Source: Patescibacteria group bacterium
GTDB lineage: Bacteria > Patescibacteriota > Microgenomatia > UBA1406
Reading direction: 5' to 3'
Length of the DNA: 64,000 nt
NCBI GenBank assembly: GCA_041665145.1
Contig: JBAYJK010000003.1
Span: 133,177-197,176, forward strand
A program made the translations under genes and the position numbers. This document shows, piece after piece, positions 1 through 64,000 of this stretch. The notes beneath the pieces are model-generated. The model had not been told where the DNA came from. It did no database searches and saw only the letters and a program-made list of their open reading frames with translations. Positions within the stretch are counted from its first letter, which is position 1. Each line of letters opens with the position of its first letter.

Positions 1-1
1 T

Positions 2-169
2 CCAATGAAAATCGAAAATCCAATTCTAAGAATCGATTACGCTTTTCATACAGATAACATTCAGGTATTAAACTTCAAGATTTTGAAAGACACTATTTTC
101 GACCAAGCATCAGATCATTATCCCATTGTTTTTGAGCTAGAGTATCTTGATTCATCCAATAGTTTCTAA
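2..169 (+). CDS. Endonuclease/exonuclease/phosphatase (EEP) family protein, C-terminal fragment (5' end outside window)
   Basis: Frame 2 is open from the window edge to TAA 167-169. Translation ..RIDYAFHTDNIQV..ASDHYPIVFELEY carries the C-terminal SDHxP catalytic motif of the EEP fold. Confidence 0.6.
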   Translation, partial: PMKIENPILRIDYAFHTDNIQVLNFKILKDTIFDQASDHYPIVFELEYLDSSNSF

Positions 170-199
170 CTTCTTCCAATAGCCTCGGCAACCCGTTTT

Positions 200-208
200 T
201 GGTAGAAT
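200..208 (+). promoter_or_regulatory. Extended -10 box TGGTAGAAT, 6 nt upstream of ATG 215 (leaderless geometry)
   Basis: Read directly: TGGTAGAAT-tgatat-ATG. Confidence 0.5.
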
Positions 209-214
209 TGATAT

Positions 215-520
215 ATGGATTTGAAACTACTCTCGGCCGAACTTGCCAAAGTATCGGACCAATATGCAAAAAAGTTCGACATTGAACGAAATGCGGATTG
301 GTATATTCTTAAGTTGCAGGAAGAACTTGGCGAGCTGATTCAGAGCTATTTGATGATGGTTAAACAGGCACGCGTGAAAGGGAAAACCGACAGAGAACTA
401 AAGGATGATTTTAATAAGGAAGTCGCCGATGTGTTCGGAATGGTACTCCTGCTCGCTCGGTTCCACAATGTTGATTTGGGTAAAGAGATAGAAGAAAAAT
501 GGTTAAAGTGGATTAAATAA
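215..520 (+). CDS. MazG-like nucleotide pyrophosphohydrolase (all-alpha NTP-PPase)
   Basis: 101 aa. LQEELGEL (EExxE) and KEVADV metal-binding style motifs, and a size typical of small MazG-family proteins. Confidence 0.6.
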   Translation: MDLKLLSAELAKVSDQYAKKFDIERNADWYILKLQEELGELIQSYLMMVKQARVKGKTDRELKDDFNKEVADVFGMVLLLARFHNVDLGKEIEEKWLKWIK

Positions 521-525
521 CCTCT

Positions 526-1200
526 ATGACAGCTGAATTTAGATTGTCAGGTATAACCCTTGAGCAAGTTGTGCAACGTAACTGGTGGGTACCGGTAGTC
601 ATGGCTACTGCTCTCGATTGGAGCAAAGTTTCCGCAAACAGTTCAATGGTCTTTTTAGGGTGCGGTGCTGAGGCAGAAGAACTAGCCTGCATGCGTTTCT
701 TACTCAGCGAAACGAGGAGAGCCGGCGCTATATATGGAGTAGATCTTCTTGAGCGGTCTCGGTTGGGAGATGAAATTGTTGCACTTGCCCGATCTCGCAC
801 AATAAAAGCCGACTATGCTGCCACTCCGGGTAGCATAATGAAGCAAATTCGTCGTCCCATTGGCGCCATCTTTATGCGCAACCCCAACGTTACTGTCCAA
901 AATCCAGGGTACTCTGTTTCCGTAAGACGTCCGGAACTAGTTGATGCCGCCGTGCAGTGGGCAAAAATCGCGCGAGACTTTCATACCCAATTTGTCGTTA
1001 CCACCGAACATCCTGAAACAAAAGAGCTGTTAAGCAAAGCTTTGCAGGCCGCAGGCCTTAATTTTCGACAAACAGAGAATAGATATTTTATTGACCATCC
1101 AACACCTTCCGATCGCAAAGCATTAGTAGCCCGTCCTGAGATAGAATTAGCAGTGAGAGATAATATTTTGCCGGATCAGTTTGTCTTCGTGGTTGCTTAG
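526..1200 (+). CDS. Hypothetical protein (weak Rossmann/methyltransferase-like motifs)
   Basis: 224-aa ORF starting 5 nt after the previous stop. VFLGCGAEAEE and IYGVDL loosely resemble SAM-MT motifs I/II. Visibly more GC-rich than its neighbours (by eye, not computed). Confidence 0.5.
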   Translation: MTAEFRLSGITLEQVVQRNWWVPVVMATALDWSKVSANSSMVFLGCGAEAEELACMRFLLSETRRAGAIYGVDLLERSRLGDEIVALARSRTIKADYAATPGSIMKQIRRPIGAIFMRNPNVTVQNPGYSVSVRRPELVDAAVQWAKIARDFHTQFVVTTEHPETKELLSKALQAAGLNFRQTENRYFIDHPTPSDRKALVARPEIELAVRDNILPDQFVFVVA

Positions 1201-1224
1201 ATTCCAAGCGCTATTGTCAAATAG

Positions 1225-1911
1225 TTACGCTATTTTTTCAACAATTGCCGGAAGTTTGATCATTTTTCCCGCCAAATAGTCCGTCAGGAGTACGCGCAAC
1301 ACCTTCACTCTCCATGCATGCAGTTTCGGAGTCTTCAGTAATTGTGATGCCATAAATATTCCTCTGCTGAGAATGAATTCTCCCGTGAAGTAGGTAAACC
1401 GAGGTATATTATTGTCAACGCTGACCTTATCCATTGCATACACGAATGTTGCCCGTTGGTTCTTGCTGAATTCATACGTCCGTAACGTTTCATACTCACC
1501 CATTTTTGGAAATAAATATGTGTTGTAGAGCGCAGTCACCATGTCGTAACCGAACGGAGAAACATGTTTCCCGTTTAATTCAAAGCTGCCGTCTACCGGA
1601 ATACTTTCCGGCACAAAGCCATCTGTCATGGGCACGAACGGAAGAGATCCGAGTTTATTCTGAATTTTATCGACCGCTTGTGTCAAAAGTTCAGCAGAAT
1701 CTTTAAGTTCAACCTTAACCATATCCACATTCAAAGAGTCTAAATACGACTCAAAACCGGATAATTTTTGTTTTTGTGACAGTTGTTTGGCTGCAAATTC
1801 CGAACATTTGGCAAGATAAAGTGAGAAGTTTTCTTCGGTTATGTACCCATACTTTATAAAATCTTCCTCGAACAGTTTAGAAAAGGTAGTTTTGTTTGTC
1901 ATACTATGCAT
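1225..1911 (-). CDS. Hypothetical protein
   Basis: 228-aa ORF with no motif I recognise. The first ATG (1911) overlaps a -10 box; the ATG at 1902 (MTNKTT..) fits leaderless geometry better. Confidence 0.55.
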   Translation of the reverse strand: MHSMTNKTTFSKLFEEDFIKYGYITEENFSLYLAKCSEFAAKQLSQKQKLSGFESYLDSLNVDMVKVELKDSAELLTQAVDKIQNKLGSLPFVPMTDGFVPESIPVDGSFELNGKHVSPFGYDMVTALYNTYLFPKMGEYETLRTYEFSKNQRATFVYAMDKVSVDNNIPRFTYFTGEFILSRGIFMASQLLKTPKLHAWRVKVLRVLLTDYLAGKMIKLPAIVEKIA

Positions 1912-1918
1912 TGTACCA
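1910..1918 (-). promoter_or_regulatory. Extended -10 box TGGTACAAT, 7 nt upstream of ATG 1902
   Basis: Minus strand reads TGGTACAAT-gcatagt-ATG. Confidence 0.45.
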
Positions 1919-1983
1919 GATTGTTGATTGACTTATTGGGGTAATGTTGGTAGTGTTAAGTATTAGCAGTTTATATCGCCTTT

Positions 1984-2094
1984 ATGAAAAAACGAGTTAA
2001 ACCAATTGCAAAAAAACGTACATCGCTTATCAAGCCCAAGATGCACGGAACGGCTAAAAATTTGAAAAGACGCCGCAAAGCAAATAGAGGATAA
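1984..2094 (+). CDS. Possible small, highly basic protein (36 aa), missing from the ORF track because of its size
   Basis: ATG 1984 to TAA 2092-2094. MKKRVKPIAKKRTSLIKPKMHGTAKNLKRRRKANRG has 14 K/R in 36 aa. It lies in the intergenic gap upstream of tspO with no clear SD. Confidence 0.25.
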   Translation: MKKRVKPIAKKRTSLIKPKMHGTAKNLKRRRKANRG

Positions 2095-2115
2095 TCTGTT
2101 TTTAGTTTTATTAAC

Positions 2116-2658
2116 ATGTTAGTGATGAAGAAGTTTAATCTTTCGCTATTCCTTTTTTGTTTCTTAATCTGTGCTCTGGCAGGAGCTTTTGGTTCCCTGT
2201 TTACTTTCCAGGCAATTCCCACTTGGTACGTAACGCTTGTTAAACCGGCTTTAAACCCTCCGAATTTTGTATTCGGGCCTGCGTGGACACTTCTTTATTT
2301 TCTGATGAGTGTATCGCTCTACAAAGTACTTGTAGCCAAACTCCCACAGAAGCTACTTCATGTGAGACAGACAGGATTAATGTTGTTCTTTGCTCAACTT
2401 GTACTAAATGCATTGTGGTCACTCCTATTTTTCGGAGCTCATATGCTTTTGATTTCTTTTATAGAAATTGTTCTTTTATGGATAGCAATAGTCGGAACGA
2501 TAGTTGTATTCAAAAGAATCTCGAAAGTTGCAGCACTGCTGCTCATACCGTATTTACTCTGGGTAACTTTTGCCGCCTACCTTAATTTTTCCGTATTTCA
2601 ACTCAATACCCCCACTGTTCCGAGCAACTACGTATATTCTGTCCCCGACAACAAATAA
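2116..2658 (+). CDS. tspO: TspO/MBR family tryptophan-rich sensory protein
   Basis: 180 aa, 5 TM. LNPPNFVFGPAWTLLY, LNALWSLLFF and LIPYLLWVTFAAYLN are TspO signature segments. Confidence 0.85.
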   Translation: MLVMKKFNLSLFLFCFLICALAGAFGSLFTFQAIPTWYVTLVKPALNPPNFVFGPAWTLLYFLMSVSLYKVLVAKLPQKLLHVRQTGLMLFFAQLVLNALWSLLFFGAHMLLISFIEIVLLWIAIVGTIVVFKRISKVAALLLIPYLLWVTFAAYLNFSVFQLNTPTVPSNYVYSVPDNK

Positions 2659-2675
2659 ATACTTCCGTAAACAAC

Positions 2676-3149
2676 TTACTGCTGTGAAGGAGTTCCTGTC
2701 GGACGCACCAGTTGCCTGATTACCGGATTCAGTTGTACACTCTCAGCAGTAATGCTTCCGTCGGTATTTTCAGTGCCGAATACTGCAACTTTTTCGCCAA
2801 CTTTCAAATCTGCCTTGGCGCCGGGAGTTGACTTGCTGACTGTGGATTTTCCGGTAAGAAGCACTATTTTTGTACTGCCATCTGCCATTTTAACGGTAAC
2901 AGATTGCTCATCCGCACTGATAATCTCCCCTGCGGTTTGTCGCATTCCTATCCGTGCAGCATTTTGCGCTCCTGTTTGAATGCCGGGTGCACCTTGACCA
3001 TTCATACCCAATTGTCCACCAAATTGAGCCATGCGCGTTCCACGGGACGACGCGGTTTGCATTTCCTGAAATTTCATTCCGCCGAAAAATGCTAATGCTC
3101 CGACTACCACTACTGCCAGGACAGTGACGATCATTGTGTTGTTTTTCAT
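2676..3149 (-). CDS. Secreted/membrane-anchored protein, DUF5666-like beta domain
   Basis: N-terminal TM (MIVTVLAVVVVGALAFF), a G/Q/M-rich linker, then SVTVKMADGSTKIVLL..GEKVAVFGTENTDGSITAESVQL. Last gene of the ABC export operon. Confidence 0.55.
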   Translation of the reverse strand: MKNNTMIVTVLAVVVVGALAFFGGMKFQEMQTASSRGTRMAQFGGQLGMNGQGAPGIQTGAQNAARIGMRQTAGEIISADEQSVTVKMADGSTKIVLLTGKSTVSKSTPGAKADLKVGEKVAVFGTENTDGSITAESVQLNPVIRQLVRPTGTPSQQ

Positions 3150-3161
3150 TGTTTCAATATT

Positions 3162-3181
3162 GGGCGAAACAAGTTTCGCCC
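3162..3181 (-). other. Intercistronic perfect stem-loop GGGCGAAAC-AA-GTTTCGCCC
   Basis: 9-nt inverted repeat read directly between the permease stop (3203) and the next start (3149). No U-tract, so it is not a classical terminator; it could be an mRNA processing or stability element. Confidence 0.4.
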
Positions 3182-3202
3182 CTACAAATTTTTAATTAAT
3201 AA

Positions 3203-4426
3203 TTATTCGTACCTTAATGCCTCAATCGGCTGAAGATTCGAGGCCTTCTTTGCCGGATACCAGCCGAACAGTATTCCGATACCAGCCGATACAACGAAGG
3301 CGATCAGCACAGAAATCGGAGACACGACAAATGCTGAACTGAGAACGATGGACAAGATAAATGAAACAGTTATTCCCAAAACTACGCCGATGATTCCCCC
3401 CGTAAAAGTAAGAATAATAGATTCCATCAGGAATTGGGTTGTAATAACGTTCTTTTTTGCACCGAGCGCTTTTCTGAGTCCTATTTCCCGAGTCCGTTCG
3501 GTAACTGTTACCAGCATTATATTCATAATACCTATTCCCCCGACCAGCAAAGAAATAGCAGCGATACCGGCAAGCAATGAGGTGAACATTCCGGTAATGG
3601 ATGATGCTGAATTCAGAATGTCCTGTTGCGAGAATATGGAAAAATCGGCAGACGCCGGGTCACTTATTTTATGCCTGGCAAGCAGAAAATAGCCGACCTC
3701 GTCTTGTGCGGCTGTCATAACGTCTGAGCTTTGTGCTTCGAGTGCAATTGAACCTAAATAATCTACCCCGAACAGGACTTTTTGCGCTGTTGAAAGCGGC
3801 ACGTAAATCATGTCGTCCTGATTCTGAAACCCGGTACCTCCTTTTGCCACCGTCACGCCGACTATCCGCAATGACTGTCCGTTTATCCTGATGGATTGAC
3901 CGATAGGATCTGCACCTTCTCCGAACAAATCGGTAACTACCTGCGGACCGACAACCGCTACTTTATTAATGCCGTCAACATCGGTCTGAGAAATGAAACT
4001 CCCGGTACTGATGCTTACTTTATGTACTCCGGCATATTCGGGATATACACCGACGATTTGCGTGTTCGTGTTACTCCCGGCAGTGGTAACTTGCGTTCTG
4101 CGGCTTAACTCAGGAGAAACTGTCTTGACGGTGGTGACTTGTGTGGCATTTTTTATGGCAAGCGCATCTGCGAGAGTCAGAGTGGTTGATCCGCCCGCTG
4201 CTTCCCGGACCGCTCCCGAACGCAGTGAACCCGGCTGAACAGTAAGTAAGTTTGCACCCAAAGATTGTATTTGCTCCTGCACACTCTGTTGGGTTGCCTG
4301 ACCGAGAGATACCAGAGCGATGACACTTCCGATTCCTATGACAATTCCCAGGATTGCCAAACCGGTTCTGGTTTTATTCAGCGTGAGCATTCCGAAGCTT
4401 TCTTTGAACAGTTCGAGAAAATCCAT
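3203..4426 (-). CDS. ABC transporter permease, MacB/FtsX family
   Basis: 407 aa. N-terminal TM, a large periplasmic (MacB_PCD-like) domain and a C-terminal FtsX 3-TM bundle (TERTREIGLRKALGA motif). Confidence 0.9.
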   Translation of the reverse strand: MDFLELFKESFGMLTLNKTRTGLAILGIVIGIGSVIALVSLGQATQQSVQEQIQSLGANLLTVQPGSLRSGAVREAAGGSTTLTLADALAIKNATQVTTVKTVSPELSRRTQVTTAGSNTNTQIVGVYPEYAGVHKVSISTGSFISQTDVDGINKVAVVGPQVVTDLFGEGADPIGQSIRINGQSLRIVGVTVAKGGTGFQNQDDMIYVPLSTAQKVLFGVDYLGSIALEAQSSDVMTAAQDEVGYFLLARHKISDPASADFSIFSQQDILNSASSITGMFTSLLAGIAAISLLVGGIGIMNIMLVTVTERTREIGLRKALGAKKNVITTQFLMESIILTFTGGIIGVVLGITVSFILSIVLSSAFVVSPISVLIAFVVSAGIGILFGWYPAKKASNLQPIEALRYE

Positions 4427-4428
4427 GG

Positions 4429-5145
4429 TTATATTTTCACCTTTCTTTGTTGATGATTATTGCCATCGTCGACAATTCTTCCATCACGAACATGAATAAT
4501 GCGCTTGGCATGTTGTGCAATATCCGGTTCGTGGGTAATCATGACAATCGTATGGCCTTCGTTATTCAACTTCTGGAAGATAGCCATAACTTCTTCTGCC
4601 TGTGCGGACGCAATGTTTCCGGTCGGTTCGTCCGCGAGTAAGATCGCGGGGTTCATGACAAGTGCGCGGGCAATTGCTACCCGTTGCTGCTGACCTCCGG
4701 AAATCTGATTTGAGGTATGTTCTAACCGGTCACCCAAACCGACCATAGTCAAGAATTTTTTTGCTTTCTCTTCCCGTTCCTCTTTCGGTACGCCTGCATA
4801 AACCATCGGCAACATGACATTTCTCATTGTTGTCGTACGGGGAAGCAGGTTAAAAGCCTGGAATATAAAACCGATTTTTCTGTTTCTGATATCGGCAAGT
4901 TCGTCATCAGACATTTTTTCCACGTTTTCGCCATCCAAAAGATATGTTCCTTTGGTCGGCAAATCAAGCGCTCCAAGAATATGCATGAGTGTCGACTTGC
5001 CGGAACCGGAAGGGCCCATGATTGCAACAAACTCACCTTTTTTAATGGTGAAAGAAACATTGTCCAACGCAACCGTCTCCACATCATTGCCGGTCGTATA
5101 AATCTTCGACAGATGATTTGTTTGGATAATCGAAGTGGTATTCAT
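4429..5145 (-). CDS. ABC transporter ATP-binding protein (MacB/LolD-type)
   Basis: Walker A GPSGSGKST, signature ISGGQQQRVAIARAL, Walker B ILLADEPTG and H-loop ITHE. Confidence 0.95.
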   Translation of the reverse strand: MNTTSIIQTNHLSKIYTTGNDVETVALDNVSFTIKKGEFVAIMGPSGSGKSTLMHILGALDLPTKGTYLLDGENVEKMSDDELADIRNRKIGFIFQAFNLLPRTTTMRNVMLPMVYAGVPKEEREEKAKKFLTMVGLGDRLEHTSNQISGGQQQRVAIARALVMNPAILLADEPTGNIASAQAEEVMAIFQKLNNEGHTIVMITHEPDIAQHAKRIIHVRDGRIVDDGNNHQQRKVKI

Positions 5146-5149
5146 AAAA

Positions 5150-6457
5150 TTACCTGCTTATTCGGGTTGCTCCTCCACCACCACCGAACGAACTAAATAC
5201 CGAGCGGGTACTTGAAGATGATGTTGTGGCAGTGCTTGTGGTACTGGTAACTACTACGTCGTTCTCAGAAATCCCCGTCAATATTTCCGTGTCAGTCGAA
5301 GACGAAGCTCCGGTTGTTACGGTCACCGATTGAGGTTTGCCGTTCTTCATCACCTGAACCGTTAACTGTTCATTTGTAGTGCGGACCGCCGCAGAAGGAA
5401 CCGTAATTACATCATTCTTAATGTCGGTTATTATGCTCGCTTGTGCAGACATATTTGAAAGCATTGAAGGTTCTTGCGTGTCCAACTGAATCACTGCAGG
5501 GTATGTCGTTACGCCGGAAGTGGTCTGACCTGACGTATCGATGCTGACTATTTTTCCCGTAAATGTCTTACCCGCAAACGCGTCTAAAGTAACCGTGGCC
5601 TTGTTTCCTTCTTTAACTTTCGTAACATCGATCTCGGTTAAATTAATCGTAATTGTCGGCGCTGCGGTCGTTTTAACGCTGGCGATTTTTGTATTTGTTT
5701 GAGTGGTGGAACTTTGACTGCTTGAGGCAGAAATTACCGATCCGACTTGCAAAGAAAATCCGGTTATTTGGCCAGAAATCGGGGCATAGATTGTCGGTGA
5801 GTCAAGTTGGTAGGCAAGCCATGCTGCGTTCAGTGACGTTTGTGCCTGATTTACCACACCCTGCTGGTTCTTATATTTGGCCTCTGCCGCTAACCAATTA
5901 TCCTGTGATTCAATAAATTCGGGTAACAGTCTGTTGTCGTTGTTGTACGACCCGTCGCTGTTGGTGTATTTGCCATCCTGTGTAATATTATTATACGTAT
6001 CCCAATTTGCATACATAGACGATCTGAGCGTATACAGCGAAGCTTGCGCATTGTTGAGATTATTTTGAGCACTTTGGTAATTTGACCAGGCTTGTGCAGA
6101 GTTTTGTTTGCCTGAAAGGTCAAGTTCGATTTCGGCTATCTTATCTCCCGCAGTTACCATGTCACCTTCTTTGACATGCAGCGTTGCCACTACACCCGAA
6201 GCTTGGGTATACACCGGAGCACTGTTTGCTGTGGAAACCTGTCCCGAACCGGAGACAGAGACAATGAGCGTTCCTCTTTGTGCGGTCGCTGTCACATACT
6301 GTACTTTTGCAGCAGTGCTGGGAAACAGAAGACGACTCCCCAACCACACCGTACCGATCGCGGCAATGATAATGAGTGCCTTCACGAACAAAGTACGTTT
6401 CAAAAACCAGTTTTTCATTCCCAAAACGCGTTGTTTTAGTACATTATTTTTATTCAT
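5150..6457 (-). CDS. HlyD/MacA-family periplasmic adaptor protein
   Basis: 435 aa. N-terminal TM, lipoyl-like hairpin (VKEGDMVTAGDKIAEIE), a long coiled-coil-like Q/N-rich segment and beta-barrel domains. First gene of the operon with the ABC ATPase and permease. Confidence 0.8.
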   Translation of the reverse strand: MNKNNVLKQRVLGMKNWFLKRTLFVKALIIIAAIGTVWLGSRLLFPSTAAKVQYVTATAQRGTLIVSVSGSGQVSTANSAPVYTQASGVVATLHVKEGDMVTAGDKIAEIELDLSGKQNSAQAWSNYQSAQNNLNNAQASLYTLRSSMYANWDTYNNITQDGKYTNSDGSYNNDNRLLPEFIESQDNWLAAEAKYKNQQGVVNQAQTSLNAAWLAYQLDSPTIYAPISGQITGFSLQVGSVISASSSQSSTTQTNTKIASVKTTAAPTITINLTEIDVTKVKEGNKATVTLDAFAGKTFTGKIVSIDTSGQTTSGVTTYPAVIQLDTQEPSMLSNMSAQASIITDIKNDVITVPSAAVRTTNEQLTVQVMKNGKPQSVTVTTGASSSTDTEILTGISENDVVVTSTTSTATTSSSSTRSVFSSFGGGGGATRISR

Positions 6458-6511
6458 GCCGAGAGTTTAACGCCTGAAACTGAAAAAAAGCTTAACAGTA
6501 ACACTGGTAAG

Positions 6512-6520
6512 ATTGTAGCA
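6512..6520 (-). promoter_or_regulatory. Extended -10 box TGCTACAAT upstream of the HlyD-like gene (leader of about 50 nt)
   Basis: Minus strand reads TGCTACAAT and lies 54 nt upstream of ATG 6457. This is a counter-example to the leaderless pattern. Confidence 0.4.
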
Positions 6521-6601
6521 TTATGTCTGATTTCACTTGATATTTCTCTTGAACACTTTACACTGATAATAAACCACTTGGTTGGGGTTATATGTGATAT
6601 T

Positions 6602-8434
6602 ATGAACACTCTTTTGAAAGGCGTCGGCGTTACTTCATATAGCAATAGGGTATATATGTATTTTATTGCCGGTGAAAATATGTTTTCTTTTAATGTGGCC
6701 ACTTCAGAAGACGGATTCAACTTCGAGCTTACTGCAAAGCAACAGGAAATAGGTACGCGTCGGGGAGGAAAAAAGTCTTTTTTGCCGACAGAGAAATTTT
6801 CTTTTTTCAGCACACATGACGGCAGTGCTCCATCTCACAAGCTTCTTTTTAAATGCAGTCCCCGATACTGCGTCGCGGATTCTGAAGATTTTACTTCCTG
6901 GACATATTCGTCCTTTGCCGGCGGACTTTCATCACGGGGAATTGTAGTGTCCGAATTCAAATACCGTAATAAGTACGTGTTGTATGGCGGTGATTCAGCA
7001 GTTTCCGTTTCATATTCTTCTGACGCAATCAAATGGTCTTCCCGAAAAAAAATACTGCTTGAGTCCCGCCCTGATAAATTTGATTCCGGAGAATTGGGTT
7101 TGGAGAACGTGTTTGTAAGCTCCAAAGGATTACTGCTACTCTATCACAGCAAGGTTATTTCTCACGGAAAAATTTCATGGAAGGTTGGTGCAGCGCTTTT
7201 TGACAGCACCAATCCGGAAAAACTGCTCTGGCGGTCGGATGAAGCTTTATGGGATTCCGGGAAAGAATGGGGAGCACGAGCAGTGTCTCCTATTGGTGTC
7301 GTAAAATTCAGAAACCGGCTTATCTCCTATTGGGATATGGAAGGTGAAGGTATTTTTGCCGTTGTTTACTCATTTCTGAACATTCACATTCCCACAGTCA
7401 CTTCGCATGTTTCCCTTAACCTCAAGAAGCCTGCCGGAAACCCGATTATATCTCCCCGCGCAGAAAATTCTTGGGAAGCATTTACTACATTCAATGCGGG
7501 AACAGTTAAAATTAACAACGAAGTGCACATTTTGTACCGCGCACAAGGATATGATTATGTTTCCACAGTCGGCTATGCAAGAAGCAAAGACGGAGTGAAT
7601 ATTGATGAGCGGCTACATTACCCCGTGTATGTACCGCGACTGCCGTTCGAGTCTATGTCAGGTTCTCCACACGCGTCACCCAATACTGACCAGTTTGCTT
7701 CGGGGGGTGGATATGGCGGTTGTGAAGATCCCCGCGTAACAAAGGTCGGCAATCGGCTTTATATGGTTTTTGTGGCCAATGACGGGTCAAGTTTACGTCT
7801 CGCATTAACTTCCATCTCGGTGAAAGATTTTCTCGCTCACCGCTGGTTTTGGGAACGGCCGATTCTTATATCTCCACCGGGCGTCGTAGACAAAAGCGGC
7901 TGCATATTGCCGGAGAAGATTAACGGTAAATATGTAATATTTCACCGTGTTTTCCCGGACATTCTTATTGACTACGTCGACAACCTTCAGTTTACGGGCA
8001 ATTCGTGGCTCAAGGGGGAGTTTCGCATTCCGGCGCGGGAAAAAATGTGGGACAGCAGAAAGATAGGGGCAGGAGCGCCACCCATAAAGACAAAGGACGG
8101 TTGGCTGCTTATTTATTACGCGGTTGACGACAAAGACTCGTCGAAATATAAAATAGGAGCCATGCTTCTCGACCTCAAAGATCCGGCAAAAGTCCTGCAC
8201 CGTACCAATGCCCCCATACTCGAACCGACAGAAGTTTATGAAAATGAAGGATTTAAACCCGGTGTCACCTATCCGTGTGGTGCTGTAGTTCTGGGCAAAA
8301 CACTCTTGGTTTACTATGGTGGCGCTGACTCTGTTGTATGCGTAGCTTCTGCTCCGCTTGATCATTTTTTGAGCGAACTAAAACATTCGGAAATTGCTAA
8401 ACTGGATACTGCGATTATAAAACAGGTGCTTTAA
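6602..8434 (+). CDS. GH130-family glycoside phosphorylase/hydrolase-like protein: degenerate N-terminal module plus canonical C-terminal module
   Basis: The C-terminal half has GGCEDPRVTKVGNRLYMVFVANDG, the GH130 signature. The N-terminal half is propeller-like but lacks CEDPR. Start uncertain (TTG 6578 or ATG 6602). Confidence 0.75.
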   Translation: MNTLLKGVGVTSYSNRVYMYFIAGENMFSFNVATSEDGFNFELTAKQQEIGTRRGGKKSFLPTEKFSFFSTHDGSAPSHKLLFKCSPRYCVADSEDFTSWTYSSFAGGLSSRGIVVSEFKYRNKYVLYGGDSAVSVSYSSDAIKWSSRKKILLESRPDKFDSGELGLENVFVSSKGLLLLYHSKVISHGKISWKVGAALFDSTNPEKLLWRSDEALWDSGKEWGARAVSPIGVVKFRNRLISYWDMEGEGIFAVVYSFLNIHIPTVTSHVSLNLKKPAGNPIISPRAENSWEAFTTFNAGTVKINNEVHILYRAQGYDYVSTVGYARSKDGVNIDERLHYPVYVPRLPFESMSGSPHASPNTDQFASGGGYGGCEDPRVTKVGNRLYMVFVANDGSSLRLALTSISVKDFLAHRWFWERPILISPPGVVDKSGCILPEKINGKYVIFHRVFPDILIDYVDNLQFTGNSWLKGEFRIPAREKMWDSRKIGAGAPPIKTKDGWLLIYYAVDDKDSSKYKIGAMLLDLKDPAKVLHRTNAPILEPTEVYENEGFKPGVTYPCGAVVLGKTLLVYYGGADSVVCVASAPLDHFLSELKHSEIAKLDTAIIKQVL

Positions 8435-8435
8435 T

Positions 8436-10373
8436 ATGTTGCCGATTAAACGATATCTACACAACCCGATTCTCTTGCCGGACAAAGGTCAGAAATGGGA
8501 GGAATACTCTGCCTTCAACGGAGCCGTCATTAAAGTCGGCGACCAATTTCATATACTCTACCGTGCCATGTCTGAAGAGATGGATTATCATGACAGGCGA
8601 CTGCGATTGTCTTCCATCGGGCACGCCGTCAGTCGTGACGGTATTCACTTCACTGACAGAGAACAGTTCATTAAACCTGAGCTTGAGTGGGAACGCTACG
8701 GCTGCGAAGATCCGCGGACGACGTATTTTGAGGGAAAATACTACACATTTTACACGGCAATTTCCTCTTATCCGCCCGATGCAAACGGCATAAAGGTCGG
8801 ACTCGCTATAAGCGATGACATGAAGACTGTCACAGAGAAGCATCCGGTGACACCGTTTAATGCCAAAGCAATGGTCCTTTTGCCCGAACGGATAAACGGG
8901 AAAATCACCGTGCTTCTTACCGTCAATACCGATTTGCCGCCTGCTCACATTGCGTATGCCCAATTCGATAAGATCGAGGACTTGTGGTCTGACGAACTGT
9001 GGCACGAATGGTACCTGGATGTCAGTAAACACCGGGTACATCTGAAGAAAATGAAAAAAGATCAGGTAGAAGTCGGTGCAGTCCCCGTAAAGACTGAATT
9101 CGGATGGCTCTTTGTGTATTCGTACATCAGTAATTATTTTACGGGTAAGCCGGAATTCAAAGTGGAAGCGGCGATGCTCGATACAGACAACATCTCAAAA
9201 GTGATTGCAATAGCCCAGGAGCCGCTTTTGAAACCTGAGGAATTGTATGAGCTTGAAGGAACCGTCAGAAATGTAGTTTTCCCCACGGGAGCAGTTGTCA
9301 ACGGAGAAACGCTTTTCATATACTATGGAGCTGCTGATACATCCTGTTGCCTTGCCACTGTTCCGCTGATCAGTTTGTTGAAACGCATGTCATTGACACA
9401 TAGTGATATGCCCCGTCACAACCGGTATGTGGGAAACCCAATCCTGCTGCCCAAGCCCTGGCATGCGTGGGAAGCAAAAGCTGTGTCGAATGCGGGGGTA
9501 GTGAGAATAGAAGAAGAAACATTCATTCTCTACCGCGGGCTCAGCGAAGATAATACATCATCGATCGGATGTGCCATCACCCGCGATGGAATTCATATTG
9601 ACGAACGTTTTCGCGACCCTATCTATGTACCCCGCATGGAGTTTGAAAAAAAGCAGGCACAGAATGTCGGTTCAGGATGCGAAGATCCTCGCCTTACCAG
9701 AATCGACGATACGGTGTATATGTGCTACACCGCATATGACGGTGTTAATAATCCGCGCGTTGCATTAACTTCCATACTCGTTGATGACCTTAAAAATAGG
9801 AAATGGATCTGGACAAAGCCACAGCTCGTTTCACCCCCTGGAATAGATGATAAGGATGCGTGTTTATTTCCGGAAAAAATTAACGGTAAATTCGTATTTA
9901 TGCATCGTATTGAGCCTGATATTGTTTTGGATTATGTTGACAAGCTTGACTTTAGTGAAAACAAATGGCTACAAATTCGAGACGTCATACCGCCGCGGCG
10001 AAATTCCTGGGACAGTATAAAAATAGGCATTTCCGCACCTCCGATTAAATCCAAAGACGGCTGGGTACTTTTTTACCACGGCATAAATCTAGCGGATCAT
10101 GAGTATCGAGTTGGAGTAATGCTGTTGGATTTATCAAACCCCGGTACCGTTTTATCCCGAAGTGAATACCCTCTCATGGAACCAGAAACGGAGTATGAAA
10201 AAAATGGAATCGTTAATAATGTTGTGTTTCCGTGTGGTGTAGCGCTGCAAAACGATACTGCTTATATATACTACGGAGCAGCGGACAAAGTGGTATGCCT
10301 TTCTACTATAGATTTTCCGGCTTTAGTTGCCTATCTTAAAGAAGGCAGCACCTCAACGTATCTGCTTCAATAA
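8436..10373 (+). CDS. Tandem double GH130-family glycoside phosphorylase/hydrolase-like protein
   Basis: 645 aa with two full modules, each carrying the signature (YGCEDPRTTYFEGKYYTFYTA and SGCEDPRLTRIDDTVYMCYTAYDG). Starts 1 nt after the previous stop. Confidence 0.8.
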   Translation: MLPIKRYLHNPILLPDKGQKWEEYSAFNGAVIKVGDQFHILYRAMSEEMDYHDRRLRLSSIGHAVSRDGIHFTDREQFIKPELEWERYGCEDPRTTYFEGKYYTFYTAISSYPPDANGIKVGLAISDDMKTVTEKHPVTPFNAKAMVLLPERINGKITVLLTVNTDLPPAHIAYAQFDKIEDLWSDELWHEWYLDVSKHRVHLKKMKKDQVEVGAVPVKTEFGWLFVYSYISNYFTGKPEFKVEAAMLDTDNISKVIAIAQEPLLKPEELYELEGTVRNVVFPTGAVVNGETLFIYYGAADTSCCLATVPLISLLKRMSLTHSDMPRHNRYVGNPILLPKPWHAWEAKAVSNAGVVRIEEETFILYRGLSEDNTSSIGCAITRDGIHIDERFRDPIYVPRMEFEKKQAQNVGSGCEDPRLTRIDDTVYMCYTAYDGVNNPRVALTSILVDDLKNRKWIWTKPQLVSPPGIDDKDACLFPEKINGKFVFMHRIEPDIVLDYVDKLDFSENKWLQIRDVIPPRRNSWDSIKIGISAPPIKSKDGWVLFYHGINLADHEYRVGVMLLDLSNPGTVLSRSEYPLMEPETEYEKNGIVNNVVFPCGVALQNDTAYIYYGAADKVVCLSTIDFPALVAYLKEGSTSTYLLQ

Positions 10374-10377
10374 GGTA

Positions 10378-10827
10378 TTACAGAGAAAGCCTGACGAACT
10401 CACCGACCTTTATGTTTTCCCCAAGTTTGGTGATGTGTTCCTTAATAAGCTGGCCGACTGTTTTTGCAGAATCGCGAATATACGCCTGAGCTAACAGTTC
10501 TTCGGAGGTTTTTGGCTGCATGGAAGCAATTTGCATAGCGATTTCATTCCCAAGTTTTATAAAACCCTCGTTTTTTGCCACAAAGTCAGTTTCACACAAC
10601 AGGGTGACAGTAGCCCCGAACCTTCTGTTGTGATGAATATACGAAGCAATAATTCCCTGCTCGGTGCCACGATCAGACTTCTTGTCTGCAATCTCGGTAC
10701 CCCATTTCGCCAGAAGAACCTTTGCCTTCTCCATATTATCCTTACTCTCATTGAGTGCCTTGTTGCACAAAGCAATGGATACTCCGGTATCGGCACGAAG
10801 CTTCTTTACTAGTTCTACGTTAGCCAT
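10378..10827 (-). CDS. tsf: Translation elongation factor Ts (short form, 149 aa)
   Basis: N-terminal UBA-like VELVKKLRADTGVSIALCNKAL, then GIIASYIHHNRRFGATVTLLCETDFVAKNEGF. Sits directly downstream of rpsB. Confidence 0.85.
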   Translation of the reverse strand: MANVELVKKLRADTGVSIALCNKALNESKDNMEKAKVLLAKWGTEIADKKSDRGTEQGIIASYIHHNRRFGATVTLLCETDFVAKNEGFIKLGNEIAMQIASMQPKTSEELLAQAYIRDSAKTVGQLIKEHITKLGENIKVGEFVRLSL

Positions 10828-10828
10828 A

Positions 10829-11698
10829 TTATTTTTTCGATTTAACTTTTGTTACTTTGTCTTTCTTTTTTTCCACAGGTGCGCTTTTCTCCTCAGACTT
10901 CTTCTCCTCGTGCTTCTTTTCTTCGGGTTTTGTCACTTCAGCCTTTTTCTCCTCGACCGCAGTCGGAGCTACCTCTTCTGTCTTCACCTGTTTTCTTCCT
11001 TCAAGATATGAATTAAGCAAATGCGTCAAGACATATTCCAAGGTAAGAGCCGAGTCATCGTTGACAACGATTGGGAAATCAACTTCGTTCGGGTCGGCAT
11101 TTGTATCTGCAACGCCGATGATTTTTAAACCTTCTTTTCCTTCCAACAATTGCTGCAATTGTATTTTTTTTGCTTCCGAAAGCGCGTTACGCTCTTTCTT
11201 TACGTCAACAATCACGATGACACTGGGGATTTTGGCCATTTCCAAAACACCGCGGTACACTTTAAGAATTTTGTTAATTTCTTTCTCAAGTTTTACGCGC
11301 TGATGCTTTATCATGCTGTCCAATTCTCCCGTTTTTTGCTTAAGCAGGTGCTCGTTGGCTTTTTTGATGTTCTTGTGAACCTCTTCAAAATTGGTAAAAA
11401 AACCACCGACCCATTTTTCAGTCATGTAGTTTAAATTATTTTTCTGACAATATTCGGCAAGAAACGATTTGATAATACGTTTAGTTGCGATTACCAACAT
11501 CTGTTCGCCAGACGCAGCTGCCGTTTCCAACGCTTTCATTGCATTCTCTATCGACGTCTTTGTTTTGAACAAGTCGATAATATAGATCCCATTCTGGGCT
11601 TTGTGGGTGTAGGGCAGTGCTCGAGGATTAGTTCGTGCTACCTTATGACCGAAATACGCTCCCTTTTCTAAAAGTTCCTTTACATCTACTGTATTCAT
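10829..11698 (-). CDS. rpsB: 30S ribosomal protein S2 with K/E-rich C-terminal tail
   Basis: LLEKGAYFGHKVARTNPRALPY.. is an S2 N-terminus. A GGAGGAG SD lies 7 nt upstream. About 50 aa of EEKK-rich extension at the C-terminus. Confidence 0.95.
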   Translation of the reverse strand: MNTVDVKELLEKGAYFGHKVARTNPRALPYTHKAQNGIYIIDLFKTKTSIENAMKALETAAASGEQMLVIATKRIIKSFLAEYCQKNNLNYMTEKWVGGFFTNFEEVHKNIKKANEHLLKQKTGELDSMIKHQRVKLEKEINKILKVYRGVLEMAKIPSVIVIVDVKKERNALSEAKKIQLQQLLEGKEGLKIIGVADTNADPNEVDFPIVVNDDSALTLEYVLTHLLNSYLEGRKQVKTEEVAPTAVEEKKAEVTKPEEKKHEEKKSEEKSAPVEKKKDKVTKVKSKK

Positions 11699-11722
11699 GT
11701 GTTTGCTCCTCCTTATAATACC

Positions 11723-11762
11723 CTCTTTTCATCCTTATTAATTCAGGAGGAATAGAAAAGAG
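11723..11762 (-). promoter_or_regulatory. rpsB 5'-leader hairpin containing an anti-SD (CCUCCU) segment
   Basis: CTCTTTTC (11723-11730) pairs with GAAAAGAG (11755-11762), with inner TCCT/AGGA pairing. On the mRNA strand the CCTCCT could pair with the GGAGGAG SD at 11706-11712. Confidence 0.3.
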
Positions 11763-11822
11763 TACATTAAATAACTGATAATAGTAACAAGCTATTATAT
11801 AGGACAGAGTGCAAAAAGACAA

Positions 11823-12710
11823 CTATCTTTTCAAAACCTGTTCCAGAAAATCTCTGAATTCCCCGTTGATTTCTTCGTGTCGCAAAGCAAATTCAACAAC
11901 CGTCTTCATATATTCAAGTTTGTTTCCCGTGTCGAAGTACTGCCCGTTTTCAACTTCACAGGCATAGACGGGCATACCTGCTTCCTGAAGCTTATTTATC
12001 CCGTCAACCAACCAAATTTCTCCGCCCTTCCCCGGTTTAACTTGTTTCAGAGCACCGATTACCTCAGGAGGAAGTATATAAGCACCGACTAAAGCCAGGT
12101 TTGATGGTGCCTCATCGGGGTTAGGTTTCTCTACAATACGCTTGATTTTAAAGACGTGACTGTCAACCGGTTCAATGTCTGCAATTCCGTAGCGACTGAG
12201 TGAGGCTTTATCCTCTATGCGGACTCCGGAGACGACAATTCCACCGTATTTTTCCCACACCTTAATCATTTGTGCAAGACGGGGCGGTTTAGAAGATATG
12301 AACTCATCACCCCACATAACGGCAAACGGGTCGCTACCGATAACAGATTCCGCAGATAAAACCGGCGTTCCGTTGCCATACGGGCCTTTCTGACGTATAT
12401 ATATGAAGTTGGCCAGATTTGCAATTTTTTCTATCGCTTCAATAAGCGGCTCTTTCTTTGGTCCTCCCATACGGAGATTTTCCAAAAGCTCTTTATTCGG
12501 CAAATCAAAATGATCCTCAATTGTCCGCTTCAGTGCACCGGTAACCAGAATAATATCCTGAATTCCGGACTCAACCGCTTCCTCTACGACGTACTGAATA
12601 ACGGGCTTGTCAACAATGGGAAGCATTTCCTTCGGCATGGCCTTTGTTTGTGGCAGAAAGCGAGTCCCGAACCCTGCTGCAGGAATAACGGCCTTTGTTA
12701 TTGTTTTCAT
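11823..12710 (-). CDS. galU: UTP--glucose-1-phosphate uridylyltransferase
   Basis: KAVIPAAGFGTRFLPQTKAMPKEMLPIVDKPVIQYVVEEA is the GalU N-terminal signature. 295 aa. Confidence 0.9.
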   Translation of the reverse strand: MKTITKAVIPAAGFGTRFLPQTKAMPKEMLPIVDKPVIQYVVEEAVESGIQDIILVTGALKRTIEDHFDLPNKELLENLRMGGPKKEPLIEAIEKIANLANFIYIRQKGPYGNGTPVLSAESVIGSDPFAVMWGDEFISSKPPRLAQMIKVWEKYGGIVVSGVRIEDKASLSRYGIADIEPVDSHVFKIKRIVEKPNPDEAPSNLALVGAYILPPEVIGALKQVKPGKGGEIWLVDGINKLQEAGMPVYACEVENGQYFDTGNKLEYMKTVVEFALRHEEINGEFRDFLEQVLKR

Positions 12711-12734
12711 GGGAAATAATGCTAAAACTTATAG

Positions 12735-13157
12735 TTAATTATTTGGCTGCTCGCTAAATTTTATAGTGAGCGGTTGTGATGTCTGTTGCCCGTCAATTAC
12801 CCCCGATATAAGCGCTTCTCCTGGAACCCGTGAGCTTAATTTAAAAATAACACGCCCATATTTGTCCGTCAGACCTTGTGAAACATCAAGCGATCCGAGC
12901 GTTGTTGAAAGTGAAACGGCTTTGCTGTCCAACGTCCTTCCGTCCTTATTGCGTACAAAAACGGTAATTGTTACGGGTGTACCGGAAATGGAAGATTCCA
13001 AAGTGCTGGCGAGCAATACGGATCGCTCAATTGAGACAATATCCTGGCCGGCACGGGTGACGTTTCTGATCGGACCCCTAAAGACTGCAATTCCCACTGT
13101 CATGGTAAATAGCAGCACAAACGCGAAAAAAAACGCATATAGTTTTTTGTCGTTCAT
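12735..13157 (-). CDS. Membrane-anchored protein with bacterial Ig-like (Big_1-like) domain
   Basis: N-terminal TM, then a beta-rich repeat (VTITVFVRNKDGRTLDSKAVSLSTTLGSL..DKYGRVIFKLSS..GEALISG) resembling invasin/intimin Ig folds. Confidence 0.5.
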   Translation of the reverse strand: MNDKKLYAFFFAFVLLFTMTVGIAVFRGPIRNVTRAGQDIVSIERSVLLASTLESSISGTPVTITVFVRNKDGRTLDSKAVSLSTTLGSLDVSQGLTDKYGRVIFKLSSRVPGEALISGVIDGQQTSQPLTIKFSEQPNN

Positions 13158-13167
13158 GTTATGTATA

Positions 13168-13176
13168 ATTATAACA
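13168..13176 (-). promoter_or_regulatory. Extended -10 box TGTTATAAT, 10 nt upstream of ATG 13157
   Basis: Minus strand reads TGTTATAAT-tatacataac-ATG. Confidence 0.45.
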
Positions 13177-13192
13177 CAGTATTTTTATAAAT

Positions 13193-13594
13193 TTGTCAAA
13201 AGCCACGGTGAAATTTTTTGTAGTTGCTAATAAGCTGAACCCTAACCTATCGACAGTCTTGCGTATGGTTGATTTCTTACAACAGCGGGGACATGACATT
13301 GTATACTTTCAACCCCTGCAGAAAACTGCGACTTTCAATTTTGAACACAAGCTTGAACTTCTAAAAAGTTGCGATCGGTTAATCTTTGAAGCATCATTCG
13401 GTGATTTCGATGACGGCTTTCTTGTATCGCTTGCAACAAGTAAGCTGATAAAAAAAACCCTCATCATATACAATGTTACTAATGCTGACATCGTGCCCGA
13501 GGTAATACGCGGATGCACATACCCGCACGTATATATAAAACCATATAACACATGGCAAGACTTGCAAAATATATTAACTCTATTGCAGTTTTAA
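13193..13594 (+). CDS. Hypothetical protein, nucleoside 2-deoxyribosyltransferase-like (Rossmann-like) fold suspected
   Basis: 133 aa with a TTG start in the track. Pattern ..CDRLIFEASFGDFDDGFLVSLA...KKTLIIY resembles the N-terminal domain of the Tmk fusion at 18310-19404. Confidence 0.45.
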   Translation: MSKATVKFFVVANKLNPNLSTVLRMVDFLQQRGHDIVYFQPLQKTATFNFEHKLELLKSCDRLIFEASFGDFDDGFLVSLATSKLIKKTLIIYNVTNADIVPEVIRGCTYPHVYIKPYNTWQDLQNILTLLQF

Positions 13595-15279
13595 TACGTC
13601 ATCATCGTACCTACCTTCTTTTCTTACTCGGGGTTTTGCTGGTTTATACCAGATTTGTAAACTTGCCATGGGGGTTTCCGAACCTTATGCACCCCGATGA
13701 AAATAATATGATGAGTTCGGTGATGCAATTGCAGTGTGATGTGCGAAACGTGCGTGATTGTCTGAATCCGCATTTTTTTGCCTACGGACAGTTTTCGATT
13801 TATCTTGCTTCCGCATTGTCCCACCTATTGAAGAGTATTCTGCGTGAGCCGGTTCTATCACCGCTACATGTTTCTCTCACGCTCAGGTTTATCTCGGCAG
13901 TGAGCTCTGTTATCACCGGTTTTTATTTGTACAAATTCACCAAGAAAAAAATAAGATCGGACTGGATCTCTCTGTTATCGCTATTCTTTTACGTTTGCAC
14001 TCCTCTTTTTATCCAGGCAGCTCACTTCGGAACTACTGAGAGCTTACTGATGCTTCTTTTGATGCTTACGGTCTATTACGAGCAAGCGGTTTTATTACAG
14101 GCTTTTTTCGTAGGATTGGCAGTAGCCGTCAAACCATCAGGTTTATTGTTCGGTATTGTTCCGCTTTTAACACTCGTGGTTCAGTTTCAAAAAAGAAAGA
14201 ATATTTTCCGATTTATGTTCCGTGGAATTCTTGCCGCTATGATTATCGTCATTACCACATTTATCGGCTCGCCCCACTATTTTATTCATTTTACTGACTT
14301 TATCGGTACGTTCCAATACGAGAGTTCCGTTGCAACAGGGGCAATGCGAGTTTTCTATACAGAACAGTTTGCTCAAACCCTTCCGATAGTATTTCAATTT
14401 CACCGCGTTCTACCATATACTATCGGGTGGGGCACGATGTTGTTGGGTGTCGTGGGAATGGTCATAAGTTTGAAAAAATATCGCTTCCACGTGTTTGTAT
14501 TCAGTCTGTTTTTCTTGTACAATTCCCTGCTCTATGCTAAGTGGACACGGTTCATCGTTCCCTATATGCCCCTTTTCATTTTCTTTGCAATGGTCTCGAC
14601 GTATACGCTCTACGTTAACCTTAAAAAACACACGAACATTGTCATCGCCACAATCTTTTTGTTGGTATTTTCAGTTTACCAGATGATCATCGGTGTCGCG
14701 TACCTGTCGATTTACCAATCGCCCGATGTCCGGACAACAGCAACAAATTGGATTATTGCCACTTTGCCTCAAAACAAAAAAATGCTTTCGGAAAGTGCCA
14801 ATGTAGTTGACGTTCCTCTTGGCTATACCGGTAAGTATCAGTACTACAACCCATTTATTAATGACATCGACGGCAACCAAGAGTTGCGGAAATCCGTAAT
14901 GAGTGCACTACGAACAACCGATTTTCTTATTATTCCTTCGAGGCGGGTATTTGCTGATTACACATGTTACCGCTCCGTTAATTACAAAAAAACGGGCAAT
15001 ATAGTCAGGACAAGTATTTACAGTTCGCACATCAGCTTGGACAAAGATTGTAACAAAACCGAGCTGTCGTACCCAGCCCTCCACGAATACTATACCGAGG
15101 TGCTGGGCAACAAGAACGCTTATGAATTGTTGGCCGAATTCAGTTCATATCCGAAACTGACCGTATTAAACATTACGTTGCTTGAATTTCCGGACGAACT
15201 TGCGGAGGAAACATGGACAGTGTTTGATCATCCTGTTATCAGGGTTTATCGACGAGTTAATTCCGGTATACCTCTATGA
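13552..15279 (+). CDS. GT-C fold membrane glycosyltransferase (family 39/ArnT-PMT-like)
   Basis: 575 aa, more than 10 TM, first-loop motif NLMHPDENNMM and a soluble C-terminal domain. Overlaps the upstream ORF by 43 nt. Confidence 0.7.
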   Translation: MARLAKYINSIAVLIRHHRTYLLFLLGVLLVYTRFVNLPWGFPNLMHPDENNMMSSVMQLQCDVRNVRDCLNPHFFAYGQFSIYLASALSHLLKSILREPVLSPLHVSLTLRFISAVSSVITGFYLYKFTKKKIRSDWISLLSLFFYVCTPLFIQAAHFGTTESLLMLLLMLTVYYEQAVLLQAFFVGLAVAVKPSGLLFGIVPLLTLVVQFQKRKNIFRFMFRGILAAMIIVITTFIGSPHYFIHFTDFIGTFQYESSVATGAMRVFYTEQFAQTLPIVFQFHRVLPYTIGWGTMLLGVVGMVISLKKYRFHVFVFSLFFLYNSLLYAKWTRFIVPYMPLFIFFAMVSTYTLYVNLKKHTNIVIATIFLLVFSVYQMIIGVAYLSIYQSPDVRTTATNWIIATLPQNKKMLSESANVVDVPLGYTGKYQYYNPFINDIDGNQELRKSVMSALRTTDFLIIPSRRVFADYTCYRSVNYKKTGNIVRTSIYSSHISLDKDCNKTELSYPALHEYYTEVLGNKNAYELLAEFSSYPKLTVLNITLLEFPDELAEETWTVFDHPVIRVYRRVNSGIPL

Positions 15280-16967
15280 TAGTTTCGGTTGCCGGACTCA
15301 TCAGTGTATTGTTCTACTGGCTTGTCATTAATTTTCACCTTGACGGCGCATACAATCAGGATCTGGGAAGACATCTTAAGCTTGGTGAAATTATTGTGAA
15401 CACCGGCACGGTCCCCTTTACAAACCTTTTTACCTATACCCACACGGAGTATCCGTTTGTTAATCATCATTGGTTATCTGAGGTCGTGTACTACTTCACA
15501 CACACATTGGGTGGAGATACCGCTTTGTTGATCCAGAAGATTGTGTTGCTTATTTTGATAAGTATTCTTATCTGGGTATTTCTGGGCAGAAGTAAAGACA
15601 AAATCATCTGGTTTGTCTTAAGTCACATTATATTTCTACCCTTGTTTCTCGAAAGACCGGATACTCGTCCCGAAATTTTCGGTTATGTATTTTTTACATA
15701 TCTGCTCTGCGTATTGGTTGAAAAGAGGCGCATAGCATACCTCATTCCCATACCTATATGTATGGCTTTATGGGTAAATATGCACATCACATTTGTATTC
15801 GGCTATTTTCTGCTGTTTTTTGTTGCAATTACTTATGGGCGGAAAAGTTATCCGATAGTTTTTCTTTCATTTGCTGCGACACTGCTAAACCCCCGATTTT
15901 TATACGGAGCCGTGTTCCCGTTTTTCATATTTAAAGATTATGGGTACACAATTGCCGAGAATCAAAGTATTTCGCTCCTGTTGCAAGTCACCAATAACTC
16001 TAATCTTAAGTACATTTTACTATTGCTGCCTGCGTTTTTTTCGGCTTTGTTTTCTGCTATTTATGCAAAAAAGTATGCCCTTTTTCTTATCGGTCTTACT
16101 TTTATGATTCTCACCGCGTTTCAAGCTCGGCACCTCCCATTTTTTGTCATCACAATTCTTGTTGCGTCAGTTTACTTGGGAAATTTGCCATGGCATTTGT
16201 TTCCTGCACGAATGGTAGGCTATTTGAGTGACAACCGGTATCTTTTTGTGAGTGTACTGCTGATAGGATACAGTAGTTTCGTGCTACTTTTTTACGGAAA
16301 CATGAATGAGCAGAATTTATTCGGAACTTTCGGTTACAGTAAAGACTACGAGCGCTCTACACGGTTCTTAATGGAGAACCGTCTACCCGGTCCACTCTTC
16401 AATAATTTTGACAATGGCGGATATCTTGACTACAAACTGTATCCGACGTATCTCACCTTTGTTGACAACCGCCCGGACGCCTTCCCCGGGAATTTTTTCA
16501 AAGAAACATATATACCGATGCAGGAAAACTCGGAAGCGTGGGAAAAAGCGGAAAAAAAATATAAGTTCAAAACAATAATTTTTTCGTATACCGACCAAAC
16601 CCCGTGGGCACAGAGCTTTATTAAGTTTATCTTGTCCCGCGCTGAATGGAAATTGGTTTATCTTGACGGAACTTCTTTCATTCTTACCCGGTCGGGTAAC
16701 TATATCGATATCCGCAGTCAGCCGGGAAAACTGGACAGCATTATCGATGCTGAAGGAAACTATAAAGCTCTTGTTTACCTGTCGCTCCTATTGTCATCCA
16801 TAAAGCAAAACAAGTTGTCCGTCAGAGCTTTCATAAAAGCCCAAAGTATCAATCCGGATTCGTGCTCAGTAGGAAGGGTGGAACAAATCTATTATTCGGA
16901 GCTGAATACGAATTATTATTCAAACTTAGCTGCTCAGAGCAAAGCACGGCATTGGTATTGTTTTTAG
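15276..16967 (+). CDS. Polytopic membrane protein, GT-C-like (second of pair)
   Basis: 563 aa. N-terminal TM, then the loop YNQDLGRHLKLGEIIVNTGTVPFTNLFTYT..HHWLSEV, many TMs and a C-terminal soluble domain. 4-nt overlap with the previous gene. Confidence 0.6.
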   Translation: MIVSVAGLISVLFYWLVINFHLDGAYNQDLGRHLKLGEIIVNTGTVPFTNLFTYTHTEYPFVNHHWLSEVVYYFTHTLGGDTALLIQKIVLLILISILIWVFLGRSKDKIIWFVLSHIIFLPLFLERPDTRPEIFGYVFFTYLLCVLVEKRRIAYLIPIPICMALWVNMHITFVFGYFLLFFVAITYGRKSYPIVFLSFAATLLNPRFLYGAVFPFFIFKDYGYTIAENQSISLLLQVTNNSNLKYILLLLPAFFSALFSAIYAKKYALFLIGLTFMILTAFQARHLPFFVITILVASVYLGNLPWHLFPARMVGYLSDNRYLFVSVLLIGYSSFVLLFYGNMNEQNLFGTFGYSKDYERSTRFLMENRLPGPLFNNFDNGGYLDYKLYPTYLTFVDNRPDAFPGNFFKETYIPMQENSEAWEKAEKKYKFKTIIFSYTDQTPWAQSFIKFILSRAEWKLVYLDGTSFILTRSGNYIDIRSQPGKLDSIIDAEGNYKALVYLSLLLSSIKQNKLSVRAFIKAQSINPDSCSVGRVEQIYYSELNTNYYSNLAAQSKARHWYCF

Positions 16968-18274
16968 GGAAGCGGAAATCTTTTTGCAAACACAACTGTT
17001 TCTTTGAATGTTTTTGCTATCCACGTATCAACCCGTAATCTCCGGGTAAGATCTTTCAAGTATGGTGCCCTTTTCTCTTTTTCTGCGGGCAGTTTCTCGT
17101 TCCGCATGTGCTCAATAAGATCTGCAATCTTGTTACCGACAAACACCATTTCTTTTTCCTTCATTTTTCGGGTAGTTGCAGCGGGAGTTCCCAGTCTGAT
17201 TCCTGAAGGGTAATACGGAGAACTCGGGTCTTTGGGAATTGTATTTTTGTTGACAGTCAAACCGATAGCATCAAGTCCTTTCTCAATGATTGCCCCACCT
17301 CCGGGACCAAATAAGGGAACGAGGTTCAAAAGAAGCATATGATTCTCGGTTCCGTTACCGACGAGAGATATGCCTCTTTTTTTGAGCGTTTCGCCGAGAG
17401 TTTTCGCATTTTTAACAATCTGATGAGCATAATTCGAAAAAGCCTTTGTTGAATCTTCTCCGAGAGCTATTCCAATTGCCGCTGTCTGATGGTTATGAGG
17501 TCCTCCCTGAAACCCCGGGAAAATAGCTTTGTCAATTTTCATTCCCAGCTCAGGATCTTTATTAAGCCCTTTTTCCGTTACCATTATCATTCCTCCACGT
17601 GGTCCACGGAGCGTCTTATGCGTAGTAGTGGTTACGATGTGAGCATACGGCACCGGAGATACGTGTGCACCGCCAACGACAAGTCCTGCAATATGGGCAA
17701 TGTCTGACGCTAGATAGGCGCCGACAGAATCCGCAATTTCTGCAAACGAAGCGAAATCATATTCGTAAACATATGCAGTAGCTCCGGTCCAGATCAGTTT
17801 GGGTTTGTGTTCTTTTGCGAGCTTCCATACTTCATCAATATCCAATCTGCCATCCTCCGTTACATGATATGGGACACTTTTGTAAAATAATGCAGTCGCC
17901 GAAACTTTCCAACCGTGCGTCAGATGACCGCCGTCGGGCAGGTTAAGCCCCATCACAGTGTCTCCCGGATTGCAGGTAGCCAGGTACACGGCGAAATTAG
18001 CCGGCGAACCCGAGTAGGGCTGAACATTAACAAACGGCACATTGAAAAGTTTCTTTGCTCTGTCCTGTGTCTCCAGTTCGATTCTGTCTATAAATTCGTT
18101 ACCTCCGTAATACCGCTTGTTCGGGTAACCTTCTGAATACTTGTTAGTAAGAATCGAACCCATAGCTGTTCTCACTGCCTTTGAAGCGTAGTTCTCCGAC
18201 GGAATGAGCTCTAAGCCCTCTTTCTGACGCTTAAACTCTCTCTGGATAAGTTGTTGTATTCTATCCACGGGCAT
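16964..18274 (-). CDS. glyA: Serine hydroxymethyltransferase
   Basis: LELIPSENYAS, YSEGYPNKRYYGG and TTTTHKTLRGPRGG (PLP lysine motif). 436 aa. Confidence 0.95.
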   Translation of the reverse strand: MPVDRIQQLIQREFKRQKEGLELIPSENYASKAVRTAMGSILTNKYSEGYPNKRYYGGNEFIDRIELETQDRAKKLFNVPFVNVQPYSGSPANFAVYLATCNPGDTVMGLNLPDGGHLTHGWKVSATALFYKSVPYHVTEDGRLDIDEVWKLAKEHKPKLIWTGATAYVYEYDFASFAEIADSVGAYLASDIAHIAGLVVGGAHVSPVPYAHIVTTTTHKTLRGPRGGMIMVTEKGLNKDPELGMKIDKAIFPGFQGGPHNHQTAAIGIALGEDSTKAFSNYAHQIVKNAKTLGETLKKRGISLVGNGTENHMLLLNLVPLFGPGGGAIIEKGLDAIGLTVNKNTIPKDPSSPYYPSGIRLGTPAATTRKMKEKEMVFVGNKIADLIEHMRNEKLPAEKEKRAPYLKDLTRRLRVDTWIAKTFKETVVFAKRFPLP

Positions 18275-18309
18275 ACTCTATCAAAGCGAGAAAAAAATAG
18301 CAATGTGCA

Positions 18310-19404
18310 TTAAGGGATGAGGTGTTTTTCTCTCAGAGTCAGCAAAATTTTCTGATGAATATCTTCTTTAGAGAGCATTTTCCCGTTCTTGATACAGTCT
18401 ATCTTGACCCAGTGTTTTTTTGTCTTGCACAGCGAAAGAAACATCTCTTCGGAGTTGATTCGGAACTGAATGTCACTTTCATGGATATCAAGCTTCATAC
18501 CCTTAGTATAACTTCGGGCTGATTTCTGCTTCGTAAGTTCCAAGCCGATCTGCCACGGAACGTATAGATAAATGACAATGTCTTCAACCGGGATTTTGTG
18601 AATTTTATATTCAAGTTCGTACACCCATTTCAGAAACTTTTGTCGCTCAAGCGGGTTCGGAATGCGACCGGCTTGATGCCCCATATTTGAAGTCGCGTAC
18701 CTATTCGAAATTATTACTCCCCCTTTTTTAAGAAAGTCACGCATCTCCGTTTTAACCGAGGCCCTATCCAGAGCATATGCTAATGAAGCAAGGTAGGGAG
18801 AGATTGTGTTCAAAGTACCAAATTCACCGGATAACAAACGGCCGACGATGGCGCCATGAAACGATGAATAGTATTGGGGAAAATCATATACCCTATGTAC
18901 TACTTTCTGATTATCCAGGTATTTGGCCAGGAGCTCCGTTTGAGTTGCTTTGCCGGACCCGTCACCACCGTCTATTACAATCAGCTTTCCGATATTTCTC
19001 GATAAGAATGTAACGTGGTCAAAATAATTCTCCAATATGTACTTGAGATTTTTATCATCATAATGCTCCAGAAATAAATTTTCGGAAGGGTTACCGCTGA
19101 GCATCGGTGTAATCTCATCCGCATTCTCCTTATAAATGAGTGACAATACGGGTTTGTCGATAGTAAGAGCATAGACAATCTGGCCGCCAACATCCGTTGA
19201 AGGATGCGTAACTTCCGCGATAATACAATCTGCTTCCTCAATTGCCTTTTTTTGTGCAATAAAATAAGCGGAATCGGACTGGGGTTTTTTCCGGATAGTC
19301 TCAACTACTTGTACTTTGTGACGTTTGAGATGCTGGAGTATGGTTGTCCTTGTATCTTTGTCCGTTGTTTCGCCGTCCTGTGACTGTGCAAAAACAACTT
19401 TCAT
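18310..19404 (-). CDS. tmk: Fusion protein: N-terminal nucleoside 2-deoxyribosyltransferase-like domain plus C-terminal thymidylate kinase
   Basis: The C-terminal half has the P-loop IVIDGGDGSGKATQTELLAKYL and dTMP-kinase-like spacing. The N-terminal ~135 aa (..EEADCIIAEVTHPSTDVGGQIVYAL..KPVLSL) is NDT-like. Confidence 0.75.
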   Translation of the reverse strand: MKVVFAQSQDGETTDKDTRTTILQHLKRHKVQVVETIRKKPQSDSAYFIAQKKAIEEADCIIAEVTHPSTDVGGQIVYALTIDKPVLSLIYKENADEITPMLSGNPSENLFLEHYDDKNLKYILENYFDHVTFLSRNIGKLIVIDGGDGSGKATQTELLAKYLDNQKVVHRVYDFPQYYSSFHGAIVGRLLSGEFGTLNTISPYLASLAYALDRASVKTEMRDFLKKGGVIISNRYATSNMGHQAGRIPNPLERQKFLKWVYELEYKIHKIPVEDIVIYLYVPWQIGLELTKQKSARSYTKGMKLDIHESDIQFRINSEEMFLSLCKTKKHWVKIDCIKNGKMLSKEDIHQKILLTLREKHLIP

Positions 19405-19406
19405 CC

Positions 19407-20204
19407 TTACTCTTGAAGAATAAGTAATTGAACTGAAGGACTCATCGTGGTCTTAACAAATGCTTTGTCGATATTCTTCGGAGCGACCGCGGCGATAAAA
19501 GCTTCGATATTCTCCATCAGTTGGGCCTCCGTAAAGCTGATCTTTCCGACTACCTGGTGCATTATCGGAAACTTGGGTTCAGATTTGAAATTGACCGCGC
19601 CAGCGGCGAACTTTTTACGAGCCGATTCCACATCGTCCAACAAAGTGCCTTTTTTTGGTGAAGGCATCAGACCTTTTGGACCTAACACTTTTGCAAATTT
19701 GACAAGTGATTTCATGTCCGATGGCCGTGCTATAAGTACGTCAAAATCAAACACGCCGGCAGTTAATTGTGCTTCAACTTCGGAAGTAAAGACGGCAATC
19801 CGAACTTCTTTCCCTGTTCCGTGTGGAAGAGTAACTTCACCCTTCAATCCCATTTCTTTAACGTTGATGTGTAACTCAACGGTTGCGTCAAACGCCTCAA
19901 ATTTTCCCTTTTTCAGAAGCGCGATCGCCTCTTTGACTGAGTACTTCTTGGTTTTGTCAATGGTTTTCGTCATTTTTAAATATTTTTTTCCGTGTGTTCG
20001 AACAGTCGAACCCGTGTTTTTCTTCTTTTCCTGTTTTTCTGTCTTCGCCTCTACAGCCTCTTCTGCCTGCTCGACTTTTTGAACAGTTTTAGCCGATTCC
20101 CGTTCTTTTTCCTGCTTTTTAAGTTCATTACGCTTCTTAGCTTTTTCTTTTTGTTCTTGTTCTACCTCATCTATTCCCAGTACTTTAGTTTTTGTTTTTC
20201 CCAT
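19407..20204 (-). CDS. rplA: 50S ribosomal protein L1 with ~69-aa K/E-rich N-terminal extension
   Basis: The canonical L1 core starts at HGKKYLKMTKTIDKTKKYSVKEAIALLKK. The upstream 69 aa are K/E/Q-rich. Only 8 nt separate it from the rplK stop. Confidence 0.9.
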   Translation of the reverse strand: MGKTKTKVLGIDEVEQEQKEKAKKRNELKKQEKERESAKTVQKVEQAEEAVEAKTEKQEKKKNTGSTVRTHGKKYLKMTKTIDKTKKYSVKEAIALLKKGKFEAFDATVELHINVKEMGLKGEVTLPHGTGKEVRIAVFTSEVEAQLTAGVFDFDVLIARPSDMKSLVKFAKVLGPKGLMPSPKKGTLLDDVESARKKFAAGAVNFKSEPKFPIMHQVVGKISFTEAQLMENIEAFIAAVAPKNIDKAFVKTTMSPSVQLLILQE

Positions 20205-20212
20205 TGTATTCC

Positions 20213-20638
20213 TTAATTAGTAACGTCAACACCCATGCTTCGGGCCGTTCCCGCAACAACCTTCTCAGCAGCTGCAACAGTCGTTGCATTAAGATCTTTC
20301 AACTTGGCTTCTGCGATTTCAGTGACCTGCTTCTTTGAAAGTGTTCCGACCTTGTCTTTGTTGGGAACTCCTGAACCTTTTTTAATTCCAAGTTTCTGCT
20401 TGATCATTTCAGCAACGGGCGGTAATTTGGTCACGAACGTAAAAGACCTGTCTTTATAGACGGTAATGACGACAGGAATAATCTGTCCCTTCTGGTTTTT
20501 GGTTGCTTCATTATATTGCTTGATGAAGTCCATGATCGGAACACCGTGCTGACCTAACGCAGGTCCTGCCGGAGGAGCCGCCGTTGCCGCACCCGCTGCC
20601 AAATTAAGTTTGATAAGTGCTTTAATTTCCTTTGCCAT
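20213..20638 (-). CDS. rplK: 50S ribosomal protein L11
   Basis: [35 protein letters not shown] is the L11 signature. 141 aa. Confidence 0.95.
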
Positions 20639-21201
20639 TATATTTTTTGAATTTGTAAGAAATCAAGATCTACGGGCGTCTCACGTCCGAAAATTGAAAT
20701 AAGAACTTTGACTTTTCCCTGATCGTCATCTACGGAAGAAATTGTTCCCAAGAAATCAGTGAACGGACCATCAACAATTTTGACAGCTTCGCCGGTCGAA
20801 AACTTGGTCTTAAACTTCGGTGCCTCTTGGCTTGCAAACTTAAGAATAGCCTCAACTTCTTTTTCGGAAATCGGAGTCGGTTTATTGCCTGCTCCGACAA
20901 AACCGGTGACACCTTCCGTTGTTCTGACAACAAGCCAGCTATCATCATTCATAACCATATGGACAAGAATATATCCCGGAAAAAGCTTCTCTTTAACCTG
21001 CTTTTTTTTACCTTGTTTTATCGTGATAATATCACGCATCGGAATTATAATCTCGTACAGCTGCTCCGCGAAACCGAGCGTCTTTATCCGTTCTTCAAGA
21101 GCCTTTTTGGTTTTTTGTTCATAACCGGATTGTGTGTGCACAACATACCAACGTGCATCAGGATGAATTTTCGGTGCTTCCGTAATCACAAGATCAGTCA
21201 T
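20638..21201 (-). CDS. nusG: Transcription termination/antitermination factor NusG
   Basis: [20 protein letters not shown] (NGN domain) and a KOW motif [18 protein letters not shown]. Stop/start overlap TAATG with rplK. Confidence 0.9.
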
Positions 21202-21202
21202 A

Positions 21203-21400
21203 TTATTTTTTCAAGTTAATTAATAGCGTCAGGAGCTTGGTGAATCCAAAATCGAGTACACCAATATATACCCCAATTAGAAGAGATAGTATAACAACGA
21301 CAAAGGTAAGATGCAAGGCCTCTTGGCGCTTCGGCCATTCAACCTTTTTCAGCTCATCAGCAATACCTTTGAAAATTGCCGGAGAAACAGTCGTCTTCAT
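21203..21400 (-). CDS. secE: Preprotein translocase subunit SecE
   Basis: 65 aa. ELKKVEWPKRQE followed by a single TM. Canonical position upstream of nusG. Confidence 0.75.
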   Translation of the reverse strand: MKTTVSPAIFKGIADELKKVEWPKRQEALHLTFVVVILSLLIGVYIGVLDFGFTKLLTLLINLKK

Positions 21401-21448
21401 GATTACCCATTATAAAGCATAATAACGGTTTTGACAATGGAGTGTGGA

Positions 21449-24064
21449 TTACGGTGTTGTTGTCGGAGAAGCTGACACTGCAGTTGGCGTAGGAGGTTGC
21501 GGCGTAGCCGATGGAAGCGCTTCCTGATTCACTCCAATCAGAATATCCTTTTGTGTTGTTTGATTCTTGTTATTTGTAGCAACAAACGATAACGAGTATA
21601 CTCCGTCCGAAAACTGAAACGTTTCATCAATAACCGAGTCCGTTGTTTCTTTCTTAAGTGACCCGTTTACATAAAATTTAAATGAAGAAATCGGAGCTAT
21701 CGAAACAGCCTGTGCCAACACACTTACCGAATTTGATCCGAGCTTCTCCCGATCACCGGGGCGTGTAAGCTTGATACTTATGCTGTCGGCGTTTGTGTCC
21801 GATGTATCCCGGGGAGCTTTCCAATGATCGTCAGACTGCGTAGCGGCCCATGCGTCGATTCCTTCCTGCCATCTGTTATGCCCGTCCACCGAAACAGGGT
21901 CTTGCTCGGTTACCACATAATAATCCTTCTCGTCGTAATTACCCGAGGCAATTTCTATTGCATTTGCAAGTTTACCGGTTGATTTTGAGATTTTTACTTT
22001 CTTGTAAAACGGCGAAACGGCATTCGGTTCGGTTCCATTAACAAAATACTCGGAACGCTTTGAATCGCCCCCATGTGGTTGCCCACCGAAAAGTGCATCG
22101 ATTTCAACGGCTTTCACGCCGGATGGCGTTTCACCGATACCGTCTTTGTACCCGTGTGCAAAGGCATACTGCATGGTGCGATACCAAATGGGAGCCGCTC
22201 CACTTACACCCGATGCAAGAGATTCGTTCATTTGCGTATTATCGTTGTTTCCGACCCAGACTCCCACAATAATGTCTCTGCTGTAACCAACGGTCCAATT
22301 ATCCCGTTTATCGTCTGTAGTTCCTGTTTTCACTGCTACCGTTTTGCCGGGAACGTTCAAATAGCTGTTTGTACCGAATGTAAGTGCCCGTGCATTGTTG
22401 TCACTTAGAATATGCGAAATAAGGAATGCCGTTTCTGAAGTAAAAACCTGTTCCGATGTGTTTTTATCTGCTTCATAGATCATTTTACTTTGGTAATCGC
22501 GCACTTCCCGCAATGACTGCGGCTTAACCGTCTTGCCTCCATTTGCAAACACGGAATACGAGCTTACTAAATCCAACAGGCGGACTTCCCCTCCTCCTAA
22601 AGTCAGCGATAAACCAAACCGCTTCAGGTTTGCATCAGTCGGCGCTAGCGTGTGCAGCCCTGCGTCACTGATTTTTTGTAAAAACGTCGGAAGACCAACA
22701 AGTGCAAGCGCCTTAACCGCAGGAATATTAATGGAATTACCCAAGGCAAATCTCAATTGAATGGGTCCGTGAAATTTACCGTCATAATTCACCGGTGCAT
22801 ATGCCGGCTCGTCATCTTCTGTTTTCTGGGTTGTGAACTGCGTCGAAACATCCATAAGCACGGAAGCCGGCGTTAAACCCTTCTCAAGTGCCATTGCATA
22901 CGTAAAAGGTTTCAGTGTTGAGCCTGGCTGGCGCAAACCAAGAGCGGCGTTGAATTTCCCGAACTTGTCATTGTTATAATCGACAGAGCCGACCATCGCA
23001 AGTATGTTGCCCGTCTTCGGGTCTATTGCAACTATGGCAGTATTGCTGATACTGAGGCCTTTTGCTTTTGCGATCTCTTCTTTGGCAATTTTCTCTATCT
23101 CCTGTTGAAGGCCGAGATCAAGTGTTGTTTTAATTACCAAACCTTTCTGAAGCAAGGCGTCATTTGCCAACAGATTGTCCAAAGCATCTTTCACATAAAA
23201 GACAAAATGCAACGCCGGTATTTGATTTTTGGATGTCTTGAACTTCAGCAACGGAAGTTGCGCAAGCAATTTTTTTTCTTCTGTTGTCGTAATATACTTA
23301 TCTTCCCGCATTCGTCTTAAGACCTGCTTCGTTCTGTCAAGGTACGCATCTTTCACGCCAAAAAAGGGAGAATAAATGTTGGGGTTCTGCGGCAATCCTG
23401 CAAGAACCGCTGCTTGAAGCAGTGTCAGATCTTTTGCGTGTACGCCGAAGTAGTATTGGGAACCTGACTCAATTCCCCACGCAGTGCCGCCGTAAGGTAT
23501 CTGATTCAGATACATCTCGAGAATCTGATTTTTTGTAAATCGACGCTCCAACTCTACCGCAAGAATAAATTCTTTAATCTTACGGGTGAGCGTCTTTTCG
23601 CTGGTTAATAGCGTGTTCTTAATGAGTTGTTGCGTCATAGTAGAACCGCCCGCTCCGCTGCGAAAAATAAAGTCAACCACGAGAGCTCTCAGGATACCGG
23701 GAATAGAGAAACCTCCGTGCTGAAAAAAATTCTTATCTTCAATTGCTATTGTCGCCTTACTCACATAGGCAGGCAGGCTGGCAAGAGAAACGGGAATGAT
23801 ATTCTTGTTTTCAAAGATCTGGTAGATGACCTTATCGTTTTTATCAAGTATTGTTGACGAGTATCGGGCATCCTGGACTATTCTGTTAGGCGTAGGCAAT
23901 TCCCGAACAATCCAGGCAATTGATACAAACGGAAGAACGATAAAACAGAATATCGCGGCACCGATCAGTATGCCTACTTTTTTTGCATTCATCCTCATAC
24001 GCGACGTGAAATTGCCTCTCCGATGTCTGCCTCCACCAAATGTAACGGCAAAATCTTTTCTCAT
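21449..24064 (-). CDS. Bifunctional class A penicillin-binding protein (transglycosylase/transpeptidase, PBP1A-type) with C-terminal Ig-like/PT-rich tail
   Basis: GT51 motifs (IAIEDKNFFQHGG, GGSTMTQQL, RKIKEFILA) and transpeptidase motifs (STLKP, SINIPA, KTGTT). 871 aa. Confidence 0.9.
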   Translation of the reverse strand: MRKDFAVTFGGGRHRRGNFTSRMRMNAKKVGILIGAAIFCFIVLPFVSIAWIVRELPTPNRIVQDARYSSTILDKNDKVIYQIFENKNIIPVSLASLPAYVSKATIAIEDKNFFQHGGFSIPGILRALVVDFIFRSGAGGSTMTQQLIKNTLLTSEKTLTRKIKEFILAVELERRFTKNQILEMYLNQIPYGGTAWGIESGSQYYFGVHAKDLTLLQAAVLAGLPQNPNIYSPFFGVKDAYLDRTKQVLRRMREDKYITTTEEKKLLAQLPLLKFKTSKNQIPALHFVFYVKDALDNLLANDALLQKGLVIKTTLDLGLQQEIEKIAKEEIAKAKGLSISNTAIVAIDPKTGNILAMVGSVDYNNDKFGKFNAALGLRQPGSTLKPFTYAMALEKGLTPASVLMDVSTQFTTQKTEDDEPAYAPVNYDGKFHGPIQLRFALGNSINIPAVKALALVGLPTFLQKISDAGLHTLAPTDANLKRFGLSLTLGGGEVRLLDLVSSYSVFANGGKTVKPQSLREVRDYQSKMIYEADKNTSEQVFTSETAFLISHILSDNNARALTFGTNSYLNVPGKTVAVKTGTTDDKRDNWTVGYSRDIIVGVWVGNNDNTQMNESLASGVSGAAPIWYRTMQYAFAHGYKDGIGETPSGVKAVEIDALFGGQPHGGDSKRSEYFVNGTEPNAVSPFYKKVKISKSTGKLANAIEIASGNYDEKDYYVVTEQDPVSVDGHNRWQEGIDAWAATQSDDHWKAPRDTSDTNADSISIKLTRPGDREKLGSNSVSVLAQAVSIAPISSFKFYVNGSLKKETTDSVIDETFQFSDGVYSLSFVATNNKNQTTQKDILIGVNQEALPSATPQPPTPTAVSASPTTTP

Positions 24065-24210
24065 ATTGTATGATACAATTATATACTATACGATTGAAAA
24101 AACATGCGTACAATACACCGCTTTCTGAAAAAACTTAATATCGGAAAAATACTTATCGTCATTGCTTCGGTATTGCTTTTAATGTCGTCAGTACTTCCCT
24201 ACTTTTTACG

Positions 24211-26259
24211 ATGACCCAGCGTTTGGCGCTTAATGATTTATTGACTTCCGTCCGCGGCATAGGACCGTCAACGTTTCTGAAATTCCAAAAAAAGAATGTC
24301 GAACGAGTTATTGACCTGCTTAAGATATTTCCCACACGATACGAAGATTTTCGAACGAAAGTTTCCGCAAAAGCAATAAGGGCAGGGGAAAAAGCGACCC
24401 TTGTCGGAACCGTGTCGGATGCTATCGTACTTGTTACCAAGCGACGTGGTCTGACAATAACAAAAGCCACGTTATACGACGATTCCGGCAGTATTGACAT
24501 ACTGTGGTTTAATCAGCCATACATAAGAAATAATCTTGCCGAAGATGTTGTTTATTCCGTTTCGGGTACCTGTGATTTTTTTTCTGGCAAGCGCGTATTG
24601 AAGGTTTCTGACTATGAGGAAAACGGTTCCGACCTGCTTCATACGGGCAGAATAGTTCCTTATTACAGTGAATCCTACGGGGTTACGCAAAAAATGATCC
24701 GCAACAAAATACATACATTACTTACGGAGTTACCGGGCGATCTGTTTACGGAATACTTACCGTCTCAGATTTTAAAAAAAGAAAAGCTTGTTTCACCCCT
24801 GAGGTTCTTTCGTATGATTCATGAACCCTCAACAAATGAAGAAGTAATAAAAGCACGTCTGAGGATTGCTTATGAAGAACTTCTTTCGGCAATGCTAACT
24901 CAAGAGAAGATACGCAAAACCTTACATGATCTGCATGCTCCCGCTATCAAAATAGACGATTTTAAAAAGCTGCTGAAGGAATTTACCGCAAACCTGCCGT
25001 TTCAATTGACCCCAGCCCAGGAGAAAGCAGCCCTTGAAATAACGACTGACATGGGCGGAACATATCCGATGAACCGTCTTCTCTTGGGTGACGTCGGTTC
25101 CGGGAAAACTATCGTAATGGCATTCGCTATTTTTATGACTGTGAAAGCCGGGTATCGTGCGATAGTTCTTGTGCCGACAGAGACGCTTGCCAATCAACAC
25201 GAGCAAACGCTGCGCAAAGTATTGAGTCAGTATAAAATTACAGTCGGGCTGCACACGGCCAAACAGAAAATGAGTTCTTTTGCAGCCGTCGATGTCATAG
25301 TTTCCACTCATGCGGTTTTATACGATCAGAAAGGGATCGACAATGTCGGGATCATTTTAATAGACGAGCAGCATAAATTCGGCGTGAGTCAACGGAACGA
25401 GCTCATAAAACGGAATTCGGGTCCGATGAGTCCTCATATGCTTTTTGTGTCCGCCACCCCAATACCCCGGTCACTTGCTCTTACCTTATTCGGCAGTCTG
25501 GAGATATCGTATATAAACGAAATGCCCCATGACAGAAAACCGGTAAAGACTTATGTTGTCCCCGAGCACAAACGGAATAACGGGTATGCGTGGATACTGA
25601 AAACGCTGAAAGCAAACAAGTCACAGATGTATGTCGTATGTCCCCTGATCCAAAATTCGGACAATGAGCGGATGAGTGAAAAAAAATCTGTCACCGAAGA
25701 ACTTGAGCATTTAAAAAAAGTTTTCCCGTCATTGAGTCTGGCCGCAATACACAGTAAAGAAAAGAACAAAGAAGAGGTATTTGCACTATTCAAGCAGGGA
25801 AAAATAGACATACTCGTTTCAACGACGGTAATCGAAGTAGGGATAGATGTTCCGAATGCTTCAATAATGCTCATTGAGGATGCGGACAGGTTCGGATTGT
25901 CTCAATTGCATCAACTTCGCGGCCGTGTGGGAAGAGGAACAGAACAGTCGTTCTGTCTACTTTTCACTTCCTCAACGTCCGAGACTGCTCTTCAGCGGTT
26001 GAGCGCGCTTGAAAAACACCATGACGGCCTTGCTCTCGCAGAAATTGATCTGAGGCTTCGCGGTTCAGGAAATCTCTTTGGGCTTGAACAGCACGGATTC
26101 AGTTCTTTTGTCGAAGAATTTCTCTTTGACGTTGCCCTTTTACAAAGAATTAAGGAATCGGCACAAGAGTTACTTGCAATAGATGGTAACTTCAATTATA
26201 ATTCACTGGTGCGTGTTCAGAACACGCCGAACGAAAAGTCTGATATTAATTTAAATTAG
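24211..26259 (+). CDS. recG: ATP-dependent DNA helicase RecG
   Basis: Wedge/OB N-terminus. Helicase motifs LLLGDVGSGKT, DEQHKFG, SATPIPR and QLHQLRGRVGRG. Confidence 0.9.
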   Translation: MTQRLALNDLLTSVRGIGPSTFLKFQKKNVERVIDLLKIFPTRYEDFRTKVSAKAIRAGEKATLVGTVSDAIVLVTKRRGLTITKATLYDDSGSIDILWFNQPYIRNNLAEDVVYSVSGTCDFFSGKRVLKVSDYEENGSDLLHTGRIVPYYSESYGVTQKMIRNKIHTLLTELPGDLFTEYLPSQILKKEKLVSPLRFFRMIHEPSTNEEVIKARLRIAYEELLSAMLTQEKIRKTLHDLHAPAIKIDDFKKLLKEFTANLPFQLTPAQEKAALEITTDMGGTYPMNRLLLGDVGSGKTIVMAFAIFMTVKAGYRAIVLVPTETLANQHEQTLRKVLSQYKITVGLHTAKQKMSSFAAVDVIVSTHAVLYDQKGIDNVGIILIDEQHKFGVSQRNELIKRNSGPMSPHMLFVSATPIPRSLALTLFGSLEISYINEMPHDRKPVKTYVVPEHKRNNGYAWILKTLKANKSQMYVVCPLIQNSDNERMSEKKSVTEELEHLKKVFPSLSLAAIHSKEKNKEEVFALFKQGKIDILVSTTVIEVGIDVPNASIMLIEDADRFGLSQLHQLRGRVGRGTEQSFCLLFTSSTSETALQRLSALEKHHDGLALAEIDLRLRGSGNLFGLEQHGFSSFVEEFLFDVALLQRIKESAQELLAIDGNFNYNSLVRVQNTPNEKSDINLN

Positions 26260-26264
26260 ATAGC

Positions 26265-26414
26265 ATGGCAGCTCAACCAAAACGCAAAATATCTACTTAC
26301 AGAGGAGGCAAACGATATGCGGCAAAGAAAATAGGGCTTGTCGGTACCGTAAAGTGCAAAAACTGTAATCAGATGAAAAGACATCATCATCGTTGCCCCA
26401 ACTGCGGCAAATAG
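26265..26414 (+). CDS. rpmF: 50S ribosomal protein L32 (49 aa, missing from the ORF track)
   Basis: MAAQPKRKISTYRGGKRYAAKK...CKNCNQMKRHHHRCPNCGK has the L32 N-terminal PKRK motif plus a CxxC..CxxC zinc ribbon. ATG 26265 to TAG 26412-26414. Confidence 0.8.
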   Translation: MAAQPKRKISTYRGGKRYAAKKIGLVGTVKCKNCNQMKRHHHRCPNCGK

Positions 26415-26421
26415 TTGACGT

Positions 26422-26808
26422 ATGAAGACACAACAAGATCCTCGTCATCAGCGACGAATTGCTATCATGCAAGCTTTGTACTCCATTATGTACCAACCGA
26501 CCCTGCCACCGGAACTCGAACAGGATGTTTTAACCGAGGTTGAGGAGATCGTCCGACGCAAGACTGAAATAAATGCGGCAATTGACTCATATGCCACTTC
26601 CTTCACAACAGAAAAAATGTCCCGGATAGATCTGGCGATTCTGCAGCTTGGCGTATATGAACTCCTGTTTGATAAAAAAGAGCCCTTCCGTGTTGTCATA
26701 GATGAGGCAATCGAACTGGCAAAGGAGTTCGGAAGTTCCAATTCACAGAAGTTCGTCAACGGCATTCTCGGACACTTAATAGTAAAAGATCCCATAAACC
26801 ATGACTGA
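26422..26808 (+). CDS. nusB: Transcription antitermination factor NusB
   Basis: RHQRRIAIMQALYS.. and ..VIDEAIELAKEFGSSNSQKFVNGILG. 128 aa. Confidence 0.85.
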   Translation: MKTQQDPRHQRRIAIMQALYSIMYQPTLPPELEQDVLTEVEEIVRRKTEINAAIDSYATSFTTEKMSRIDLAILQLGVYELLFDKKEPFRVVIDEAIELAKEFGSSNSQKFVNGILGHLIVKDPINHD

Positions 26809-27490
26809 TATCAAAAAACTGGAAAAAAAGATCGGTTTTACATTTACTAAACCTTCCCTTATCCAATCGGCACTGACTCACGAGTCGTATTTAAACGAGC
26901 ATGAAATTACACACGACTCATACGAACGACTTGAATTCTTTGGCGATGCGATACTCGAGTTTGTAGCTTCGGAGTACATCTATAAGCATTTCAAAAAGAT
27001 CAGGGAAGGCCGTTTAACTGAAATACGTGCCGCACTTGTACGCACGGAAACGCTTGCCAAGTGTGCGAAAAAACTTGAACTTGGCACGTATCTGCAACTT
27101 TCCAAGGGCGAAGAGGCAAATAACGGCAGATTGAATGACAACATTCTGGCAGACGCTGTTGAGGCGCTTATTGCAGTGATATACCTGGATAAAGGCATCG
27201 AAGCCTCACGCAGGTTTTTCGATAACTTCTTGCGGGAGGAAGTTGAGGAAATTGTTACTAAAGAGCTATTTGTCGACCCGAAGTCCAAGTTCCAAGAGTT
27301 TGTTCAAGAAAAGTTGAAAGTCACCCCGCAATATAAGCTGATTGCCGAGAAAACTGAAGGATCTGATACCGTTTTCACTATGGGTTTGTACGTAAGCGAC
27401 AAGCTTATCTCAGAGGGCGACGGAAAAAATAAAAAGATTGCCGAGCGAAACGCAGCAATAAATGCGCTTGGCAAATTAAGTGAGTTATGA
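26801..27490 (+). CDS. rnc: Ribonuclease III
   Basis: Catalytic signature ERLEFFGDAILEFV and a dsRBD at the C-terminus. Overlaps the nusB stop (ATGACTGA). Confidence 0.95.
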   Translation: MTDIKKLEKKIGFTFTKPSLIQSALTHESYLNEHEITHDSYERLEFFGDAILEFVASEYIYKHFKKIREGRLTEIRAALVRTETLAKCAKKLELGTYLQLSKGEEANNGRLNDNILADAVEALIAVIYLDKGIEASRRFFDNFLREEVEEIVTKELFVDPKSKFQEFVQEKLKVTPQYKLIAEKTEGSDTVFTMGLYVSDKLISEGDGKNKKIAERNAAINALGKLSEL

Positions 27491-27496
27491 TATAGT

Positions 27497-27739
27497 TTGC
27501 AAATGGCAGTAAAAATCAGACTCATGCGCATTGGGAAGCGAATGAGCCCAAAATACCGAATCATAGTCATTGAGGAGCACAAGAAACGGAACTCTAGTTA
27601 TATAGAGAAGGTCGGTTTTTATGACCCTTCACTCACAAAAGACGCTGTTACTGTCGATAACGACCGGGTAAAATACTGGTTGTCTGTCGGAGCGCAGTTC
27701 TCCTTTGGTCTTCGCAAACTTATCGGGAAAAAGTATTAA
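27497..27739 (+). CDS. rpsP: 30S ribosomal protein S16
   Basis: MAVKIRLMRIGKRMSPKYRIIVIEE...YIEKVGFYDP is an S16 N-terminus. Confidence 0.9.
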   Translation: MQMAVKIRLMRIGKRMSPKYRIIVIEEHKKRNSSYIEKVGFYDPSLTKDAVTVDNDRVKYWLSVGAQFSFGLRKLIGKKY

Positions 27740-27747
27740 TACTGTAT

Positions 27748-28440
27748 TTACTTTCCTGCAAACGGATCCTCTTTAGCGGTGTAATCATCTTCAAGGGACG
27801 TAGTGGTCGCAGTTTGAACGTAATCCGATATCACATCAATTATGCTTTTTTCTTCTTTAGTCAAATTTTTCATATCCGGTAATGCATTCAAATCAATTTT
27901 CGGTTTATACGAGTACATCGTGATCGATAAATCACTGATCACTTTTTCCTTTCCGCTCAAGCTGATTGCGCCGATACTCATTGCCTGACCGGTTATCACT
28001 TTATAATCTTTCAGAAACCCGAGAAACGCTTCAAAACTACCTGAAGCTGTCAGGGAGATTCTTTTTGACAATAAGGCTCCTTCCACCGGCTTCTCGGCAC
28101 CGAGTGTAACAGCCTGGATGCGAAAATCTGTACGCTCACCAATCTCTTCTATCGTCGAGAGGGCGACCAGCAAATCGAATTCGCTCGGCATGAAGCTGTT
28201 TAAAATTCTATCTTTACCCCCCAGCTCCTGAATCAGATTAGTGCTAACTGCAAACGAAGATTTGATTTTGGACAGTTGTCGAGTTGTATCATTGATCTTG
28301 GTTTGAGTTTCCGCCATTCTGTTATAAGTACCGAATGAAAGCACTGCAATAATCAGAACGCTGAATGCGCTGACGATGAGCAGGTTTCTGTGATGTTTCA
28401 ATATGAACATCACCAGCGCCTGATCAAATGTCAGCTTCAT
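27748..28440 (-). CDS. pilO: Type IV pilus assembly protein PilO-like
   Basis: Single N-terminal TM, a coiled segment and a ferredoxin-like C-terminus, downstream of pilM/pilN. The start is trimmed to ATG 28440 (MKLTFDQ); the track ORF to 28578 would overlap pilN by 155 nt. Confidence 0.5.
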   Translation of the reverse strand: MKLTFDQALVMFILKHHRNLLIVSAFSVLIIAVLSFGTYNRMAETQTKINDTTRQLSKIKSSFAVSTNLIQELGGKDRILNSFMPSEFDLLVALSTIEEIGERTDFRIQAVTLGAEKPVEGALLSKRISLTASGSFEAFLGFLKDYKVITGQAMSIGAISLSGKEKVISDLSITMYSYKPKIDLNALPDMKNLTKEEKSIIDVISDYVQTATTTSLEDDYTAKEDPFAGK

Positions 28441-29011
28441 TGAATGCTCCGGTAAACTGAATAACAAAACTAGCACTATAGGTATTCTCAAAATTGCCGA
28501 GATCGTCCTTTGCCGCCCGCAATGCAACGCTATTGACTTTAAGAATGTTGAAATTGGTTTTGATAGCATCGGAATCAAATCGCTTGATCAACGAAAACAC
28601 CTCGTTGATACTGGAGCTGGTAACAGCCAAACTTACATTATTACTGTTATCCAGAGAAAAATTATCAATCGTGAATTTGCCGGTATCAGAAAGAATTCCC
28701 AATAAATACTTGTATTGTTTGTAGTACTCCGGGGAATTGAGGTATATGCCTTCGATCATCTGCAGCTTTTGGTAACTGAAAGCTGTTTTGCCGAGCGTGT
28801 CGGTATCTTGCGGTGATGACCTGAGTTCGGCCGGAATCTGCTCATACAATTTGGTGTAGCGATTTAATTGAAGGTTAAGCGTAATAATAAAGCCGATAAG
28901 AATAATAAAAGAGATCGATACCGCCGACAAAACGCTTATCTTTGTATAATACGCATACTTTTTATATGTGCCGAAGCGCGCCGTATCAGAAAAAAGATTG
29001 ATTCTACGCAT
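28424..29011 (-). CDS. pilN: Type IV pilus assembly protein PilN-like
   Basis: MRRINLF.. N-terminus, then one TM (VLSAVSISFIILIGFII) and a periplasmic domain. Follows pilM with a 3-nt gap. Confidence 0.6.
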   Translation of the reverse strand: MRRINLFSDTARFGTYKKYAYYTKISVLSAVSISFIILIGFIITLNLQLNRYTKLYEQIPAELRSSPQDTDTLGKTAFSYQKLQMIEGIYLNSPEYYKQYKYLLGILSDTGKFTIDNFSLDNSNNVSLAVTSSSINEVFSLIKRFDSDAIKTNFNILKVNSVALRAAKDDLGNFENTYSASFVIQFTGAFNEADI

Positions 29012-29014
29012 AAC

Positions 29015-30046
29015 TCAAATCGATGTTGCAATCGAGCCTACAAACATTGTGAGCTTCGTCTTGTCAACAGTCGCTGCAAATTTTAATGGCGACTTAGCAT
29101 CGAACAGTGCTGCCGTGATTTGAAAAGTCTGGTTATTCAACATTAGCGTTGAGTTTTTAAAGAGATTGGTGATTACCCCCTCGGGATCTGGTTCCATGAC
29201 ATAGAGTGCTTTTGGCATCAAACTGATCTTTTCCGTGGATGCTATAAGTATTTTTTGGACTTCTTTGCTATATTCCGCAAATAGCGGGCTGATAATTTTT
29301 TCATACAAATCCCCGCTCGTCTTCATGGTTGCCAGCTGTTTCTCCGCATCTTCTGCCGGAACGTTCAGGTTCGTCTGGATAGCTTTGACAAAGAAATTCA
29401 TCCCCAAATTAAAATCATGCATCATTAATATAAGTTTGTTCTTCATATCGAGAATTGCGGCTTGGGAACTCTTGTCACCGGCACTGATGAGCAGTATCAG
29501 ATCCTGAGGAACCGAAAAATAACCGTTAAATATTATTCTGATCACGGAAATAAATTGCGGCTCAAGGGACGTCGGGTACAACCCGCAATCAAGTATGAAG
29601 TTGCTTAACCGCTCGGCAATTTTTTTGTAGGTGGCAACGACTAAAACTGACATCTCGCGTTCCTTTTCGTCCGTTACCAGTATTTGATAGTCAAAATTTG
29701 CTTCGTCTACCGGGTAGGGAATAAATTCTTCGGCCTGTAACTCTATGGCTGAGATTATTTCTTTTTCTGAAACAAGGGGCAGTTTTAAAATTCTCACGGA
29801 ACAGTATTCATCCGGTAACGTCACAAAAAGTTCCGTGTCCCCGATTTTCTTTGCTTTCAGTGTACTCTTGATTACTCCCGAGGTTTTAATGAGCTGCTTT
29901 TCCTCATCGACCGTCAAATTTCCAAAGAGATTATTCACACCCAGTGCCACAGAGAAAGCGTCACTTACCTGAAGCACGGGATCAGCCTTCGAATAAGCTA
30001 AATAGGCATTTTTACTATCAAAAGAAATACCCAGACGAGTCTTCAT
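29015..30046 (-). CDS. pilM: Type IV pilus assembly ATPase-like protein PilM (actin-like fold)
   Basis: 343 aa. ..SEKEIISAIELQAEEFIPYPVDEANFDYQIL.. is the conserved PilM segment. Genomic context also fits. Confidence 0.75.
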   Translation of the reverse strand: MKTRLGISFDSKNAYLAYSKADPVLQVSDAFSVALGVNNLFGNLTVDEEKQLIKTSGVIKSTLKAKKIGDTELFVTLPDEYCSVRILKLPLVSEKEIISAIELQAEEFIPYPVDEANFDYQILVTDEKEREMSVLVVATYKKIAERLSNFILDCGLYPTSLEPQFISVIRIIFNGYFSVPQDLILLISAGDKSSQAAILDMKNKLILMMHDFNLGMNFFVKAIQTNLNVPAEDAEKQLATMKTSGDLYEKIISPLFAEYSKEVQKILIASTEKISLMPKALYVMEPDPEGVITNLFKNSTLMLNNQTFQITAALFDAKSPLKFAATVDKTKLTMFVGSIATSI

Positions 30047-30072
30047 ATAAACCAGTATACAACAGATAAATA

Positions 30073-30591
30073 TTAGTTGCGCAAGTACGTGTAGAATTGA
30101 TATACCATCGACTGTTCTGGCAGATAGTTAACCCTCGGAGTGTATACAACCGTGTATTTGAATTGCGCTGTTCTTGAATCAATTATCGAAAACGAAGGAA
30201 ACATGATACGGATGGGAATATCTTTGTCAGTATTTGATCGTAACAGTTGAAGAGGTGAAGCGAGTGCCGCACTGTAGGAAGCGACATTTGCGCTCGCATC
30301 CACCGCATATCCGAACGGCGTACTGTTTGAGTCGTAAAAACAAAGCACTGTCTGGTCTGCCGGAATCAAAGAAAGCCCGGCACAGGTAGAGTTGATGAGT
30401 GTTGCGCTGTTACGGACGGTGTTTATGATCTGGTTCTGAACATAATCGCCCTCCTCCTTCAGTTGTTGAGTAATGAGGAGCTGCATTTGCAATCTGGTTA
30501 TATTGAAGAATATCGAGATAAACATCGGTAACATAAAGCCGATCACCGCAATCACTACGACTATCTCGATTATAGTAAACGCTTTTTTCAT
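30073..30591 (-). CDS. Minor pilin-like protein (prepilin-type N-terminal cleavage/methylation domain)
   Basis: MKKAF|TIIEIVVVIAVIGF has the class III signal with Glu+5. Confidence 0.7.
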   Translation of the reverse strand: MKKAFTIIEIVVVIAVIGFMLPMFISIFFNITRLQMQLLITQQLKEEGDYVQNQIINTVRNSATLINSTCAGLSLIPADQTVLCFYDSNSTPFGYAVDASANVASYSAALASPLQLLRSNTDKDIPIRIMFPSFSIIDSRTAQFKYTVVYTPRVNYLPEQSMVYQFYTYLRN

Positions 30592-30592
30592 A

Positions 30593-31063
30593 TTAGTGAT
30601 TGGTTAATAAAGAGACTATTTGCGAACTTCTCACAAAACCCACACTGTTCCAAGAAGTTGTCACGGTAGCGGTCAATTCAGAATTATCAGCCGCCCGTGA
30701 AAGTAGCAGCTCCCGCCTGAAAAAGTTATTCAGTGAAAAAGTGGTACAGGAACCCACAGCAGGCCAAACAATCTCGGTGCTGTTAAAACAGTACGTTGTT
30801 CCACCAACCGAGGCACGGGATAGGATACTGGGGTATCCCTGGCTTTCATTCTGATACTTCAACCATTCGGACAGTTCCTCTGAAGCATGAGATGCCATTA
30901 TTTTATATTGAGCATTTTTCAAACCCAAACCCGCGTAGTTAACTGACGCAAATATCAGGACGATTGATACGGTAAAGAGGGCAACAAACACTACTACCTC
31001 GATGAGAGTAAACGCCCGATTACGGACACGTGGTTTGGTTGTCATACGATTCAATACTTCCAT
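30593..31063 (-). CDS. Minor pilin-like protein
   Basis: ..RNRAF|TLIEVVVFVALF prepilin motif. Start ambiguous (31063 or 31045). Confidence 0.65.
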   Translation of the reverse strand: MEVLNRMTTKPRVRNRAFTLIEVVVFVALFTVSIVLIFASVNYAGLGLKNAQYKIMASHASEELSEWLKYQNESQGYPSILSRASVGGTTYCFNSTEIVWPAVGSCTTFSLNNFFRRELLLSRAADNSELTATVTTSWNSVGFVRSSQIVSLLTNH

Positions 31064-31553
31064 TTGATAAGACTACAATTCTCGAAAATTTTGACAGAGC
31101 GGACTGTTGTAAACAAACGGTAATATCAGTACCGGTATTTGTTACGCCGGTAAGACGCTTAAAGAAGAAATTGGCAACCGGTGCGGCACCGCTATTGAAT
31201 GCCGTTACTGCAACTCCACCATATTTTGTGCCCAGTGCCAGTGAACGCAATGGGGTACCCGCAATAGCCGGACAGAAATATGACAGGCTAACGGTATTTG
31301 TTCCGATGTTCGCCGCCATGCCATACCCCTGAAACGTGTCGGCAGTACAGCTCGGCTGAATTTGATTTGCTTGAGTCTGTTGTCGCGCAAGACGGATCAT
31401 TTCCAGAACTTCAGTCTTAGCCGAAGCAAGGTTTTTTGATTGGTTCGTAATGACGTAATTCATAACCGCCATTCCGGTGAAAACTCCCACCAAGGCAATC
31501 ACTACAACCAACTCGATAAGCGTAAATGCTTTCTTCACACTATTGAGATCCAA
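31020..31553 (-). CDS. Minor pilin-like protein
   Basis: MDLNSVKKAF|TLIELVVVIALVG prepilin motif. Confidence 0.7.
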   Translation of the reverse strand: MDLNSVKKAFTLIELVVVIALVGVFTGMAVMNYVITNQSKNLASAKTEVLEMIRLARQQTQANQIQPSCTADTFQGYGMAANIGTNTVSLSYFCPAIAGTPLRSLALGTKYGGVAVTAFNSGAAPVANFFFKRLTGVTNTGTDITVCLQQSALSKFSRIVVLSNGSIESYDNQTTCP

Positions 31554-31959
31554 GTGGAGTCAACTTATACATACAGTTTGACGATCCACACATCGCACAA
31601 CAGGACTTAAGTGACCCGCCTGACTCAAGCGTTGAACAAAGGTCATAATTGATCACGTTCCCCGATCCGTCCGTGGCCGGACAGTACACATAACTTGCCG
31701 TCCCCGACTTCGGATCCGCGGGTACAGCAATGAGATACTTACTCGGAACAAGTGTCGTCATCAATCCCGGGTAATAGTTAGTATCATTCTTATACTGCTC
31801 GAGTGCCGCACGGACATTCTCCAAATCACCTTTTCGCTTCGCGTCCCGTGATTGCTTACCCAGTGATGCGTAGGTTGTAATTCCCAGTGTCGCGAGCAAA
31901 GAAATAATGGTTGTTACGACAAGAAGTTCTATTATTGTGAATCCTCTCTTTTTTATCAT
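31540..31959 (-). CDS. GspG/PilE-like pilin paralog 1
   Basis: MIKKRGF|TIIELLVV.. followed by SRDAKRKGDLENVRAALEQY. Cys-containing C-terminus. Confidence 0.8.
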   Translation of the reverse strand: MIKKRGFTIIELLVVTTIISLLATLGITTYASLGKQSRDAKRKGDLENVRAALEQYKNDTNYYPGLMTTLVPSKYLIAVPADPKSGTASYVYCPATDGSGNVINYDLCSTLESGGSLKSCCAMCGSSNCMYKLTPLGSQ

Positions 31960-32354
31960 TGTTGATTGGATACACAGATTGAACTTTCAATTTCTGCGTC
32001 TGCGCAGAGAGTAAACTGCGTATTGTCACAGGTTCCGCTACAATCATATGCGGTGCCATCCTTCGGATCAAAAGGAATCTGACCGGTCGGTAATATTGTC
32101 AGAGCTGAAGCTGCACAGACAATTGCCGTATTAACACCGGTTCCCGGAAAAACAGTCGGGTACAAATTTCCGCAAACTGCATAATATTGTTCCATGGATT
32201 GTTGCAACGTTTTCAGATCACCTCTGCGTTTTGCATCCCTACTCTTTCTTTGAATGGATGAGTAACTTGCAGCTCCGATTGCTAACAAAACCGCGATTAT
32301 GCCGATAACAACTAAAAGTTCGAGAAGGCTAAAGCCTTTTTTGCTCACATTCAT
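31956..32354 (-). CDS. GspG/PilE-like pilin paralog 2
   Basis: MNVSKKGF|SLLELLVV.. followed by SRDAKRRGDLKTLQQSMEQY. Confidence 0.8.
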   Translation of the reverse strand: MNVSKKGFSLLELLVVIGIIAVLLAIGAASYSSIQRKSRDAKRRGDLKTLQQSMEQYYAVCGNLYPTVFPGTGVNTAIVCAASALTILPTGQIPFDPKDGTAYDCSGTCDNTQFTLCADAEIESSICVSNQQ

Positions 32355-32379
32355 GTTAGTAAGTAAAATTTAAAACTAA

Positions 32380-32853
32380 TTATGGCTCAGTTACAATATA
32401 CCACGTTTGAGTCGTGCATCCCGACCAACTTGTCCCGACGGGAGCATTGTCCTGCGTTTCAGGATCGCTTGCGTCCTCCAGACACGCTCCGAGATAATAT
32501 GTTGTCGGGTCAACCGCAGCATCGGAGTAATAACGATACGAATACATACCGGGGTTCGATGCGTATAACGGGTCCGTCGGCATAGTCATATACTTTACAT
32601 TATTGTAAATCCATACCTGACCGGGTTGGGGTATGTCCACAGGATCAGGATATGCAGGCAATGGTTGGTTATTCTTGTAAAGCTCCAAGGCTTGAGCAAA
32701 CCCCCGTAGATCAGCCTTGCGTTTCTCGTCGCGTGCTTTCAGTCTGGCTTCGTTTAAATTTGGCAGTAAAACACCGATCAATATCGCAACGATAGTTATA
32801 ACGATAAGTATCTCGATGAGCGAAAAGGCTTTGTTTTTTTTAGGGAACTGCAT
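32380..32853 (-). CDS. GspG/PilE-like pilin paralog 3
   Basis: ..KKNKAF|SLIEILIV.. followed by ARDEKRKADLRGFAQALELY. Start at ATG 32853, or alternatively 32871. Confidence 0.75.
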   Translation of the reverse strand: MQFPKKNKAFSLIEILIVITIVAILIGVLLPNLNEARLKARDEKRKADLRGFAQALELYKNNQPLPAYPDPVDIPQPGQVWIYNNVKYMTMPTDPLYASNPGMYSYRYYSDAAVDPTTYYLGACLEDASDPETQDNAPVGTSWSGCTTQTWYIVTEP

Positions 32854-33313
32854 TCCCGCTAGATATTCCATAGTTGCATATGTTACCGCACTTTACGCCG
32901 CAATTCGGCACCGGGTTCGGGTTAATTTCATTGTAACTGTAATCCAGATTATTCTCAAGACAAGAATACAATTTGTATGAAGTGCCGTCGGATTGCAATA
33001 CGTAGTTGTACCCGTTATCAACGGGGTCTTGCGGCAGTTTCTGCATGTACACCTTCGGGACTGCGCGTGTATCCTGAAAGACTTGAGACCAGTTCATTCC
33101 CCCCGTGTATGCCGGGTCCGCTGTCGGATATACGTTATTCTCAGAATAGTAGACTTCGAGAGCTTTGCCGATATTATCAAGATCCTGCTTTCGTTTACTG
33201 TCTCTGCCTTTGGACAGCGCTGAAGTAAAGTTGCTGAAAATAATCCCTGCAAGAACTGTCAAAATAGCCATGACTGTCATAAGCTCCAAAAGCGTAAATC
33301 CTTGTTTTTTCAT
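32840..33313 (-). CDS. GspG/PilE-like pilin paralog 4
   Basis: MKKQGF|TLLELMTV.. followed by GRDSKRKQDLDNIGKALEVY. Start trimmed to ATG 33313. Confidence 0.8.
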   Translation of the reverse strand: MKKQGFTLLELMTVMAILTVLAGIIFSNFTSALSKGRDSKRKQDLDNIGKALEVYYSENNVYPTADPAYTGGMNWSQVFQDTRAVPKVYMQKLPQDPVDNGYNYVLQSDGTSYKLYSCLENNLDYSYNEINPNPVPNCGVKCGNICNYGISSGNAVP

Positions 33314-33329
33314 AATTTTTTCATAATAA

Positions 33330-34001
33330 CTATTGATTACAATATTGCAGGCACCAATTGGCTTGGCAATAAATACGTGCATATCCTCCACAATTCATAT
33401 TGGGACAACCTCTACAATACGTAGTTGTTCCGGGATAGCATCCGATATATTGCGTAGGCTGACATGCGGGTAGCGTGAGACTTGGAGAAGTGACATCGTA
33501 ATTGAAAAAGTTTTCAGAGATGGAAGAAGCAGGATACTGTTGATCCAAATAATAGCTGCAACCCATGTTACAAGCAGATGTCTTGAGCGTGGGATCATTT
33601 TTGTTCTTCAATATAACAAATACCGCATAGTCTTGTCCGCCGTTCGTCAAAAAGTAAACATAATCATTCGTCGGAGAATCCGGGCTACAGGGCAGTTCCC
33701 TCGTATAGGGAGCAATTCCGCTGCCGATGAATTTGCTCCCGCACACCCGTCCGGCGGTTGGAGTGTCTGTCATGGTCACATAGGTCATTTCCGACACCGG
33801 GGGGTACACATGATTATCAGCGTAATACTCTTCAGCAATACGTTGAATCGACGCCATGTCTTCTTTTTTCTTTGTGTCCATCGCTTTTTGTATCTGAAAA
33901 TAGTAGTTAGTAGTCAACATGATACCGAATATTATGATCGCAAGAATGAAGACGACCATCAGCTCCATGAGCGTCACACCGTTAAGTTTTCTTATAGCCA
34001 T
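33330..34001 (-). CDS. Pilin-like protein with a 12-Cys C-terminal domain (paralog 5)
   Basis: ..KLNG|VTLMELMVV (Glu+5 kept, Val+1), then AMDTKKKEDMASIQRIAEEY. The C-terminus is ..YCRGCPNMNCGGYARIYCQANWCLQYCNQ. Confidence 0.7.
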   Translation of the reverse strand: MAIRKLNGVTLMELMVVFILAIIIFGIMLTTNYYFQIQKAMDTKKKEDMASIQRIAEEYYADNHVYPPVSEMTYVTMTDTPTAGRVCGSKFIGSGIAPYTRELPCSPDSPTNDYVYFLTNGGQDYAVFVILKNKNDPTLKTSACNMGCSYYLDQQYPASSISENFFNYDVTSPSLTLPACQPTQYIGCYPGTTTYCRGCPNMNCGGYARIYCQANWCLQYCNQ

Positions 34002-34717
34002 AATGCACAGAGCAATCCGATAACTAAAAATGGACCCAAAGCAATTCTCGATTGCAGTTTTTTAAACCTCCCTATAAGCAGTATTACAGAGAGGACGCCA
34101 CCTGTCAAGAACGCAATGTACAGCGCGAGAAACAGGTTTGGTAAGGTCAACAGAAAACCCATAGCAAAGACAAGTTTGACGTCGGCATACCCCATTGCCT
34201 GCCCCGAACTCAACACATGAAGCAATAGAAATAAGGTAGCCGCTATAAGGCTTCCTCCTAAGTAAAAGGGTAGCAATGATGCTGTAGTAATAAGCCCTAT
34301 TGCCAATAGTGGAATCAGTGCTTCGTCGAGAATAATTTGCCATTTTATGTCGGTAATAAGAATAACAACCGCACACGAAGAAACAACAATTAATTTCAGT
34401 AAATTGAGATCGAGCAGATACTGATTCCGCACAAAACTGATTACAAAGAGCACCCCGGTAAGAATTTCTACAAGAAAATACTGCGACGAAATTTTTTTAT
34501 GACAATAGCGACACGTTCCCATCGTGGAAAAATATGAAACAACGGGAATCAGATCGAACCATTGCAGAGTTTTATGACAATAATCACAGTGCGATCTGCC
34601 ATTAATACTCTCACCTGCCGGCACCCGTTCCGCAACCACATTCAGAAAAGATCCGATACACATCCCGAATACAAACACAAAAAACGTAAACATTGGGAGC
34701 AGGTTACTTTCCACCAT
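33992..34717 (-). CDS. pilD: Prepilin peptidase (A24 family) PilD
   Basis: GMCIGSFLNVVAERVP, a Zn-binding CDYC..CRYC region and multiple TMs. Start trimmed to ATG 34717; the track ORF to 34921 overlaps the upstream gene by 218 nt. Confidence 0.85.
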   Translation of the reverse strand: MVESNLLPMFTFFVFVFGMCIGSFLNVVAERVPAGESINGRSHCDYCHKTLQWFDLIPVVSYFSTMGTCRYCHKKISSQYFLVEILTGVLFVISFVRNQYLLDLNLLKLIVVSSCAVVILITDIKWQIILDEALIPLLAIGLITTASLLPFYLGGSLIAATLFLLLHVLSSGQAMGYADVKLVFAMGFLLTLPNLFLALYIAFLTGGVLSVILLIGRFKKLQSRIALGPFLVIGLLCALWL

Positions 34718-36668
34718 TTCGTACAGACTCCGCATACTTATAAACAATGTTCCAAAAATTCGCTTGCCGCAAGTCTTTGAAACACGCCGCCGACAGTTGT
34801 GACAGACGTTCTGCAACCAGCGGTTCCGCATACACTTTGAATGCCTTCTCCCACATCTTATATGCATTCCGACAATCATTCTGTTTATAGTAAAGCACCC
34901 CCATTGCATACATGGTCTCATTACTCGGATCTGCGCTGTTGAGAACCTTATAGAACTTCAATGCATAGTTGTAGTTCTTTTTCGCGTTATAGTGGTTGAT
35001 GAAAAAGTTCAACGATTTTACCAGATATTTCTTGACTTCCAAAATGCCGTAAAGCGGAAACATTTCGCGTGAAACTCCGGTAATATATTTTATGTCGTGA
35101 TAAAAGGCGAGTGCTTTTGTGCTGTCAATCGCGACTGGTTGCTCACTGACCTGGTATAGCGGCCCCATTTGCTTGTAGCGTTTAAAGCCCTCGATATGGA
35201 AGTTCGTAAATACCGGACGCGTGCGCGAATTCAGTAGCACCAGATCATTCAAGAGATCTTTTGACTTCTTAGGCATCAGAATCTTACGGGAGGTCAGATA
35301 CTTTCTGTTTGCTTCGTAAAGTTCTTCGTGTTCTGCGTGCATCGCAATAAACACCGTCACATCTGGACGATAGCCTTGAACCACCGAAACATATTGGATG
35401 GGCATGGCAAACGGATCGCTTTTCACAACGAGCAGACTGTTCTTTGGTAGCAGATTAAGGACATTACGCGCATATCGTTCAAGACCGGTATAATGAGACA
35501 GCTCCCGAAAATAGGTAAAATATTTAAGAAAAAGCAAACCCGCGACAAAAAATACTGTCAGGCCAACACACCAGCTCAGCAATTTACCTTTCTTGGTCAG
35601 AGTACTGAGTTTGAGTTCGATCTGGGAAATTCCGATAAAAATGAATAACGAAATTACCGGAAATGAGTACAGTAGAAATCGTTGTGATATTGCTCTGCTC
35701 ATATAATTGGTCAAAGGCAAGGGGTAGACAAAGTAAAGCAGCGGGCCGAACAGTAAAAAAATCCCCAGCAGGACCCCCCCGGTCAAATTACTTTTTCGCA
35801 CACTGACAATAATCCCGAATAACGCAATCACCAGCAGAATGGAAAACATCTCAAATAATTCGTTAAGGTATGTTCCGAGCGAAATAAATCTGGTTGAGAA
35901 ATCGGAGAATCTCGGGTCACTAAAAAGACTTAACGTGCCATACGGCATACGAAGCGCAATAAAGAAAAGCTTCGCCAAGGAGTCTGTCGGAAACCATAGG
36001 TGCGGCACTGTGCTTTGGACAGTTTTCCCGAGAAACACCACGTATGGTGTAAATCCAGCAACTGCAGCTAGAAAGAGTCCGCTCAAATCAACCAATCGAG
36101 CAACTCGGTATTTATACAAGTATGCAAAGATATAGAAAGGTAGTAGCAGAACGAGAATATACTGATGAAAAATCCCGAAAAACAGAACAATAAGTCCCAT
36201 GAAAAACTCTTTCCGGGAGACATTCTCCTTTATCAGAGCACGGGTAATAATCAGAACGACAAAGCTGAGAAAAAAAATTGTCCACATAAATACTTCCTGA
36301 GAAATCGAATACAACCACCACAGGGGGGTAAAATAGGTTATAAGTAACGCTCCTGCCGACAGATACCACGGGCAATCTTTGCCAAAAAAATGACGATAGA
36401 CGTGTCGATACAGTTTGTAGAGAACAATGAGGGTTAAAACGGAAGCGACGGCAGAACTGAGAGACAAGACATACGTAACGGAGAAAGACGGCAACAAGTT
36501 TTTCAACATCCCTCCGAACACAAGATATAGCGGATATCCCGGAGGATGTGCTATCTGCCCCAAGAATAATGAGGTTGCCAAGTCCCCCGCATCAACTGTC
36601 CACAAATAACGAAGCAGCGTGCTCGCGAGCACGCTGCTTACTAATGCGACAAGTATCACTATTTGCAT
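34704..36668 (-). CDS. DUF2723/TMEM260-like GT-C membrane protein with C-terminal TPR-like domain
   Basis: 654 aa. N-terminal loop AGDLATSLFLGQIAHPPGYPLYLVFG matches my recollection of the DUF2723 signature (GDxxE..HPPGYP). About 11 TMs and a helical-repeat C-terminus. Starts 17 nt after the pilA stop. Confidence 0.7.
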   Translation of the reverse strand: MQIVILVALVSSVLASTLLRYLWTVDAGDLATSLFLGQIAHPPGYPLYLVFGGMLKNLLPSFSVTYVLSLSSAVASVLTLIVLYKLYRHVYRHFFGKDCPWYLSAGALLITYFTPLWWLYSISQEVFMWTIFFLSFVVLIITRALIKENVSRKEFFMGLIVLFFGIFHQYILVLLLPFYIFAYLYKYRVARLVDLSGLFLAAVAGFTPYVVFLGKTVQSTVPHLWFPTDSLAKLFFIALRMPYGTLSLFSDPRFSDFSTRFISLGTYLNELFEMFSILLVIALFGIIVSVRKSNLTGGVLLGIFLLFGPLLYFVYPLPLTNYMSRAISQRFLLYSFPVISLFIFIGISQIELKLSTLTKKGKLLSWCVGLTVFFVAGLLFLKYFTYFRELSHYTGLERYARNVLNLLPKNSLLVVKSDPFAMPIQYVSVVQGYRPDVTVFIAMHAEHEELYEANRKYLTSRKILMPKKSKDLLNDLVLLNSRTRPVFTNFHIEGFKRYKQMGPLYQVSEQPVAIDSTKALAFYHDIKYITGVSREMFPLYGILEVKKYLVKSLNFFINHYNAKKNYNYALKFYKVLNSADPSNETMYAMGVLYYKQNDCRNAYKMWEKAFKVYAEPLVAERLSQLSAACFKDLRQANFWNIVYKYAESVRNGGK

Positions 36669-36685
36669 ACCTTAGTTCCGGAGCA

Positions 36686-37267
36686 TTAATATATGCACCA
36701 GTAACACGGTGTTGTTCCCCCGTTGGAGGTACACGTACCTACCGGCGGTGTTCCCGTGACAGTGTCCGTGGCAACCGCATAGCTACCGGACAACGTAACG
36801 TCCGTAAATTTCGTATTCTTATCAGCTTGCTGAAACGACTTTGACTGCGGCATAAAACAGACCAGTAATGTTGAATCTTGTACGGACATTGCCATGTTCG
36901 ACAATTGAGTCTGTGCAAGTTCATAAAAATTCGCTTTCAGCTCCCCTGCACCGATAAGCGGGCTCAGGTAGTTAGAAATAAATGTAAGATCGCTCATGTC
37001 CGGAATATTAACCGGTGCTCCAGGCTGACCTGCCGTCGCAGACGTAGGTACCGCCCATGTGGTCGGCCAGCTTGTCCGTTGTGCATAATAACGGATGCCT
37101 GCGTTATAAAACTCCTGGACCGTATTACGTACGCCAGTATCAGTACCTTTCTTAAATTGTTCAAATGGATCTATGGCCGCAAGAAGCGCTACAGCCAGTG
37201 TACCCAAAAGAGCAATTACGATCAAAAGCTCGATGAGTGTAAAACCTCTTTTGTTCATGGTTTTCAT
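36686..37267 (-). CDS. pilA: Major type IV pilin candidate
   Basis: MKTMNKRGF|TLIELLIVIALLGTLAVALLAAI. First gene of the pilin operon. S/T/G-rich C-terminus ending TCTSNGGTTPCYWCIY. Start at 37267 or 37258. Confidence 0.8.
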   Translation of the reverse strand: MKTMNKRGFTLIELLIVIALLGTLAVALLAAIDPFEQFKKGTDTGVRNTVQEFYNAGIRYYAQRTSWPTTWAVPTSATAGQPGAPVNIPDMSDLTFISNYLSPLIGAGELKANFYELAQTQLSNMAMSVQDSTLLVCFMPQSKSFQQADKNTKFTDVTLSGSYAVATDTVTGTPPVGTCTSNGGTTPCYWCIY

Positions 37268-37335
37268 ATAATTTTTAACAGTTACTACCAGCCTAGAAGA
37301 TATTCGGATGGTTGTCAAGAGTCATTTTTGACTGG

Positions 37336-37363
37336 TTGACATGTTACAAACAATCAGTACAAT
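37336..37363 (+). promoter_or_regulatory. pilB promoter: TTGACA-16 nt-TACAAT, with the -10 box 6 nt upstream of ATG 37370
   Basis: TTGACA at 37336-37341 and TACAAT at 37358-37363, read directly. Confidence 0.5.
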
Positions 37364-37369
37364 GAATGT

Positions 37370-39094
37370 ATGAGCGTATATTCAGTGAATAAATTTCTTG
37401 ATTACTTTGCCCAGAACAAATTAATCGACCCGAAGACTCTTGAGACGATCCAAATGGATATACTCAAGTCGGATATTTCAGCCGAGGAGTATCTGCGAAA
37501 AAAACGTCTCGCTTCGGAAAGCGAACTTATGAACGCAAAAGCTTTTGCACTCGGAGTTGAATTTATCGATCTTCAAAGCACCGCTGCTTCTCCTGAAGCG
37601 CTCAACCTGGTTCCCGAACTCATATCACGAGAATTTGATATTTTTCCGTTTGAATACGACCAGAAAAACGAATTGGTCAGAATTGCCAGTGAAGACCCTC
37701 TGAATCTTGAAACAATCAGCTTTCTCGAGAAGAAAACCGGAAAAAAAGTGCTCCCGTATCTGGCAACCAAAACAGATATCGATGACGCAATTCGTTTGCA
37801 ATACCGTCAGAACATCAGTCCTACCGTAGTAAATGCACTGCAGGAGAACACTCCGAAAGACAAGGATAAACAATTTGAGGTACAACGGAACAAAGATCAG
37901 ACTGTCGTAAAAGAGCCGCCCATAGCCCGTTTGGTAAATACAATTCTCGAGTATGCCGTGAAAGGAAGAGCCTCAGATATTCACATTGAACCTCAAGAAT
38001 TGAAAACCCGTGTCCGGTACCGGATTGACGGCATTCTCTACGAAAAACTCAGCCTTCCAAAATCCCTGCAAGACTCGCTTATTTCGCGCATCAAAATCCT
38101 TTCCGAAATGCGCATCGACGAGCGGCGTATTCCGCAAGACGGCCGATTTACGTTTAAAATCGGTGATCAGGAAGTTGATTTGCGTGTATCAAGCCTTCCG
38201 ACAGTGCACGGTGAAAAAATCGTTATGCGTTTGCTTAAAAAAACAGGAGGAATTCCGTCGTTGCCCGATCTAGGTTTGGGCAATGTCACCCTTCAAAACC
38301 TGGAAGCCGCAATTACAAAACCGTACGGCATTGTTCTTATCACCGGACCTACCGGATCCGGTAAAACAACAACACTGTATTCCATTTTGTCCCGATTAAA
38401 CAAGCCGAGTGTAAATATTATGACGCTCGAAGACCCTGTCGAATATGAAATTCCAGGTCTCAACCAAGTGCAAATACATCCACAGGCCGGCTTAACGTTT
38501 GCAACCGGACTCCGATCGTTTCTCAGACAAGATCCGAATATTATTCTCGTCGGAGAAATTCGTGATAAAGAGACAACTGCACTTGCAATTCAAGCCGCAC
38601 TTACCGGGCATCTTGTTTTCTCAACACTGCACACAAATGATGCAGCTACTGCCATACCGCGTTTAATAGACCTGGGAGCTGAACCGTTTCTTATCGCTTC
38701 CGTGCTTGCTGCAGTTGCGGGTCAGCGTATTTTGAGAAGAATATGTCAGAATTGCAAGATGAAGTACAACCCGACACCGGAGATCGAACAGGCAATCCGA
38801 AAAACGCTTGGAGAGCTTGTTCCTGCCGACTTTAAAGACAAGCCTCTGGAGTTATACAAAGGAAAAGGTTGTGATGAATGCGGAAGCAGCGGCTACTTCG
38901 GTCGGATTGGTATTTACGAGTTAATACCGGTAAATTCTCAAATCTCCCACCTTATATTAAAAAGTGCAACTGCAGGAGAAATAGAAACTGAGGCACGGAA
39001 ATACGGACTCATCACCATGAAACAAGACGGATTCCTCAAAGCGCTTTCCGGCATGACAACCATCGAAGAAGTTATGAGAGTTGCAGAAGAATAA
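37370..39094 (+). CDS. pilB: Type IV pilus assembly ATPase PilB (GspE family)
   Basis: Walker A ITGPTGSGKTTTLYS, Asp/His boxes, a C-terminal CxxC..CxxC tetracysteine motif (CQNC..CDEC) and an N-terminal GSPII domain. Confidence 0.95.
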   Translation: MSVYSVNKFLDYFAQNKLIDPKTLETIQMDILKSDISAEEYLRKKRLASESELMNAKAFALGVEFIDLQSTAASPEALNLVPELISREFDIFPFEYDQKNELVRIASEDPLNLETISFLEKKTGKKVLPYLATKTDIDDAIRLQYRQNISPTVVNALQENTPKDKDKQFEVQRNKDQTVVKEPPIARLVNTILEYAVKGRASDIHIEPQELKTRVRYRIDGILYEKLSLPKSLQDSLISRIKILSEMRIDERRIPQDGRFTFKIGDQEVDLRVSSLPTVHGEKIVMRLLKKTGGIPSLPDLGLGNVTLQNLEAAITKPYGIVLITGPTGSGKTTTLYSILSRLNKPSVNIMTLEDPVEYEIPGLNQVQIHPQAGLTFATGLRSFLRQDPNIILVGEIRDKETTALAIQAALTGHLVFSTLHTNDAATAIPRLIDLGAEPFLIASVLAAVAGQRILRRICQNCKMKYNPTPEIEQAIRKTLGELVPADFKDKPLELYKGKGCDECGSSGYFGRIGIYELIPVNSQISHLILKSATAGEIETEARKYGLITMKQDGFLKALSGMTTIEEVMRVAEE

Positions 39095-40154
39095 TATGGA
39101 AATAAATGCACAAGCACTACTGCAGGAGGTAATTAATCGGGAGGCATCGGATCTGCATATCATTCAAGGATACCCGCCAACCGTTCGCGTGAATGGACAA
39201 TTGATCCAATTGACCTTATACCCTGCTCTCACACCGAAAGACATTCAAACTTTTTTCTTGTCTTTCAGTTCTAAAGAACAGCAGGAATCTTTTTCCCTCA
39301 ACAAGGAACTTGACTTTGGTCTTGTGTTTCAGGATTATCGTTTCAGAGTCAACGCTTATTACGAACGGGACAGTATCGCAATCTCCTTGCGACTTATTCC
39401 CAAAAACATACGTACAATCGATCAGCTTGAGCTGCCCGCCATTCTGCACGAAATCAGTGACTTTCAACAGGGATTTGTTTTGCTTACGGGTCAGACAGGT
39501 CAGGGTAAATCGACAACGCTTGCCGGCATTTTGAATGAGATCAATTATAAACGTAAAGTTCACATCATAACAATCGAGGATCCTATTGAGTTCATGTATC
39601 CGAAAGGAAAATCGATCATTTCCCAGCGTGAAATTAAAAAAGACACGCTATCGTTCAATAAAGCGCTTCGATCCGTGCTTCGTGAAGACCCGGATATCAT
39701 CGTAATCGGAGAGATGCGTGACTACGAAACCATTTCCATCGCACTGACATTGGCAGAAACGGGACACCTTGTCTTTTCCACTCTGCATACCAATACAGCG
39801 CCACAGACAATTGACCGTATTATTGACGTTTTCCCCGAGGAGCAACAACCGCAGATTCGTACACAACTCGCGAACGTTCTCAAGAGTATCGTGTGCCAAC
39901 GTCTGGTACCAACCACCTTGGGTGATCAGCGTACCGTTGCGTGTGAAATTTTATTTAACAATACAGCCATTTCGTCACTCATCCGTGAAGGTAAGACCTA
40001 CCAGATTGACAACGTTATCCAAACGTCCGGCGAAGAAAAAATGATTATATTCGAGCGATACCTGAAAGCGCTCATTACCAATGCTAAGATCAGTCCTGAA
40101 ATTGCCCTCAAATACGCATTCAGACCCAAGTTAATGAAAGGTTTAATTTCGTAA
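39081..40154 (+). CDS. pilT: Twitching motility/retraction ATPase PilT
   Basis: ASDLHIIQGYPPTVRVNG, LLTGQTGQGKSTTLA and GHLVFSTLHTN. 357 aa. Confidence 0.9.
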   Translation: MQKNNMEINAQALLQEVINREASDLHIIQGYPPTVRVNGQLIQLTLYPALTPKDIQTFFLSFSSKEQQESFSLNKELDFGLVFQDYRFRVNAYYERDSIAISLRLIPKNIRTIDQLELPAILHEISDFQQGFVLLTGQTGQGKSTTLAGILNEINYKRKVHIITIEDPIEFMYPKGKSIISQREIKKDTLSFNKALRSVLREDPDIIVIGEMRDYETISIALTLAETGHLVFSTLHTNTAPQTIDRIIDVFPEEQQPQIRTQLANVLKSIVCQRLVPTTLGDQRTVACEILFNNTAISSLIREGKTYQIDNVIQTSGEEKMIIFERYLKALITNAKISPEIALKYAFRPKLMKGLIS

Positions 40155-40155
40155 T

Positions 40156-41373
40156 ATGCTTTTTGAATATACGGCGATCGACCTGCACCACCGGAAAATA
40201 CGTGGAATACTCGAGGGGGTGAATGAACAGGAAGTCAAATTGCTGTTGAAAGAAAAAAAACTATTCATTATTGCGATCGAGGAAAAAAGGACCGTGTTTC
40301 CTTTTCAAATTGGTCAGAAACAAAAAGGGAAATTGAACTTCAATCAACTAGTGGACTTTACCCGTCAAATGGGTATTATGATTAATGCCGGCTTAAGTAT
40401 CGTTGATGCTCTCAGCATTATGTCGACCCAGTCGACTAATTTTAACGAAAAGCTGGTTATCACCAAACTGGAAGATCACATCAAAAGCGGTAACACGCTT
40501 TCCGGGGCAATGCATGATTTTCCCGAAACATTCCCATCATATTATCTGTCGTTGATCAAGGCCGGAGAATCTTCAGGGAAGTTAGATGACGTTTTTATGC
40601 GACTTGCCGATAACTTGGAAAAATCAAAAGAATTCCGCGGCAAAGTGATGGGTGCACTCATCTACCCCATTGTTGTCGTTATTGCAATTGTCGTCGTCGC
40701 TTTCATTATGATGACGTTCGTTTTGCCGAAGTTGCTTGACCTTTATAAAAACTTCAATGTCGAGCTGCCGATTACTACCAAATTCATTATGGCTGTCTCC
40801 AAGTTCTGTCAGGACTTCTGGCCTCTGATCATTGTTGCTTCTATCGTATCTGTAGTTGGTCTGAAATCAGTTTTGAAAAACCCGAAATACCGTAAAAAGA
40901 TGGATCGTTATATGCTTAAAATACCTGTTTTCGGCAGTATTATCAAAAAATCTATTTTGGTTGAGGCAACACGAACTCTCGGTGTTCTGATCCGGTCGGG
41001 CGTACCGATTTTAGAAGGAATTGACATTATCAAAAATACAACAGACAATGAAGTTTACCGCGATGCGTTTGCCATGATTCATTTATCCGTAGAAAAAGGT
41101 CGGACACTCGGTGACGCGCTTGCAGACACCGATTTATTCCCATCGATTATGATCCAGATGGCATCGGTCGGTGAGCGATCGGGAAAAATGGATGAAACGC
41201 TTTTTCGGTTGTCAAACTACTTTCAGATGGAAACGGAAATTGCGGTGAAAACTGCTACTACGCTGATTGAACCGGCAATCCTGGTAGTTTTAGGTTTGGG
41301 AGTCGGGTTTTTAGTCGTCTCGGTACTTACCCCAATTTATAACCTCACATCTTCCTTCGGCGCCGCACAATAG
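40156..41373 (+). CDS. pilC: Type IV pilus platform protein PilC (GspF family)
   Basis: Two GspF repeats with 3 TMs (FTRQMGIMINAGLSIVDAL.., ATRTLGVLIRSGVPILEGI..). 405 aa. Confidence 0.9.
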   Translation: MLFEYTAIDLHHRKIRGILEGVNEQEVKLLLKEKKLFIIAIEEKRTVFPFQIGQKQKGKLNFNQLVDFTRQMGIMINAGLSIVDALSIMSTQSTNFNEKLVITKLEDHIKSGNTLSGAMHDFPETFPSYYLSLIKAGESSGKLDDVFMRLADNLEKSKEFRGKVMGALIYPIVVVIAIVVVAFIMMTFVLPKLLDLYKNFNVELPITTKFIMAVSKFCQDFWPLIIVASIVSVVGLKSVLKNPKYRKKMDRYMLKIPVFGSIIKKSILVEATRTLGVLIRSGVPILEGIDIIKNTTDNEVYRDAFAMIHLSVEKGRTLGDALADTDLFPSIMIQMASVGERSGKMDETLFRLSNYFQMETEIAVKTATTLIEPAILVVLGLGVGFLVVSVLTPIYNLTSSFGAAQ

Positions 41374-41412
41374 TCTTTACTGTCTGGCACATGCAGATTT
41401 GTTTGGGAGATT

Positions 41413-44400
41413 TCAGGTCCTTCTGATAAAAAACATCACCAACAGGATAAGTGTTGCGGGTATTAAAGATACTCCGATCACTACCGGAATCAGGTTTGAA
41501 TCCTTTTTTTCTACAATGACATGCAGATCAAAGCGTGCGACGTTTCCTTTTAAGTTTATCGCTTGTTCACCTTTATAATCGTCGTATGCGATAAGCACTC
41601 TATGATTTCCCGAAGCAACGTTTTTGAATACTGCAATGCCGCGAGTATCTGTTTGTTGGACTTGAACTTTCGAATGAATTGTAACAGTTGCACCGGCTAC
41701 TGGTTTTTTGTTGGTATCTACGACCGCTACTTTCAGTTCGTAACCGGTTCCGAGAACTTCAGATTTATCCTTTTCTTGCGCCGGTTTCGAAGTTTTACCA
41801 TCATCAGGACAATCGTACCGGAGCTCCCATCCGACGTTAATGTTTTTTGTGTCTTTGAGGGATGGATAGTGAGAAAGGTTTGCCGTAACCAACTCCTGAT
41901 ATTTTTCACCCGCTCCAAACAACTTTTCGGCAATTGACCACAGCGTGTCACCAGACGTAACCGTATACAGACTGCATACAAGGGGCGTGGCAGTTAATGT
42001 TGAGTCGACAAATTTAAGTTCCCGAATGAGAGTCGGACTCGAAGTCGTGGCGGAAATTTCATTTGACCACTCGCCTGTCTTACAACCGTTCACTGCGCGT
42101 ATTCGAAAATAATAGGTCGTTCCGCTCTGCAGCGATTTCACTATATATTCGGAAGTGCCTTTACCTCCGATAGTATCGGCACCATACGTATAATTTCCGG
42201 ATGACTCTCCAAATTGCAACGAATAGTGATCCGTCGGATCAGATGCCGCTGAAAATTGTAACCTGATCGAATGATCATCCATGATAACCGCAGAATATAT
42301 TCCGGGAACAGTTTTCCCTACATCCTGATCACTGCACACAGGAGCAGCGACAGAACTCGATGTCTGGGAAACAGTTGAACTTGGCGCATGTGAGACAGGT
42401 GTCGGTGATGCATCAGGCAACGGAATTGGGGTAACCGTTGGGGTTGGTGTCGACGTAGGTGTGGAAGTGGGCAAAACTGTCGGAGTTGCTTCAAGTATGG
42501 ATACTAAATGTTGAATGTGGAACATATCTCCGCGTACGAAATTGGGCGCATCAAGGAAACTGCGGAGCTTTTGCCGACTTGCCCCGAGAATCCACGCCTG
42601 CGCATTAAAGAGAGCGTCGTAATCGTACAGTGTTTCAACAGAACTTTCACCATACGCTTGACTGTAAAACCCGATCATCCAGTACGGCGCCACGGTGTTA
42701 TACAGATTATATGCTGTCAGCATTGTGCTGCTGATATTTTGGGACAAGTGCGCACCTAATTCAGGGGTTAGGAACATAAAATTTCTTGCCACTGCGATAC
42801 TTCTCTGACTGTTGTGTGAATCCGGGCTAAACGGAAAATTAAGAGTGACCGGAAAGTTGCTGACACGAAGAGCTAATAATCGGTTCAACTCCGTCTCTTG
42901 CGTAGCATAGGGTTGATTTGCAAGTTTTGCAAGCTCTACATACCCTTTGTATCCGGCGATCCACGCGTTGAGAGCTTCGGGATACGCTTCGAGAGTTGTG
43001 TCAGACGGCGGAGTTCCGAGCTTGCCACTACAGGAAGTAAACAGTGTTGCAGGATTTGCTCCCGTGTTTTGTGCATATTTCCACACAGCATATAACGGAT
43101 ACGGCGGCCATGCCCACCCTGCAAAATTAGTACCCCAATCGGCAGGGTTTGTTCCGGTATTGATTTCAACATCCGGAGGGAGGTCAAAACCGGCAAGCGC
43201 CGACCCCATGGAATTTCTGCTTGCTCCACCCCAACCGTTATTACGATAGGTACACGGAGAATAGCTTGCCATCTCGGATTGCAAGTATGTCTGAATTGAA
43301 GTTTGTAGACCCGACGACACATGGGGGTATGCGTTTGAGAGGGCGAGAACAGTATCTGCGGTATTATGAAAATAATCCGTCAGATCGTCTCCGTATTGCT
43401 CAAGAGTCGCTGGATCAAACCCGCCGTGAGTACTGTATCCGGGACGTAAATGCCCGGCCGCAATCACTTTTGTGATTTCATTTTCGAGGCGTGCCGTGAT
43501 ATCTGCCGTATCAACTTCCGGGAGACCTTGGGAAGTCGAAGTCACCGTCGCATCAGGAAGTTGTAACCCACCACCCGCTGCTGAAAAAACAACAATGGCA
43601 TTTCCTTCTTTCGTATAGACTCTTCCCGTACTATCACTCGCAATATACGGAATGGGTGGACTCTGTTCGCCATGATAGCCGTATACGCCATTCTGACCGA
43701 GAGCTGCCCCATTGTAACCGGTCCCAGCTGTTTTTGAACCAAAAACTTCAACGGATTTGTCTTGGTCGGTACCCATGGTTTTGATGTTGTAGCCGGGAGC
43801 TTGAGAATCTATTCCTGCATACTCATAGTACAACCAATTTGTTCCCGTAGTGGTATGTGCTGCCCCGACTGCACGATCACAACACATAGAGTAGTAAATT
43901 ACGTTTCCTCCGGCTGAAAAAGCGATCGGTTCATCATTTGCCCGCGTCTGAGTGAATGGTGTTTTGATGTACGGTGTACCGATATCCCACCCGACAGCGT
44001 GCCCCCGTGTTACTGAAACGGTATTCACAAAATACGTATTTGCAAGATAAATCAGATTGTCCCCGCCGATGACAGCAGGGTAGCGCATCCCACTACGCGT
44101 GCCTGTCCAGAAAAACGGAGCGTAATCGGCACTCCCGTTGCTGTTGATATCAAACGTAACTTCACCCCCTGATGTGGCATCCAGAACAAAGACCGTTCTT
44201 CTCCACGGTTTGTGATTGTCCCGCGCTAAGCCATTTGGATCACTAGATTGTTCCAAAGCAGTTGGTGTTTCCCAATACGCAGCTGCTGAAGAAATATCCA
44301 TAAGTTGTTGACCGTCACGCGGTCCGATTTCGCCGCTGGTCCCGTACGTCGGCCCAAGAAACTCGTTAGCATCCAAGTTTTGCAGATCTACATAGTTGGA

Positions 44401-45237
44401 GCCGGGAAGTTTCATTCTGTACGGTTGGTTCCCCGTAAAAATAAGCGTGTCGGTACCGGAATGAGGATTGGTATAAATAACCGGCCACCATGTCTGCATA
44501 AGTGTTACTGGCAGTTTACTTGCGGATTTCCAAACGAGTGTACCGTTTGTCGCATTCAACGCATACGCAAAAGAATCTGAAGCTGCGAAATACAAAATGC
44601 TGTTTTTATAAGCCGCTGAAATGTTAATCGGGTGTCCTACATTGTATCTCCAATCCAATTCTCCCTTGTTTACTGCATCATCGTTCGAGTAAATAGAGTA
44701 GAAATAACCGTCCCTATTCCCCAAATAGACACGGTTACCGACGACAACGGGGTTTGTTACATAACCCTGCCCCGCTCCGTCGTACGACCACAGTTTTTGG
44801 CCGTTGGTAATGTCGATTGCGTAGAGTCTTTTATCCACTCCTCCCACATATGCCACGCCGTTTACGATAGTCGGCGAATTTCCCAACGACATTTCCGTCG
44901 GAAAAACCCATTTAACACTTCCGGTAATTGCGTCCAGTGCGTACAACCCGCGGGAAGTAGAAACATATAAGGTGTCATCTATGACAACCAGTTGCACATT
45001 GTGTGGAATATACGCATCAAACGGTTTGTACCATTCTACGGATAACTGACCCGACACCTCCGCCGCCGTCCACGATGTCCGCTGCAAGTTTGCACCTGCC
45101 ATGTACCATGTATCGGTGAGATTGTCGCTCGCCTGAACATCCTGAGTTTTCCTCAATAAGAAGTTGCTGACAAAAAGAGAAATGACGCCTACCGCCACAA
45201 AAGTCATAAGGATATGGAAAGCAATTTTTTCTCGCAT
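41413..45237 (-). CDS. Giant membrane-anchored surface protein: PQQ-like beta-propeller, unassigned ~550-aa domain, P/T linker, FN3, LysM, CarboxypepD_reg-like, C-terminal TM
   Basis: PQQ-like repeats (LYALDAITGSVKW, LYAIDITNGQKLW, FAYALNATNGTLVW). PTSTPTSTPTPTVTPIP linker. FN3-like YYFRIRAVNGCKTGEWS. LysM YTVTSGDTLWSIAEKLFG. TMs at both ends. Confidence 0.8.
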   Translation of the reverse strand: MREKIAFHILMTFVAVGVISLFVSNFLLRKTQDVQASDNLTDTWYMAGANLQRTSWTAAEVSGQLSVEWYKPFDAYIPHNVQLVVIDDTLYVSTSRGLYALDAITGSVKWVFPTEMSLGNSPTIVNGVAYVGGVDKRLYAIDITNGQKLWSYDGAGQGYVTNPVVVGNRVYLGNRDGYFYSIYSNDDAVNKGELDWRYNVGHPINISAAYKNSILYFAASDSFAYALNATNGTLVWKSASKLPVTLMQTWWPVIYTNPHSGTDTLIFTGNQPYRMKLPGSNYVDLQNLDANEFLGPTYGTSGEIGPRDGQQLMDISSAAAYWETPTALEQSSDPNGLARDNHKPWRRTVFVLDATSGGEVTFDINSNGSADYAPFFWTGTRSGMRYPAVIGGDNLIYLANTYFVNTVSVTRGHAVGWDIGTPYIKTPFTQTRANDEPIAFSAGGNVIYYSMCCDRAVGAAHTTTGTNWLYYEYAGIDSQAPGYNIKTMGTDQDKSVEVFGSKTAGTGYNGAALGQNGVYGYHGEQSPPIPYIASDSTGRVYTKEGNAIVVFSAAGGGLQLPDATVTSTSQGLPEVDTADITARLENEITKVIAAGHLRPGYSTHGGFDPATLEQYGDDLTDYFHNTADTVLALSNAYPHVSSGLQTSIQTYLQSEMASYSPCTYRNNGWGGASRNSMGSALAGFDLPPDVEINTGTNPADWGTNFAGWAWPPYPLYAVWKYAQNTGANPATLFTSCSGKLGTPPSDTTLEAYPEALNAWIAGYKGYVELAKLANQPYATQETELNRLLALRVSNFPVTLNFPFSPDSHNSQRSIAVARNFMFLTPELGAHLSQNISSTMLTAYNLYNTVAPYWMIGFYSQAYGESSVETLYDYDALFNAQAWILGASRQKLRSFLDAPNFVRGDMFHIQHLVSILEATPTVLPTSTPTSTPTPTVTPIPLPDASPTPVSHAPSSTVSQTSSSVAAPVCSDQDVGKTVPGIYSAVIMDDHSIRLQFSAASDPTDHYSLQFGESSGNYTYGADTIGGKGTSEYIVKSLQSGTTYYFRIRAVNGCKTGEWSNEISATTSSPTLIRELKFVDSTLTATPLVCSLYTVTSGDTLWSIAEKLFGAGEKYQELVTANLSHYPSLKDTKNINVGWELRYDCPDDGKTSKPAQEKDKSEVLGTGYELKVAVVDTNKKPVAGATVTIHSKVQVQQTDTRGIAVFKNVASGNHRVLIAYDDYKGEQAINLKGNVARFDLHVIVEKKDSNLIPVVIGVSLIPATLILLVMFFIRRT

Positions 45238-45245
45238 TTAGAAAC

Positions 45246-45251
45246 ATTGTA
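45246..45251 (-). promoter_or_regulatory. -10 box TACAAT, 8 nt upstream of ATG 45237
   Basis: Minus strand reads TACAAT-gtttctaa-ATG. Confidence 0.4.
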
Positions 45252-45278
45252 TAACTTTTGTGACGAACATCACTAAAA

Positions 45279-45884
45279 TTATAACTGAGTTTTCAATAAA
45301 TGCGCAAGTCCGTATTTATAGAAAAAATCATTTGGATCCTCATTTGCATAGTATAAGGGTGCCATTTGCTGATATTGAACGATTAGCGTCTCAATCCATT
45401 TTTTTCCCGCATTTAAAATATACGCTTTACGTTTTTCAGGCGAAGCAATGTGACCACATCCACTTGTCCAGTTAATCGTGGCACTGGCGTTTTCAGCATA
45501 GTTTTCTAGCCCTCCCCAACCACAGTTCAACCAGACTAATGTACGTGCTAACTTAAGGGATGCGCCGTCGAAAGTAAGTCTTGTATCAAAATCAACAGGG
45601 TAACAGGCAATTCTCGAAAGGTCTTCATGAGCAGTAATAATGTTCATATCAACTCTCAGATAAGGGAATACCACTTTACCTCCTGTTGCATTACGACCGC
45701 TGGAAAACCAGTTTATCGTAGTATCAATCGGAAGCGCTGTTCCAAGACGGTAGATGACGTTGAAATAGGGTCCGGTAAAACGAAATCGAAGTGGGTTACC
45801 ATTGAATTTTCTTCCAAAAGCTAACCTAACCTGGTTAACATACTTTGCTTTGTCTAAGAAGGATGGTAATTTTTCGGCTGTCAT
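45279..45884 (-). CDS. Hypothetical protein (201 aa)
   Basis: Long ORF with no motif recognised. Start trimmed to ATG 45884, because the track's TTG start (45914) would translate tRNA-like repeat DNA. Confidence 0.5.
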   Translation of the reverse strand: MTAEKLPSFLDKAKYVNQVRLAFGRKFNGNPLRFRFTGPYFNVIYRLGTALPIDTTINWFSSGRNATGGKVVFPYLRVDMNIITAHEDLSRIACYPVDFDTRLTFDGASLKLARTLVWLNCGWGGLENYAENASATINWTSGCGHIASPEKRKAYILNAGKKWIETLIVQYQQMAPLYYANEDPNDFFYKYGLAHLLKTQL

Positions 45885-45890
45885 GTGTAA

Positions 45891-45950
45891 TGGTGGGTCA
45901 GCTAAGCTGACCAATCACCACGCTGAGCGTGGTGGGTCCAGCGGGACTTG
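45891..45950 (-). repeat. Direct-inverted-direct copies of the tRNA-Lys 3' terminus, forming two triloop hairpins
   Basis: Minus strand: CAAGTCCCGCTGGACCCACCA (45930-45950), hairpin CACCACGC-TCA-GCGTGGTG (45916-45934), hairpin GGTCAGC-TTA-GCTGACC (45896-45912), then GCTGACCCACCA (45891-45902). Confidence 0.8.
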
Positions 45951-45997
45951 CTCAACTGACCGTTGACGAGCCTTCAGGAGTCTTACGGGCAGTTAGT

Positions 45998-46012
45998 CCT
46001 GACTATGTCAGG
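45998..46012 (-). repeat. GC-rich triloop hairpin CCTGAC-ATA-GTCAGG (hairpin family member)
   Basis: Perfect 6-bp inverted repeat read directly. Related to the hairpins at 46041-46057 and 46065-46081. Confidence 0.7.
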
Positions 46013-46030
46013 GGAATCTGCTGTTACTTT

Positions 46031-46093
46031 GTGGGTCCAGCCCCGATTATATCGGGACAACCAACCCCGACTACGTCGGGACTGCTCTGCTGA
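46031..46093 (-). pseudogene. 3' half of a tRNA-shaped pseudogene (D-stem 3' strand, hairpin, variable region, hairpin, acceptor 3' strand)
   Basis: Minus strand: CAGCAGAGCAG-TCCCGACGTAGTCGGGG-TTGGTTG-TCCCGATATAATCGGGG-CTGGACCCAC. Flanking segments match tRNA-Lys, but the anticodon and T arms are replaced by triloop hairpins. Confidence 0.7.
46058..46090 (-). repeat. 33-bp direct repeat, copy 1
   Basis: caaccaaccccgactacgtcgggactgctctgc is identical to 46422-46454. I checked it base by base. Confidence 0.95.
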
Positions 46094-46103
46094 TTAATTT
46101 AGG

Positions 46104-46176
46104 TGGGTCCAGCGGGACTTGAACCCGCAACCAACTCCTTAAGAGGGAGCTGCTCTACCAATTGAGCTATAGACCC
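46104..46176 (-). tRNA. tRNA-Lys (anticodon CTT)
   Basis: Hand-folded cloverleaf: acceptor GGGTCTA/TGGACCC, D arm GCTC-AATTGGTA-GAGC, anticodon arm GCTCC-CTCTTAA-GGAGT, T arm GCGGG-TTCAAGT-CCCGC, discriminator A. CCA is not encoded (ACCT). Confidence 0.93.
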
Positions 46177-46409
46177 ATTATGCCTTTTAAGTAGACCTTA
46201 TTCTTCAACCCCTTCAAGTATCGCTCTCTCTTTACTGCCTCACCTCTCGTAAGAAAGTCCTCTGTATAGACAAGAACCCACGGCTTTCTAGTACTTGTAT
46301 ACTTATGCCTGCAACAATTATGCTCGACCAATCTTCTGTCTACATCATTAGTCGACCCAATATAAAATGACTTATCTTTTTCGCTCTGCAAAACATATAT
46401 ATGAAACAT
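46167..46409 (-). CDS. GIY-YIG nuclease family mini-protein (YhbQ/UPF0213-like, 80 aa)
   Basis: MFHIYVLQSEKDKSFYIGSTNDVDRRLVEHN..RE.. carries the GIY-YIG motifs. Its TAG stop (46167-46169) lies at tRNA-Lys positions 8-10. Start trimmed to ATG 46409. Confidence 0.85.
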   Translation of the reverse strand: MFHIYVLQSEKDKSFYIGSTNDVDRRLVEHNCCRHKYTSTRKPWVLVYTEDFLTRGEAVKRERYLKGLKNKVYLKGIMGL

Positions 46410-46418
46410 ATACAGTGT

Positions 46419-46472
46419 CCGCAACCAACCCCGACTACGTCGGGACTGCTCTGCCAATTGAGCTATAGACCC
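46419..46472 (-). pseudogene. 5' half of the tRNA-shaped pseudogene (acceptor 5' strand, D arm, hairpin, variable region, T-stem 5' strand)
   Basis: Minus strand: GGGTCTATAGCTCAATTGGCAGAGCAG-TCCCGACGTAGTCGGGG-TTGGTTGCGG. Positions 1-27 differ from tRNA-Lys by one base. Confidence 0.75.
46422..46454 (-). repeat. 33-bp direct repeat, copy 2
   Basis: Identical to 46058-46090. Together the two copies bracket 331 bp holding the GIY-YIG ORF and tRNA-Lys. Confidence 0.95.
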
Positions 46473-46487
46473 GAAAATACAAGGAAA

Positions 46488-46496
46488 ATTATAGCA
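46488..46496 (-). promoter_or_regulatory. Extended -10 box TGCTATAAT upstream of the tRNA fragment / GIY-YIG / tRNA-Lys unit
   Basis: The minus-strand TGCTATAAT ends 15 nt before the first G of the 5' tRNA fragment. Confidence 0.5.
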
Positions 46497-46508
46497 TAAA
46501 ATGCGCTT

Positions 46509-46664
46509 TCAGGTCGTGATAGTTAACCATACCGACCCAAGAATAACAACGAATATGGTCGCAAAAGGAATCCTGTATAAGACCATCTCAAACAAAAGCA
46601 TTACACACAACGTGTTTACCGCAAAGAAAAAATACGCAATTTTTTTTATTATTTCTGGTGACAT
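46509..46664 (-). CDS. Possible small membrane protein (51 aa)
   Basis: MSPEIIKKIAYFFFAVNTLCVMLLFEMVLYRIPFATIFVVILGSVWLTITT has two hydrophobic helices. AGGAAG lies 8 nt upstream of the ATG. It sits 60 nt downstream of the DUF2294 gene. Confidence 0.3.
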   Translation of the reverse strand: MSPEIIKKIAYFFFAVNTLCVMLLFEMVLYRIPFATIFVVILGSVWLTITT

Positions 46665-46724
46665 ACGACGAGCTTCCTGATTAGCTATCGGAATACTCGA
46701 CGACCAGAATAATACCCTGTTCGT

Positions 46725-47096
46725 TTAGTCTGCCGCTTCGAATTTTCTATCTAATATAAAAACCTCCAATCGCTCTCCACTTCGGGTGCTAATGTCGCTG
46801 TGGGAGCCGACCACTTTATAACCGAGGATTTTCGCGATTTCCGGACCCAATTCCTTTGTCGTTACTTCGTGTAACTGTTTTCTGAGATCTTTAACTATTC
46901 TATAACCGTGTTCCGCCTTTAAAAGCATTTCTTCCATCGGCATCAAACGCCCTTTCAGTCTCACGATCACCATATCGTCTACTATGTAAACGCGGGTTTC
47001 TCTCGGCCCAAAGCCAATATTTTTGGAGTAAAACGCAGCGACAATTTTGGAAACCGCATCTTCGTATTGACGTTTAGTTCTCGGTGTGACTGTCAT
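46725..47096 (-). CDS. DUF2294 family protein
   Basis: ..GFGPRETRVYIVDDMVIVRLKG.L.P.E..L.......V...R..L.......E..K..G.KVVGSHSDISTRSGERLEVFILD matches my recollection of DUF2294. Confidence 0.65.
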   Translation of the reverse strand: MTVTPRTKRQYEDAVSKIVAAFYSKNIGFGPRETRVYIVDDMVIVRLKGRLMPMEEMLLKAEHGYRIVKDLRKQLHEVTTKELGPEIAKILGYKVVGSHSDISTRSGERLEVFILDRKFEAAD

Positions 47097-47106
47097 AGAA
47101 GGGTAA

Positions 47107-47136
47107 ATTATACCTGAGCCGATGTGATACTGTCAA
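47107..47136 (-). promoter_or_regulatory. Consensus promoter TTGACA-18 nt-TATAAT, with the -10 box 10 nt upstream of ATG 47096
   Basis: Minus strand: TTGACA (47131-47136) and TATAAT (47107-47112), read directly. Confidence 0.55.
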
Positions 47137-47154
47137 CGCTTTTGAACTTCCTGC

Positions 47155-47185
47155 AAGGGTTAAACCCTTTAAGGGTTTAACCCTT
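47155..47185. repeat. Perfect 31-nt palindrome AAGGGTTAAACCCTT-T-AAGGGTTTAACCCTT
   Basis: Read directly. A half-unit, AAGGGTTAAACCCTT, recurs at 51959-51973 next to tRNA-His. Confidence 0.9.
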
Positions 47186-47194
47186 AAAGAAGTC

Positions 47195-47212
47195 TGGTGC
47201 CGGAGGGAATTG
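47195..47212 (-). pseudogene. Orphan tRNA 3' fragment (T loop/stem plus acceptor) ending in CCA
   Basis: The minus-strand CAATTCCCTCCGGCACCA matches the tRNA-Arg(TCG) T-arm/acceptor CAATTCCCTCCGGAAGCA, except in the acceptor. It lies 85 nt downstream of the intact gene. Confidence 0.65.
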
Positions 47213-47257
47213 TTCCGATGCTGTTTTCGAGAAACGAGTAATTACAGCATCGTGAAT

Positions 47258-47273
47258 CCTCGACGCAGTCGGG
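47258..47273 (-). repeat. Hairpin family member (CCCGAC-TGC-GTCGAG, one G-T pair)
   Basis: Plus strand: cctcgacgcagtcggg. Same CCCGAC/GTCGGG core as the hairpins in the tRNA-Lys locus. Confidence 0.55.
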
Positions 47274-47296
47274 AAACCCTTTATATATAGGTTCTG

Positions 47297-47368
47297 TGCT
47301 TCCGGAGGGAATTGAACCCTCATCACTGGTTCCGAAGACCAGTACTCTATCCATTGAGCTACAGAAGC
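47297..47368 (-). tRNA. tRNA-Arg (anticodon TCG)
   Basis: Hand-folded: acceptor GCTTCTG/CGGAAGC, D arm GCTC-AATGGATA-GAGT, anticodon arm CTGGT-CTTCGGA-ACCAG, T arm GAGGG-TTCAATT-CCCTC, discriminator A. No CCA encoded. Confidence 0.9.
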
Positions 47369-47384
47369 AGTCGACTACCCTATA

Positions 47385-47393
47385 TGGTAAAAT
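47385..47393 (+). promoter_or_regulatory. Extended -10 box TGGTAAAAT, 8 nt upstream of the tgt ATG at 47402
   Basis: TGGTAAAAT-tataacac-ATG, read directly. Confidence 0.45.
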
Positions 47394-47400
47394 TATAACA
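47392..47400 (-). promoter_or_regulatory. Extended -10 box TGTTATAAT for tRNA-Arg(TCG)
   Basis: The minus-strand TGTTATAAT lies 23 nt upstream of tRNA position +1 and overlaps the tgt -10 box by 2 nt on the opposite strand. Confidence 0.45.
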
Positions 47401-47401
47401 C

Positions 47402-48574
47402 ATGAAGTCCTTCACTTTCGAAATAAAACAGCGCTCCCCGGTAAGTAAAACCCGACTTGGCACTATCCATACACCCCATGGTGATATTGAAACTCCAGCG
47501 TTTGTTCCCGTCGGCACGAAGGCCACGGTTAAAAGCCTTATTCCCTCGGAAATTTCAAACTTAGGATATAACCTGCACTTTGTTAACACGTACCATATGC
47601 TTGTTCATCCGGGTCCTGAAGTTGTCAAAAAAGCTGGTGGTCTCCATAAATTTATGAATTGGGACAATTGTTTGATAACAGACAGTGGCGGCTTTCAAGT
47701 ATTCTCCCTCGCTTCTGTTATATTAAAGAAAAATGAGCATGGAGTTTTGTTCCGGGATCATTATTCGGGACAAACCATAGATTTAACACCCCGGTTCTCT
47801 ATTGAGACCCAAAGGTCACTTGGAGCGGACATCATCTTGCCGCTTGACGATTGCACTCCCTACCCTGTTACGGAAAAGAAAGCGCAAAAATCTCTTGCAT
47901 TAACTCAAAACTGGTTTCTTCAATCATACGAAACGTATAAACAAACCACTTCCGTGACTAAAAAACACCAGGCGTTGTACAAGATTATTCAAGGCAGCCT
48001 ATTTGAGAATTTAAGAAAAGAGTCCATCAAATTTTATCGTGATAATAACATCGAAACGGATGGCTGGGCTATTGGTGGTGTTTCTGTTGGAGAATCTAAA
48101 CCGGATATTTATGATATCACTAATGTGTGCATGGATCTTATCACGGGAGATAATCAGCCGGTACATCTCTTGGGAGTTGGAGAAGTCGATGACGTTTTTG
48201 ACATTCTTCATGCCGGTATCGACACCTTTGACTGCGTGCAACCGACACGCCTTGCCCGCATGGGTATGGCGTATAACTTTTCTATACCCAAATACTCCTT
48301 TTCAATAGAGGAAATGAAATACAAAGAAGACTTTAACCCTCTTGATTCACAATGCGGTTGCTATACCTGCACACACCATTCACGGTCGTATATTCATCAC
48401 TTGTTTAAAATGAAAGAACTTACCGGTTACCGCCTGATAACTATTCATAACCTCTTCATGATGCAAAAGCTTGTGCAAAGTATTAGAATAGCTGTTATTA
48501 ACAATACGTGGGAAGCAATTTACCATCAGTTCAAGCATGACGAGTTTACCGACCTTCACAAAATCTTTAATTGA
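47402..48574 (+). CDS. tgt: tRNA-guanine transglycosylase (queuine tRNA-ribosyltransferase)
   Basis: RLGTIHTPHGDIETPAFVPVGTKATVK, DSGGFQVFSL, LLGVGEVDD, FDCVQPTRLARMG and the Zn site CGCYTC..H. Confidence 0.93.
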   Translation: MKSFTFEIKQRSPVSKTRLGTIHTPHGDIETPAFVPVGTKATVKSLIPSEISNLGYNLHFVNTYHMLVHPGPEVVKKAGGLHKFMNWDNCLITDSGGFQVFSLASVILKKNEHGVLFRDHYSGQTIDLTPRFSIETQRSLGADIILPLDDCTPYPVTEKKAQKSLALTQNWFLQSYETYKQTTSVTKKHQALYKIIQGSLFENLRKESIKFYRDNNIETDGWAIGGVSVGESKPDIYDITNVCMDLITGDNQPVHLLGVGEVDDVFDILHAGIDTFDCVQPTRLARMGMAYNFSIPKYSFSIEEMKYKEDFNPLDSQCGCYTCTHHSRSYIHHLFKMKELTGYRLITIHNLFMMQKLVQSIRIAVINNTWEAIYHQFKHDEFTDLHKIFN

Positions 48575-50120
48575 GGCAATTACCGGAATAACGGAGAAAA
48601 AAACTGCGGACGACCTCGAAGCGGTAGACGTTTCAAAAACCGTTTCGTTTTTTGCGCTCATCTATGAGAAGATCCGTAATGTCATAGAATTCAAGGACGA
48701 GCATATCGTGCGCAGAAATGCGATAAACCGCATCGTAAACCGTCGACTGGTGTTCAACCCTAATCTGACTGACGAAGGCCTGTCTATAGCCAAAGAAATT
48801 GCGTGGGCCGGGTACTACAAGGGCGACAAGATTCCTGAAACAAAAATCACACAACTTGAGAATGCCGTGTCGTGGTATACCAGTCTCCGCCAGAATCTCG
48901 TCCGAGGGGAATCAGGCGCCAACGCCAAGTATTACGCAGGTTTTATCCGTGACCTTTTGGTTTGCCAAATTGAGGAAATATTCGCGGAGAAAGAGTTTCA
49001 GCTTATACGGACATTTCTTTTTTACTTCTACCAGGTTCTAAACCCGAATATTATTATTCAGGGTGAAGAAAAAAATAACAAAGATCTTACCTTTTATGTT
49101 GCGTGTGAACAGGTTTTTCTCAAAAGCGATAAGCCCTACCTGCGTTTTCATCTGTTCAAACTACTTTTTGAAGATTACCTGAAAGTGAAAGAAAAGGATA
49201 TGGTTACCAAACTCCCTGATTTCAAAAAAGCGTTCAAGTATATCGACAAACAAATCGATCGGCCTATTAACAGGAAAATATTCAGGTATCTCCGAAACCA
49301 ACGACCCGCATACCTTGTTCTTAAAGAGTTGGTATTGACTCATGCACACGAGTTGTCAACACTGTTCGACGATGAAGAAAAATTGAATGCAACAATCGAT
49401 GCTTTGTGTCGTGAAAAATACGAAGCTTCCCGTGAAAAACTTAAGCGTGCGGGAGTCAGAAGTTTTCTATACATTCTGTGCACGAAAATGATTTTTGTCA
49501 TCGTTCTTGAGTATCCGATTATGGTTGCCGCGGGTGGACTTAACCTGGTTGCTCTCGGAATTAATGCGGCACTTCCGCCGGTGCTTATGGCACTTTTTGT
49601 CTTATTGGTCTCTTTACCCAATGAAGAAAATACAAAAAAAATTATTGAGCGAATCGGTCAAGTGGTATATGGCCGGGAAATAGTCGACGTTACGTTCAAA
49701 GTAAGCCGATACCGCCCTCGAAGCTTCTTCTCAACGGCAGCATTCTGGACATTCTATCTTCTGACATTTGCAGTAACGTACTTGGGAATTGACCTGATTC
49801 TCGATGTATTTGAATTTGAGTGGTTCAGTAAGATCGTATTTTTCTTCTTCATCACTGCCGTATCTTTTTTCGGTTACCGCGTGAGACAGATGGCCATGGA
49901 ATACACGATAAAAGAAAAAGAAAGCATTCTTACCCCTGTTGTGGACTTCTTTATGATCCCTCTTATCTCTGTTGGAAAATGGCTTTCCAGTGAAATTTCG
50001 AGAATCAATGTTCTTATTTTTGTATTCGACTTCATAATAGAAGCCCCCTTCAAGGTGCTCTTCGAGGTAATCGAGGAATGGATTCACTTCGTCAATCGAC
50101 GAAAAGAGGATATTGTGTAG
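48537..50120 (+). CDS. Hypothetical large membrane protein (helical N-terminal ~300 aa plus 4-6 TM C-terminal half)
   Basis: 527-aa ORF with no catalytic motif recognised. Overlaps the tgt 3' end by 38 nt, so the start is uncertain. Confidence 0.55.
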   Translation: MTSLPTFTKSLIEAITGITEKKTADDLEAVDVSKTVSFFALIYEKIRNVIEFKDEHIVRRNAINRIVNRRLVFNPNLTDEGLSIAKEIAWAGYYKGDKIPETKITQLENAVSWYTSLRQNLVRGESGANAKYYAGFIRDLLVCQIEEIFAEKEFQLIRTFLFYFYQVLNPNIIIQGEEKNNKDLTFYVACEQVFLKSDKPYLRFHLFKLLFEDYLKVKEKDMVTKLPDFKKAFKYIDKQIDRPINRKIFRYLRNQRPAYLVLKELVLTHAHELSTLFDDEEKLNATIDALCREKYEASREKLKRAGVRSFLYILCTKMIFVIVLEYPIMVAAGGLNLVALGINAALPPVLMALFVLLVSLPNEENTKKIIERIGQVVYGREIVDVTFKVSRYRPRSFFSTAAFWTFYLLTFAVTYLGIDLILDVFEFEWFSKIVFFFFITAVSFFGYRVRQMAMEYTIKEKESILTPVVDFFMIPLISVGKWLSSEISRINVLIFVFDFIIEAPFKVLFEVIEEWIHFVNRRKEDIV

Positions 50121-50175
50121 CTCACCTTTCCTTAAATTTTGAATTTCAAATTTTGAATTTTGAATTTCTCGCGTG

Positions 50176-50249
50176 TGCCCCCGGACGGATTCGAACCGTC
50201 GACCTACTGCTTAGAAGGCAGTCGCTCTATCCAACTGAGCTACGGGAGC
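50176..50249 (-). tRNA. tRNA-Arg (anticodon TCT)
   Basis: Hand-folded: acceptor GCTCCCG/CGGGGGC, D arm GCTC-AGTTGGATA-GAGC, anticodon arm ACTGC-CTTCTAA-GCAGT, T arm GACGG-TTCGAAT-CCGTC, discriminator A. Confidence 0.92.
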
Positions 50250-50266
50250 ATTAACAATTACCGATT

Positions 50267-50275
50267 ATTATAACA
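50267..50275 (-). promoter_or_regulatory. Extended -10 box TGTTATAAT for tRNA-Arg(TCT)
   Basis: The minus-strand TGTTATAAT lies 17 nt upstream of tRNA position +1. Confidence 0.45.
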
Positions 50276-50280
50276 CGGCC

Positions 50281-50289
50281 TGCTATAAT
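50281..50289 (+). promoter_or_regulatory. Extended -10 box TGCTATAAT, 6 nt upstream of GTG 50296
   Basis: TGCTATAAT-tctact-GTG, read directly. Confidence 0.45.
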
Positions 50290-50295
50290 TCTACT

Positions 50296-51543
50296 GTGTT
50301 AAACTTTTTAAGAAAAGAGCTCGAGCATTACGGTAAAATGCCGAAGAATGCTCAACGCCTATTGCTTTCATATCTATTTAACGGTGCAGCGAATCCCCTA
50401 CTGTCAGTTTTTTTAAATGCGTACATCTGGCGAGTAGAACAAGATATTTTGCTTCTGGTGTACTATAACTTCAGCACGTTTATTGCCCTTATTATCGGCT
50501 TCTTTCTCAACGGATACTTTATCCGTAAGATAAAAGTGTCATACATGTATGCTATCGGCATAGTGCTTCTTGCAATCGGCTCCCTTTCCATTTTGTTTTT
50601 CACAGACATCAGTCCACTAACCATTACCATTTTCGGTTTCATTTCGGGATTAGGAAACGCATTTTATTGGGCAAACAGAAACTTTCTTTCACAGCTTGTG
50701 ACAAAAAGTGAATTTCGTAACTACTTTTCCGGGCTAGAAATGGCTCAGGATACTACCACGTATGTAATTGTACCTATCGTGCTTGGATGGTTTCTGGTTA
50801 CTGGAGAATTTTTGCACTTGTACTCGACGCAAAACGCATACGCAGTGGCGTCTATCGGAGCAATGATACTACTTGGCATCTCAGCAACAATTGTCTTAGT
50901 AGATACCTATCATCCTGTTGAAATTGAAAATATATTTTTAAAGAACGTAACTGACACCTGGATGGTGACACGCCTTATAACCTTCGGTGAGGGTTTGCTT
51001 AACGGAATTTCTTTCTTCCTGCCTACTGTATTAATACTGATGTTTGTTGGTAAAGAAAATGTACTTGGAACAGTAGATTCGGCACTTGCGTTTATAACAA
51101 TATTTATGAGTTATATTATTGGTCGTCATATTCGTATACAAGATCGGTATAAATTGATTATTATTTCTGCTGTGGTTACATTGCTGGGAGGAGCTTCTCT
51201 CTTATTTTTCTTTAATTCGATTGGAGTACTCGCCTATAATTTATTGAACGGTCTGGGAGTAACGTTTCTCTATTTGTCATCGAACCCAATGATCATGGAT
51301 ATAACCGACGACAGCCATAAAATTACCAACGGTAGTTTATATGCGTATGTTTTTGACCGTGAATTATTCCTGAATCTCGGAAGAATCACCGGTAGTTCCG
51401 TATTTCTGATACTGTTTGTATATCTTAATTTGACTGCAACACGAATAGCACCTGTTCTCATTGCTGGTGTAGAGCTTGTACTGGTTCTTGCTGGTTTACT
51501 GCTATTGAAACTTCACGCTAAGCGAGTTCCTGTGTTAAAATAG
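50296..51543 (+). CDS. MFS-type transporter (about 12 TM)
   Basis: 415 aa, uniformly hydrophobic with 12 predicted helices in a 6+6 arrangement. Start at GTG 50296 (leaderless geometry) or ATG 50338. Confidence 0.65.
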   Translation: MLNFLRKELEHYGKMPKNAQRLLLSYLFNGAANPLLSVFLNAYIWRVEQDILLLVYYNFSTFIALIIGFFLNGYFIRKIKVSYMYAIGIVLLAIGSLSILFFTDISPLTITIFGFISGLGNAFYWANRNFLSQLVTKSEFRNYFSGLEMAQDTTTYVIVPIVLGWFLVTGEFLHLYSTQNAYAVASIGAMILLGISATIVLVDTYHPVEIENIFLKNVTDTWMVTRLITFGEGLLNGISFFLPTVLILMFVGKENVLGTVDSALAFITIFMSYIIGRHIRIQDRYKLIIISAVVTLLGGASLLFFFNSIGVLAYNLLNGLGVTFLYLSSNPMIMDITDDSHKITNGSLYAYVFDRELFLNLGRITGSSVFLILFVYLNLTATRIAPVLIAGVELVLVLAGLLLLKLHAKRVPVLK

Positions 51544-51560
51544 AGACTGGTGTTTTTATA

Positions 51561-51623
51561 TTGGTGGCTCCCGCCCGCCACGCAAGACGAGCTTGCGAGG
51601 CTTTGCGGGCAGGGTAGCTCAAT
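51561..51623 (+). pseudogene. Displaced tRNA-His 5' fragment (G-1 to position 16) interrupted by a 44-nt GC-rich hairpin
   Basis: TTGGTGGCT (51561-51569), then the insert cccgcccgccacgcaagacgagcttgcgaggctttgcgggcagg (51570-51613), then GTAGCTCAAT (51614-51623). Both flanks are identical to 51871-51889 of the intact gene. Confidence 0.75.
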
Positions 51624-51626
51624 GAG

Positions 51627-51866
51627 ATGTTATACTTTACATACGTCTTAAAAAGCACTGTCGATAATAAGTTATATGTTGGGTGGACTAATAATCTTAG
51701 GCAAAGATTTGAAAGCCATAATAAAGGTTTGGTCGAAGCTACTAAGCATAGACGTCCGTTAACATTAATTTATTACGAGGCAGGAATAAGCAAAGAAAAA
51801 GCAATAAGTAGAGAGAAATACTTTAAAACAGGCTTTGGCAGACGTTTTTTGTTAAGCAGAATTTAA
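51627..51866 (+). CDS. GIY-YIG nuclease family mini-protein (YhbQ/UPF0213-like, 79 aa)
   Basis: MLYFTYVLKSTVDNKLYVGWTNNLRQRFESHN...REKYFK carries the GIY-YIG motifs. Its stop lies 6 nt before G-1 of tRNA-His. Confidence 0.85.
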   Translation: MLYFTYVLKSTVDNKLYVGWTNNLRQRFESHNKGLVEATKHRRPLTLIYYEAGISKEKAISREKYFKTGFGRRFLLSRI

Positions 51867-51872
51867 ATAATT

Positions 51873-51947
51873 GGTGGCTGTAGCTCAATTGGTTAGAGCG
51901 CTGCCCTGTGGAGGCAGAGGTTGCGGGTTCAAGTCCCGTCAGCCACC
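51873..51947 (+). tRNA. tRNA-His (anticodon GTG) with encoded G-1
   Basis: G-1 plus acceptor GTGGCTG/CAGCCAC, D arm GCTC-AATTGGTTA-GAGC, anticodon arm CTGCC-CTGTGGA-GGCAG, T arm GCGGG-TTCAAGT-CCCGT, discriminator C73 opposite G-1. Confidence 0.93.
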
Positions 51948-51958
51948 CATTCAACTGT

Positions 51959-51973
51959 AAGGGTTAAACCCTT
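51959..51973. repeat. Palindromic unit AAGGGTTAAACCCTT (same unit as in 47155-47185)
   Basis: Read directly. Lies 12 nt after the tRNA-His 3' end and overlaps the stop codon of the convergent DUF4256 gene. Confidence 0.85.
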
Positions 51974-52527
51974 AATGACCCACGAAATCCCCGGGCGGCG
52001 TAGTAAGAATCCGCACCGTTGTGGAAGACAAAAACACGGTTAAAACGACGGTCTGCAAACAAAGCACCACCGAGTTTCCGTACCTCGGGAGGTGTTTCTA
52101 CCCAACTGGATGTTGTGGTATCAAACTCCCCAAGTTCTTGCAGATATTCGTATTCTTCCTCTGTTAAGAGCTCAATCCCCATGGCGGCCGCCACGTCGAG
52201 GGCCGTATCTTTCGGTTTAGCAGTTTTGCGGTCTTCCCATGCTTTGTGGTCATAACACAAGCTACGTCTGCCCTGAGGGCTTTGTGGTGAACAATCAATA
52301 AAAATACACTCATTGGATTTTTTATCAAAAACAACAACATCCGGTTCACCCCCCGTTTTTTCCATCTCGTGCAAAGACCATAGCTTTTCCGTCTTTTCTT
52401 CCAACCGTTTCTGAATACTGGCCCATTCGCAAATTGAGTGACGTTTCATATTCTTCTCGAAACGGGTTTTCAATACTCCCAGCAACCTTTCACGATCTTC
52501 GGTTGAAAGTGTTTTTTGTTGTTTCAT
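51964..52527 (-). CDS. DUF4256 family protein
   Basis: 187 aa. ..LLGVLKTRFEKNMKRH....W..IQKRLE....KLWSLHEMEKTGGEPDVV.. matches my recollection of DUF4256. Function unknown. Confidence 0.6.
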   Translation of the reverse strand: MKQQKTLSTEDRERLLGVLKTRFEKNMKRHSICEWASIQKRLEEKTEKLWSLHEMEKTGGEPDVVVFDKKSNECIFIDCSPQSPQGRRSLCYDHKAWEDRKTAKPKDTALDVAAAMGIELLTEEEYEYLQELGEFDTTTSSWVETPPEVRKLGGALFADRRFNRVFVFHNGADSYYAARGFRGSLRV

Positions 52528-52533
52528 AAAAAT

Positions 52534-52542
52534 ATTGTAACA
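52534..52542 (-). promoter_or_regulatory. Extended -10 box TGTTACAAT, 6 nt upstream of ATG 52527
   Basis: Minus strand reads TGTTACAAT-attttt-ATG. Confidence 0.5.
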
Positions 52543-52596
52543 AAGATCACAATGTCAGTCAGGCGTATCCAGCACTAAGCCTTATAACAGCCTGTA

Positions 52597-52605
52597 TGAT
52601 ATAAT
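52597..52605 (+). promoter_or_regulatory. Extended -10 box TGATATAAT, 7 nt upstream of ATG 52613
   Basis: TGATATAAT-tacactc-ATG, read directly. Confidence 0.5.
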
Positions 52606-52612
52606 TACACTC

Positions 52613-53479
52613 ATGACAGTCGCAAAAGCAGACTTAGCAGCGCATATAGATGATCTTCCTGAAATGGCAGATCTTGTCGCATTACATGAAGCTCGAGTCG
52701 CTGAATTAACCAGATCTCTCTTCTTCAGATTAGATCGTATGGCAGCTAGTCTTATTGGTTTCAAAGGAGGAACTATTATTGAAGAAATTTTCAGGCGAAA
52801 AGCACCGGTTAACATGGACGGCCCAAGCGATATAAACCTGGACGGAATAGATCCAGTACTCAGACCTTTTATCCAAGATTGGAGATTTATGTGCCACGTT
52901 ACCACTGCAGACGGACGAAAAGTTGCGTACTCCATAAATTGTTTCCGGGGTTATATGAACCCGGAAATAATGGTCCCCGCAGACAATGGGTGGATTAGTT
53001 TTAACGTCCCCGTTGTAATTGACCCAAACGGATTTGCCAGAGTACATATTACCCGATATATTCATGACGCAGAAGACCAGTTCCAGAGAGCTGAATCATT
53101 AAAAACTTTCCAGGGAAATTACCAACGAGGCAATCCAATGTATGTCCTCATCAAAGAACTCCGTCAGAAATCGCAAAAATCCATTGAAATGCATTATGGC
53201 CTTCCAGACGAGAGAGGTGACATTAGCTTAATGGACGGCGAAACTGTTGTGGGTCTTGGACACGGTATCGGGCGCTTCAACAGTAGACAACGTACAGTAG
53301 ATTGGAATCACTCATTAAGCAGGGGTCAGGAGCCACAAACAACTACTGCCGGAAACACATTGACTCTTAATTACGGCGGGACAGATGTCTTCGCTTATCC
53401 TATTCAGACGAATGTGTATGATGAAATCCGAGCAATTGTCGGTCCGGGACTACTGCAACTTACCGGCGGAGGAAACTAA
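52613..53479 (+). CDS. Hypothetical protein (288 aa, no signal peptide)
   Basis: Long ORF with leaderless-type promoter geometry. No recognisable motif. Its 3' end overlaps the convergent deaminase gene by 30 nt. Confidence 0.55.
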   Translation: MTVAKADLAAHIDDLPEMADLVALHEARVAELTRSLFFRLDRMAASLIGFKGGTIIEEIFRRKAPVNMDGPSDINLDGIDPVLRPFIQDWRFMCHVTTADGRKVAYSINCFRGYMNPEIMVPADNGWISFNVPVVIDPNGFARVHITRYIHDAEDQFQRAESLKTFQGNYQRGNPMYVLIKELRQKSQKSIEMHYGLPDERGDISLMDGETVVGLGHGIGRFNSRQRTVDWNHSLSRGQEPQTTTAGNTLTLNYGGTDVFAYPIQTNVYDEIRAIVGPGLLQLTGGGN

Positions 53480-53929
53480 CAGATATTTCTTTTCCCACTC
53501 TTTCACAACTTGTAAGGCTTCTTCCTCTAGTTCGGGAACGTGGACCATTTCTATTTTCTCATTAAAGCTTTCCGTTAATGCATGTGTGTCTGCGTGTGTT
53601 TCGTAATAATCTCCGGAAACTTGGGATTTTGGAATAGCGTAGACAATTCTTCGGAGACCCGACCAATATGCGACCCCCATACACATAAGGCACGATTCAA
53701 GTCCTATGTACAAAGTTGCTCCTTTAAGCGATCCTGTTTGATTGAATGCTTTCGTTAGTGCATTTGAATCTGCATGAAAAAGTCCGGGGTACGGCACACT
53801 TACTTCAGATGACAAAACCTTACCATCTTTTACGACAACTGCGCCAGCCGGAAATCTGCCTTCCTCAAAAGATCTGAGGGAGTTTTCAATAGCAAGCTTG
53901 AGATATTTTAGATCCTCTTCTTGTGTCAT
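53450..53929 (-). CDS. CMP/dCMP-type zinc deaminase family protein with HAD in place of the canonical HAE
   Basis: FPAGAVVVKDGKV.., the His motif LFHADSNAL (Asp where the catalytic Glu normally sits) and the Cys motif LESCLMCMGV. Confidence 0.7.
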   Translation of the reverse strand: MTQEEDLKYLKLAIENSLRSFEEGRFPAGAVVVKDGKVLSSEVSVPYPGLFHADSNALTKAFNQTGSLKGATLYIGLESCLMCMGVAYWSGLRRIVYAIPKSQVSGDYYETHADTHALTESFNEKIEMVHVPELEEEALQVVKEWEKKYLLVSSAGKLQ

Positions 53930-53935
53930 GAAGAA

Positions 53936-53944
53936 ATTATAACA
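53936..53944 (-). promoter_or_regulatory. Extended -10 box TGTTATAAT, 6 nt upstream of ATG 53929
   Basis: Minus strand reads TGTTATAAT-ttcttc-ATG. Confidence 0.5.
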
Positions 53945-53966
53945 AACTGTACTTATATTTATTCTT

Positions 53967-53975
53967 TGCTATACT
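53967..53975 (+). promoter_or_regulatory. Extended -10 box TGCTATACT driving the SAM riboswitch-metK transcript
   Basis: TGCTATACT ends about 6 nt before the P1 helix of the riboswitch. Confidence 0.45.
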
Positions 53976-53978
53976 GTT

Positions 53979-54070
53979 TTCTTGTATCAGGAGCGATAGG
54001 GATTTACTCCCTATCCAGCAACCGTGCGTAGTGCAGCGGTGCTCATCCCGCCCATGGCGGGAGATACGCC
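53979..54070 (+). promoter_or_regulatory. SAM riboswitch (SAM-I/S-box clan) in the metK leader
   Basis: Hand fold: P1 GUAUC/GAUAC; P2 AUAGGGA-UUUAC-UCCCUAU; conserved AGCAACC; P3 CCGUGC../GCAGCGG; conserved GGUGCUCA; P4 UCCCGCC-CAUG-GGCGGGA; closing GAGAUAC. Sits directly upstream of metK. Confidence 0.7.
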
Positions 54071-54095
54071 AATTATTATAAATTATTGGAAACAT

Positions 54096-55196
54096 ATGAA
54101 AATCTTCACTTCCGAGAGCGTGTGTGCCGGTCATCCCGATAAAATTTGCGATCAGATTTCAGACTCTGTTCTGGACGCAGCATTAGAACAGGACCCCATG
54201 TCCCGCGTTGCCGTAGAGACCATGGTGGGAAAAGATATCTGTGTGATTATGGGTGAAGTCACCACTCACGCAAAGTTGAACTACGAACTTATTGCACGAG
54301 AAAGAATTGAAAAACTTGGGTATACCAAAGCGTCATACGGATTTTCAAACAAGTCGAAAATAGAAGTCCATATCCACGAACAGTCCGTAGAGATAGCGGA
54401 AGGTGTGGATGACAAAGGTGCCGGCGACCAGGGAATGATGTACGGGTATGCATGTAATGAAACAGCAGAGCTTATGCCCATGCCTATTTCCATAGCCCAT
54501 AAGCTCGCCAAAAGAATAGACGAAGTCCGTGAAAAAGCCATTCTTAAATATCTTAAACCGGACGGAAAAACGCAGGTATCGATCGCGTATGAAAATAATA
54601 TACCGAAAGTCATAACCGGAATAGTAATTGCAGTTCCACACGAAAAAAGCATTAAACTAGAACAGGTAAAAAAAGATCTTTACGAAAACGTAGTTATTCC
54701 GGTGGTGGAAAAATATGCAATTCCTTATAAGGATTGTCTATACATAGTAAATGGAACAGGAGTATGGCATAATGGCGGTCCAGCTTCAGACACGGGCCTT
54801 ACCGGAAGAAAAATAGTAGTAGATACCTACGGAGGAGTCGGGAGGATTGGGGGCGGGGCATTTTCCGGAAAAGATCCCACAAAAGTAGATCGTTCCGGCG
54901 CATATGCAGCGCGTTACCTTGCTAAAAATATTGTCGCACATTCATTTGCCAAAAAAGCTGAGGTCCGTTTGGCTTATTTTATTGGGGCAAAAGAGCCGGT
55001 GATGCTGGAGTTTGAAACATTCGGTACGGAGAAAGCCTCTGAAAAAGTAATTCATGACTTTCTCAAAGAAACGCTTGATACATCCGTCAGCGGAATTATA
55101 AAAGCATTCAATTTACGAAGACCTATCTACGTTCAAACCGCAGCATATGGCCATTTCGGGAAGGAAGGATTACCATGGGAAAAGATTGTCGGATAA
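54096..55196 (+). CDS. metK: S-adenosylmethionine synthetase
   Basis: FTSESVCAGHPDKICDQISD, GAGDQGMMYGYA, GGPASDTGLTGRKIVVDTYGG and GGGAFSGKDPTKVDRSGAY. Start trimmed to ATG 54096; the track start at 54024 lies inside the riboswitch. Confidence 0.95.
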   Translation: MKIFTSESVCAGHPDKICDQISDSVLDAALEQDPMSRVAVETMVGKDICVIMGEVTTHAKLNYELIARERIEKLGYTKASYGFSNKSKIEVHIHEQSVEIAEGVDDKGAGDQGMMYGYACNETAELMPMPISIAHKLAKRIDEVREKAILKYLKPDGKTQVSIAYENNIPKVITGIVIAVPHEKSIKLEQVKKDLYENVVIPVVEKYAIPYKDCLYIVNGTGVWHNGGPASDTGLTGRKIVVDTYGGVGRIGGGAFSGKDPTKVDRSGAYAARYLAKNIVAHSFAKKAEVRLAYFIGAKEPVMLEFETFGTEKASEKVIHDFLKETLDTSVSGIIKAFNLRRPIYVQTAAYGHFGKEGLPWEKIVG

Positions 55197-55199
55197 GTT

Positions 55200-55526
55200 T
55201 TAACGTCCTTTGTGCCCTTTAATGATTTTGATTCCGCGTAGTCCCATAATGAGCATGAGTAATATGGCAATTTTTTCGGCGTAGTAGTCATTTTGATTCA
55301 AAAACATCTTCATAAAAGGTGTATTTTGGTTAAAAGCCACATGGAAGAGTATCGAAATAGGTACGGTCAACCACAGCCATGACGACCGCGGAATCATGAT
55401 ACGTATCTTAAGAAAAAGCTTACTCAGAAGAGGCGCGAGCAGAAAAACTCCGACATACGCAAGTATGGTATCAAAAAGCGTAATTTCCCCAATTCTGAAC
55501 TGCCGTATATAAGCTAAGTAATCCAC
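55200..55526 (-). CDS. Hypothetical small membrane protein (3 TM)
   Basis: 108-aa hydrophobic ORF with a GTG start in leaderless geometry. Confidence 0.45.
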   Translation of the reverse strand: MDYLAYIRQFRIGEITLFDTILAYVGVFLLAPLLSKLFLKIRIMIPRSSWLWLTVPISILFHVAFNQNTPFMKMFLNQNDYYAEKIAILLMLIMGLRGIKIIKGHKGR

Positions 55527-55532
55527 GTAGTA

Positions 55533-55541
55533 AGAGTACCA
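55533..55541 (-). promoter_or_regulatory. Extended -10-like box TGGTACTCT, 6 nt upstream of GTG 55526
   Basis: Minus strand reads TGGTACTCT-tactac-GTG. Confidence 0.35.
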
Positions 55542-55573
55542 TAATTTCGCGAAGGTTTACCGACAAAGCCACA

Positions 55574-56707
55574 TCAGACAATTTCTCTCTTAAGACTCTC
55601 AGCAAGATGCACCATCAAATCATACGGAATCGTTTTACATATTCTCGCCAGCTCGCACATACAATTTTTGGCGGTCGGTATGTCGCTTATTATGATCACT
55701 TCATCGCCAACTTCCGGCTTTTTTACACCCGAAAGATCAATGGCGGTGATATTCATAGAAATCCTTCCTAAAATTTTACACTCGGTGTTTTTCACTAAAA
55801 CCAACCCCTTATTAGATAACCTTCGATCAATCCCATCATAATACCCCGCGGGTATAACTCCGATCACCATGTCCTTCGTTGCAGTGAATGTACATGAATA
55901 TCCGACTTTTTCGCCCTTTTTTAATGGCTTTATTTGGGCTATGGTTGACATAAAACTCAGCACCGGTTTCAAATCTATTTTTCCGAAAGATCGATCCGAT
56001 TTCTCCAACGGGCTGATCCCGTAGCTGACAATCCCCGCACGTACGAGGTTAAATACATCATCTTTTACTTTATGCGCGCCGCCGGAAGCAGATATATGTC
56101 TCCACTGAGGAAAAACTTCATTTTTCCTCAGGATTTGAAGAGCCTGCTTAAAACACGCAACCTGGCTATAGGTAAACGTGTTCTCATGAGGGTTGTCTGC
56201 ATCGGCAAGGTGAGAAGCCAACCCGACTATGCGGAGGTTTTTCAATTGCTTCACGTGCCTTACAAAATCTTCAAGTTTATCAAGCATTACGCCTTCCCTG
56301 TGCATCCCCGTATCGACAAAAATATGCACCGGACAATTTCTTTGCCCCTTGTTTAAGGCTCGGGCGGATTCTATGTCGAATATAGTAAAGTGGAACGGCA
56401 AGCGCTTCACCACATAGTTTTGCGGATCAGTATAACCAAGAATTAATATCGGAGTTTTTAGATGCAAGGAATTCAATTCATAAGCCTCATAAAGACTATC
56501 TACTGCCAAAAAAGCCGGTGAAAAAGAATCAAAAATAGGCGCAACGGTTTTAAGACCGTGTCCATAGGCATTACTTTTTAAGACCGGTGCGACTGCAAGA
56601 CCTGGTTGAGAAGCCAACAGTTGGTTGTGATTGAATAAAAGTGCATTCTTGCTTACCAAGATCCTGTTCAGGTGCTTGTACTGCTTCCTACCGGGCAATG
56701 CAACCAT
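55574..56707 (-). CDS. alr: Alanine racemase
   Basis: PLP-lysine motif APVLKSNAYGHGL, HIFVDTGMHREG and a C-terminal beta domain (GYSCTF..IPAGYYDG). 377 aa. Confidence 0.9.
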   Translation of the reverse strand: MVALPGRKQYKHLNRILVSKNALLFNHNQLLASQPGLAVAPVLKSNAYGHGLKTVAPIFDSFSPAFLAVDSLYEAYELNSLHLKTPILILGYTDPQNYVVKRLPFHFTIFDIESARALNKGQRNCPVHIFVDTGMHREGVMLDKLEDFVRHVKQLKNLRIVGLASHLADADNPHENTFTYSQVACFKQALQILRKNEVFPQWRHISASGGAHKVKDDVFNLVRAGIVSYGISPLEKSDRSFGKIDLKPVLSFMSTIAQIKPLKKGEKVGYSCTFTATKDMVIGVIPAGYYDGIDRRLSNKGLVLVKNTECKILGRISMNITAIDLSGVKKPEVGDEVIIISDIPTAKNCMCELARICKTIPYDLMVHLAESLKREIV

Positions 56708-56713
56708 ACTGCA

Positions 56714-56719
56714 ATTATA
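56714..56719 (-). promoter_or_regulatory. -10 box TATAAT, 6 nt upstream of ATG 56707
   Basis: Minus strand reads TATAAT-tgcagt-ATG. Confidence 0.45.
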
Positions 56720-56739
56720 CTCCCCAGAAGTTAATTAAA

Positions 56740-57234
56740 CTAATAATTTCTATTTAAAGGAAAATTATCTGGTAGCATACTTATCCCTCCAAACTCTTTG
56801 ACAACAACTGATTTGATTCGGCTTTTCAAGTCTTCCCTAATATGCGGATAGGTCATCTCGGATTCTCCGCCGATACTTTCACAATCGTCCTCAATAACAA
56901 TATCGGGCATTAAACGTTCTGCAACGTCTTTGTATTGTTCTCCTGTTTTCCGATATAAGAGGTTTTGGACATCGGGAAAACCGTACTTTGTGAGAACTCC
57001 ACGAATTATCTCTATTTCTTGTTCCGTATCCCTTGACGTTAAATAATATATTTCGGCGCCTCGTGACTTCCACATTTTTATCTTATCCACCGAGTTGTCA
57101 TTGGGCACATAGTTCTCAAATTTATGAACGATTTGGTCTTGATTTATTGTCATTCTCACCCGCTCTTCACGTGAAACACTCTTGCCGAAGTTTGGCATAA
57201 TTACTGTTCCTTCTGTAAAAATGAGTATCTTCAT
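56740..57234 (-). CDS. Hypothetical protein (164 aa)
   Basis: ORF 7 nt downstream of the previous gene. The alpha/beta pattern is vaguely HAD-like, but it lacks the DxD motif. Confidence 0.5.
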   Translation of the reverse strand: MKILIFTEGTVIMPNFGKSVSREERVRMTINQDQIVHKFENYVPNDNSVDKIKMWKSRGAEIYYLTSRDTEQEIEIIRGVLTKYGFPDVQNLLYRKTGEQYKDVAERLMPDIVIEDDCESIGGESEMTYPHIREDLKSRIKSVVVKEFGGISMLPDNFPLNRNY

Positions 57235-57241
57235 TAAGATA

Positions 57242-57718
57242 TTATGCCACGTGCGCGAAGACTACGCAGTAGTTATGACCGAATTTCTGGGAGCACTTCG
57301 GACAGTAGGCATAGTGAACATAATATTTCTTTGCCCGCAAATTCTTTTTTGCCAGGCGGGAATCCATATCTCTGAGCCATAAGGGAACGGCCTGATACGG
57401 ACCATCGTATACTCTGGTTAAAAAAGTACCGGACATTTGTACCATTTTGCCGTCAGGGATGGTTTTACTGACAGTCATGTTTATTTCGGACTTCCACGAA
57501 GACGGGTCATAACATAACATAAGAAAATCATTTTTCTTCGGCATTGCCTTTGCCTCCTCAATTTGCTGGGACATTTTTGTTATAACCGCGCCCATATTCA
57601 AGGGAATATGCATAATCTGAAGAACTGTGCCTTGCAGAAACAATTTATCTTTCCAGGTAAACTTTTTATCGTCGTATCGCTGAGGATCAAACCGAGAACA
57701 ACAGATTTTGGTTTTCAT
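57242..57718 (-). CDS. Hypothetical protein with C-terminal CPxC motif (158 aa)
   Basis: ..YYVHYAYCPKCSQKFGHNYCVVFAHV at the C-terminus. No family assigned. Confidence 0.5.
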   Translation of the reverse strand: MKTKICCSRFDPQRYDDKKFTWKDKLFLQGTVLQIMHIPLNMGAVITKMSQQIEEAKAMPKKNDFLMLCYDPSSWKSEINMTVSKTIPDGKMVQMSGTFLTRVYDGPYQAVPLWLRDMDSRLAKKNLRAKKYYVHYAYCPKCSQKFGHNYCVVFAHVA

Positions 57719-57779
57719 ATGCCCGATGATATACCATGAACCGACAGTACAACAATGATCGGGATCACATACTCCGGGT

Positions 57780-58640
57780 CTATGCCAAGAAAGAAAGAAG
57801 AATTATGCCTGCGAGCGCGGTAACAACACCTGCTATCTGCTGCATTTTTAATCGGTCTTTGAATACAAAATATGCCAGAACCGCAAACAACACCGGGTAT
57901 GAGCTTGCAATCGGAGCAACTACCGCCGTTTGTCCATTGGCTGCCGCCAGATTGTATGCAAATAATGCAGCAGTGAGTAAAAGTACATTGATTGTCATAA
58001 ATACTATGTTCTTCCTGCCTGTTGGTAATTCAAATTTAATCGATTTTGCTTTCATGAATAACAAGACAAGTGGAAAACCTGCCCACGAAATATACGCCGG
58101 CCAAAACCAGCCGATATTTCTTATGGGAATTTTAACGAAGGTAAAATACACTCCCCACGTCACCAACGAAACAAGAGCAAACGGTATTCCTTTATCCGAC
58201 AAAAGTTTTTTTAAGTTTGAATTCATAAAATCAAACGAAGAAAGTAAAAGTCCGACAAAGATAACCACCACGGAAAACACTTGGATCAAACTGATCCGTT
58301 CACCCAAAAAAATAACCGAGAGAATAACCACCAAACCTCCGAAGGAACCTGCAATAGTTCCAACAAGTGATGCGTTTCCTACTTTTATGCCCTCATAAAG
58401 TGACAGAAGGGGAATAACTCCGATAGGAATCAGCACAACAAGCCATACAGCAGTCTCTAACGTTATTTTAGTGAGTTCAGGAATTGCAAATGGCACGTAT
58501 AATGTGGCAATTACCATGCTCAGTATGTATGACCAGACTGCAGATGAGTACCCGCCGATTTTGCGCGCAACTAACCCGCCGAAAATATCAGCCGTTCCCC
58601 ACCCGACCAGTGCCGTCAGCGCAAATAAAATTGCAATCAT
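57780..58640 (-). CDS. EamA/DMT-superfamily transporter
   Basis: 286 aa, 10 TM in two EamA-like halves, with a GWGTADIFGG motif in TM1. Confidence 0.8.
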   Translation of the reverse strand: MIAILFALTALVGWGTADIFGGLVARKIGGYSSAVWSYILSMVIATLYVPFAIPELTKITLETAVWLVVLIPIGVIPLLSLYEGIKVGNASLVGTIAGSFGGLVVILSVIFLGERISLIQVFSVVVIFVGLLLSSFDFMNSNLKKLLSDKGIPFALVSLVTWGVYFTFVKIPIRNIGWFWPAYISWAGFPLVLLFMKAKSIKFELPTGRKNIVFMTINVLLLTAALFAYNLAAANGQTAVVAPIASSYPVLFAVLAYFVFKDRLKMQQIAGVVTALAGIILLSFLA

Positions 58641-58647
58641 GTTATTT

Positions 58648-58656
58648 ATTCTAACA
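58648..58656 (-). promoter_or_regulatory. Extended -10 box TGTTAGAAT, 7 nt upstream of ATG 58640
   Basis: Minus strand reads TGTTAGAAT-aaataac-ATG. Confidence 0.5.
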
Positions 58657-58703
58657 AATAGTCCGTAAATTAATGCTCCTTGTTATTACAACAAAAGTCT
58701 GCT

Positions 58704-59237
58704 ATGATACCTGTATTGGGAAATTTTAATAGAAACGAAAGATCAGGACCCCGCAGAGATGCCCCCCGTAGAGACTTCGGTGGTAATAGAGGTGGAGGAT
58801 TCGGAGGAAACAGAGGACCGGCAGAAATGCATGACGCAGTCTGTGATAGCTGCGGAAAACAATGCCAAGTACCATTCAGACCAAATGGAAGCAAACCCGT
58901 ATATTGTAGTGACTGCTTTAAGCAAATGGGTGGTGGACAAGATTCCGGTAGATTTCAAGACAGAGCACCACGTCGACCAGATTTCGATAGACAACCGAAT
59001 TTTGAGCGTCGATCAGACACAAGACCACAAGGTAATGATCAAACGTCGGAAATAAATCGTAAATTGGATCAGATATTGAAAATATTAACCCCGGCACCCG
59101 TAAAATCGGCCCCTGTGATCATGGCTGAACCGAAAGCTGAAAAAGTTGTTAAAGAAGACGTAAATGTTACCGTATTTGCTCCGAAAGTGAAGGCTGCCAA
59201 AAAAGTCGCAGCTACACCAGTAGTGGTGGAAGAATAA
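58704..59237 (+). CDS. RGG-rich CxxC-x17-CxxC zinc-ribbon protein
   Basis: CDSCGKQCQVPFRPNGSKPVYCSDCF has exact CxxC-17-CxxC spacing. It is flanked by an R/G/D-rich low-complexity N-terminus and a K/A/V-rich C-terminus. Start uncertain (TTG 58680 or ATG 58704). Confidence 0.65.
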   Translation: MIPVLGNFNRNERSGPRRDAPRRDFGGNRGGGFGGNRGPAEMHDAVCDSCGKQCQVPFRPNGSKPVYCSDCFKQMGGGQDSGRFQDRAPRRPDFDRQPNFERRSDTRPQGNDQTSEINRKLDQILKILTPAPVKSAPVIMAEPKAEKVVKEDVNVTVFAPKVKAAKKVAATPVVVEE

Positions 59238-59257
59238 TCTCCGCAAGCATATTCCCT

Positions 59258-60481
59258 TTATTTTTTGTGTGTTTTTGGTGCCCTACATACCAGAACTACG
59301 TTCCAGCACAACGGTCCGAGAATCGGAAACAGCCCCAGTAATATCTTATCTGCAAACTCCAGAGGCATATAAAGCGGCTTCCATGAATTCCCTTCCTCAA
59401 CAACTTTTTTCCACAACCGTGTTTTATTTGGATCCCTCCGCATAACTACAACCATCAAGCAAAAAATCACGAGCGTTGTCAGCCAAAACCATTTCACAGT
59501 AACATTTTTGAAATAGCTGTGAAAAACATCGATATCTGCTAAACGGATCGGACGCTCATCCTTTGAACGGACGCTTGTAGCAATTCTCCGGTATAAATTT
59601 ATAACCGGGTTGTAATCAACCGGTTCCCAACACACCAAAGTTCCGTCTTTCTTCAGGTGCGGTAGCAATTGATCTAGAGCCTGGGGAATATTTATATGAT
59701 GAAAAACATTGCCTGCATAAATAACATCAAATTTTTGTGATTTTTTAAGATTGAGGTACTCAATAGCCCCCTGAACCGTACTGACTTTTGTTTTATAGTT
59801 TTTAGCTATGCGTTGTGTTGTTTTCAACATCTCTTTGGAGAGGTCAAGGGCGGTCACATGAGCGCCTTTTAAGGCAAAATATACACTTGCTTCTCCGAGT
59901 CCCGAACCGATATCAAGAAGCGTCTTGCCTTTAATATTACCGAGAACTTGTGTTATATACCGCATTTCGGGTGCCGTGCACGCTTCGTTGGTACGGATGA
60001 CATCTATTTTTTTCGGGTCCGTGTTTTTAGCCCACGCATCAAACAACCGTTCTTCATCCGCAAAATGTTCTAGCAGCCGCTCATCAAGTTTTTTTGGAAT
60101 AGAAGACAGTTTGGAAACCGAGAGACCAGCTTTTTTGCTTATTTTAATAACAACTGTCAAGAACCAATCTCTATTATCCGACTGGATTTTATCCTCGTGG
60201 AATTGGAGATGCTTTTTCTTTTGTATTTTGACCGCATCCGGCGTATCACCTCGGAAATACCATATGAGTTTACGTGTGGAAATATACTCCACTCCCTTTC
60301 TGGGGTGTGTCCACGACACGGTCACGCTTTCGGAGCCGGAATATTTAAATTCAAGAGAACGTATAAAGTCACTCCATGCATCATAAGATGACGGGTCTAG
60401 AGCCCGCTCCTTTTCTGCAATAATACGAGCACTTAATAAAAATTGATGCCTGAAGCTTTCAAATTGGGGTTGTTTGGGCAT
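59258..60481 (-). CDS. Class I SAM-dependent methyltransferase with unknown N-terminal domain and C-terminal TM helices
   Basis: Motif I LLDIGSGLGEASVYFA, post-I VTALDLS and motif IV-like DVIYAGNVFHHI. C-terminal hydrophobic segments (FWLTTLVIFCLMVVVM, LLGLFPILGPLCWNVVLVC). Confidence 0.8.
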   Translation of the reverse strand: MPKQPQFESFRHQFLLSARIIAEKERALDPSSYDAWSDFIRSLEFKYSGSESVTVSWTHPRKGVEYISTRKLIWYFRGDTPDAVKIQKKKHLQFHEDKIQSDNRDWFLTVVIKISKKAGLSVSKLSSIPKKLDERLLEHFADEERLFDAWAKNTDPKKIDVIRTNEACTAPEMRYITQVLGNIKGKTLLDIGSGLGEASVYFALKGAHVTALDLSKEMLKTTQRIAKNYKTKVSTVQGAIEYLNLKKSQKFDVIYAGNVFHHINIPQALDQLLPHLKKDGTLVCWEPVDYNPVINLYRRIATSVRSKDERPIRLADIDVFHSYFKNVTVKWFWLTTLVIFCLMVVVMRRDPNKTRLWKKVVEEGNSWKPLYMPLEFADKILLGLFPILGPLCWNVVLVCRAPKTHKK

Positions 60482-60482
60482 G

Positions 60483-61631
60483 TTAGTGTTTCTTTTTTGA
60501 TAACTTTTCTACGGTTGCCAGCATATTTTCATATGTTAACGGCCAGGGTTTTTTTGGTGCTTCGGTTATAAAGGTTTTAATTCTCTGGACGGTGGCATCC
60601 AAAAAACGCATGGAAATAGTCATCTCAGGGTAACTCCCATACATACATCCGGAACATGCGCTCGTTATTGCAAACACTTCCTTCCTGAATACGTGATCCC
60701 TATATACCTGCGGAAAGTCTGAAGAGTAGGTGTAGTATGCACTCGGCATTCTCCAATCACAGCACGGTGAAAACGAACCGTTCGGCAGAATAGCAAAATA
60801 CAGATTAGGGCTGTCACAAACATTATTATTTTTGCTTCTCCATGACGTTGACTCGTTACGGACAAAACGCTTGATATCATCCAGATATTGATCACTGTCA
60901 TAAAGAAGATACCCTTCCGTACGCATTGATCTTACCCGCTCGACAACTTTGTCCACACCTTTGTATTCCTCTGGCTTAAAACGCAGAGAGGTGTCGTATG
61001 AGCGGAAGCCGAGAGGATGAAAATTGGTTGAGACATGAATGGGCACAAGAGAAGTAAACCATCCGATTGCCGTACCGAATTTGATTACGTCTTCTATGTC
61101 GTACAAATTCTTACGCTGCAAAACACAACCGAGAGACGCAAAGCTTTTTTCCTTCGGTAAGTATTTCGTAAAGTGCGCCATTGCTTTTAATGCCCGGTGC
61201 CACGATTGTGGGAATCCTCCATTAATCGCATCTTGGGTAAGCGGATTTATGGAATCGAGAGAAATAGATATGTCACGTCCCCCATATTCGACCACCTTAT
61301 GAATGGCTTCTTCGGAGGCAAGACCGTTGGTTTGCATTCGGACATGAACACCTCGGGACTCGAATTCACGTATAATTTCGGGCAGATCAGTACGCGTAAA
61401 CGGTTCCCCTCCTGTCAAGAGTACCATCGCCACATTCATTTTTGCGAAGTTTTCCGCTATACGTTTTATCTCGTCCAGCGTACATTCCCGCATATCCGCA
61501 TTGGCATACCGGATGTTGCATTGCACACAGGTAAGATTGCATCGGGCGGTAATATAGAACTGCACATACACAGGACTGTTCTTTGTAAGTACACCCTTGG
61601 TCAGTGATTGTGTGGATTTAATTGAAAACAT
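60483..61631 (-). CDS. Radical SAM enzyme with SPASM/twitch-like Cys-rich C-terminus
   Basis: CNLTCVQC is CxxxCxxC, followed by LLTGGEPF. C-terminal CDSPNLYFAILPNGSFSPCC and CSGCMYG. Stops 1 nt before the MT gene start. Confidence 0.85.
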   Translation of the reverse strand: MFSIKSTQSLTKGVLTKNSPVYVQFYITARCNLTCVQCNIRYANADMRECTLDEIKRIAENFAKMNVAMVLLTGGEPFTRTDLPEIIREFESRGVHVRMQTNGLASEEAIHKVVEYGGRDISISLDSINPLTQDAINGGFPQSWHRALKAMAHFTKYLPKEKSFASLGCVLQRKNLYDIEDVIKFGTAIGWFTSLVPIHVSTNFHPLGFRSYDTSLRFKPEEYKGVDKVVERVRSMRTEGYLLYDSDQYLDDIKRFVRNESTSWRSKNNNVCDSPNLYFAILPNGSFSPCCDWRMPSAYYTYSSDFPQVYRDHVFRKEVFAITSACSGCMYGSYPEMTISMRFLDATVQRIKTFITEAPKKPWPLTYENMLATVEKLSKKKH

Positions 61632-61635
61632 ACTT

Positions 61636-63360
61636 TCAGTTATTTATACGATGGTAGATATTGTATCCTTTTATTTGTTTTTTTAGAAAGTAGTGATTCT
61701 TTAAAGCCGACACAATCGCGTCAACGTCCATGTACCCTTTTTCCGTCGTGTGTAAATAGTCGGTTTTCACGATAACCCATTTGACGTTGTGCGTCTCGAT
61801 TTCTGCGCTGTAATCGAGTGGCGAGTATGGAAAAGTCTGTTCAGCGTACTGCGTATATGCTAGCGGAGGAATTCTCCCGGTTACAAAATAAAAGGGATCT
61901 ATTCCGGGAAGAGCTACCACAGAATCTTTAAGCGGGATATTCTTTTTCACATACCTTAACATAGCAGCGACATCCGCTTCCCATGTCTCCGGAACAACCC
62001 CCGGATAGCTTGTAACACGAACCGAACGAGCTGTTATCGATTGTTTACTAACCACTCCTAAAGGCACCCCTATAAGCAAGAGATGGCTTTCGATAAGCGA
62101 GAAACACAACGCGATTGCCGTACCGCCAGCTATCGATCCCACCACTTTTCCCCACGCAAAACTCGGAAAGAACTTGCATAACCGGTTATATAAAAGTATG
62201 AGCAATACTGCAAAAAGAGGATACGAATACATGGTAGCGGCTTCAATGGGGTGCAACATAAACGGTGATAAAGAAAAAACAATAACACACCATGAAAACA
62301 CAAACATAAACCAATCAGTTTTTGATTCGATTTTTTTGGTACTCAAACTAAAAAGTAAAAGGAAGACGAGACCGAAAATCACCACATACCACACTGACGT
62401 AGAAAACATATACACAAAACCAGGTATAAAAGACATGTCCGTGGAAATTCCTCTGTTGCGTACGAACAGAAATGAAGCATACACAATCGGTGAGATGACC
62501 GCTCCATAGATTGCCAATAAAAAAATCTTTGTATTAGTAGCTTTTTTAACCAATATCAGTAATGATATTACTAAAAATGGGAAATAATAAAATAAGCTTC
62601 TTGGTCTAAAAACATCCGCAAATGTCGCAAAGAAAACAGATCCGGGGCGCCGTACTGTTATGGGAAATGTGAGCGTCTGATACACAAATTCTCGCAAAGA
62701 ATTCGTTAAAAGCAGGTTTCCCAAAAATACAAAGAGGATAGTGAGCATTCCGCCCATTAACAATAAAAGTCGTTTTACTTTGCCTTCTGTTTCAAAAAAA
62801 TAAATGTTAAATCCTCCTAAAAAGAACATAAGTACCGTGTATATAAGCCCGGTATTTTGCTTGAATAATATGGTAACTGCTGACAATATTCCGATAAAAA
62901 AATAGTTTTTACTCCCCGCGCTTTTACCCATTGTTTTCAACAATATATATATTCCGAAAAGAGATACGAGCATCATGTTAACGTCATATGAGGGAAACGG
63001 GTATCGGGCATGCCCGGAAAAAACCAACGGTAATAGTACAAGAAGATTAACCAACCTGTTTTTACCGACAAGGCTAAGAACCTTATATGTAATTACTACG
63101 GTAAGAAATGAAACAGACATCGAGTAGAAAACTTGATAGATATACACTGAACCGAAAACTTTCATAATTAAAGCCGAAATATAGTACGTTCCCGGTGTAA
63201 GTACCAACACAAAATCTTTGTAGGGAATCTGTCCGATAAATATCCGGTAAGAATTTTCGATAAAGTATGCAAAGTCTCCGTACAATGTAGTTCTCCCGCT
63301 CTGCCAAAATGTGACAAGTGCTGAGATTATCCCTATGGCATAAACCATGAAATTTATCAT
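61636..63360 (-). CDS. GT-C fold membrane glycosyltransferase (ArnT/PMT family 39-like)
   Basis: 574 aa, more than 12 TM, first-loop motif YGDFAYFIENSYRIFIGQIPYKDF and a soluble C-terminal domain. First gene of the operon with the rSAM and MT genes. Confidence 0.7.
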   Translation of the reverse strand: MINFMVYAIGIISALVTFWQSGRTTLYGDFAYFIENSYRIFIGQIPYKDFVLVLTPGTYYISALIMKVFGSVYIYQVFYSMSVSFLTVVITYKVLSLVGKNRLVNLLVLLPLVFSGHARYPFPSYDVNMMLVSLFGIYILLKTMGKSAGSKNYFFIGILSAVTILFKQNTGLIYTVLMFFLGGFNIYFFETEGKVKRLLLLMGGMLTILFVFLGNLLLTNSLREFVYQTLTFPITVRRPGSVFFATFADVFRPRSLFYYFPFLVISLLILVKKATNTKIFLLAIYGAVISPIVYASFLFVRNRGISTDMSFIPGFVYMFSTSVWYVVIFGLVFLLLFSLSTKKIESKTDWFMFVFSWCVIVFSLSPFMLHPIEAATMYSYPLFAVLLILLYNRLCKFFPSFAWGKVVGSIAGGTAIALCFSLIESHLLLIGVPLGVVSKQSITARSVRVTSYPGVVPETWEADVAAMLRYVKKNIPLKDSVVALPGIDPFYFVTGRIPPLAYTQYAEQTFPYSPLDYSAEIETHNVKWVIVKTDYLHTTEKGYMDVDAIVSALKNHYFLKKQIKGYNIYHRINN

Positions 63361-63369
63361 ATCAGTGAC

Positions 63370-63378
63370 ATTCTATCA
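63370..63378 (-). promoter_or_regulatory. Extended -10 box TGATAGAAT, 9 nt upstream of ATG 63360
   Basis: Minus strand reads TGATAGAAT-gtcactgat-ATG. Confidence 0.45.
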
Positions 63379-63503
63379 TTCATACATTTTTGGCGTATGG
63401 CTACTCAAGGAAAAATGGGAAAAGGTGTATCCCAGCAGCTGATGTGACGCAACAATAGTTTCAGATTGTGATCTACGTCATTGAAATTCTAATTAGAGTT
63501 CGT

Positions 63504-63509
63504 TAGAAT
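63504..63509 (+). promoter_or_regulatory. -10 box TAGAAT, 6 nt upstream of the first sense codon (ATA 63516) of the last ORF
   Basis: TAGAAT-tcgtaa-ATA. Same geometry as the other leaderless sites, but with ATA instead of ATG. Confidence 0.35.
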
Positions 63510-63515
63510 TCGTAA

Positions 63516-64000
63516 ATAAAATATTTTAAAATAAGTTCCCTTCTAAGAACTCTTCCTTTTTTTGCATTATTTGTTCTAACATATTTCGTAGTTACTCCCC
63601 AATATCATCTCGGTGACAGTAATCAGGTCGAACAATTGCCATTTATTCTTTCCCGAATTGATTCCACATATCTGGTACGAGATTTTTACGTTGTCTACAC
63701 TCGGGAAATCGGGCCACGGTTCTATCACGCGTTTTTATTATCCTCAATAATAAGGGTTCTCCCCATGGAGTATGCTTTTTATCTGCTTACATTCATTTTT
63801 CACTTTTTTATTTATGCAGTTGTATTTCGTTTAGCCGGATTATTCACGAAAAATATGCCCATTAAGTTATTTGCAGTACTCCTGCTTGCTCGCTCACAGT
63901 TCAGGAATCTCGGCGACGCAGGGAACATAAACGACAATTACATAACGCCTCAGTTGCTGGCAATGCCATTTGCATTGAGTGGTATTTATTTTGCTGCGAA
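63516..64000 (+). CDS. Polytopic membrane protein, GT-C/DUF2723-like N-terminus, partial (runs off the window); start codon unresolved
   Basis: Open frame from the stop at 63513-63515 to the window end: IKYFKISSLLRTLPFFALFVLTYFVVTPQYHLGDSNQVEQLPFILSRID... The first TTG is at 63636 and the first ATG at 63765, both downstream of TM1. Confidence 0.55.
   Translation, partial: MKYFKISSLLRTLPFFALFVLTYFVVTPQYHLGDSNQVEQLPFILSRIDSTYLVRDFYVVYTREIGPRFYHAFLLSSIIRVLPMEYAFYLLTFIFHFFIYAVVFRLAGLFTKNMPIKLFAVLLLARSQFRNLGDAGNINDNYITPQLLAMPFALSGIYFAA

Follow-up and report, generated by a model that had tools for sequence, protein, structure and literature searches.

The tRNA-Lys locus and its 33-bp direct repeat

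We analysed a 64,000-nt stretch, hereafter the window, of contig JBAYJK010000003.1 from a Patescibacteria group bacterium (GCA_041665145.1); all positions follow the numbering of the window. Two exact copies of a 33-bp direct repeat, CAACCAACCCCGACTACGTCGGGACTGCTCTGC, are located at 46058-46090 and 46422-46454, and they bracket an ORF for a GIY-YIG nuclease and an intact tRNA-Lys(CTT) gene. Both the repeat and its contents had been described in the original prediction; a repeat search of the window confirmed the former, and Pfam (PF01541), ARAGORN, and Rfam confirmed that only the ORF and the tRNA lie between the copies. The copies are 364 nt apart from start to start, with 331 bp between them (46091-46421), and the repeat lengthens to 38 nt at 95% identity. 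By our own arithmetic, chance alone would produce ~3e-11 exact repeats of this length in 64 kb. All elements of the locus are on the minus strand, and they are listed here from upstream to downstream:

46488..46496, minus strand: putative promoter element of the extended -10 type, TGCTATAAT, as read from the sequence upstream of the pseudo-tRNA 5' fragment
46419..46472, minus strand: pseudo-tRNA-Lys 5' fragment (positions 1-26, hairpin hpA replacing the anticodon arm, and positions 44-53, TTGGTTGCGG)
46422..46454, minus strand: direct repeat copy 1, 33 bp exact (tRNA positions 18-26, hpA, TTGGTTG)
46429..46445, minus strand: hairpin hpA copy 1, TCCCGACGTAGTCGGGG (7-bp stem and 3-nt loop)
within 46091-46421, minus strand: 9-nt linker plus 3 nt of extra tRNA homology
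46167..46409, minus strand: GIY-YIG nuclease ORF, 80 aa, standalone SLX1/UPF0213 (YhbQ) type, Pfam PF01541
46102..46176, minus strand: intact tRNA-Lys(CTT), identified by ARAGORN and Rfam (RF00005, 73.9 bits)
within 46091-46421, minus strand: 11-nt spacer
46058..46090, minus strand: direct repeat copy 2, 33 bp exact, holding hpA copy 2 at 46065-46081
46031..46090, minus strand: pseudo-tRNA-Lys 3' fragment (positions 18-26, hpA, TTGGTTG, hairpin hp2 replacing the T arm, and the 3' strand of the acceptor stem, CTGGACCCAC)
46041..46057, minus strand: hairpin hp2, TCCCGATATAATCGGGG, 17 nt in place of the 17-nt T arm
45931..46014, minus strand: older remnant in which a duplicate of the tRNA-Lys 3' end comes after a third hairpin (CCTGAC ATA GTCAGG, 45998-46012)
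45896..45934, minus strand: two terminal hairpins, CACCACGCTCAGCGTGGTG and GGTCAGCTTAGCTGACC, which close the array right before the next gene

The 33-bp repeat corresponds to tRNA-Lys positions 18-50, including the foreign hairpin hpA, which at 17 nt has the same length as the anticodon arm that it replaces. Outside the repeat, tRNA-Lys positions 1-18 are found at 46472..46455, and the second 17-nt hairpin and CTGGACCCAC are found at 46057..46031. The pseudo-tRNA-Lys 5' fragment matches the 5' end of the intact tRNA-Lys over 27 nt (96%), and it is called by neither ARAGORN nor Rfam. Between hpA and hp2 there is one compensatory change, from C-G to T-A. The locus thus has, as predicted, two tRNA-Lys-like halves outside the repeats, in which triloop hairpins of 17 nt each stand for the anticodon and T arms. 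When one repeat and the intervening 331 bp are removed, a reconstituted sequence of 78-79 nt remains (78 nt had been anticipated), which folds as a cloverleaf (MFE -37.6 kcal/mol) with two 7-bp triloop hairpins where the anticodon and T arms belong; in a tRNA-model check of the kind that had been proposed, it received no tRNA call from ARAGORN. The 33-bp repeat is where two partial, hairpin-substituted copies of tRNA-Lys overlap: positions 1-53 are covered by the upstream one and positions 18-73 by the downstream one.

Several features had escaped the original prediction: the 3 nt by which the tRNA homology of the upstream fragment extends past the repeat (TTGGTTGCGG), the third hairpin, 20 nt that repeat the tRNA-Lys 3' end exactly (45931-45950), and the two terminal hairpins, homologues of which come after pseudo-tRNA-Lys in related loci L052 and L069. 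Six of the 16 GC-rich perfect hairpins of the 64 kb fall in 45896-46444. A known RNA family was rejected as a candidate: Rfam, run on the window at the gathering threshold and on 45700-46700 at permissive thresholds, gave intact tRNAs alone (a single one in the latter), and the sub-threshold matches to Plastid-ycf2, RAGATH-24, YrlA, and mascRNA are accounted for by the tRNA itself. A group I intron with a homing gene was also rejected, as no intron family matched at gathering or permissive Rfam thresholds and the tRNA-Lys gene is uninterrupted.

The final three codons and the TAG stop of the Lys-linked ORF fall within tRNA-Lys positions 1-10, and the TGTTATAAT box also precedes the ORF in relatives L051 and L052. 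The putative element TGCTATAAT would drive the pseudo-fragment, the ORF, and tRNA-Lys as a single transcript.

Metagenome assemblies may collapse or duplicate repeats, and two Logan contigs from other samples (L049 and L050, both 100% identical) break here, each stopping at 46425, inside the repeat. Such an end is expected of a real repeat, because a k=31 graph should branch where a 33-bp sequence truly recurs. An independent ENA assembly (L048, a 104.8-kb contig) is 100% identical across 45169-51096 and has the same structure, and the same architecture is present with lineage-specific sequence in L052, L074, L070, and L058. We consider it extremely unlikely that an assembly artefact or chimera, which had been named as a possible refutation, made the repeat.

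The nucleases and a second locus at tRNA-His

The window contains a second locus with the same layout, at 51563-51948, in which the tRNA is tRNA-His:

51563..51623, plus strand: pseudo-tRNA-His 5' fragment, consisting of GGTGGCT (positions 1-7), hpB, and GTAGCTCAAT (positions 8-17)
51570-51613, plus strand: hpB, a 44-nt palindrome, CCCGCCCGCC...GCGGGCAGG, which splits the pseudo-tRNA-His
51627..51866, plus strand: second GIY-YIG ORF, 79 aa, PF01541, with 31% identity to the Lys-linked ORF
51874..51948, plus strand: intact tRNA-His(GTG), identified by ARAGORN and Rfam, beginning 7 nt past the ORF stop codon

Both ORFs exceed the cut-off of 22.6 bits for the Pfam GIY-YIG family PF01541 (Lys-linked ORF: E=9.7e-17, 61.5 bits; His-linked ORF: E=1.1e-16, 61.3 bits), and hmmsearch on the six-frame translation recovered the Lys-linked ORF at 1e-39. 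Based on a profile search of the PDB, the closest solved structures are UPF0213 proteins (1ywl, 3.7e-13; 1zg2, 8.3e-13) and the structure-specific nuclease SLX1 (7cq2, 2.7e-8), and there was no match to UvrC or I-TevI at E≤0.01. NCBIfam assigned no family beyond its cut-off; the group I intron endonuclease model scored 21.6 bits against a cut-off of 56. In the alignment of relatives, Y5, Y16, G18, R26, H30, and E62 are invariant or nearly so, and the catalytic set (GIY Tyr, YIG Tyr, Arg, His, and metal-binding Glu) is complete. According to the Pfam and PDB profile searches, the 80-aa protein is the catalytic domain alone, with no accessory or DNA-binding module. The protein family is large, with 31,373 clusters at 50% identity (E≤1e-3).

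Exact-protein look-ups returned no record for either ORF, although the His-linked ORF proved identical (100%) to P0282, annotated as [quoted passage not shown]. The His-linked ORF has 680 homologs, most of them at 65-75% identity. Relatives with ~70% identity are found at tRNA-Gln, tRNA-Val, tRNA-Asn, and the 5' end of an epimerase gene, and in each of these the left partial copy of the target is split by hpB; at the epimerase locus (L100), the intact epimerase gene adjoins the ORF. The hpB of the window is identical at 43 of 44 positions to the hpB of L098, which lies inside a tRNA-Asn pseudo-copy, and hpB is also present in L068, L078, L082, L085, L093, and L100.

Related loci and their palindromes

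We searched for related loci with an alignment of the six closest sequences. The analysis covers 64 non-redundant loci with related SLX1/UPF0213-type nucleases in at least eight phyla, which were gathered by peptide or hairpin patterns and do not sample the 31,373-cluster family at random. A same-strand tRNA lies within 250 nt of the ORF in 53 of the 64, and an opposite-strand tRNA alone in none. Among the 53 tRNA-linked loci, 45 carry extra partial tRNA copies; the intact tRNA is downstream of the ORF in 33, upstream in 16, and on both sides in 4. A partial 5' copy is located upstream in 33 loci and a partial 3' copy downstream in 16, so that both mirror forms occur; the earlier description of the locus as the mirror image of integrases holds as an analogy only, there being no integrase.

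Exact ORF-flanking repeats of ≥15 nt were identified in 39 of 55 loci, versus 1 of 52 controls, and the longest such repeat has a median length of 26 nt versus 8 nt in controls. Among the 55 loci, these exact repeats vary in length between 8 and 87 nt and are made up of tRNA 5' parts, tRNA 3' parts, or promoter or terminator sequence; in most loci, they enclose the ORF alone, without a tRNA. Direct repeats that bear hairpins surround the ORF, with or without the tRNA, in L052, L074, L070, L058, L013, L017, L033, L006, and L016, and the first three of these share the order of pseudo-5' fragment, ORF, tRNA, and pseudo-3' fragment. Complete, uninterrupted hairpin-substituted pseudo-tRNAs are present in L023, L025, L029, L041, and L072, those in L023 and L025 lying whole and unsplit upstream, and pseudo-tRNA sites without an ORF in L077, L059, L069, and L062. 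The order of pseudo-5' fragment, hairpin, ORF, and tRNA-Lys, as well as the stem TCCCGAC/GTCGGGA, persists in lineages with nucleases of only 56-68% identity (L052 and L053). The syntenic relative L051 has the ORF and tRNA-Lys without the upstream pseudo-half.

These data bear on several accounts of the repeat as an insertion footprint. The 33 bp was rejected as a transposase-type target-site duplication given the variable length and content of flanking repeats in the 55 loci; a fresh insertion was rejected given the layout and stem kept in L052 and L053. A transposon or insertion sequence was rejected because there is no transposase or recombinase, the sole ORF being the GIY-YIG nuclease, and an integrase-mediated tRNA island was rejected because there is no integrase between the repeats and the repeat is tRNA positions 18-50 plus a foreign hairpin.

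The original prediction had envisaged a small mobile or recombining cassette that inserts into a tRNA-like gene and brings its own tRNA. The data support a system of the recombining, mobile type that occupies tRNA genes and spares an intact tRNA; they do not support a recent insertion or a fixed duplication. In its strict form, the idea is that a discrete unit of ORF and tRNA-Lys transposed into an existing 78-nt hairpin pseudo-tRNA and generated a 33-bp target-site duplication. The exact repeat around the ORF and tRNA only, the complete pseudo-tRNAs, the ORF-less sites in L077, L059, and L069, the layout shared by L052, L074, and L070, and an intact tRNA-Val in L078 that is nested between the arms of a palindrome splitting another tRNA-like gene would all fit this scenario. 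We nevertheless consider it unlikely: flanking repeats differ widely in length and at times include promoter or terminator sequence, most bracket the ORF alone, the upstream pseudo-tRNA is unsplit in L025 and L023, and the upstream half is missing from L051. Moreover, characterised GIY-YIG enzymes leave 2-nt overhangs rather than 33-nt staggers (SegB, PMC2330249), and a layout kept across 56-68% protein identity indicates that the repeat is not an untouched insertion footprint. A search for the same cassette at other loci had been suggested, and no identical copy was found at a second locus; the uninterrupted pseudo-tRNAs that had been sought do exist in relatives, but no near-identical pair of filled and empty alleles was found for the Lys locus. 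A search for empty sites with the flanking MpsC protein returned no relatives in JGI metagenomes.

Two palindrome classes recur in these loci: hpA, with the pattern [T/C]CCCG-NN-loop-NN-CGGG[A/G], and hpB, with the pattern CCCGCCCGC...GCGGGCGGG. Up to 150 nt from the ORF, hpA reaches a density of 2.28 per kb, versus 0.128 per kb elsewhere in the same loci (18-fold). At least two further inner base pairs form in 41 of 43 distinct hpA-type sequences, versus 10.6% of shuffles, and in 31 of 33 when only loci not chosen by hairpin pattern are counted; the inner pairs comprise 10 different dinucleotide pair types. This covariation indicates selection for a single-strand hairpin, and because it reflects intra-strand pairing, a double-stranded operator for a dimeric protein was set aside. 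P-nucleotide-type repair scars were also set aside, as the hairpins are not flank-derived and are conserved between unrelated hosts. The palindromes sit exactly at tRNA loops or stand in for arms of the partial copies. As insertions in pseudo-copies they measure 16-86 nt, and some are at 35/36 (L004 and L046); double hairpins occur in L027 and L046, and hpB is found in both orientations relative to transcription. Within the 64 kb, these hairpins are confined to the two GIY-YIG loci and are not a genome-wide repeat; a genome-wide REP-like repeat was rejected, the hairpin pattern being restricted to the Lys locus within the window.

A function at the RNA level was also weighed, in which the tRNA-like pieces would act as nuclease mRNA leaders or trailers, RNase P/Z processing sites, stability elements, or protein-binding decoys, the last in the manner of a type III toxin-antitoxin, in which a small nuclease is combined with an array of structured RNA repeats. 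Selection on a single-strand hairpin would fit such a role, as would the apparent placement of pseudo-fragment, ORF, and tRNA under one putative promoter, the position of the ORF stop codon, which falls within the tRNA in the Lys clade and within the hairpin loop in the Ala clade (L026, L028, L029, and L031) and so couples translation to RNA structure, the tandem arrays of identical 80-97-nt pseudo-units downstream of the tRNA in L077 and L058, and the reported case of an Slx1-like domain fused with TrmH, a tRNA methyltransferase (PMC1564403). However, the pseudo-pieces match the neighbouring tRNA or protein-coding gene (L100) rather than a conserved RNA, and they match no Rfam family; as local tRNA copies, the repeats argue against a dedicated antitoxin. 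In addition, hpB occurs in either orientation, many truncated pseudo-copies are unable to form an acceptor stem, and the leader is missing in syntenic L051. On balance, we find this explanation quite unlikely.

Prokaryotic Slx1-like proteins have been viewed as mainly vertically inherited repair enzymes (Dunin-Horkawicz et al. 2006; PMC1564403), and the Lys locus is syntenic and conserved among relatives. The ORF could on these grounds be a host housekeeping UPF0213 repair nuclease, co-transcribed with tRNAs by chance and surrounded by ordinary decay products of duplicated tandem tRNAs and by unrelated small palindromic repeats. We judge this highly improbable, as two divergent copies lie within 6 kb at different tRNAs, ~70%-identical relatives have different targets (one of them protein-coding), the ORF is always exactly between repeats, and the palindromes are enriched and at defined tRNA positions. 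Random decay would not put a conserved 17-nt hairpin in place of a 17-nt arm in several phyla.

A proposed homing-type selfish element and its relation to known systems

We think it probable that these loci belong to a large family of GIY-YIG homing-type selfish elements that duplicate part of the target they interrupt, and that the Lys locus is one copy of this widespread and apparently undescribed bacterial element. In each, the nuclease ORF would have an intact conserved target, as a rule a tRNA, on one side and at least one partial copy of that target on the other; with an intact copy beside the ORF, the host keeps a working gene. The tRNA-derived flanks may serve as homology arms for recombinational spread and local tandem amplification. 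The palindromes may be cis-elements of the same system, possibly the structured DNA substrate of a structure-specific nuclease; alternatively, they may be small and mobile and come to rest at the cleavage sites of the nuclease in the dispensable copy, which they would thereby inactivate.

Several observations count in favor of mobility: the varied targets of the ~70%-identical relatives, ORF clades that follow tRNA species across phyla, an additional pseudo-unit in L001 compared with the near-identical L002 and L003, the decay of the L046 ORF through stop codons, tandem units of ORF and tRNA-like sequence in L016 and L074, and the two orientations of hpB. Homing is further suggested by the presence of the layout twice in the window (Lys and His) and by the position of the gene beside a conserved host gene with preserved function (a tRNA in 53 of 64 loci; the epimerase in L100). 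Against homing, the 80-aa protein has no DNA-binding module that could give long-site specificity, and the intact target beside the ORF is identical to a naive target, so classical homing immunity is not accounted for. Retention of the Lys layout over 56-68% protein identity fits long vertical residence as well as mobility; in this Patescibacteria lineage the layout is old, and gene conversion or recent recombination between the two 33-bp copies would then account for their perfect identity. No relatives of the nuclease, and so no obvious vector, were found among IMG/VR viral contigs.

A more far-reaching and tentative interpretation is that the minimal SLX1-like nuclease and the hpA and hpB palindromes form a new class of bacterial mobile element, a nuclease-palindrome partnership functionally like that of RAYT and REP. 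The nuclease would recognise hairpin, cruciform, or cloverleaf DNA of tRNA genes and of its own palindromes; cleavage would start recombination with three outcomes: part of the target is duplicated, the dispensable copy receives a palindrome in the loop or arm that was cut, and the ORF reaches further tRNA genes, and sometimes protein-coding genes, across phyla. If this partnership is real, a substantial part of the UPF0213/YhbQ family, regarded as repair enzymes, becomes selfish elements.

REP/BIME sequences with RAYT, and Rickettsia palindromic elements, are short palindromes with covarying stems and specific insertion places, sometimes inside genes, and palindromes of the REP type are associated with one dedicated protein (RAYT, a Y1 HUH transposase). 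The loci described here likewise have a conserved palindrome family with a selected stem (hpA covariation; hpB at 43/44 across hosts and targets); however, the partner is a GIY-YIG nuclease rather than a Y1 HUH transposase, and the palindromes are limited to target copies beside the ORF instead of being dispersed (64-kb window).

In fungal and chytrid mitochondria, mobile endonuclease ORFs reportedly bring a replacement end of the gene that they displace (Allomyces atp6/ORF360, in the work of Paquin, Laforest and Lang from 1994 and 2000), and mitochondrial double-hairpin elements and GC clusters coexist with such ORFs. Shared features are a nuclease ORF in a conserved gene, duplication of the interrupted part, an intact gene beside a pseudo-fragment, and small GC-rich palindromic or double-hairpin elements, with which the double hairpins of L027 and L046 compare. 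The Allomyces-type ORFs reside in organelles, have protein-coding genes as targets, and make an in-frame duplicate of the 3' end, whereas here the hosts are bacterial, the targets are mainly tRNAs, either end is duplicated, and the palindrome has a defined position in the pseudo-copy.

Islands and prophages in tRNA genes (attL/attR) also combine an intact tRNA with a displaced partial copy as a direct repeat. Unlike these, the loci here have no integrase or recombinase and carry one 240-bp ORF as their sole cargo; duplication often affects the 5' or an internal part rather than the 3' end, and a palindrome interrupts the repeat. In L087 and L098, true tRNA islands adjoin the same tRNAs, and their appearance is quite distinct.

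SegB is phage-borne, ~220 aa long, and has a DNA-binding domain. Like the ORFs studied here, SegB of T4/T6 is a free-standing GIY-YIG gene among tRNA genes that has tRNA gene DNA as its target and spreads itself and neighbouring tRNA genes by recombination. T4 SegB, a homing endonuclease in a tRNA cluster, recognises a T-arm motif of tRNA genes (PMC2330249), drives recombination-dependent tandem amplification of tRNA-segB through short homologies (PMC13096335), and belongs to the HEase cluster of the GIY-YIG superfamily (PMC1564403). In contrast, the 80-aa proteins are a catalytic domain alone, belong to the SLX1/UPF0213 lineage, and are encoded in cellular genomes of many phyla; palindromes in partial tRNA copies, present here, have not been reported for SegB. 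The tandem arrays nonetheless resemble SegB-driven tRNA amplification and suggest that nuclease-driven tRNA gene dynamics may extend to cellular genomes.

Group I introns have been reported in Patescibacteria tRNA genes at intron site 35/36, in a study that mentions neither GIY-YIG genes, hairpins, nor duplications (PMC13011429). The phylum and target class are the same, and hairpin insertions are also found at 35/36 in L004 and L046; however, tRNA-Lys and tRNA-His are continuous here, and the insertions are 16-86-nt palindromes in pseudo-copies.

Full-text literature searches, mostly outside subscription journals, returned no description of this architecture, in agreement with the original prediction. 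The UPF0213/SLX1-like proteins form a very large family usually called repair nucleases, and a selfish context would give this clade a testable function. The homing-type reading would also mean that such an element needs no ribozyme to colonise essential RNA genes that lack introns, since it duplicates the interrupted part. The pairing of a conserved 16-17-nt covarying hairpin with a nuclease that has no DNA-binding domain is a compact candidate for structure-guided DNA targeting. Lastly, ARAGORN miscalled the hairpin-substituted pseudo-tRNAs of L023, L029, and L041 as Leu(cag), Val(aac), and "???(ttca)"; such odd anticodons affect tRNA inventories and codon-usage inferences in metagenome-assembled genomes.

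The tRNA-Lys and tRNA-His loci

All features of the tRNA-Lys locus are on the minus strand, and they read 5' to 3' from position 46496 as follows.

Features of the tRNA-Lys locus
from 46496, minus: TGCTATAAT box, the 5'-most feature, assigned by sequence reading
46472..46419, minus: pseudo-tRNA-Lys 5' fragment (a partial tRNA copy), 54 nt, GGGTCTATAGCTCAATTGGCAGAGCAG + hairpin TCCCGACGTAGTCGGGG + TTGGTTGCGG
between that fragment and the ORF, minus: 9-nt linker
46409..46167, minus: GIY-YIG ORF (Lys-linked ORF), 80 aa (PF01541, E=1e-16)
46176..46102, minus: intact tRNA-Lys(CTT), overlapping the last three codons of the ORF
between tRNA-Lys(CTT) and the next fragment, minus: 11-nt spacer
46090..46031, minus: pseudo-tRNA-Lys 3' fragment, GCAGAGCAG + the hairpin of the 5' fragment again + TTGGTTG + hairpin TCCCGATATAATCGGGG + CTGGACCCAC
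3' of that fragment, minus: third hairpin
45950..45931, minus: exact 20-nt copy of the tRNA-Lys 3' end, after the third hairpin
45896-45934, minus: two terminal hairpins, CACCACGCTCAGCGTGGTG and GGTCAGCTTAGCTGACC, closing the pseudo-tRNA-Lys array just before the next gene

The original prediction described an exact 33-bp repeat around the ORF and tRNA-Lys(CTT), with a split pseudo-tRNA outside, and a base-level repeat search agrees. The repeat is exactly the overlap of the two pseudo-fragments and spans tRNA positions 18-26, then the hairpin, then positions 44-50. The two arm-replacing hairpins are each 17 nt, the exact lengths of the anticodon arm and T arm whose places they take. The reconstituted 78-79-nt pseudo-tRNA-Lys folds as a cloverleaf (-37.6 kcal/mol); despite this fold, neither ARAGORN nor Rfam calls it a tRNA. 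An assembly artefact has a vanishingly small probability and is excluded by independent data: a separate 104.8-kb assembly is identical, and contigs from two other samples end inside the 33-mer, which is how a k=31 graph would behave at a true repeat. The structure of the locus is real. The genome is present in ERZ27249449, SRR6484324, and SRR18595301.

The CACCACGCTCAGCGTGGTG hairpin starts within the tRNA-Lys 3' end (CCACC), and the CACCACGCTCAGCGTGGTG/GGTCAGCTTAGCTGACC pair is kept in relatives (L052, 620-658; L069, about 1845-1885); the pair may be a terminator or a further element. A sub-threshold Rfam match to RAGATH-24 at 45796-45884 (minus strand; 21.8 bits against a gathering threshold of 45.3, E=0.12) overlaps the start of the next ORF and is probably due to chance.

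A second locus of the same design, absent from the original prediction, occupies 51563-51948 on the plus strand. It includes one of two classes of conserved GC-rich palindrome, hpA and hpB, found in partial tRNA copies beside GIY-YIG ORFs.

Features of the tRNA-His locus
start of 51563-51948, plus: GGTGGCT, tRNA-His positions 1-7
after GGTGGCT, plus: 44-nt palindrome hpB, CCCGCCCGCC...GCGGGCAGG
after hpB, plus: GTAGCTCAAT, tRNA-His positions 8-17, then a 3-nt linker
after the 3-nt linker, plus: GIY-YIG ORF (His-linked ORF), 79 aa
7 nt past the 79-aa ORF, plus: intact tRNA-His(GTG)

The Lys- and His-linked ORFs are the sole GIY-YIG genes within the 64 kb and share only 31% identity; such hairpins are confined to these two loci within the window. 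The His-linked ORF is annotated (protein record P0282); the exact product of the Lys-linked ORF (46167-46409, minus strand) has no record in the public gene-position collection. Gene callers may systematically miss ORFs that overlap tRNAs.

Recurrence beside UPF0213-type nuclease genes

A profile of the Lys-linked ORF and its homologs matches structures of UPF0213 proteins (YhbQ-type standalone SLX1-like GIY-YIG proteins), namely EF2693 (1ywl) and BH0048 (1zg2), at about 1e-13, with weaker matches (1e-7 to 1e-8) to SLX1, a structure-specific endonuclease. Across the aligned ORFs, the catalytic residues (Tyr, Tyr, Arg, His, and Glu) are conserved, and the Lys-linked nuclease has no accessory domain. 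The ORF of one locus (L046) is decayed and bears stop codons. The family comprises 31,373 clusters (50% identity) at E<=1e-3 and 9,824 at E<=1e-10. In the standard view, prokaryotic Slx1-like proteins are mostly repair nucleases of vertical inheritance, and the paper that presents this view mentions no link to tRNA genes (PMC1564403).

Scanning one genome per species, we identified 47 loci encoding relatives of the nuclease in Bacteroidota, Acidobacteriota, Ignavibacteria, Elusimicrobia, Desulfobacterota/other 'Deltaproteobacteria', Gammaproteobacteria, and Verrucomicrobia, as well as in two CPR lineages. With L051-L053, which are the closest homologs, plus loci from metagenomes and relatives of the His-linked ORF added, the collection reached 64 non-redundant ORF loci. 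Because loci were gathered by peptide and hairpin patterns, the counts below describe this collection rather than the whole UPF0213 family.

Arrangement of the collected ORF loci
Same-strand tRNA <=250 nt from the ORF: 53/64 loci
Opposite-strand tRNA alone: 0/64 loci
No tRNA inside 250 nt: 11/64 loci
Extra partial copies of the adjacent tRNA, outside called tRNAs (E<=1e-3): 45/53 loci
Type A (pseudo-5' copy, ORF, intact tRNA): 33 loci
Type B (intact tRNA, ORF, pseudo-3' copy): 16 loci
Types A and B together: 4 loci
Longest exact repeat common to both ORF flanks, median: 26 nt vs 8 nt in controls
Flanking exact repeat >=15 nt: 39/55 loci vs 1/52 controls
Distance between repeat copies: 275-583 nt (window, 364)

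Over 20 tRNA species are occupied. The flanking repeats range from 8 to 87 nt, and some take in promoter (L019, L046, L093) or terminator (L012, L015) sequence; this variation in length and content rules out the 33-bp repeat as a fixed target-site duplication. A cassette that inserted with target-site duplication, which is the original prediction taken to the letter, accounts for the tRNA-Lys locus in the window, but it leaves the variable repeats, the intervals holding only the ORF, and the conservation of the arrangement without explanation, and we consider it unlikely.

The ORFs most similar to the Lys-linked one (56-68% identity) are all directly upstream of tRNA-Lys(CTT). One of them, L052, has its own 33-nt repeat (AGAGCAGTCCCGACGAAGTCGTGGATTGGTTGC) around the ORF and tRNA, with the same lineage-specific hairpin variant in both copies, and its two terminal hairpins are those of the window. 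L053 retains a pseudo-5' fragment with TCCCGACTTGTCGGGA, whereas L051, which is syntenic (MpsC gene, 51-aa ORF, promoter, GIY-YIG ORF, tRNA-Lys), has none. A hairpin-based DNA search of JGI metagenomes identified 21 further tRNA-Lys loci, 10 of which include the ORF, and the layout of the window is repeated in L074, L070, and L058. From these comparisons, the tRNA-Lys arrangement is ancient in the clade. In each genome the two repeat copies are homogenized, and loss of the pseudo-5' fragment can occur. The stacked downstream remnants in the window are consistent with several cycles of duplication or recombination. In L052, the tRNA 5' end recurs in inverted orientation (TTGAGCTATAAACC, 520-545) in the interval that separates the intact tRNA-Lys from its downstream pseudo-copy, which points to inversion or template-switch events in tRNA-Lys arrays.

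The stop codon of the Lys-linked ORF, TAG, is U8-A9-G10 of tRNA-Lys (46167-46176, minus strand), and the ORFs of L051, L052, L053, L058, L070, and L074 also read into the tRNA and end at U8-A9-G10. If RNase P processed a co-transcript, the stop codon would thus be cut off and a non-stop mRNA left, a possible built-in brake on expression of the nuclease. In a tRNA-Ala clade of Acidobacteriota (L026, L028, L029, L031), the ORF ends at about 2238-2263 (locus coordinates) with TGA, TAA, or TAG within the loop of an hpA hairpin (TCC CGG TGA...), so that ORF and palindrome overlap.

Palindromes in the partial tRNA copies

In partial copies, the tRNA segments that remain match the adjoining intact tRNA at about 100% identity, and small GC-rich palindromes either break the copies at tRNA loops or stand in for whole arms. 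The sites are the D-loop (19/20 to 21/22), the anticodon loop (35/36 or 36/37), the T loop, and whole arms, most often exactly positions 27-43.

Palindromes of class hpA follow the motif [T/C]CCCG-NN-(2-4-nt loop)-N'N'-CGGG[A/G], are usually 16-17 nt, and occur in Flavobacteriaceae, Bacteroidales, Acidobacteriota, Ignavibacteria, Elusimicrobia, Desulfobacterota, and CPR. Up to 150 nt from the ORF, their density is 2.28 per kb, compared with 0.128 per kb in the remainder of the same loci. Inside the conserved 5-bp base, at least two further pairs form in 41 of 43 distinct hpA sequences, compared with 10.6% of shuffles, and ten different dinucleotide pair types are used. When loci retrieved by hairpin pattern are left out, the proportion is 31/33 by our own count. 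This covariation indicates that an intra-strand hairpin (single-stranded DNA, cruciform, or RNA) is under selection, as a double-stranded operator would not covary.

Class hpB (CCCGCCCGC...GCGGGCGGG, 37-86 nt) is the hallmark of the clade of the His-linked ORF and is present in either orientation (L082 vs L085). The hpB of the tRNA-His pseudo-copy in the window is identical at 43 of 44 positions to that of a tRNA-Asn pseudo-copy in another organism (L098); the ORFs of the two loci have only about 71% identity. An RNA-level role of the pseudo-copies, as leader, processing signal, or decoy, agrees with the hairpin covariation. We nevertheless regard such a role as quite improbable, given the two orientations of hpB, the truncation of many copies, and the invariable match of the copies to their local target, even where it is a protein-coding gene.

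Double hairpins that resemble mitochondrial double-hairpin elements were observed in L027 (1850-1880, 1944-1977) and L046 (1942-1971). In L027, TCCGCCGGAGGCGGA adjoins its own reverse complement, forming a 30-nt perfect palindrome inside a 34-nt perfect hairpin; this double hairpin is inserted at anticodon-loop position 36/37, and a similar pair lies about 30 nt upstream of the pseudo-tRNA.

Target switching and a proposed mechanism

ORFs about 67-72% identical to the His-linked ORF adjoin tRNA-Gln(ctg) (L082, L085), tRNA-Val(cac) (L078), and tRNA-Asn(gtt) (L093, L098). In L100 (900-1300), the same module of ORF and hpB is inserted into the 5' end of a gene for an NAD-dependent epimerase/dehydratase (GGAGFIG motif), about 35 nt of which are duplicated: the left copy, CTTATAACCGGAGGAGCGGGATTCA-hpB-TTGGGTCC, is 5' of the ORF, and the intact epimerase gene (MKILITGGAGFIGSH...) is 3' of it. 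These targets give a general formula of palindrome-split partial target copy, ORF, and intact target, in which the target need not be a tRNA. In a neighbor-joining tree, ORFs cluster by the tRNA species they adjoin and by the side they occupy, across phyla. Gln(ttg), for instance, unites Elusimicrobia with Ignavibacteria, and Ser(tga) unites Bacteroidota with a CPR bacterium. A housekeeping nuclease accompanied by incidental tRNA debris is very unlikely, as this reading fails on the target switching and on the positioned, conserved palindromes.

Copy number also varies. L001 has one extra pseudo-unit relative to its near-identical relatives L002 and L003, and tandem units of ORF and tRNA-like sequence occur in L016 and L074. 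Hairpin-substituted tRNA-Lys arrays without an ORF follow an intact tRNA in L077 (three identical 80-nt units), L059, and L058, and solo remnants occur in L062 and L069. In L078 (1440-1650), the intact tRNA-Val(cac) is nested between hpB arms, and hpB splits the D-loop of another tRNA-like gene (GGATCCGTAGCTCAGGGGTTA ... GGATCCACCA).

Large serine recombinase genes (L087, 1515-2637; L098, 1327-2246) are directly downstream of module-bearing tRNA-Gln and tRNA-Asn genes; the identical ORF and tRNA occur without a recombinase in L085 and L088. This resembles a conventional integrative island that uses the same 3' end of the tRNA.

Across these loci, the ORF lies between direct repeats of its target, one target copy is intact, the others are interrupted at defined positions by conserved palindromes whose structure is under selection, and targets differ among related ORFs. 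Based on this architecture, the system is probably a selfish homing-type GIY-YIG element. Such an element would persist and spread by recombination between tRNA-derived homology arms, and it would generate local duplications. The nuclease lacks a DNA-binding domain and is related to a structure-specific enzyme, and the palindromes could be its structured substrate. With similar weight, they could be small mobile elements that occupy and disable the cleavage site in a dispensable copy; insertion in the essential copy would then be lethal and hence never observed.

Individual components have precedents in free-standing GIY-YIG homing genes, mitochondrial endonuclease ORFs with target-fragment duplication, mobile palindromes (REP, Rickettsia palindromic elements, mitochondrial GC clusters, double-hairpin elements), and tRNA-targeting islands. 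The nearest characterized precedent is SegB of T4/T6, a GIY-YIG enzyme of the tRNA cluster that recognizes a T-arm motif and is preferentially inherited with the neighboring tRNAs (PMC2330249); it drives recombination-dependent tandem amplification of the tRNA-segB segment via microhomology (PMC13096335). The combination of a minimal SLX1/UPF0213 nuclease, partial duplication of a tRNA or other conserved gene, and conserved palindromes in tRNA loops or arms, across bacterial phyla, is unprecedented as far as we found. The full-text literature searched, which takes in few subscription journals, contains no description of the architecture, and a recent survey of tRNA introns in Patescibacteria (PMC13011429) does not mention it.

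Complete hairpin-substituted tRNA-like genes are present in L023, L025, L029, L041, and L072. Some hairpin-substituted pseudo-tRNAs are taken by ARAGORN for tRNA-Leu(cag), tRNA-Val(aac), or tRNA-???(ttca), and such miscalls could inflate or distort the tRNA inventories of genome bins.

Pseudo-tRNAs miscalled by ARAGORN
L023: 1777-1853 and 2233-2309
L029: 2219-2287
L041: 1650-1726 and 1761-1837

Follow-up and report, generated by a model that had tools for sequence, protein, structure and literature searches.

What process leaves a broken 5' piece of a tRNA gene, a small nuclease-like reading frame and an intact copy of the same tRNA in direct succession on a bacterial chromosome? The question is raised by a tRNA-His locus within the 64-kb stretch of DNA analysed here, which as a whole we call the window. 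With a probability of about 0.6, we consider this segment to be one copy of a Patescibacteria-wide, two-part selfish cassette, consisting of a nuclease gene and a MITE-like palindrome, which enters the 5' ends of conserved genes while an intact copy of the target is kept. The mobility of the cassette is well supported, and the mechanism of its movement is one that we infer.

The tRNA-His locus and its tRNA-Lys counterpart

The order at tRNA-His is displaced 5' piece A, a GC-rich palindrome of the family called HP here, piece B, a 79-aa GIY-YIG ORF and the intact tRNA (Table 1). The two pieces, ATTGGTGGCT and GTAGCTCAAT, together repeat the initial 20 nt of tRNA-His and are parted by the 44-nt hairpin; this dead copy covers positions -3 to 16, with the HP between positions 6 and 7. 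An earlier note on this DNA had described the split copy, the hairpin and the ORF, and every coordinate it gave for them holds. It was also right that the repeat is identical, while its length of 19 nt becomes 20 nt because the preceding A is common to both copies. Against 0.14 matches expected for each string in 64 kb, ATTGGTGGCT has two (51560-51569 and 51870-51879), and GTAGCTCAAT occurs at 51614-51623 and 51880-51889, with a third match within tRNA-Arg. The ORF begins 3 nt past the displaced fragment, and G-1 (51873) lies 6 nt past its stop codon, as the note had read them; ARAGORN places the tRNA body at 51874-51948.

Table 1. Coordinates of the tRNA-His locus and of the tRNA-Lys cassette in the window
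Feature	Position	Strand	Remarks
Two overlapping sigma-70-like promoter matches	51512-51562	+	TTCACG-18-TAAAAT and TTAAAA-16-TATATT; consensus match only
Displaced tRNA-His piece A: ATT leader, G-1, acceptor positions 1-6, ATTGGTGGCT	51560-51569	+	Exact repeat of 51870-51879
HP, 44-nt GC-rich imperfect palindrome CCCGCCCGCCACGCAAGACGAGCTTGCGAGGCTTTGCGGGCAGG, "flop" orientation	51570-51613	+	Clean insertion, dead-copy positions 6/7
Displaced tRNA-His piece B: positions 7-16, GTAGCTCAAT	51614-51623	+	Exact repeat of 51880-51889
Predicted 79-aa stand-alone GIY-YIG nuclease gene, minimal Slx1/UPF0213 type, stop codon included	51627-51866	+	
6-nt spacer ATAATT, stop codon to G-1	51867-51872	+	Last 3 nt (ATT) are the duplicated leader
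Intact tRNA-His(GTG) with genome-encoded G-1, the preserved target gene	51873-51948	+	ARAGORN; Rfam RF00005, 72.2 bits
Palindrome AAGGGTTAAACCCTT directly 3' of tRNA-His	51959-51973	+	3 copies in window vs 0 expected, all beside tRNA-related sequence
Sister cassette, second ORF subfamily	46102-46472	-	Dead tRNA-Lys copy, mini-hairpin, ORF, intact tRNA-Lys(CTT)
Dead copy of tRNA-Lys positions 1-52	46472-46419	-	
17-nt GC mini-hairpin	46445-46429	-	Replaces (does not interrupt) the anticodon arm of the dead tRNA-Lys copy
tRNA-Lys cassette ORF	46409-46167	-	Stop 10 nt inside intact tRNA-Lys
Intact tRNA-Lys(CTT)	46176-46102	-	

The inserted DNA, about 300 bp in length, carries the GIY-YIG ORF only, without a tyrosine or serine recombinase gene. 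Rfam covariance models returned no match within 51560-51873 at E values up to 1, and hence no group I or II intron core; a known RNA family for the hairpin or leader was discarded, as Rfam gives nothing besides tRNAs. A promoter consensus scan of 701 nt (51350-52050) yielded 3 matches versus 1.1 expected. Those directly 5' of the displaced fragment are presumed to be the original tRNA-His promoter, a candidate that would read through fragment, hairpin, ORF and tRNA. The palindrome AAGGGTTAAACCCTT is possibly a terminator or an additional repeat element, and may or may not form part of the cassette. No empty allele of the tRNA-His locus was found: neither the exact ORF nor the neighbouring MFS transporter occurred in the contig index, and the nearest transporter homologues, at most 42% identical, were not syntenic.

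The ORF product matches Pfam PF01541 over residues 3-69 (61.3 bits, cut-off 22.6; E = 1.1e-16), in agreement with the GIY-YIG assignment of the note. Y6, Y17, G19, R27, H31 and E63 are invariant in an alignment of 25 family members, and on family knowledge we take Y6, Y17, R27, H31 and E63 to be the catalytic residues (GIY/YIG Tyr, Arg, His and metal-binding Glu). Family members are 78-79 aa long and consist of the catalytic domain without any auxiliary domain. The I-TevI-type model TIGR01453 reaches 22.6 bits against a 56-bit cut-off and covers residues 5-40 only, and the protein ends at residue 79. Its only PDB matches are 1ZG2 (E = 4.4e-8) and 1YWL (E = 3.2e-6), both assigned to the Slx1 family (PMC1564403). 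The ORF is thus predicted, from its sequence, to encode a minimal Slx1/UPF0213-type GIY-YIG nuclease outside the I-TevI type.

The earlier note had also claimed the same architecture at tRNA-Lys. The overall arrangement is indeed shared, although a 17-nt hairpin there replaces the anticodon arm and the ORF runs into the intact tRNA. The two cassette proteins are 35% identical, so the note's statement that they are diverged was correct. The tRNA-Lys ORF belongs to a second, rarer subfamily whose small hairpins replace parts of the dead copy, and further hairpin-bearing tRNA-Lys pieces lie downstream of this cassette.

An independently mobile palindrome family

The note had described the 44-nt insert as a long hairpin, and DNA folding gives -14.5 kcal/mol (z = -3.55), with none of 200 shuffles as stable. 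Beyond that description, the hairpin belongs to a sequence-conserved, orientation-independent and independently mobile palindrome family. It fits CCCGCCCGC..GCGGGCRGG, for which it is the sole match in the window (0 expected), and it differs at 2 of 44 positions from the HP copies in four loci of the survey described below, whose numbers we use as labels (L049, L098, L116, L179). HPs are GC-rich imperfect palindromes of 36-50 bp with 9-bp GC arms. They are present at at least 64 of 80 loci selected by the ORF, and an unbiased metagenome scan for the HP returned at least 120 matching stretches.

Several observations separate the HP from the ORF. Identical HPs of 44-47 nt adjoin ORFs that share only 59-73% identity; these HPs differ in tRNA, insertion position and orientation and have unrelated flanks, and the HP is therefore mobile on its own. 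Inheritance of HP and ORF as one unit was rejected, since their divergence is uncorrelated (rho = 0.05, a value reached or exceeded in 143 of 500 permutations). Spread only by gene conversion through shared D-arm flanks was also rejected, given that identical HPs occur where the flanking sequences are not homologous, at sites that include position 3/4 and the D-loop. Solo HPs, HPs nested within HPs and ORF-less remnants were all found. Junctions are clean, with 0-2 nt of ambiguous overlap and no constant target-site duplication. The HP thus behaves in a MITE-like manner, with terminal inverted repeats and many near-identical dispersed copies, but no fixed-length target-site duplication.

Upstream of the ORF, the HP lies at a median distance of 15 nt from the ATG, which would also suit a function in RNA: a 5'-UTR stem-loop stabilising the nuclease mRNA, or an RNase III site resembling an rRNA intervening sequence. 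An RNase III cut would then free the mRNA from its tRNA-like leader, and RNase P would set its 3' end. The promoter-like sites upstream of the fragment fit such a role, as do rRNA insertions with an ORF in a hairpin, which resemble intervening sequences (PMC11270868). We nevertheless regard an RNA-level role as very unlikely, because both orientations are common (37 versus 20 upstream of the ORF, 9 versus 9 downstream) and the primary sequence is strongly conserved without covariation. Among non-Watson-Crick pairs in the stem, G:U is not favoured on the sense strand (28 versus 37), and the antisense strand folds slightly better than the sense strand (57 versus 32 loci). HPs are also seen 3' of ORFs, as single elements between genes and directly against the 5' ends of mature tRNA-Lys.

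The insertion sites bear on a different possibility, namely that the HP is itself the true mobile unit and the nuclease substrate. A Slx1-like enzyme would cut the extruded palindrome, or single-stranded hairpins and loops, and move the HP with the adjacent ORF; the HP arms would be the element ends and the tRNA duplication a repair by-product. Eukaryotic members of the Slx1 lineage cut branched DNA, and the bacterial ones are minimal, without DNA-binding modules (PMC1564403). Sites range from tRNA positions 3/4 to 22/23 and include the anticodon and T loops, and by a manual tally of site classes about 55 of 62 mapped sites lie at or next to unpaired positions of the cloverleaf, so that cloverleaf loops are favoured. 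HPs insert into other HPs, their sequence, including an asymmetric bulge, is kept in both orientations, and about half of the copies selected by HP sequence have an ORF no more than 150 nt away. In L041, L064 and L077, HP arms bound the ORF like terminal inverted repeats, and a different inverted repeat does so in 23S rRNA (L122).

Other findings make this reading possible but rather unlikely. Inverted repeats flank only 7 of 140 ORFs, and in most cassettes 5-17 nt of target-derived sequence part the HP from the ORF. Some HP sites fall in stems (6/7 in the window, and one inside an HP arm in L002), and, as noted, the divergence of the HP does not follow that of the ORF. GIY-YIG enzymes are hydrolytic nucleases, and we know of no strand-transfer activity among them. 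Separately, a rule by which the HP flips with the TA dinucleotide of the D-loop was considered and is broken by L029, L049 and L062 (flop at the GG/TA junction) and by L066 (flip after TA).

Recurrence across genomes and targets

The survey comprised 80 genome loci chosen solely by the presence of a homologous ORF. A same-strand tRNA follows the ORF stop within 130 nt in 61 of them (44 within 25 nt, 17 at 26-130 nt); in three further loci the tRNA contains an intron, and in one more it is truncated by the end of the contig. The tRNAs behind the ORF represent 13 amino-acid identities. In 39 of the 61 loci, 10 nt or more from the 5' end of that tRNA are repeated without mismatch upstream of the ORF, compared with 0 of 60 control regions. 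The note had argued from the two instances in the window for a recurrent process, and had proposed such a survey, whose outcome strongly bears it out.

Upstream copies often include 2-8 or more nt of leader, and the ends of the duplication vary, the left one from 0 to more than 22 nt upstream and the right one at tRNA positions 12-38. Past the HP, the upstream piece departs from the local gene in L046 (tRNA-His), and the upstream epimerase copy in L077 is about 75% identical by eye count, with mostly third-codon-position differences. Pieces that are unlike the local gene suggest sequence that travelled with the cassette. Group I introns in L022, L054 and L056 sit within the downstream tRNA, outside the cassette.

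In Patescibacteria, the layout recurs at well over 100 tRNA and protein genes, and for this reason it looks like a widespread mobile element. Chance or an assembly artefact was dismissed as its origin: repeats and palindrome exceed shuffled expectation, and the layout appears in independent assemblies from NCBI, JGI, ENA and Logan. Several contigs stop about 30-140 nt past the ORF, which we read as assembly breaks at cassette repeats. Phage carriage was likewise discarded, with a single viral contig carrying the ORF family. Four-helix-bundle genes beside some cassettes, considered as rRNA intervening-sequence proteins, turned out to be bAvd proteins of diversity-generating retroelements (DGRs). 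L123 and L180 are no filled/empty polymorphism, L123 being a partial contig through a repeat-rich IleRS gene. Near-identical cassette pairs at different tRNA types were not found at 80% nucleotide identity or above.

The ORF family is under strong purifying selection (dN/dS 0.04-0.22, dS often above 1), and dS above 1 between same-site cassettes implies long vertical persistence, which fits a host-useful gene too. The protein could accordingly be a domesticated host factor tied to tRNA genes, acting for example in RNA metabolism or in the repair of DNA where tRNA genes are heavily transcribed, with fragments and palindromes as debris. Such a role would agree with the small number of ORF copies per genome and with a TrmH fusion in the Slx1 family, which prompted a suggested role in RNA metabolism (PMC1564403). 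However, the occupied gene varies by genome and includes, besides the 13 tRNA identities, epimerase genes, DGR loci and rRNA operons; in L122, the ORF lies inside 23S rRNA between 15-nt inverted repeats unlike the HP. In addition, the ORF tree is star-like and intermixes tRNA identities. The family also has ORF-less remnants, tandem and nested copies and one pseudogene, and most tRNA genes of any genome are without a cassette. Taken together, we judge a host factor to be highly improbable. The patchy distribution over multiple targets, along with cassette regions that are more alike than their flanks in L127/L141 and L190/L197, may be indirect signs of homing.

Proposed explanation and comparison with known systems

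The features shown for the cassette are an ORF before an intact target, a truncated 5' duplicate upstream and an HP interrupting that duplicate. Under the preferred reading of a two-part selfish cassette, the nuclease would break cassette-free alleles within the 5' part of the target, and repair from a filled allele would copy the ORF plus a replacement 5' end, pushing the resident 5' end upstream. Because the two are copied together, the target gene would stay functional. The ORF may be expressed by read-through from the tRNA's own promoter, left upstream of the dead copy, with RNase P then freeing the tRNA. Entry of the HP into the dead copy would not depend on homology and would probably use breaks made by the nuclease where a cloverleaf fold leaves positions single-stranded. 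The HP would be retained there because it destroys the remaining full target site, a proposed self-immunity as in collaborative homing, and it may also break up a direct repeat that might delete the ORF.

Some properties of the locus constrain this scheme. Sequence-specific homing by the protein alone is doubtful, as the 79-aa catalytic domain comes without a DNA-binding domain. The intact tRNA behind the ORF keeps the tRNA part of any target, so immunity must recognise the upstream flank, which varies by locus. Since two-sided homologous repair makes no duplication, the scheme needs an additional illegitimate event, which it does not itself explain, whenever the cassette first enters a new tRNA type. 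The varying ends of the duplication, the long persistence of cassettes at the same site and the failure to find an empty allele of the tRNA-His locus also weigh against it.

More tentatively, and with the odds against it, the Slx1-like nuclease and its cognate palindrome might constitute a new class of bacterial mobile element whose targets are chosen by DNA shape rather than sequence. Such targets would arise where single-stranded or extruded DNA takes up tRNA-like folds or hairpins, at their loops and junctions. If true, this would explain movement among 13 tRNA identities, rRNA, DGR template regions and hairpin-prone gene starts, the entry of the HP in either orientation without target-site duplication, and the original role of the widespread bacterial UPF0213/YhbQ-type proteins.

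If the two-part cassette is real, it would provide the first biological context for the minimal Slx1/UPF0213 GIY-YIG branch, at least in Patescibacteria, and would extend the known range of bacterial mobile DNA to a very small two-part selfish element of about 300 bp. It would also mean that a parasite can occupy essential single-copy tRNA genes of extremely reduced genomes without killing the host, by duplicating the gene's 5' end and then disabling the spare copy with a second mobile part. Dead tRNA pieces could mislead tRNA annotation and the calling of integration sites, and the linkage of ORF, palindrome and tRNA offers a handle on target recognition by a nuclease without a DNA-binding domain.

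Our literature search found no account of this cassette of nuclease, palindrome and tRNA fragment. The nearest papers, on CPR rRNA insertions (PMC11270868) and on Patescibacteria tRNA group I introns, contain no GIY-YIG ORFs at tRNAs, hairpin-bearing tRNA fragments or palindromes. In CPR rRNA genes, non-intron insertions carry GIY-YIG ORFs at the top or base of stem-loops (PMC11270868). They share with the cassette the phylum, the nuclease superfamily and a location in structured-RNA genes (compare L122). However, the rRNA itself is interrupted there, whereas the cassette keeps the tRNA intact by 5' duplication and places the ORF beside the palindrome, not inside it.

Among free-standing GIY-YIG homing endonucleases, reviewed for T-even phages (PMC2988022), T4 SegB recognises a site that includes the conserved T-psi-C stem-loop motif of tRNAs (PMC2330249). 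Like the window ORF, its gene lies among tRNA genes and not in an intron, and it spreads along with flanking tRNA sequence. SegB belongs to the I-TevI lineage, whose members join the catalytic domain to a DNA-binding domain, whereas the 79-aa protein of the window comprises a catalytic domain only and falls in the Slx1/UPF0213 lineage. The hosts differ as well, a phage for SegB and a cellular chromosome for the cassette, and we know of no report of a partial target duplication or palindromic partner element for SegB. The best relatives with solved structures, the Slx1-like/UPF0213 (YhbQ-type) proteins 1ZG2 and 1YWL, share the minimal single-domain build (PMC1564403), but identity is low, and the window ORF subfamily forms a tight Patescibacteria clade. 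For 1ZG2 and 1YWL, whose function is unassigned, neither mobility nor an association with tRNA genes is reported.

Collaborative homing, as far as it is outlined in a later paper, pairs a free-standing endonuclease with an intron that lacks an ORF and protects the endonuclease target (Zeng, Bonocora and Shub 2009, via PMC6083498). In that outline, it resembles the cassette in having two selfish parts, a nuclease gene beside the target, an insertion interrupting the nuclease target and mutual help in spread. In contrast, the insertion of the cassette is a 44-nt DNA palindrome without splicing, located in a dead duplicate, and its immunity is putative.

The closest likeness to the HP among palindromes comes from organelles, where yeast mitochondrial GC clusters are mobile GC-rich palindromes in an AT-rich genome (PMC4478555). 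Organelle GC palindromes, like the HP, are short, GC-rich in AT-rich DNA, mobile, found in either orientation, sometimes nested and often near tRNA genes or endonuclease ORFs. Neurospora PstI palindromes flank tRNA genes, and Allomyces double-hairpin elements are of a similar class. These organelle elements differ from the HP in being eukaryotic, unrelated in sequence and not tied to dead target duplicates, and we know of no cognate Slx1-type nuclease gene for them.

Finally, integrase islands and prophages that target tRNA genes supply a duplicate of the segment they displace; they use tyrosine integrases, usually duplicate the 3' end and are kilobases long. The cassette likewise keeps the tRNA functional through a duplicate segment, but it does so without an integrase, duplicates the 5' end and measures about 300 bp.

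The tRNA-His cassette and its nuclease

A two-part element, made up of a small GIY-YIG nuclease gene and a GC-rich imperfect palindrome (HP), occupies the 5′ end of conserved genes. An intact copy of the target lies directly behind the ORF, and a dead 5′ duplicate, interrupted by HP, lies ahead of it. In the window the target is tRNA-His(GTG), and the two pieces of the dead copy jointly repeat 20 nt that comprise the ATT leader, G-1 and positions 1-16 of the tRNA; 0.14 matches are expected in the window for each of these two 10-mers. The 44-nt insert that separates them is the sole CCCGCCCGC..GCGGGCRGG palindrome within 64 kb (0 expected), and its fold beats 200 of 200 shuffles. The 79-aa ORF starts 3 nt past the dead fragment and ends 6 nt ahead of G-1. 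The earlier note had described this arrangement at 51561-51947, and its account proved exact when the fragments, hairpin, ORF and tRNA positions were re-inspected. An empty allele of the locus was not found in the contig collections searched.

Positions of cassette and tRNA-related features in the window
Feature	Position	Strand	Sequence or basis
Promoter-like sites upstream of the cassette ORF	51512-51562
Dead tRNA-His 5′ copy, first piece	51560-51569		ATTGGTGGCT
HP insert, 44 nt	51570-51613		CCCGCCCGCCACGCAAGACGAGCTTGCGAGGCTTTGCGGGCAGG
Dead tRNA-His 5′ copy, second piece	51614-51623		GTAGCTCAAT
GIY-YIG ORF, 79 aa	51627-51866		PF01541, E = 1.1e-16
Weak promoter-like match	51835-51862		TTGGCA-16-CAGAAT
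20 nt repeated in the dead copy	51870-51889
Intact tRNA-His(GTG)	51874-51948		ARAGORN
tRNA-His 3′ end	51940-51949		...CAGCCACC-CA
Palindrome, three copies	47155-47185, 51959-51973		AAGGGTTWAACCCTT
Lys cassette	46102-46472	minus
Skeleton tRNA-Lys region	45930-46095	minus	CCCGACGTAGTCGGG, CCCGATATAATCGGG
tRNA-Arg(TCG)	47296-47368	minus
Possible ORF-less remnant	47195-47300	minus
Hairpin within it	47259-47273	minus	CCCGACTGCGTCGAG
Foreign-looking tRNA 3′ end	47212-47195	minus	ATTCCCTCCGGCACCA

Two further details concern the tRNA itself. The cassette-linked tRNA-His genes of four homologous loci from other genomes or metagenome contigs (L046, L090, L130, L143) end in ...CCCCA; the window copy does not, so its 3′ CCA is incompletely encoded. 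The weak promoter-like match falls within the last part of the ORF, on the codons for the conserved GFGRRFL..RI*. Transcription from it would begin exactly at the tRNA leader, and the stretch that encodes the conserved C-terminus might thus serve as a tRNA promoter as well.

The only solved structures related to the ORF are the UPF0213 proteins 1ZG2 and 1YWL, which Dunin-Horkawicz et al. (PMC1564403) assign to the Slx1 family and regard as the domain in its minimal stand-alone form; the I-TevI-type model TIGR01453 scores far under its cut-off on the window ORF. Residues Y6, Y17, G19, R27, H31 and E63 are invariant in a 25-homologue alignment, dN/dS between cassettes is 0.04-0.22, with dS often above 1, and the protein has clearly been kept functional over long times. 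Within the otherwise conserved Asn-site clade, the L075 ORF (1504-1737) carries an in-frame stop (..KTGF*RNFLNQRI) and is apparently a decaying copy. A full scan of 1.84 billion cluster representatives yielded 704 clusters at E up to 1e-10, and the family occurs on a single viral contig only. The neighbour-joining tree, built on 79 residues, is star-like, with intermixed tRNA identities and only a few small same-target clades.

Recurrence at tRNAs and other targets

The search alignment comprised 25 homologues of 78-79 aa, 64-75% identical to the window protein, and the survey sample 80 loci of species-representative genomes, with the ORF as sole selection criterion. In 44 of the 80, no more than 25 nt separate the ORF stop from the start of a same-strand tRNA, and in 17 more the distance is 26-130 nt. 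In three further loci (L022, L054, L056) a group I intron comes after the 5′ half of a tRNA-Asn, in L008 the tRNA is truncated at the contig end, and the L002 and L070 contigs are too short past the stop to judge. The tRNAs are those for Lys, Asn, Thr, His, Gln, Arg, Ile, Phe, Met, Val, Pro, Gly and Ala. In 39 of 61 loci an exact repeat of 10 nt or more from the 5′ end of the downstream tRNA, often with 2-8 or more nt of leader, stands 60-120 nt ahead of the ATG; a control region farther upstream gave 0 of 60. The earlier note had proposed a recurrent process that puts a GIY-YIG ORF and a displaced tRNA piece at tRNAs, and had named a survey that could refute it; run here on metagenome assemblies, that survey supports the proposal (61 of 80 loci tRNA-adjacent, 39 of these 61 with the upstream duplicate). 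Many of the counts take in related copies and are not independent events.

Nine contigs (L002, L008, L010, L014, L038, L042, L043, L070, L202) stop about 30-140 nt past the ORF stop, a sign that assembly tends to fail at the repeats, tRNA or HP, of these cassettes. Many contigs with this Patescibacteria-type cassette (L006, L007, L010, L014, L072 and others) are titled "uncultured Gammaproteobacteria" or "Methanosarcinaceae archaeon"; they are probably mislabelled or mis-binned MAGs.

The layout varies among targets. At tRNA-Lys loci the ORF often lies 60-85 nt upstream, and HP abuts the working tRNA at position 3/4, its terminal GGG regenerating nucleotides 1-3. At L016, L039, L044 and L071, HP-bearing fragments flank the ORF on both sides, with the intact tRNA farther on and ORF 3′-end remnants ahead of each copy, a pattern that points to repeated events. 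At L046 the piece before HP, ATTGGTGGC, equals the local tRNA-His; the piece after it, GTAGCTCATTG, differs from the local tRNA (GTGTGCCGAACGG) and agrees with the window-type tRNA-His, so at least that piece seems to have travelled with the cassette. In a mirror-image layout at L133 (about 715-810), an intact tRNA-Val is followed by an apparent ORF-end remnant and a tRNA 3′ fragment with an HP-split T-loop.

Targets other than tRNAs also occur. At L013 (1400-1800), L069 and L077 the cassette sits at the 5′ end of NAD-dependent epimerase genes (PF01370; epimerase/dehydratase), and HP splits a duplicated ATG..GGAGF segment. The L077 copies are about 75% identical by eye count and differ mainly at third codon positions, the pattern expected of a homologous piece from another genome. 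In L013 the nuclease ORF and the epimerase gene overlap, stop codon on start codon (ATGA). In L025/L030 (1030-1430) and L048 (1500-1810), ORF and HP lie in a diversity-generating retroelement, between the bAvd gene and the template/reverse-transcriptase part, the latter assigned by motif recognition in a fragment without a Pfam match. The ORF lies inside the palindrome at L041, L064 and L077, and a related ORF at L122 (2540-2860) interrupts 23S rRNA and is bounded by perfect 15-nt inverted repeats (TCCAGCCCCACTTTT); of 140 ORFs, no more than 7 have such flanks. The L122 operon also has an HP with D-arm-like flanks (4090-4132), in the spacer between 23S and 5S.

At L022, L054 and L056 (about 1738-2004) the cassette immediately precedes a tRNA-Asn whose anticodon loop carries a group I intron that has no ORF. 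Collaborative homing has this layout, with a free-standing nuclease beside an ORF-less intron. This intron site was already reported in a 2025 preprint on Patescibacteria tRNA introns (10.1101/2025.07.03.662931), in which the cassette is unmentioned.

The ORF of the window's Lys cassette represents a second, less common subfamily, whose cassettes share this design at tRNA-Lys and tRNA-Tyr. In them, 7-15 nt of the dead copy have given way to GC hairpins of 16-17 nt, and the ORF stop codon falls within the first nucleotides of the tRNA or directly adjoins them. The window has four sites with mini-hairpins of this type (0.06 expected), each within debris of tRNA-Lys or tRNA-Arg. The intact tRNA-Lys is followed downstream by a skeleton tRNA-Lys that starts with the 3′ part of the D-stem and has one mini-hairpin for the anticodon arm, a variable loop, another mini-hairpin for the T arm and the acceptor 3′ strand; a separate tRNA-Lys 3′ end piece, GCAAGTCCCGCTGGACCCACC, follows. 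The region resembles what might be left of the 3′ part of an older tRNA-Lys gene after displacement. Similarly, tRNA-Arg(TCG) is followed by about 95 nt with a hairpin and then a foreign-looking tRNA 3′ end, which may be an ORF-less remnant on the tRNA 3′ side. The palindrome AAGGGTTWAACCCTT (0 copies expected) stands each time just past tRNA-related sequence and could be a terminator or another small repeat family. In L180 (reverse complement, about 2150-3250) and L123, an isoleucyl-tRNA synthetase gene holds many short hairpin repeats (actcctcccctgataaggggaggaagg, cccccttatcaagggggag) and an HP, which suggests further palindromic element families in such genomes.

The palindrome as a mobile DNA element

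HP splits the upstream tRNA copy in nearly all loci and has the consensus CCCGCCCGCC-A(T)CGCAAGC-loop-GCTTGC-(C)AGGCGTTG-CGGGCGGG. A strict pattern, which fails to catch variants, places it in the 80 nt ahead of the ATG in 48 of the 80 survey loci and solely past the stop in another 16; among the rest, several carry copies that are split, nested or variant. The median HP-to-ATG distance is 15 nt. Alignment with the intact tRNAs shows that HP was inserted cleanly, its junctions ambiguous by 0-2 nt, and revealed no fixed target-site duplication. Insertion sites include tRNA positions 3/4, 6/7, 7/8, 9/10, 10/11, 11/12, 13/14, 14/15 and 17-23, as well as anticodon and T loops; by our own tally of site classes, about 55 of 62 mapped sites, not all independent, touch cloverleaf-unpaired positions. 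The tRNA-His cassettes alone show four positions: 6/7 (window, L046, L130), 7/8 (L143), 9/10 (L090) and the D-loop (L029).

HP acts at the DNA level and is mobile independently of the ORF. Upstream of the ORF, 37 copies are in the flop and 20 in the flip orientation, with nine of each downstream. Non-Watson-Crick pairs of the outer stem show no sense-strand G:U preference (28 vs 37), and the antisense strand folds slightly better. Covariation is almost nil in a 38-sequence alignment, the primary sequence being near-invariant, especially GGCGTTGCGGGCGGG. Copies in L049, L098, L116 and L179 match the window HP at all but 2 of 44 positions, and identical HPs of 44-47 nt stand beside ORFs merely 59-73% identical in protein and about 70% in DNA, in differing tRNAs, positions, flanks and orientations. 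Divergence of HP does not correlate with that of the ORF (rho = 0.05; 143 of 500 permutations at least as high).

An HP-selected scan of metagenome contigs gave at least 120 matching stretches, of which 80 (L081-L160) were analysed. Among these, 34 copies have a GIY-YIG ORF no more than 150 nt away, another 31 are solo (including three chance matches in GC-rich DNA), and 19 further copies at contig ends fall in neither class. Beside tRNAs, solo copies retain the dead fragment, HP and apparent short ORF-end remnants, sometimes in tandem, and look like ORF-less cassettes; others lie in unrelated AT-rich DNA, and insertions of HP into HP occur. Since HP is found in both orientations, as identical copies beside diverged ORFs, and as solo and nested copies, it is a MITE-like element, not private to the window locus.

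Possible mechanism and relation to known systems

We put the probability that the cassette is a mobile element at about 0.9. The nuclease would cut empty alleles, and repair would copy the cassette from the filled allele; T4 SegB, a GIY-YIG enzyme whose 27-bp site includes a conserved tRNA motif (PMC2330249), is a precedent for such spread. At a new target, a one-sided illegitimate join would create the duplication, after which the whole structure could home by ordinary recombination. The ORF may be expressed from the tRNA promoter left upstream, where the window has promoter-like sites. HP would join the dead copy by a homology-independent step and then be retained; it would ruin the last complete target, in which the native flank adjoins the tRNA 5′ end, by analogy with collaborative homing (PMC6083498), and in our reading would also cut the direct repeat into stretches of about 10-25 nt. 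This specific scheme of homing and HP retention is tentative, rather less likely than not, and has weak points: the window protein is without a DNA-binding domain, and the scheme does not account for immunity of the intact copy. The main rival for this reason is that HP itself is the substrate of a structure-specific nuclease.

A minimal Slx1-type nuclease with a cognate palindrome, a 5′ target duplication and mainly tRNA targets phylum-wide was not found described in the literature searched, and the combination appears undescribed there. Each ingredient has a precedent: SegB as a free-standing GIY-YIG homing gene near tRNAs, collaborative homing for target-shielding insertions, the mobile GC-rich palindromes of AT-rich organelle genomes (PMC4478555) for HP, the GIY-YIG ORFs in non-intron rRNA insertions of CPR bacteria (PMC11270868), and tRNA-targeting islands that restore their target.
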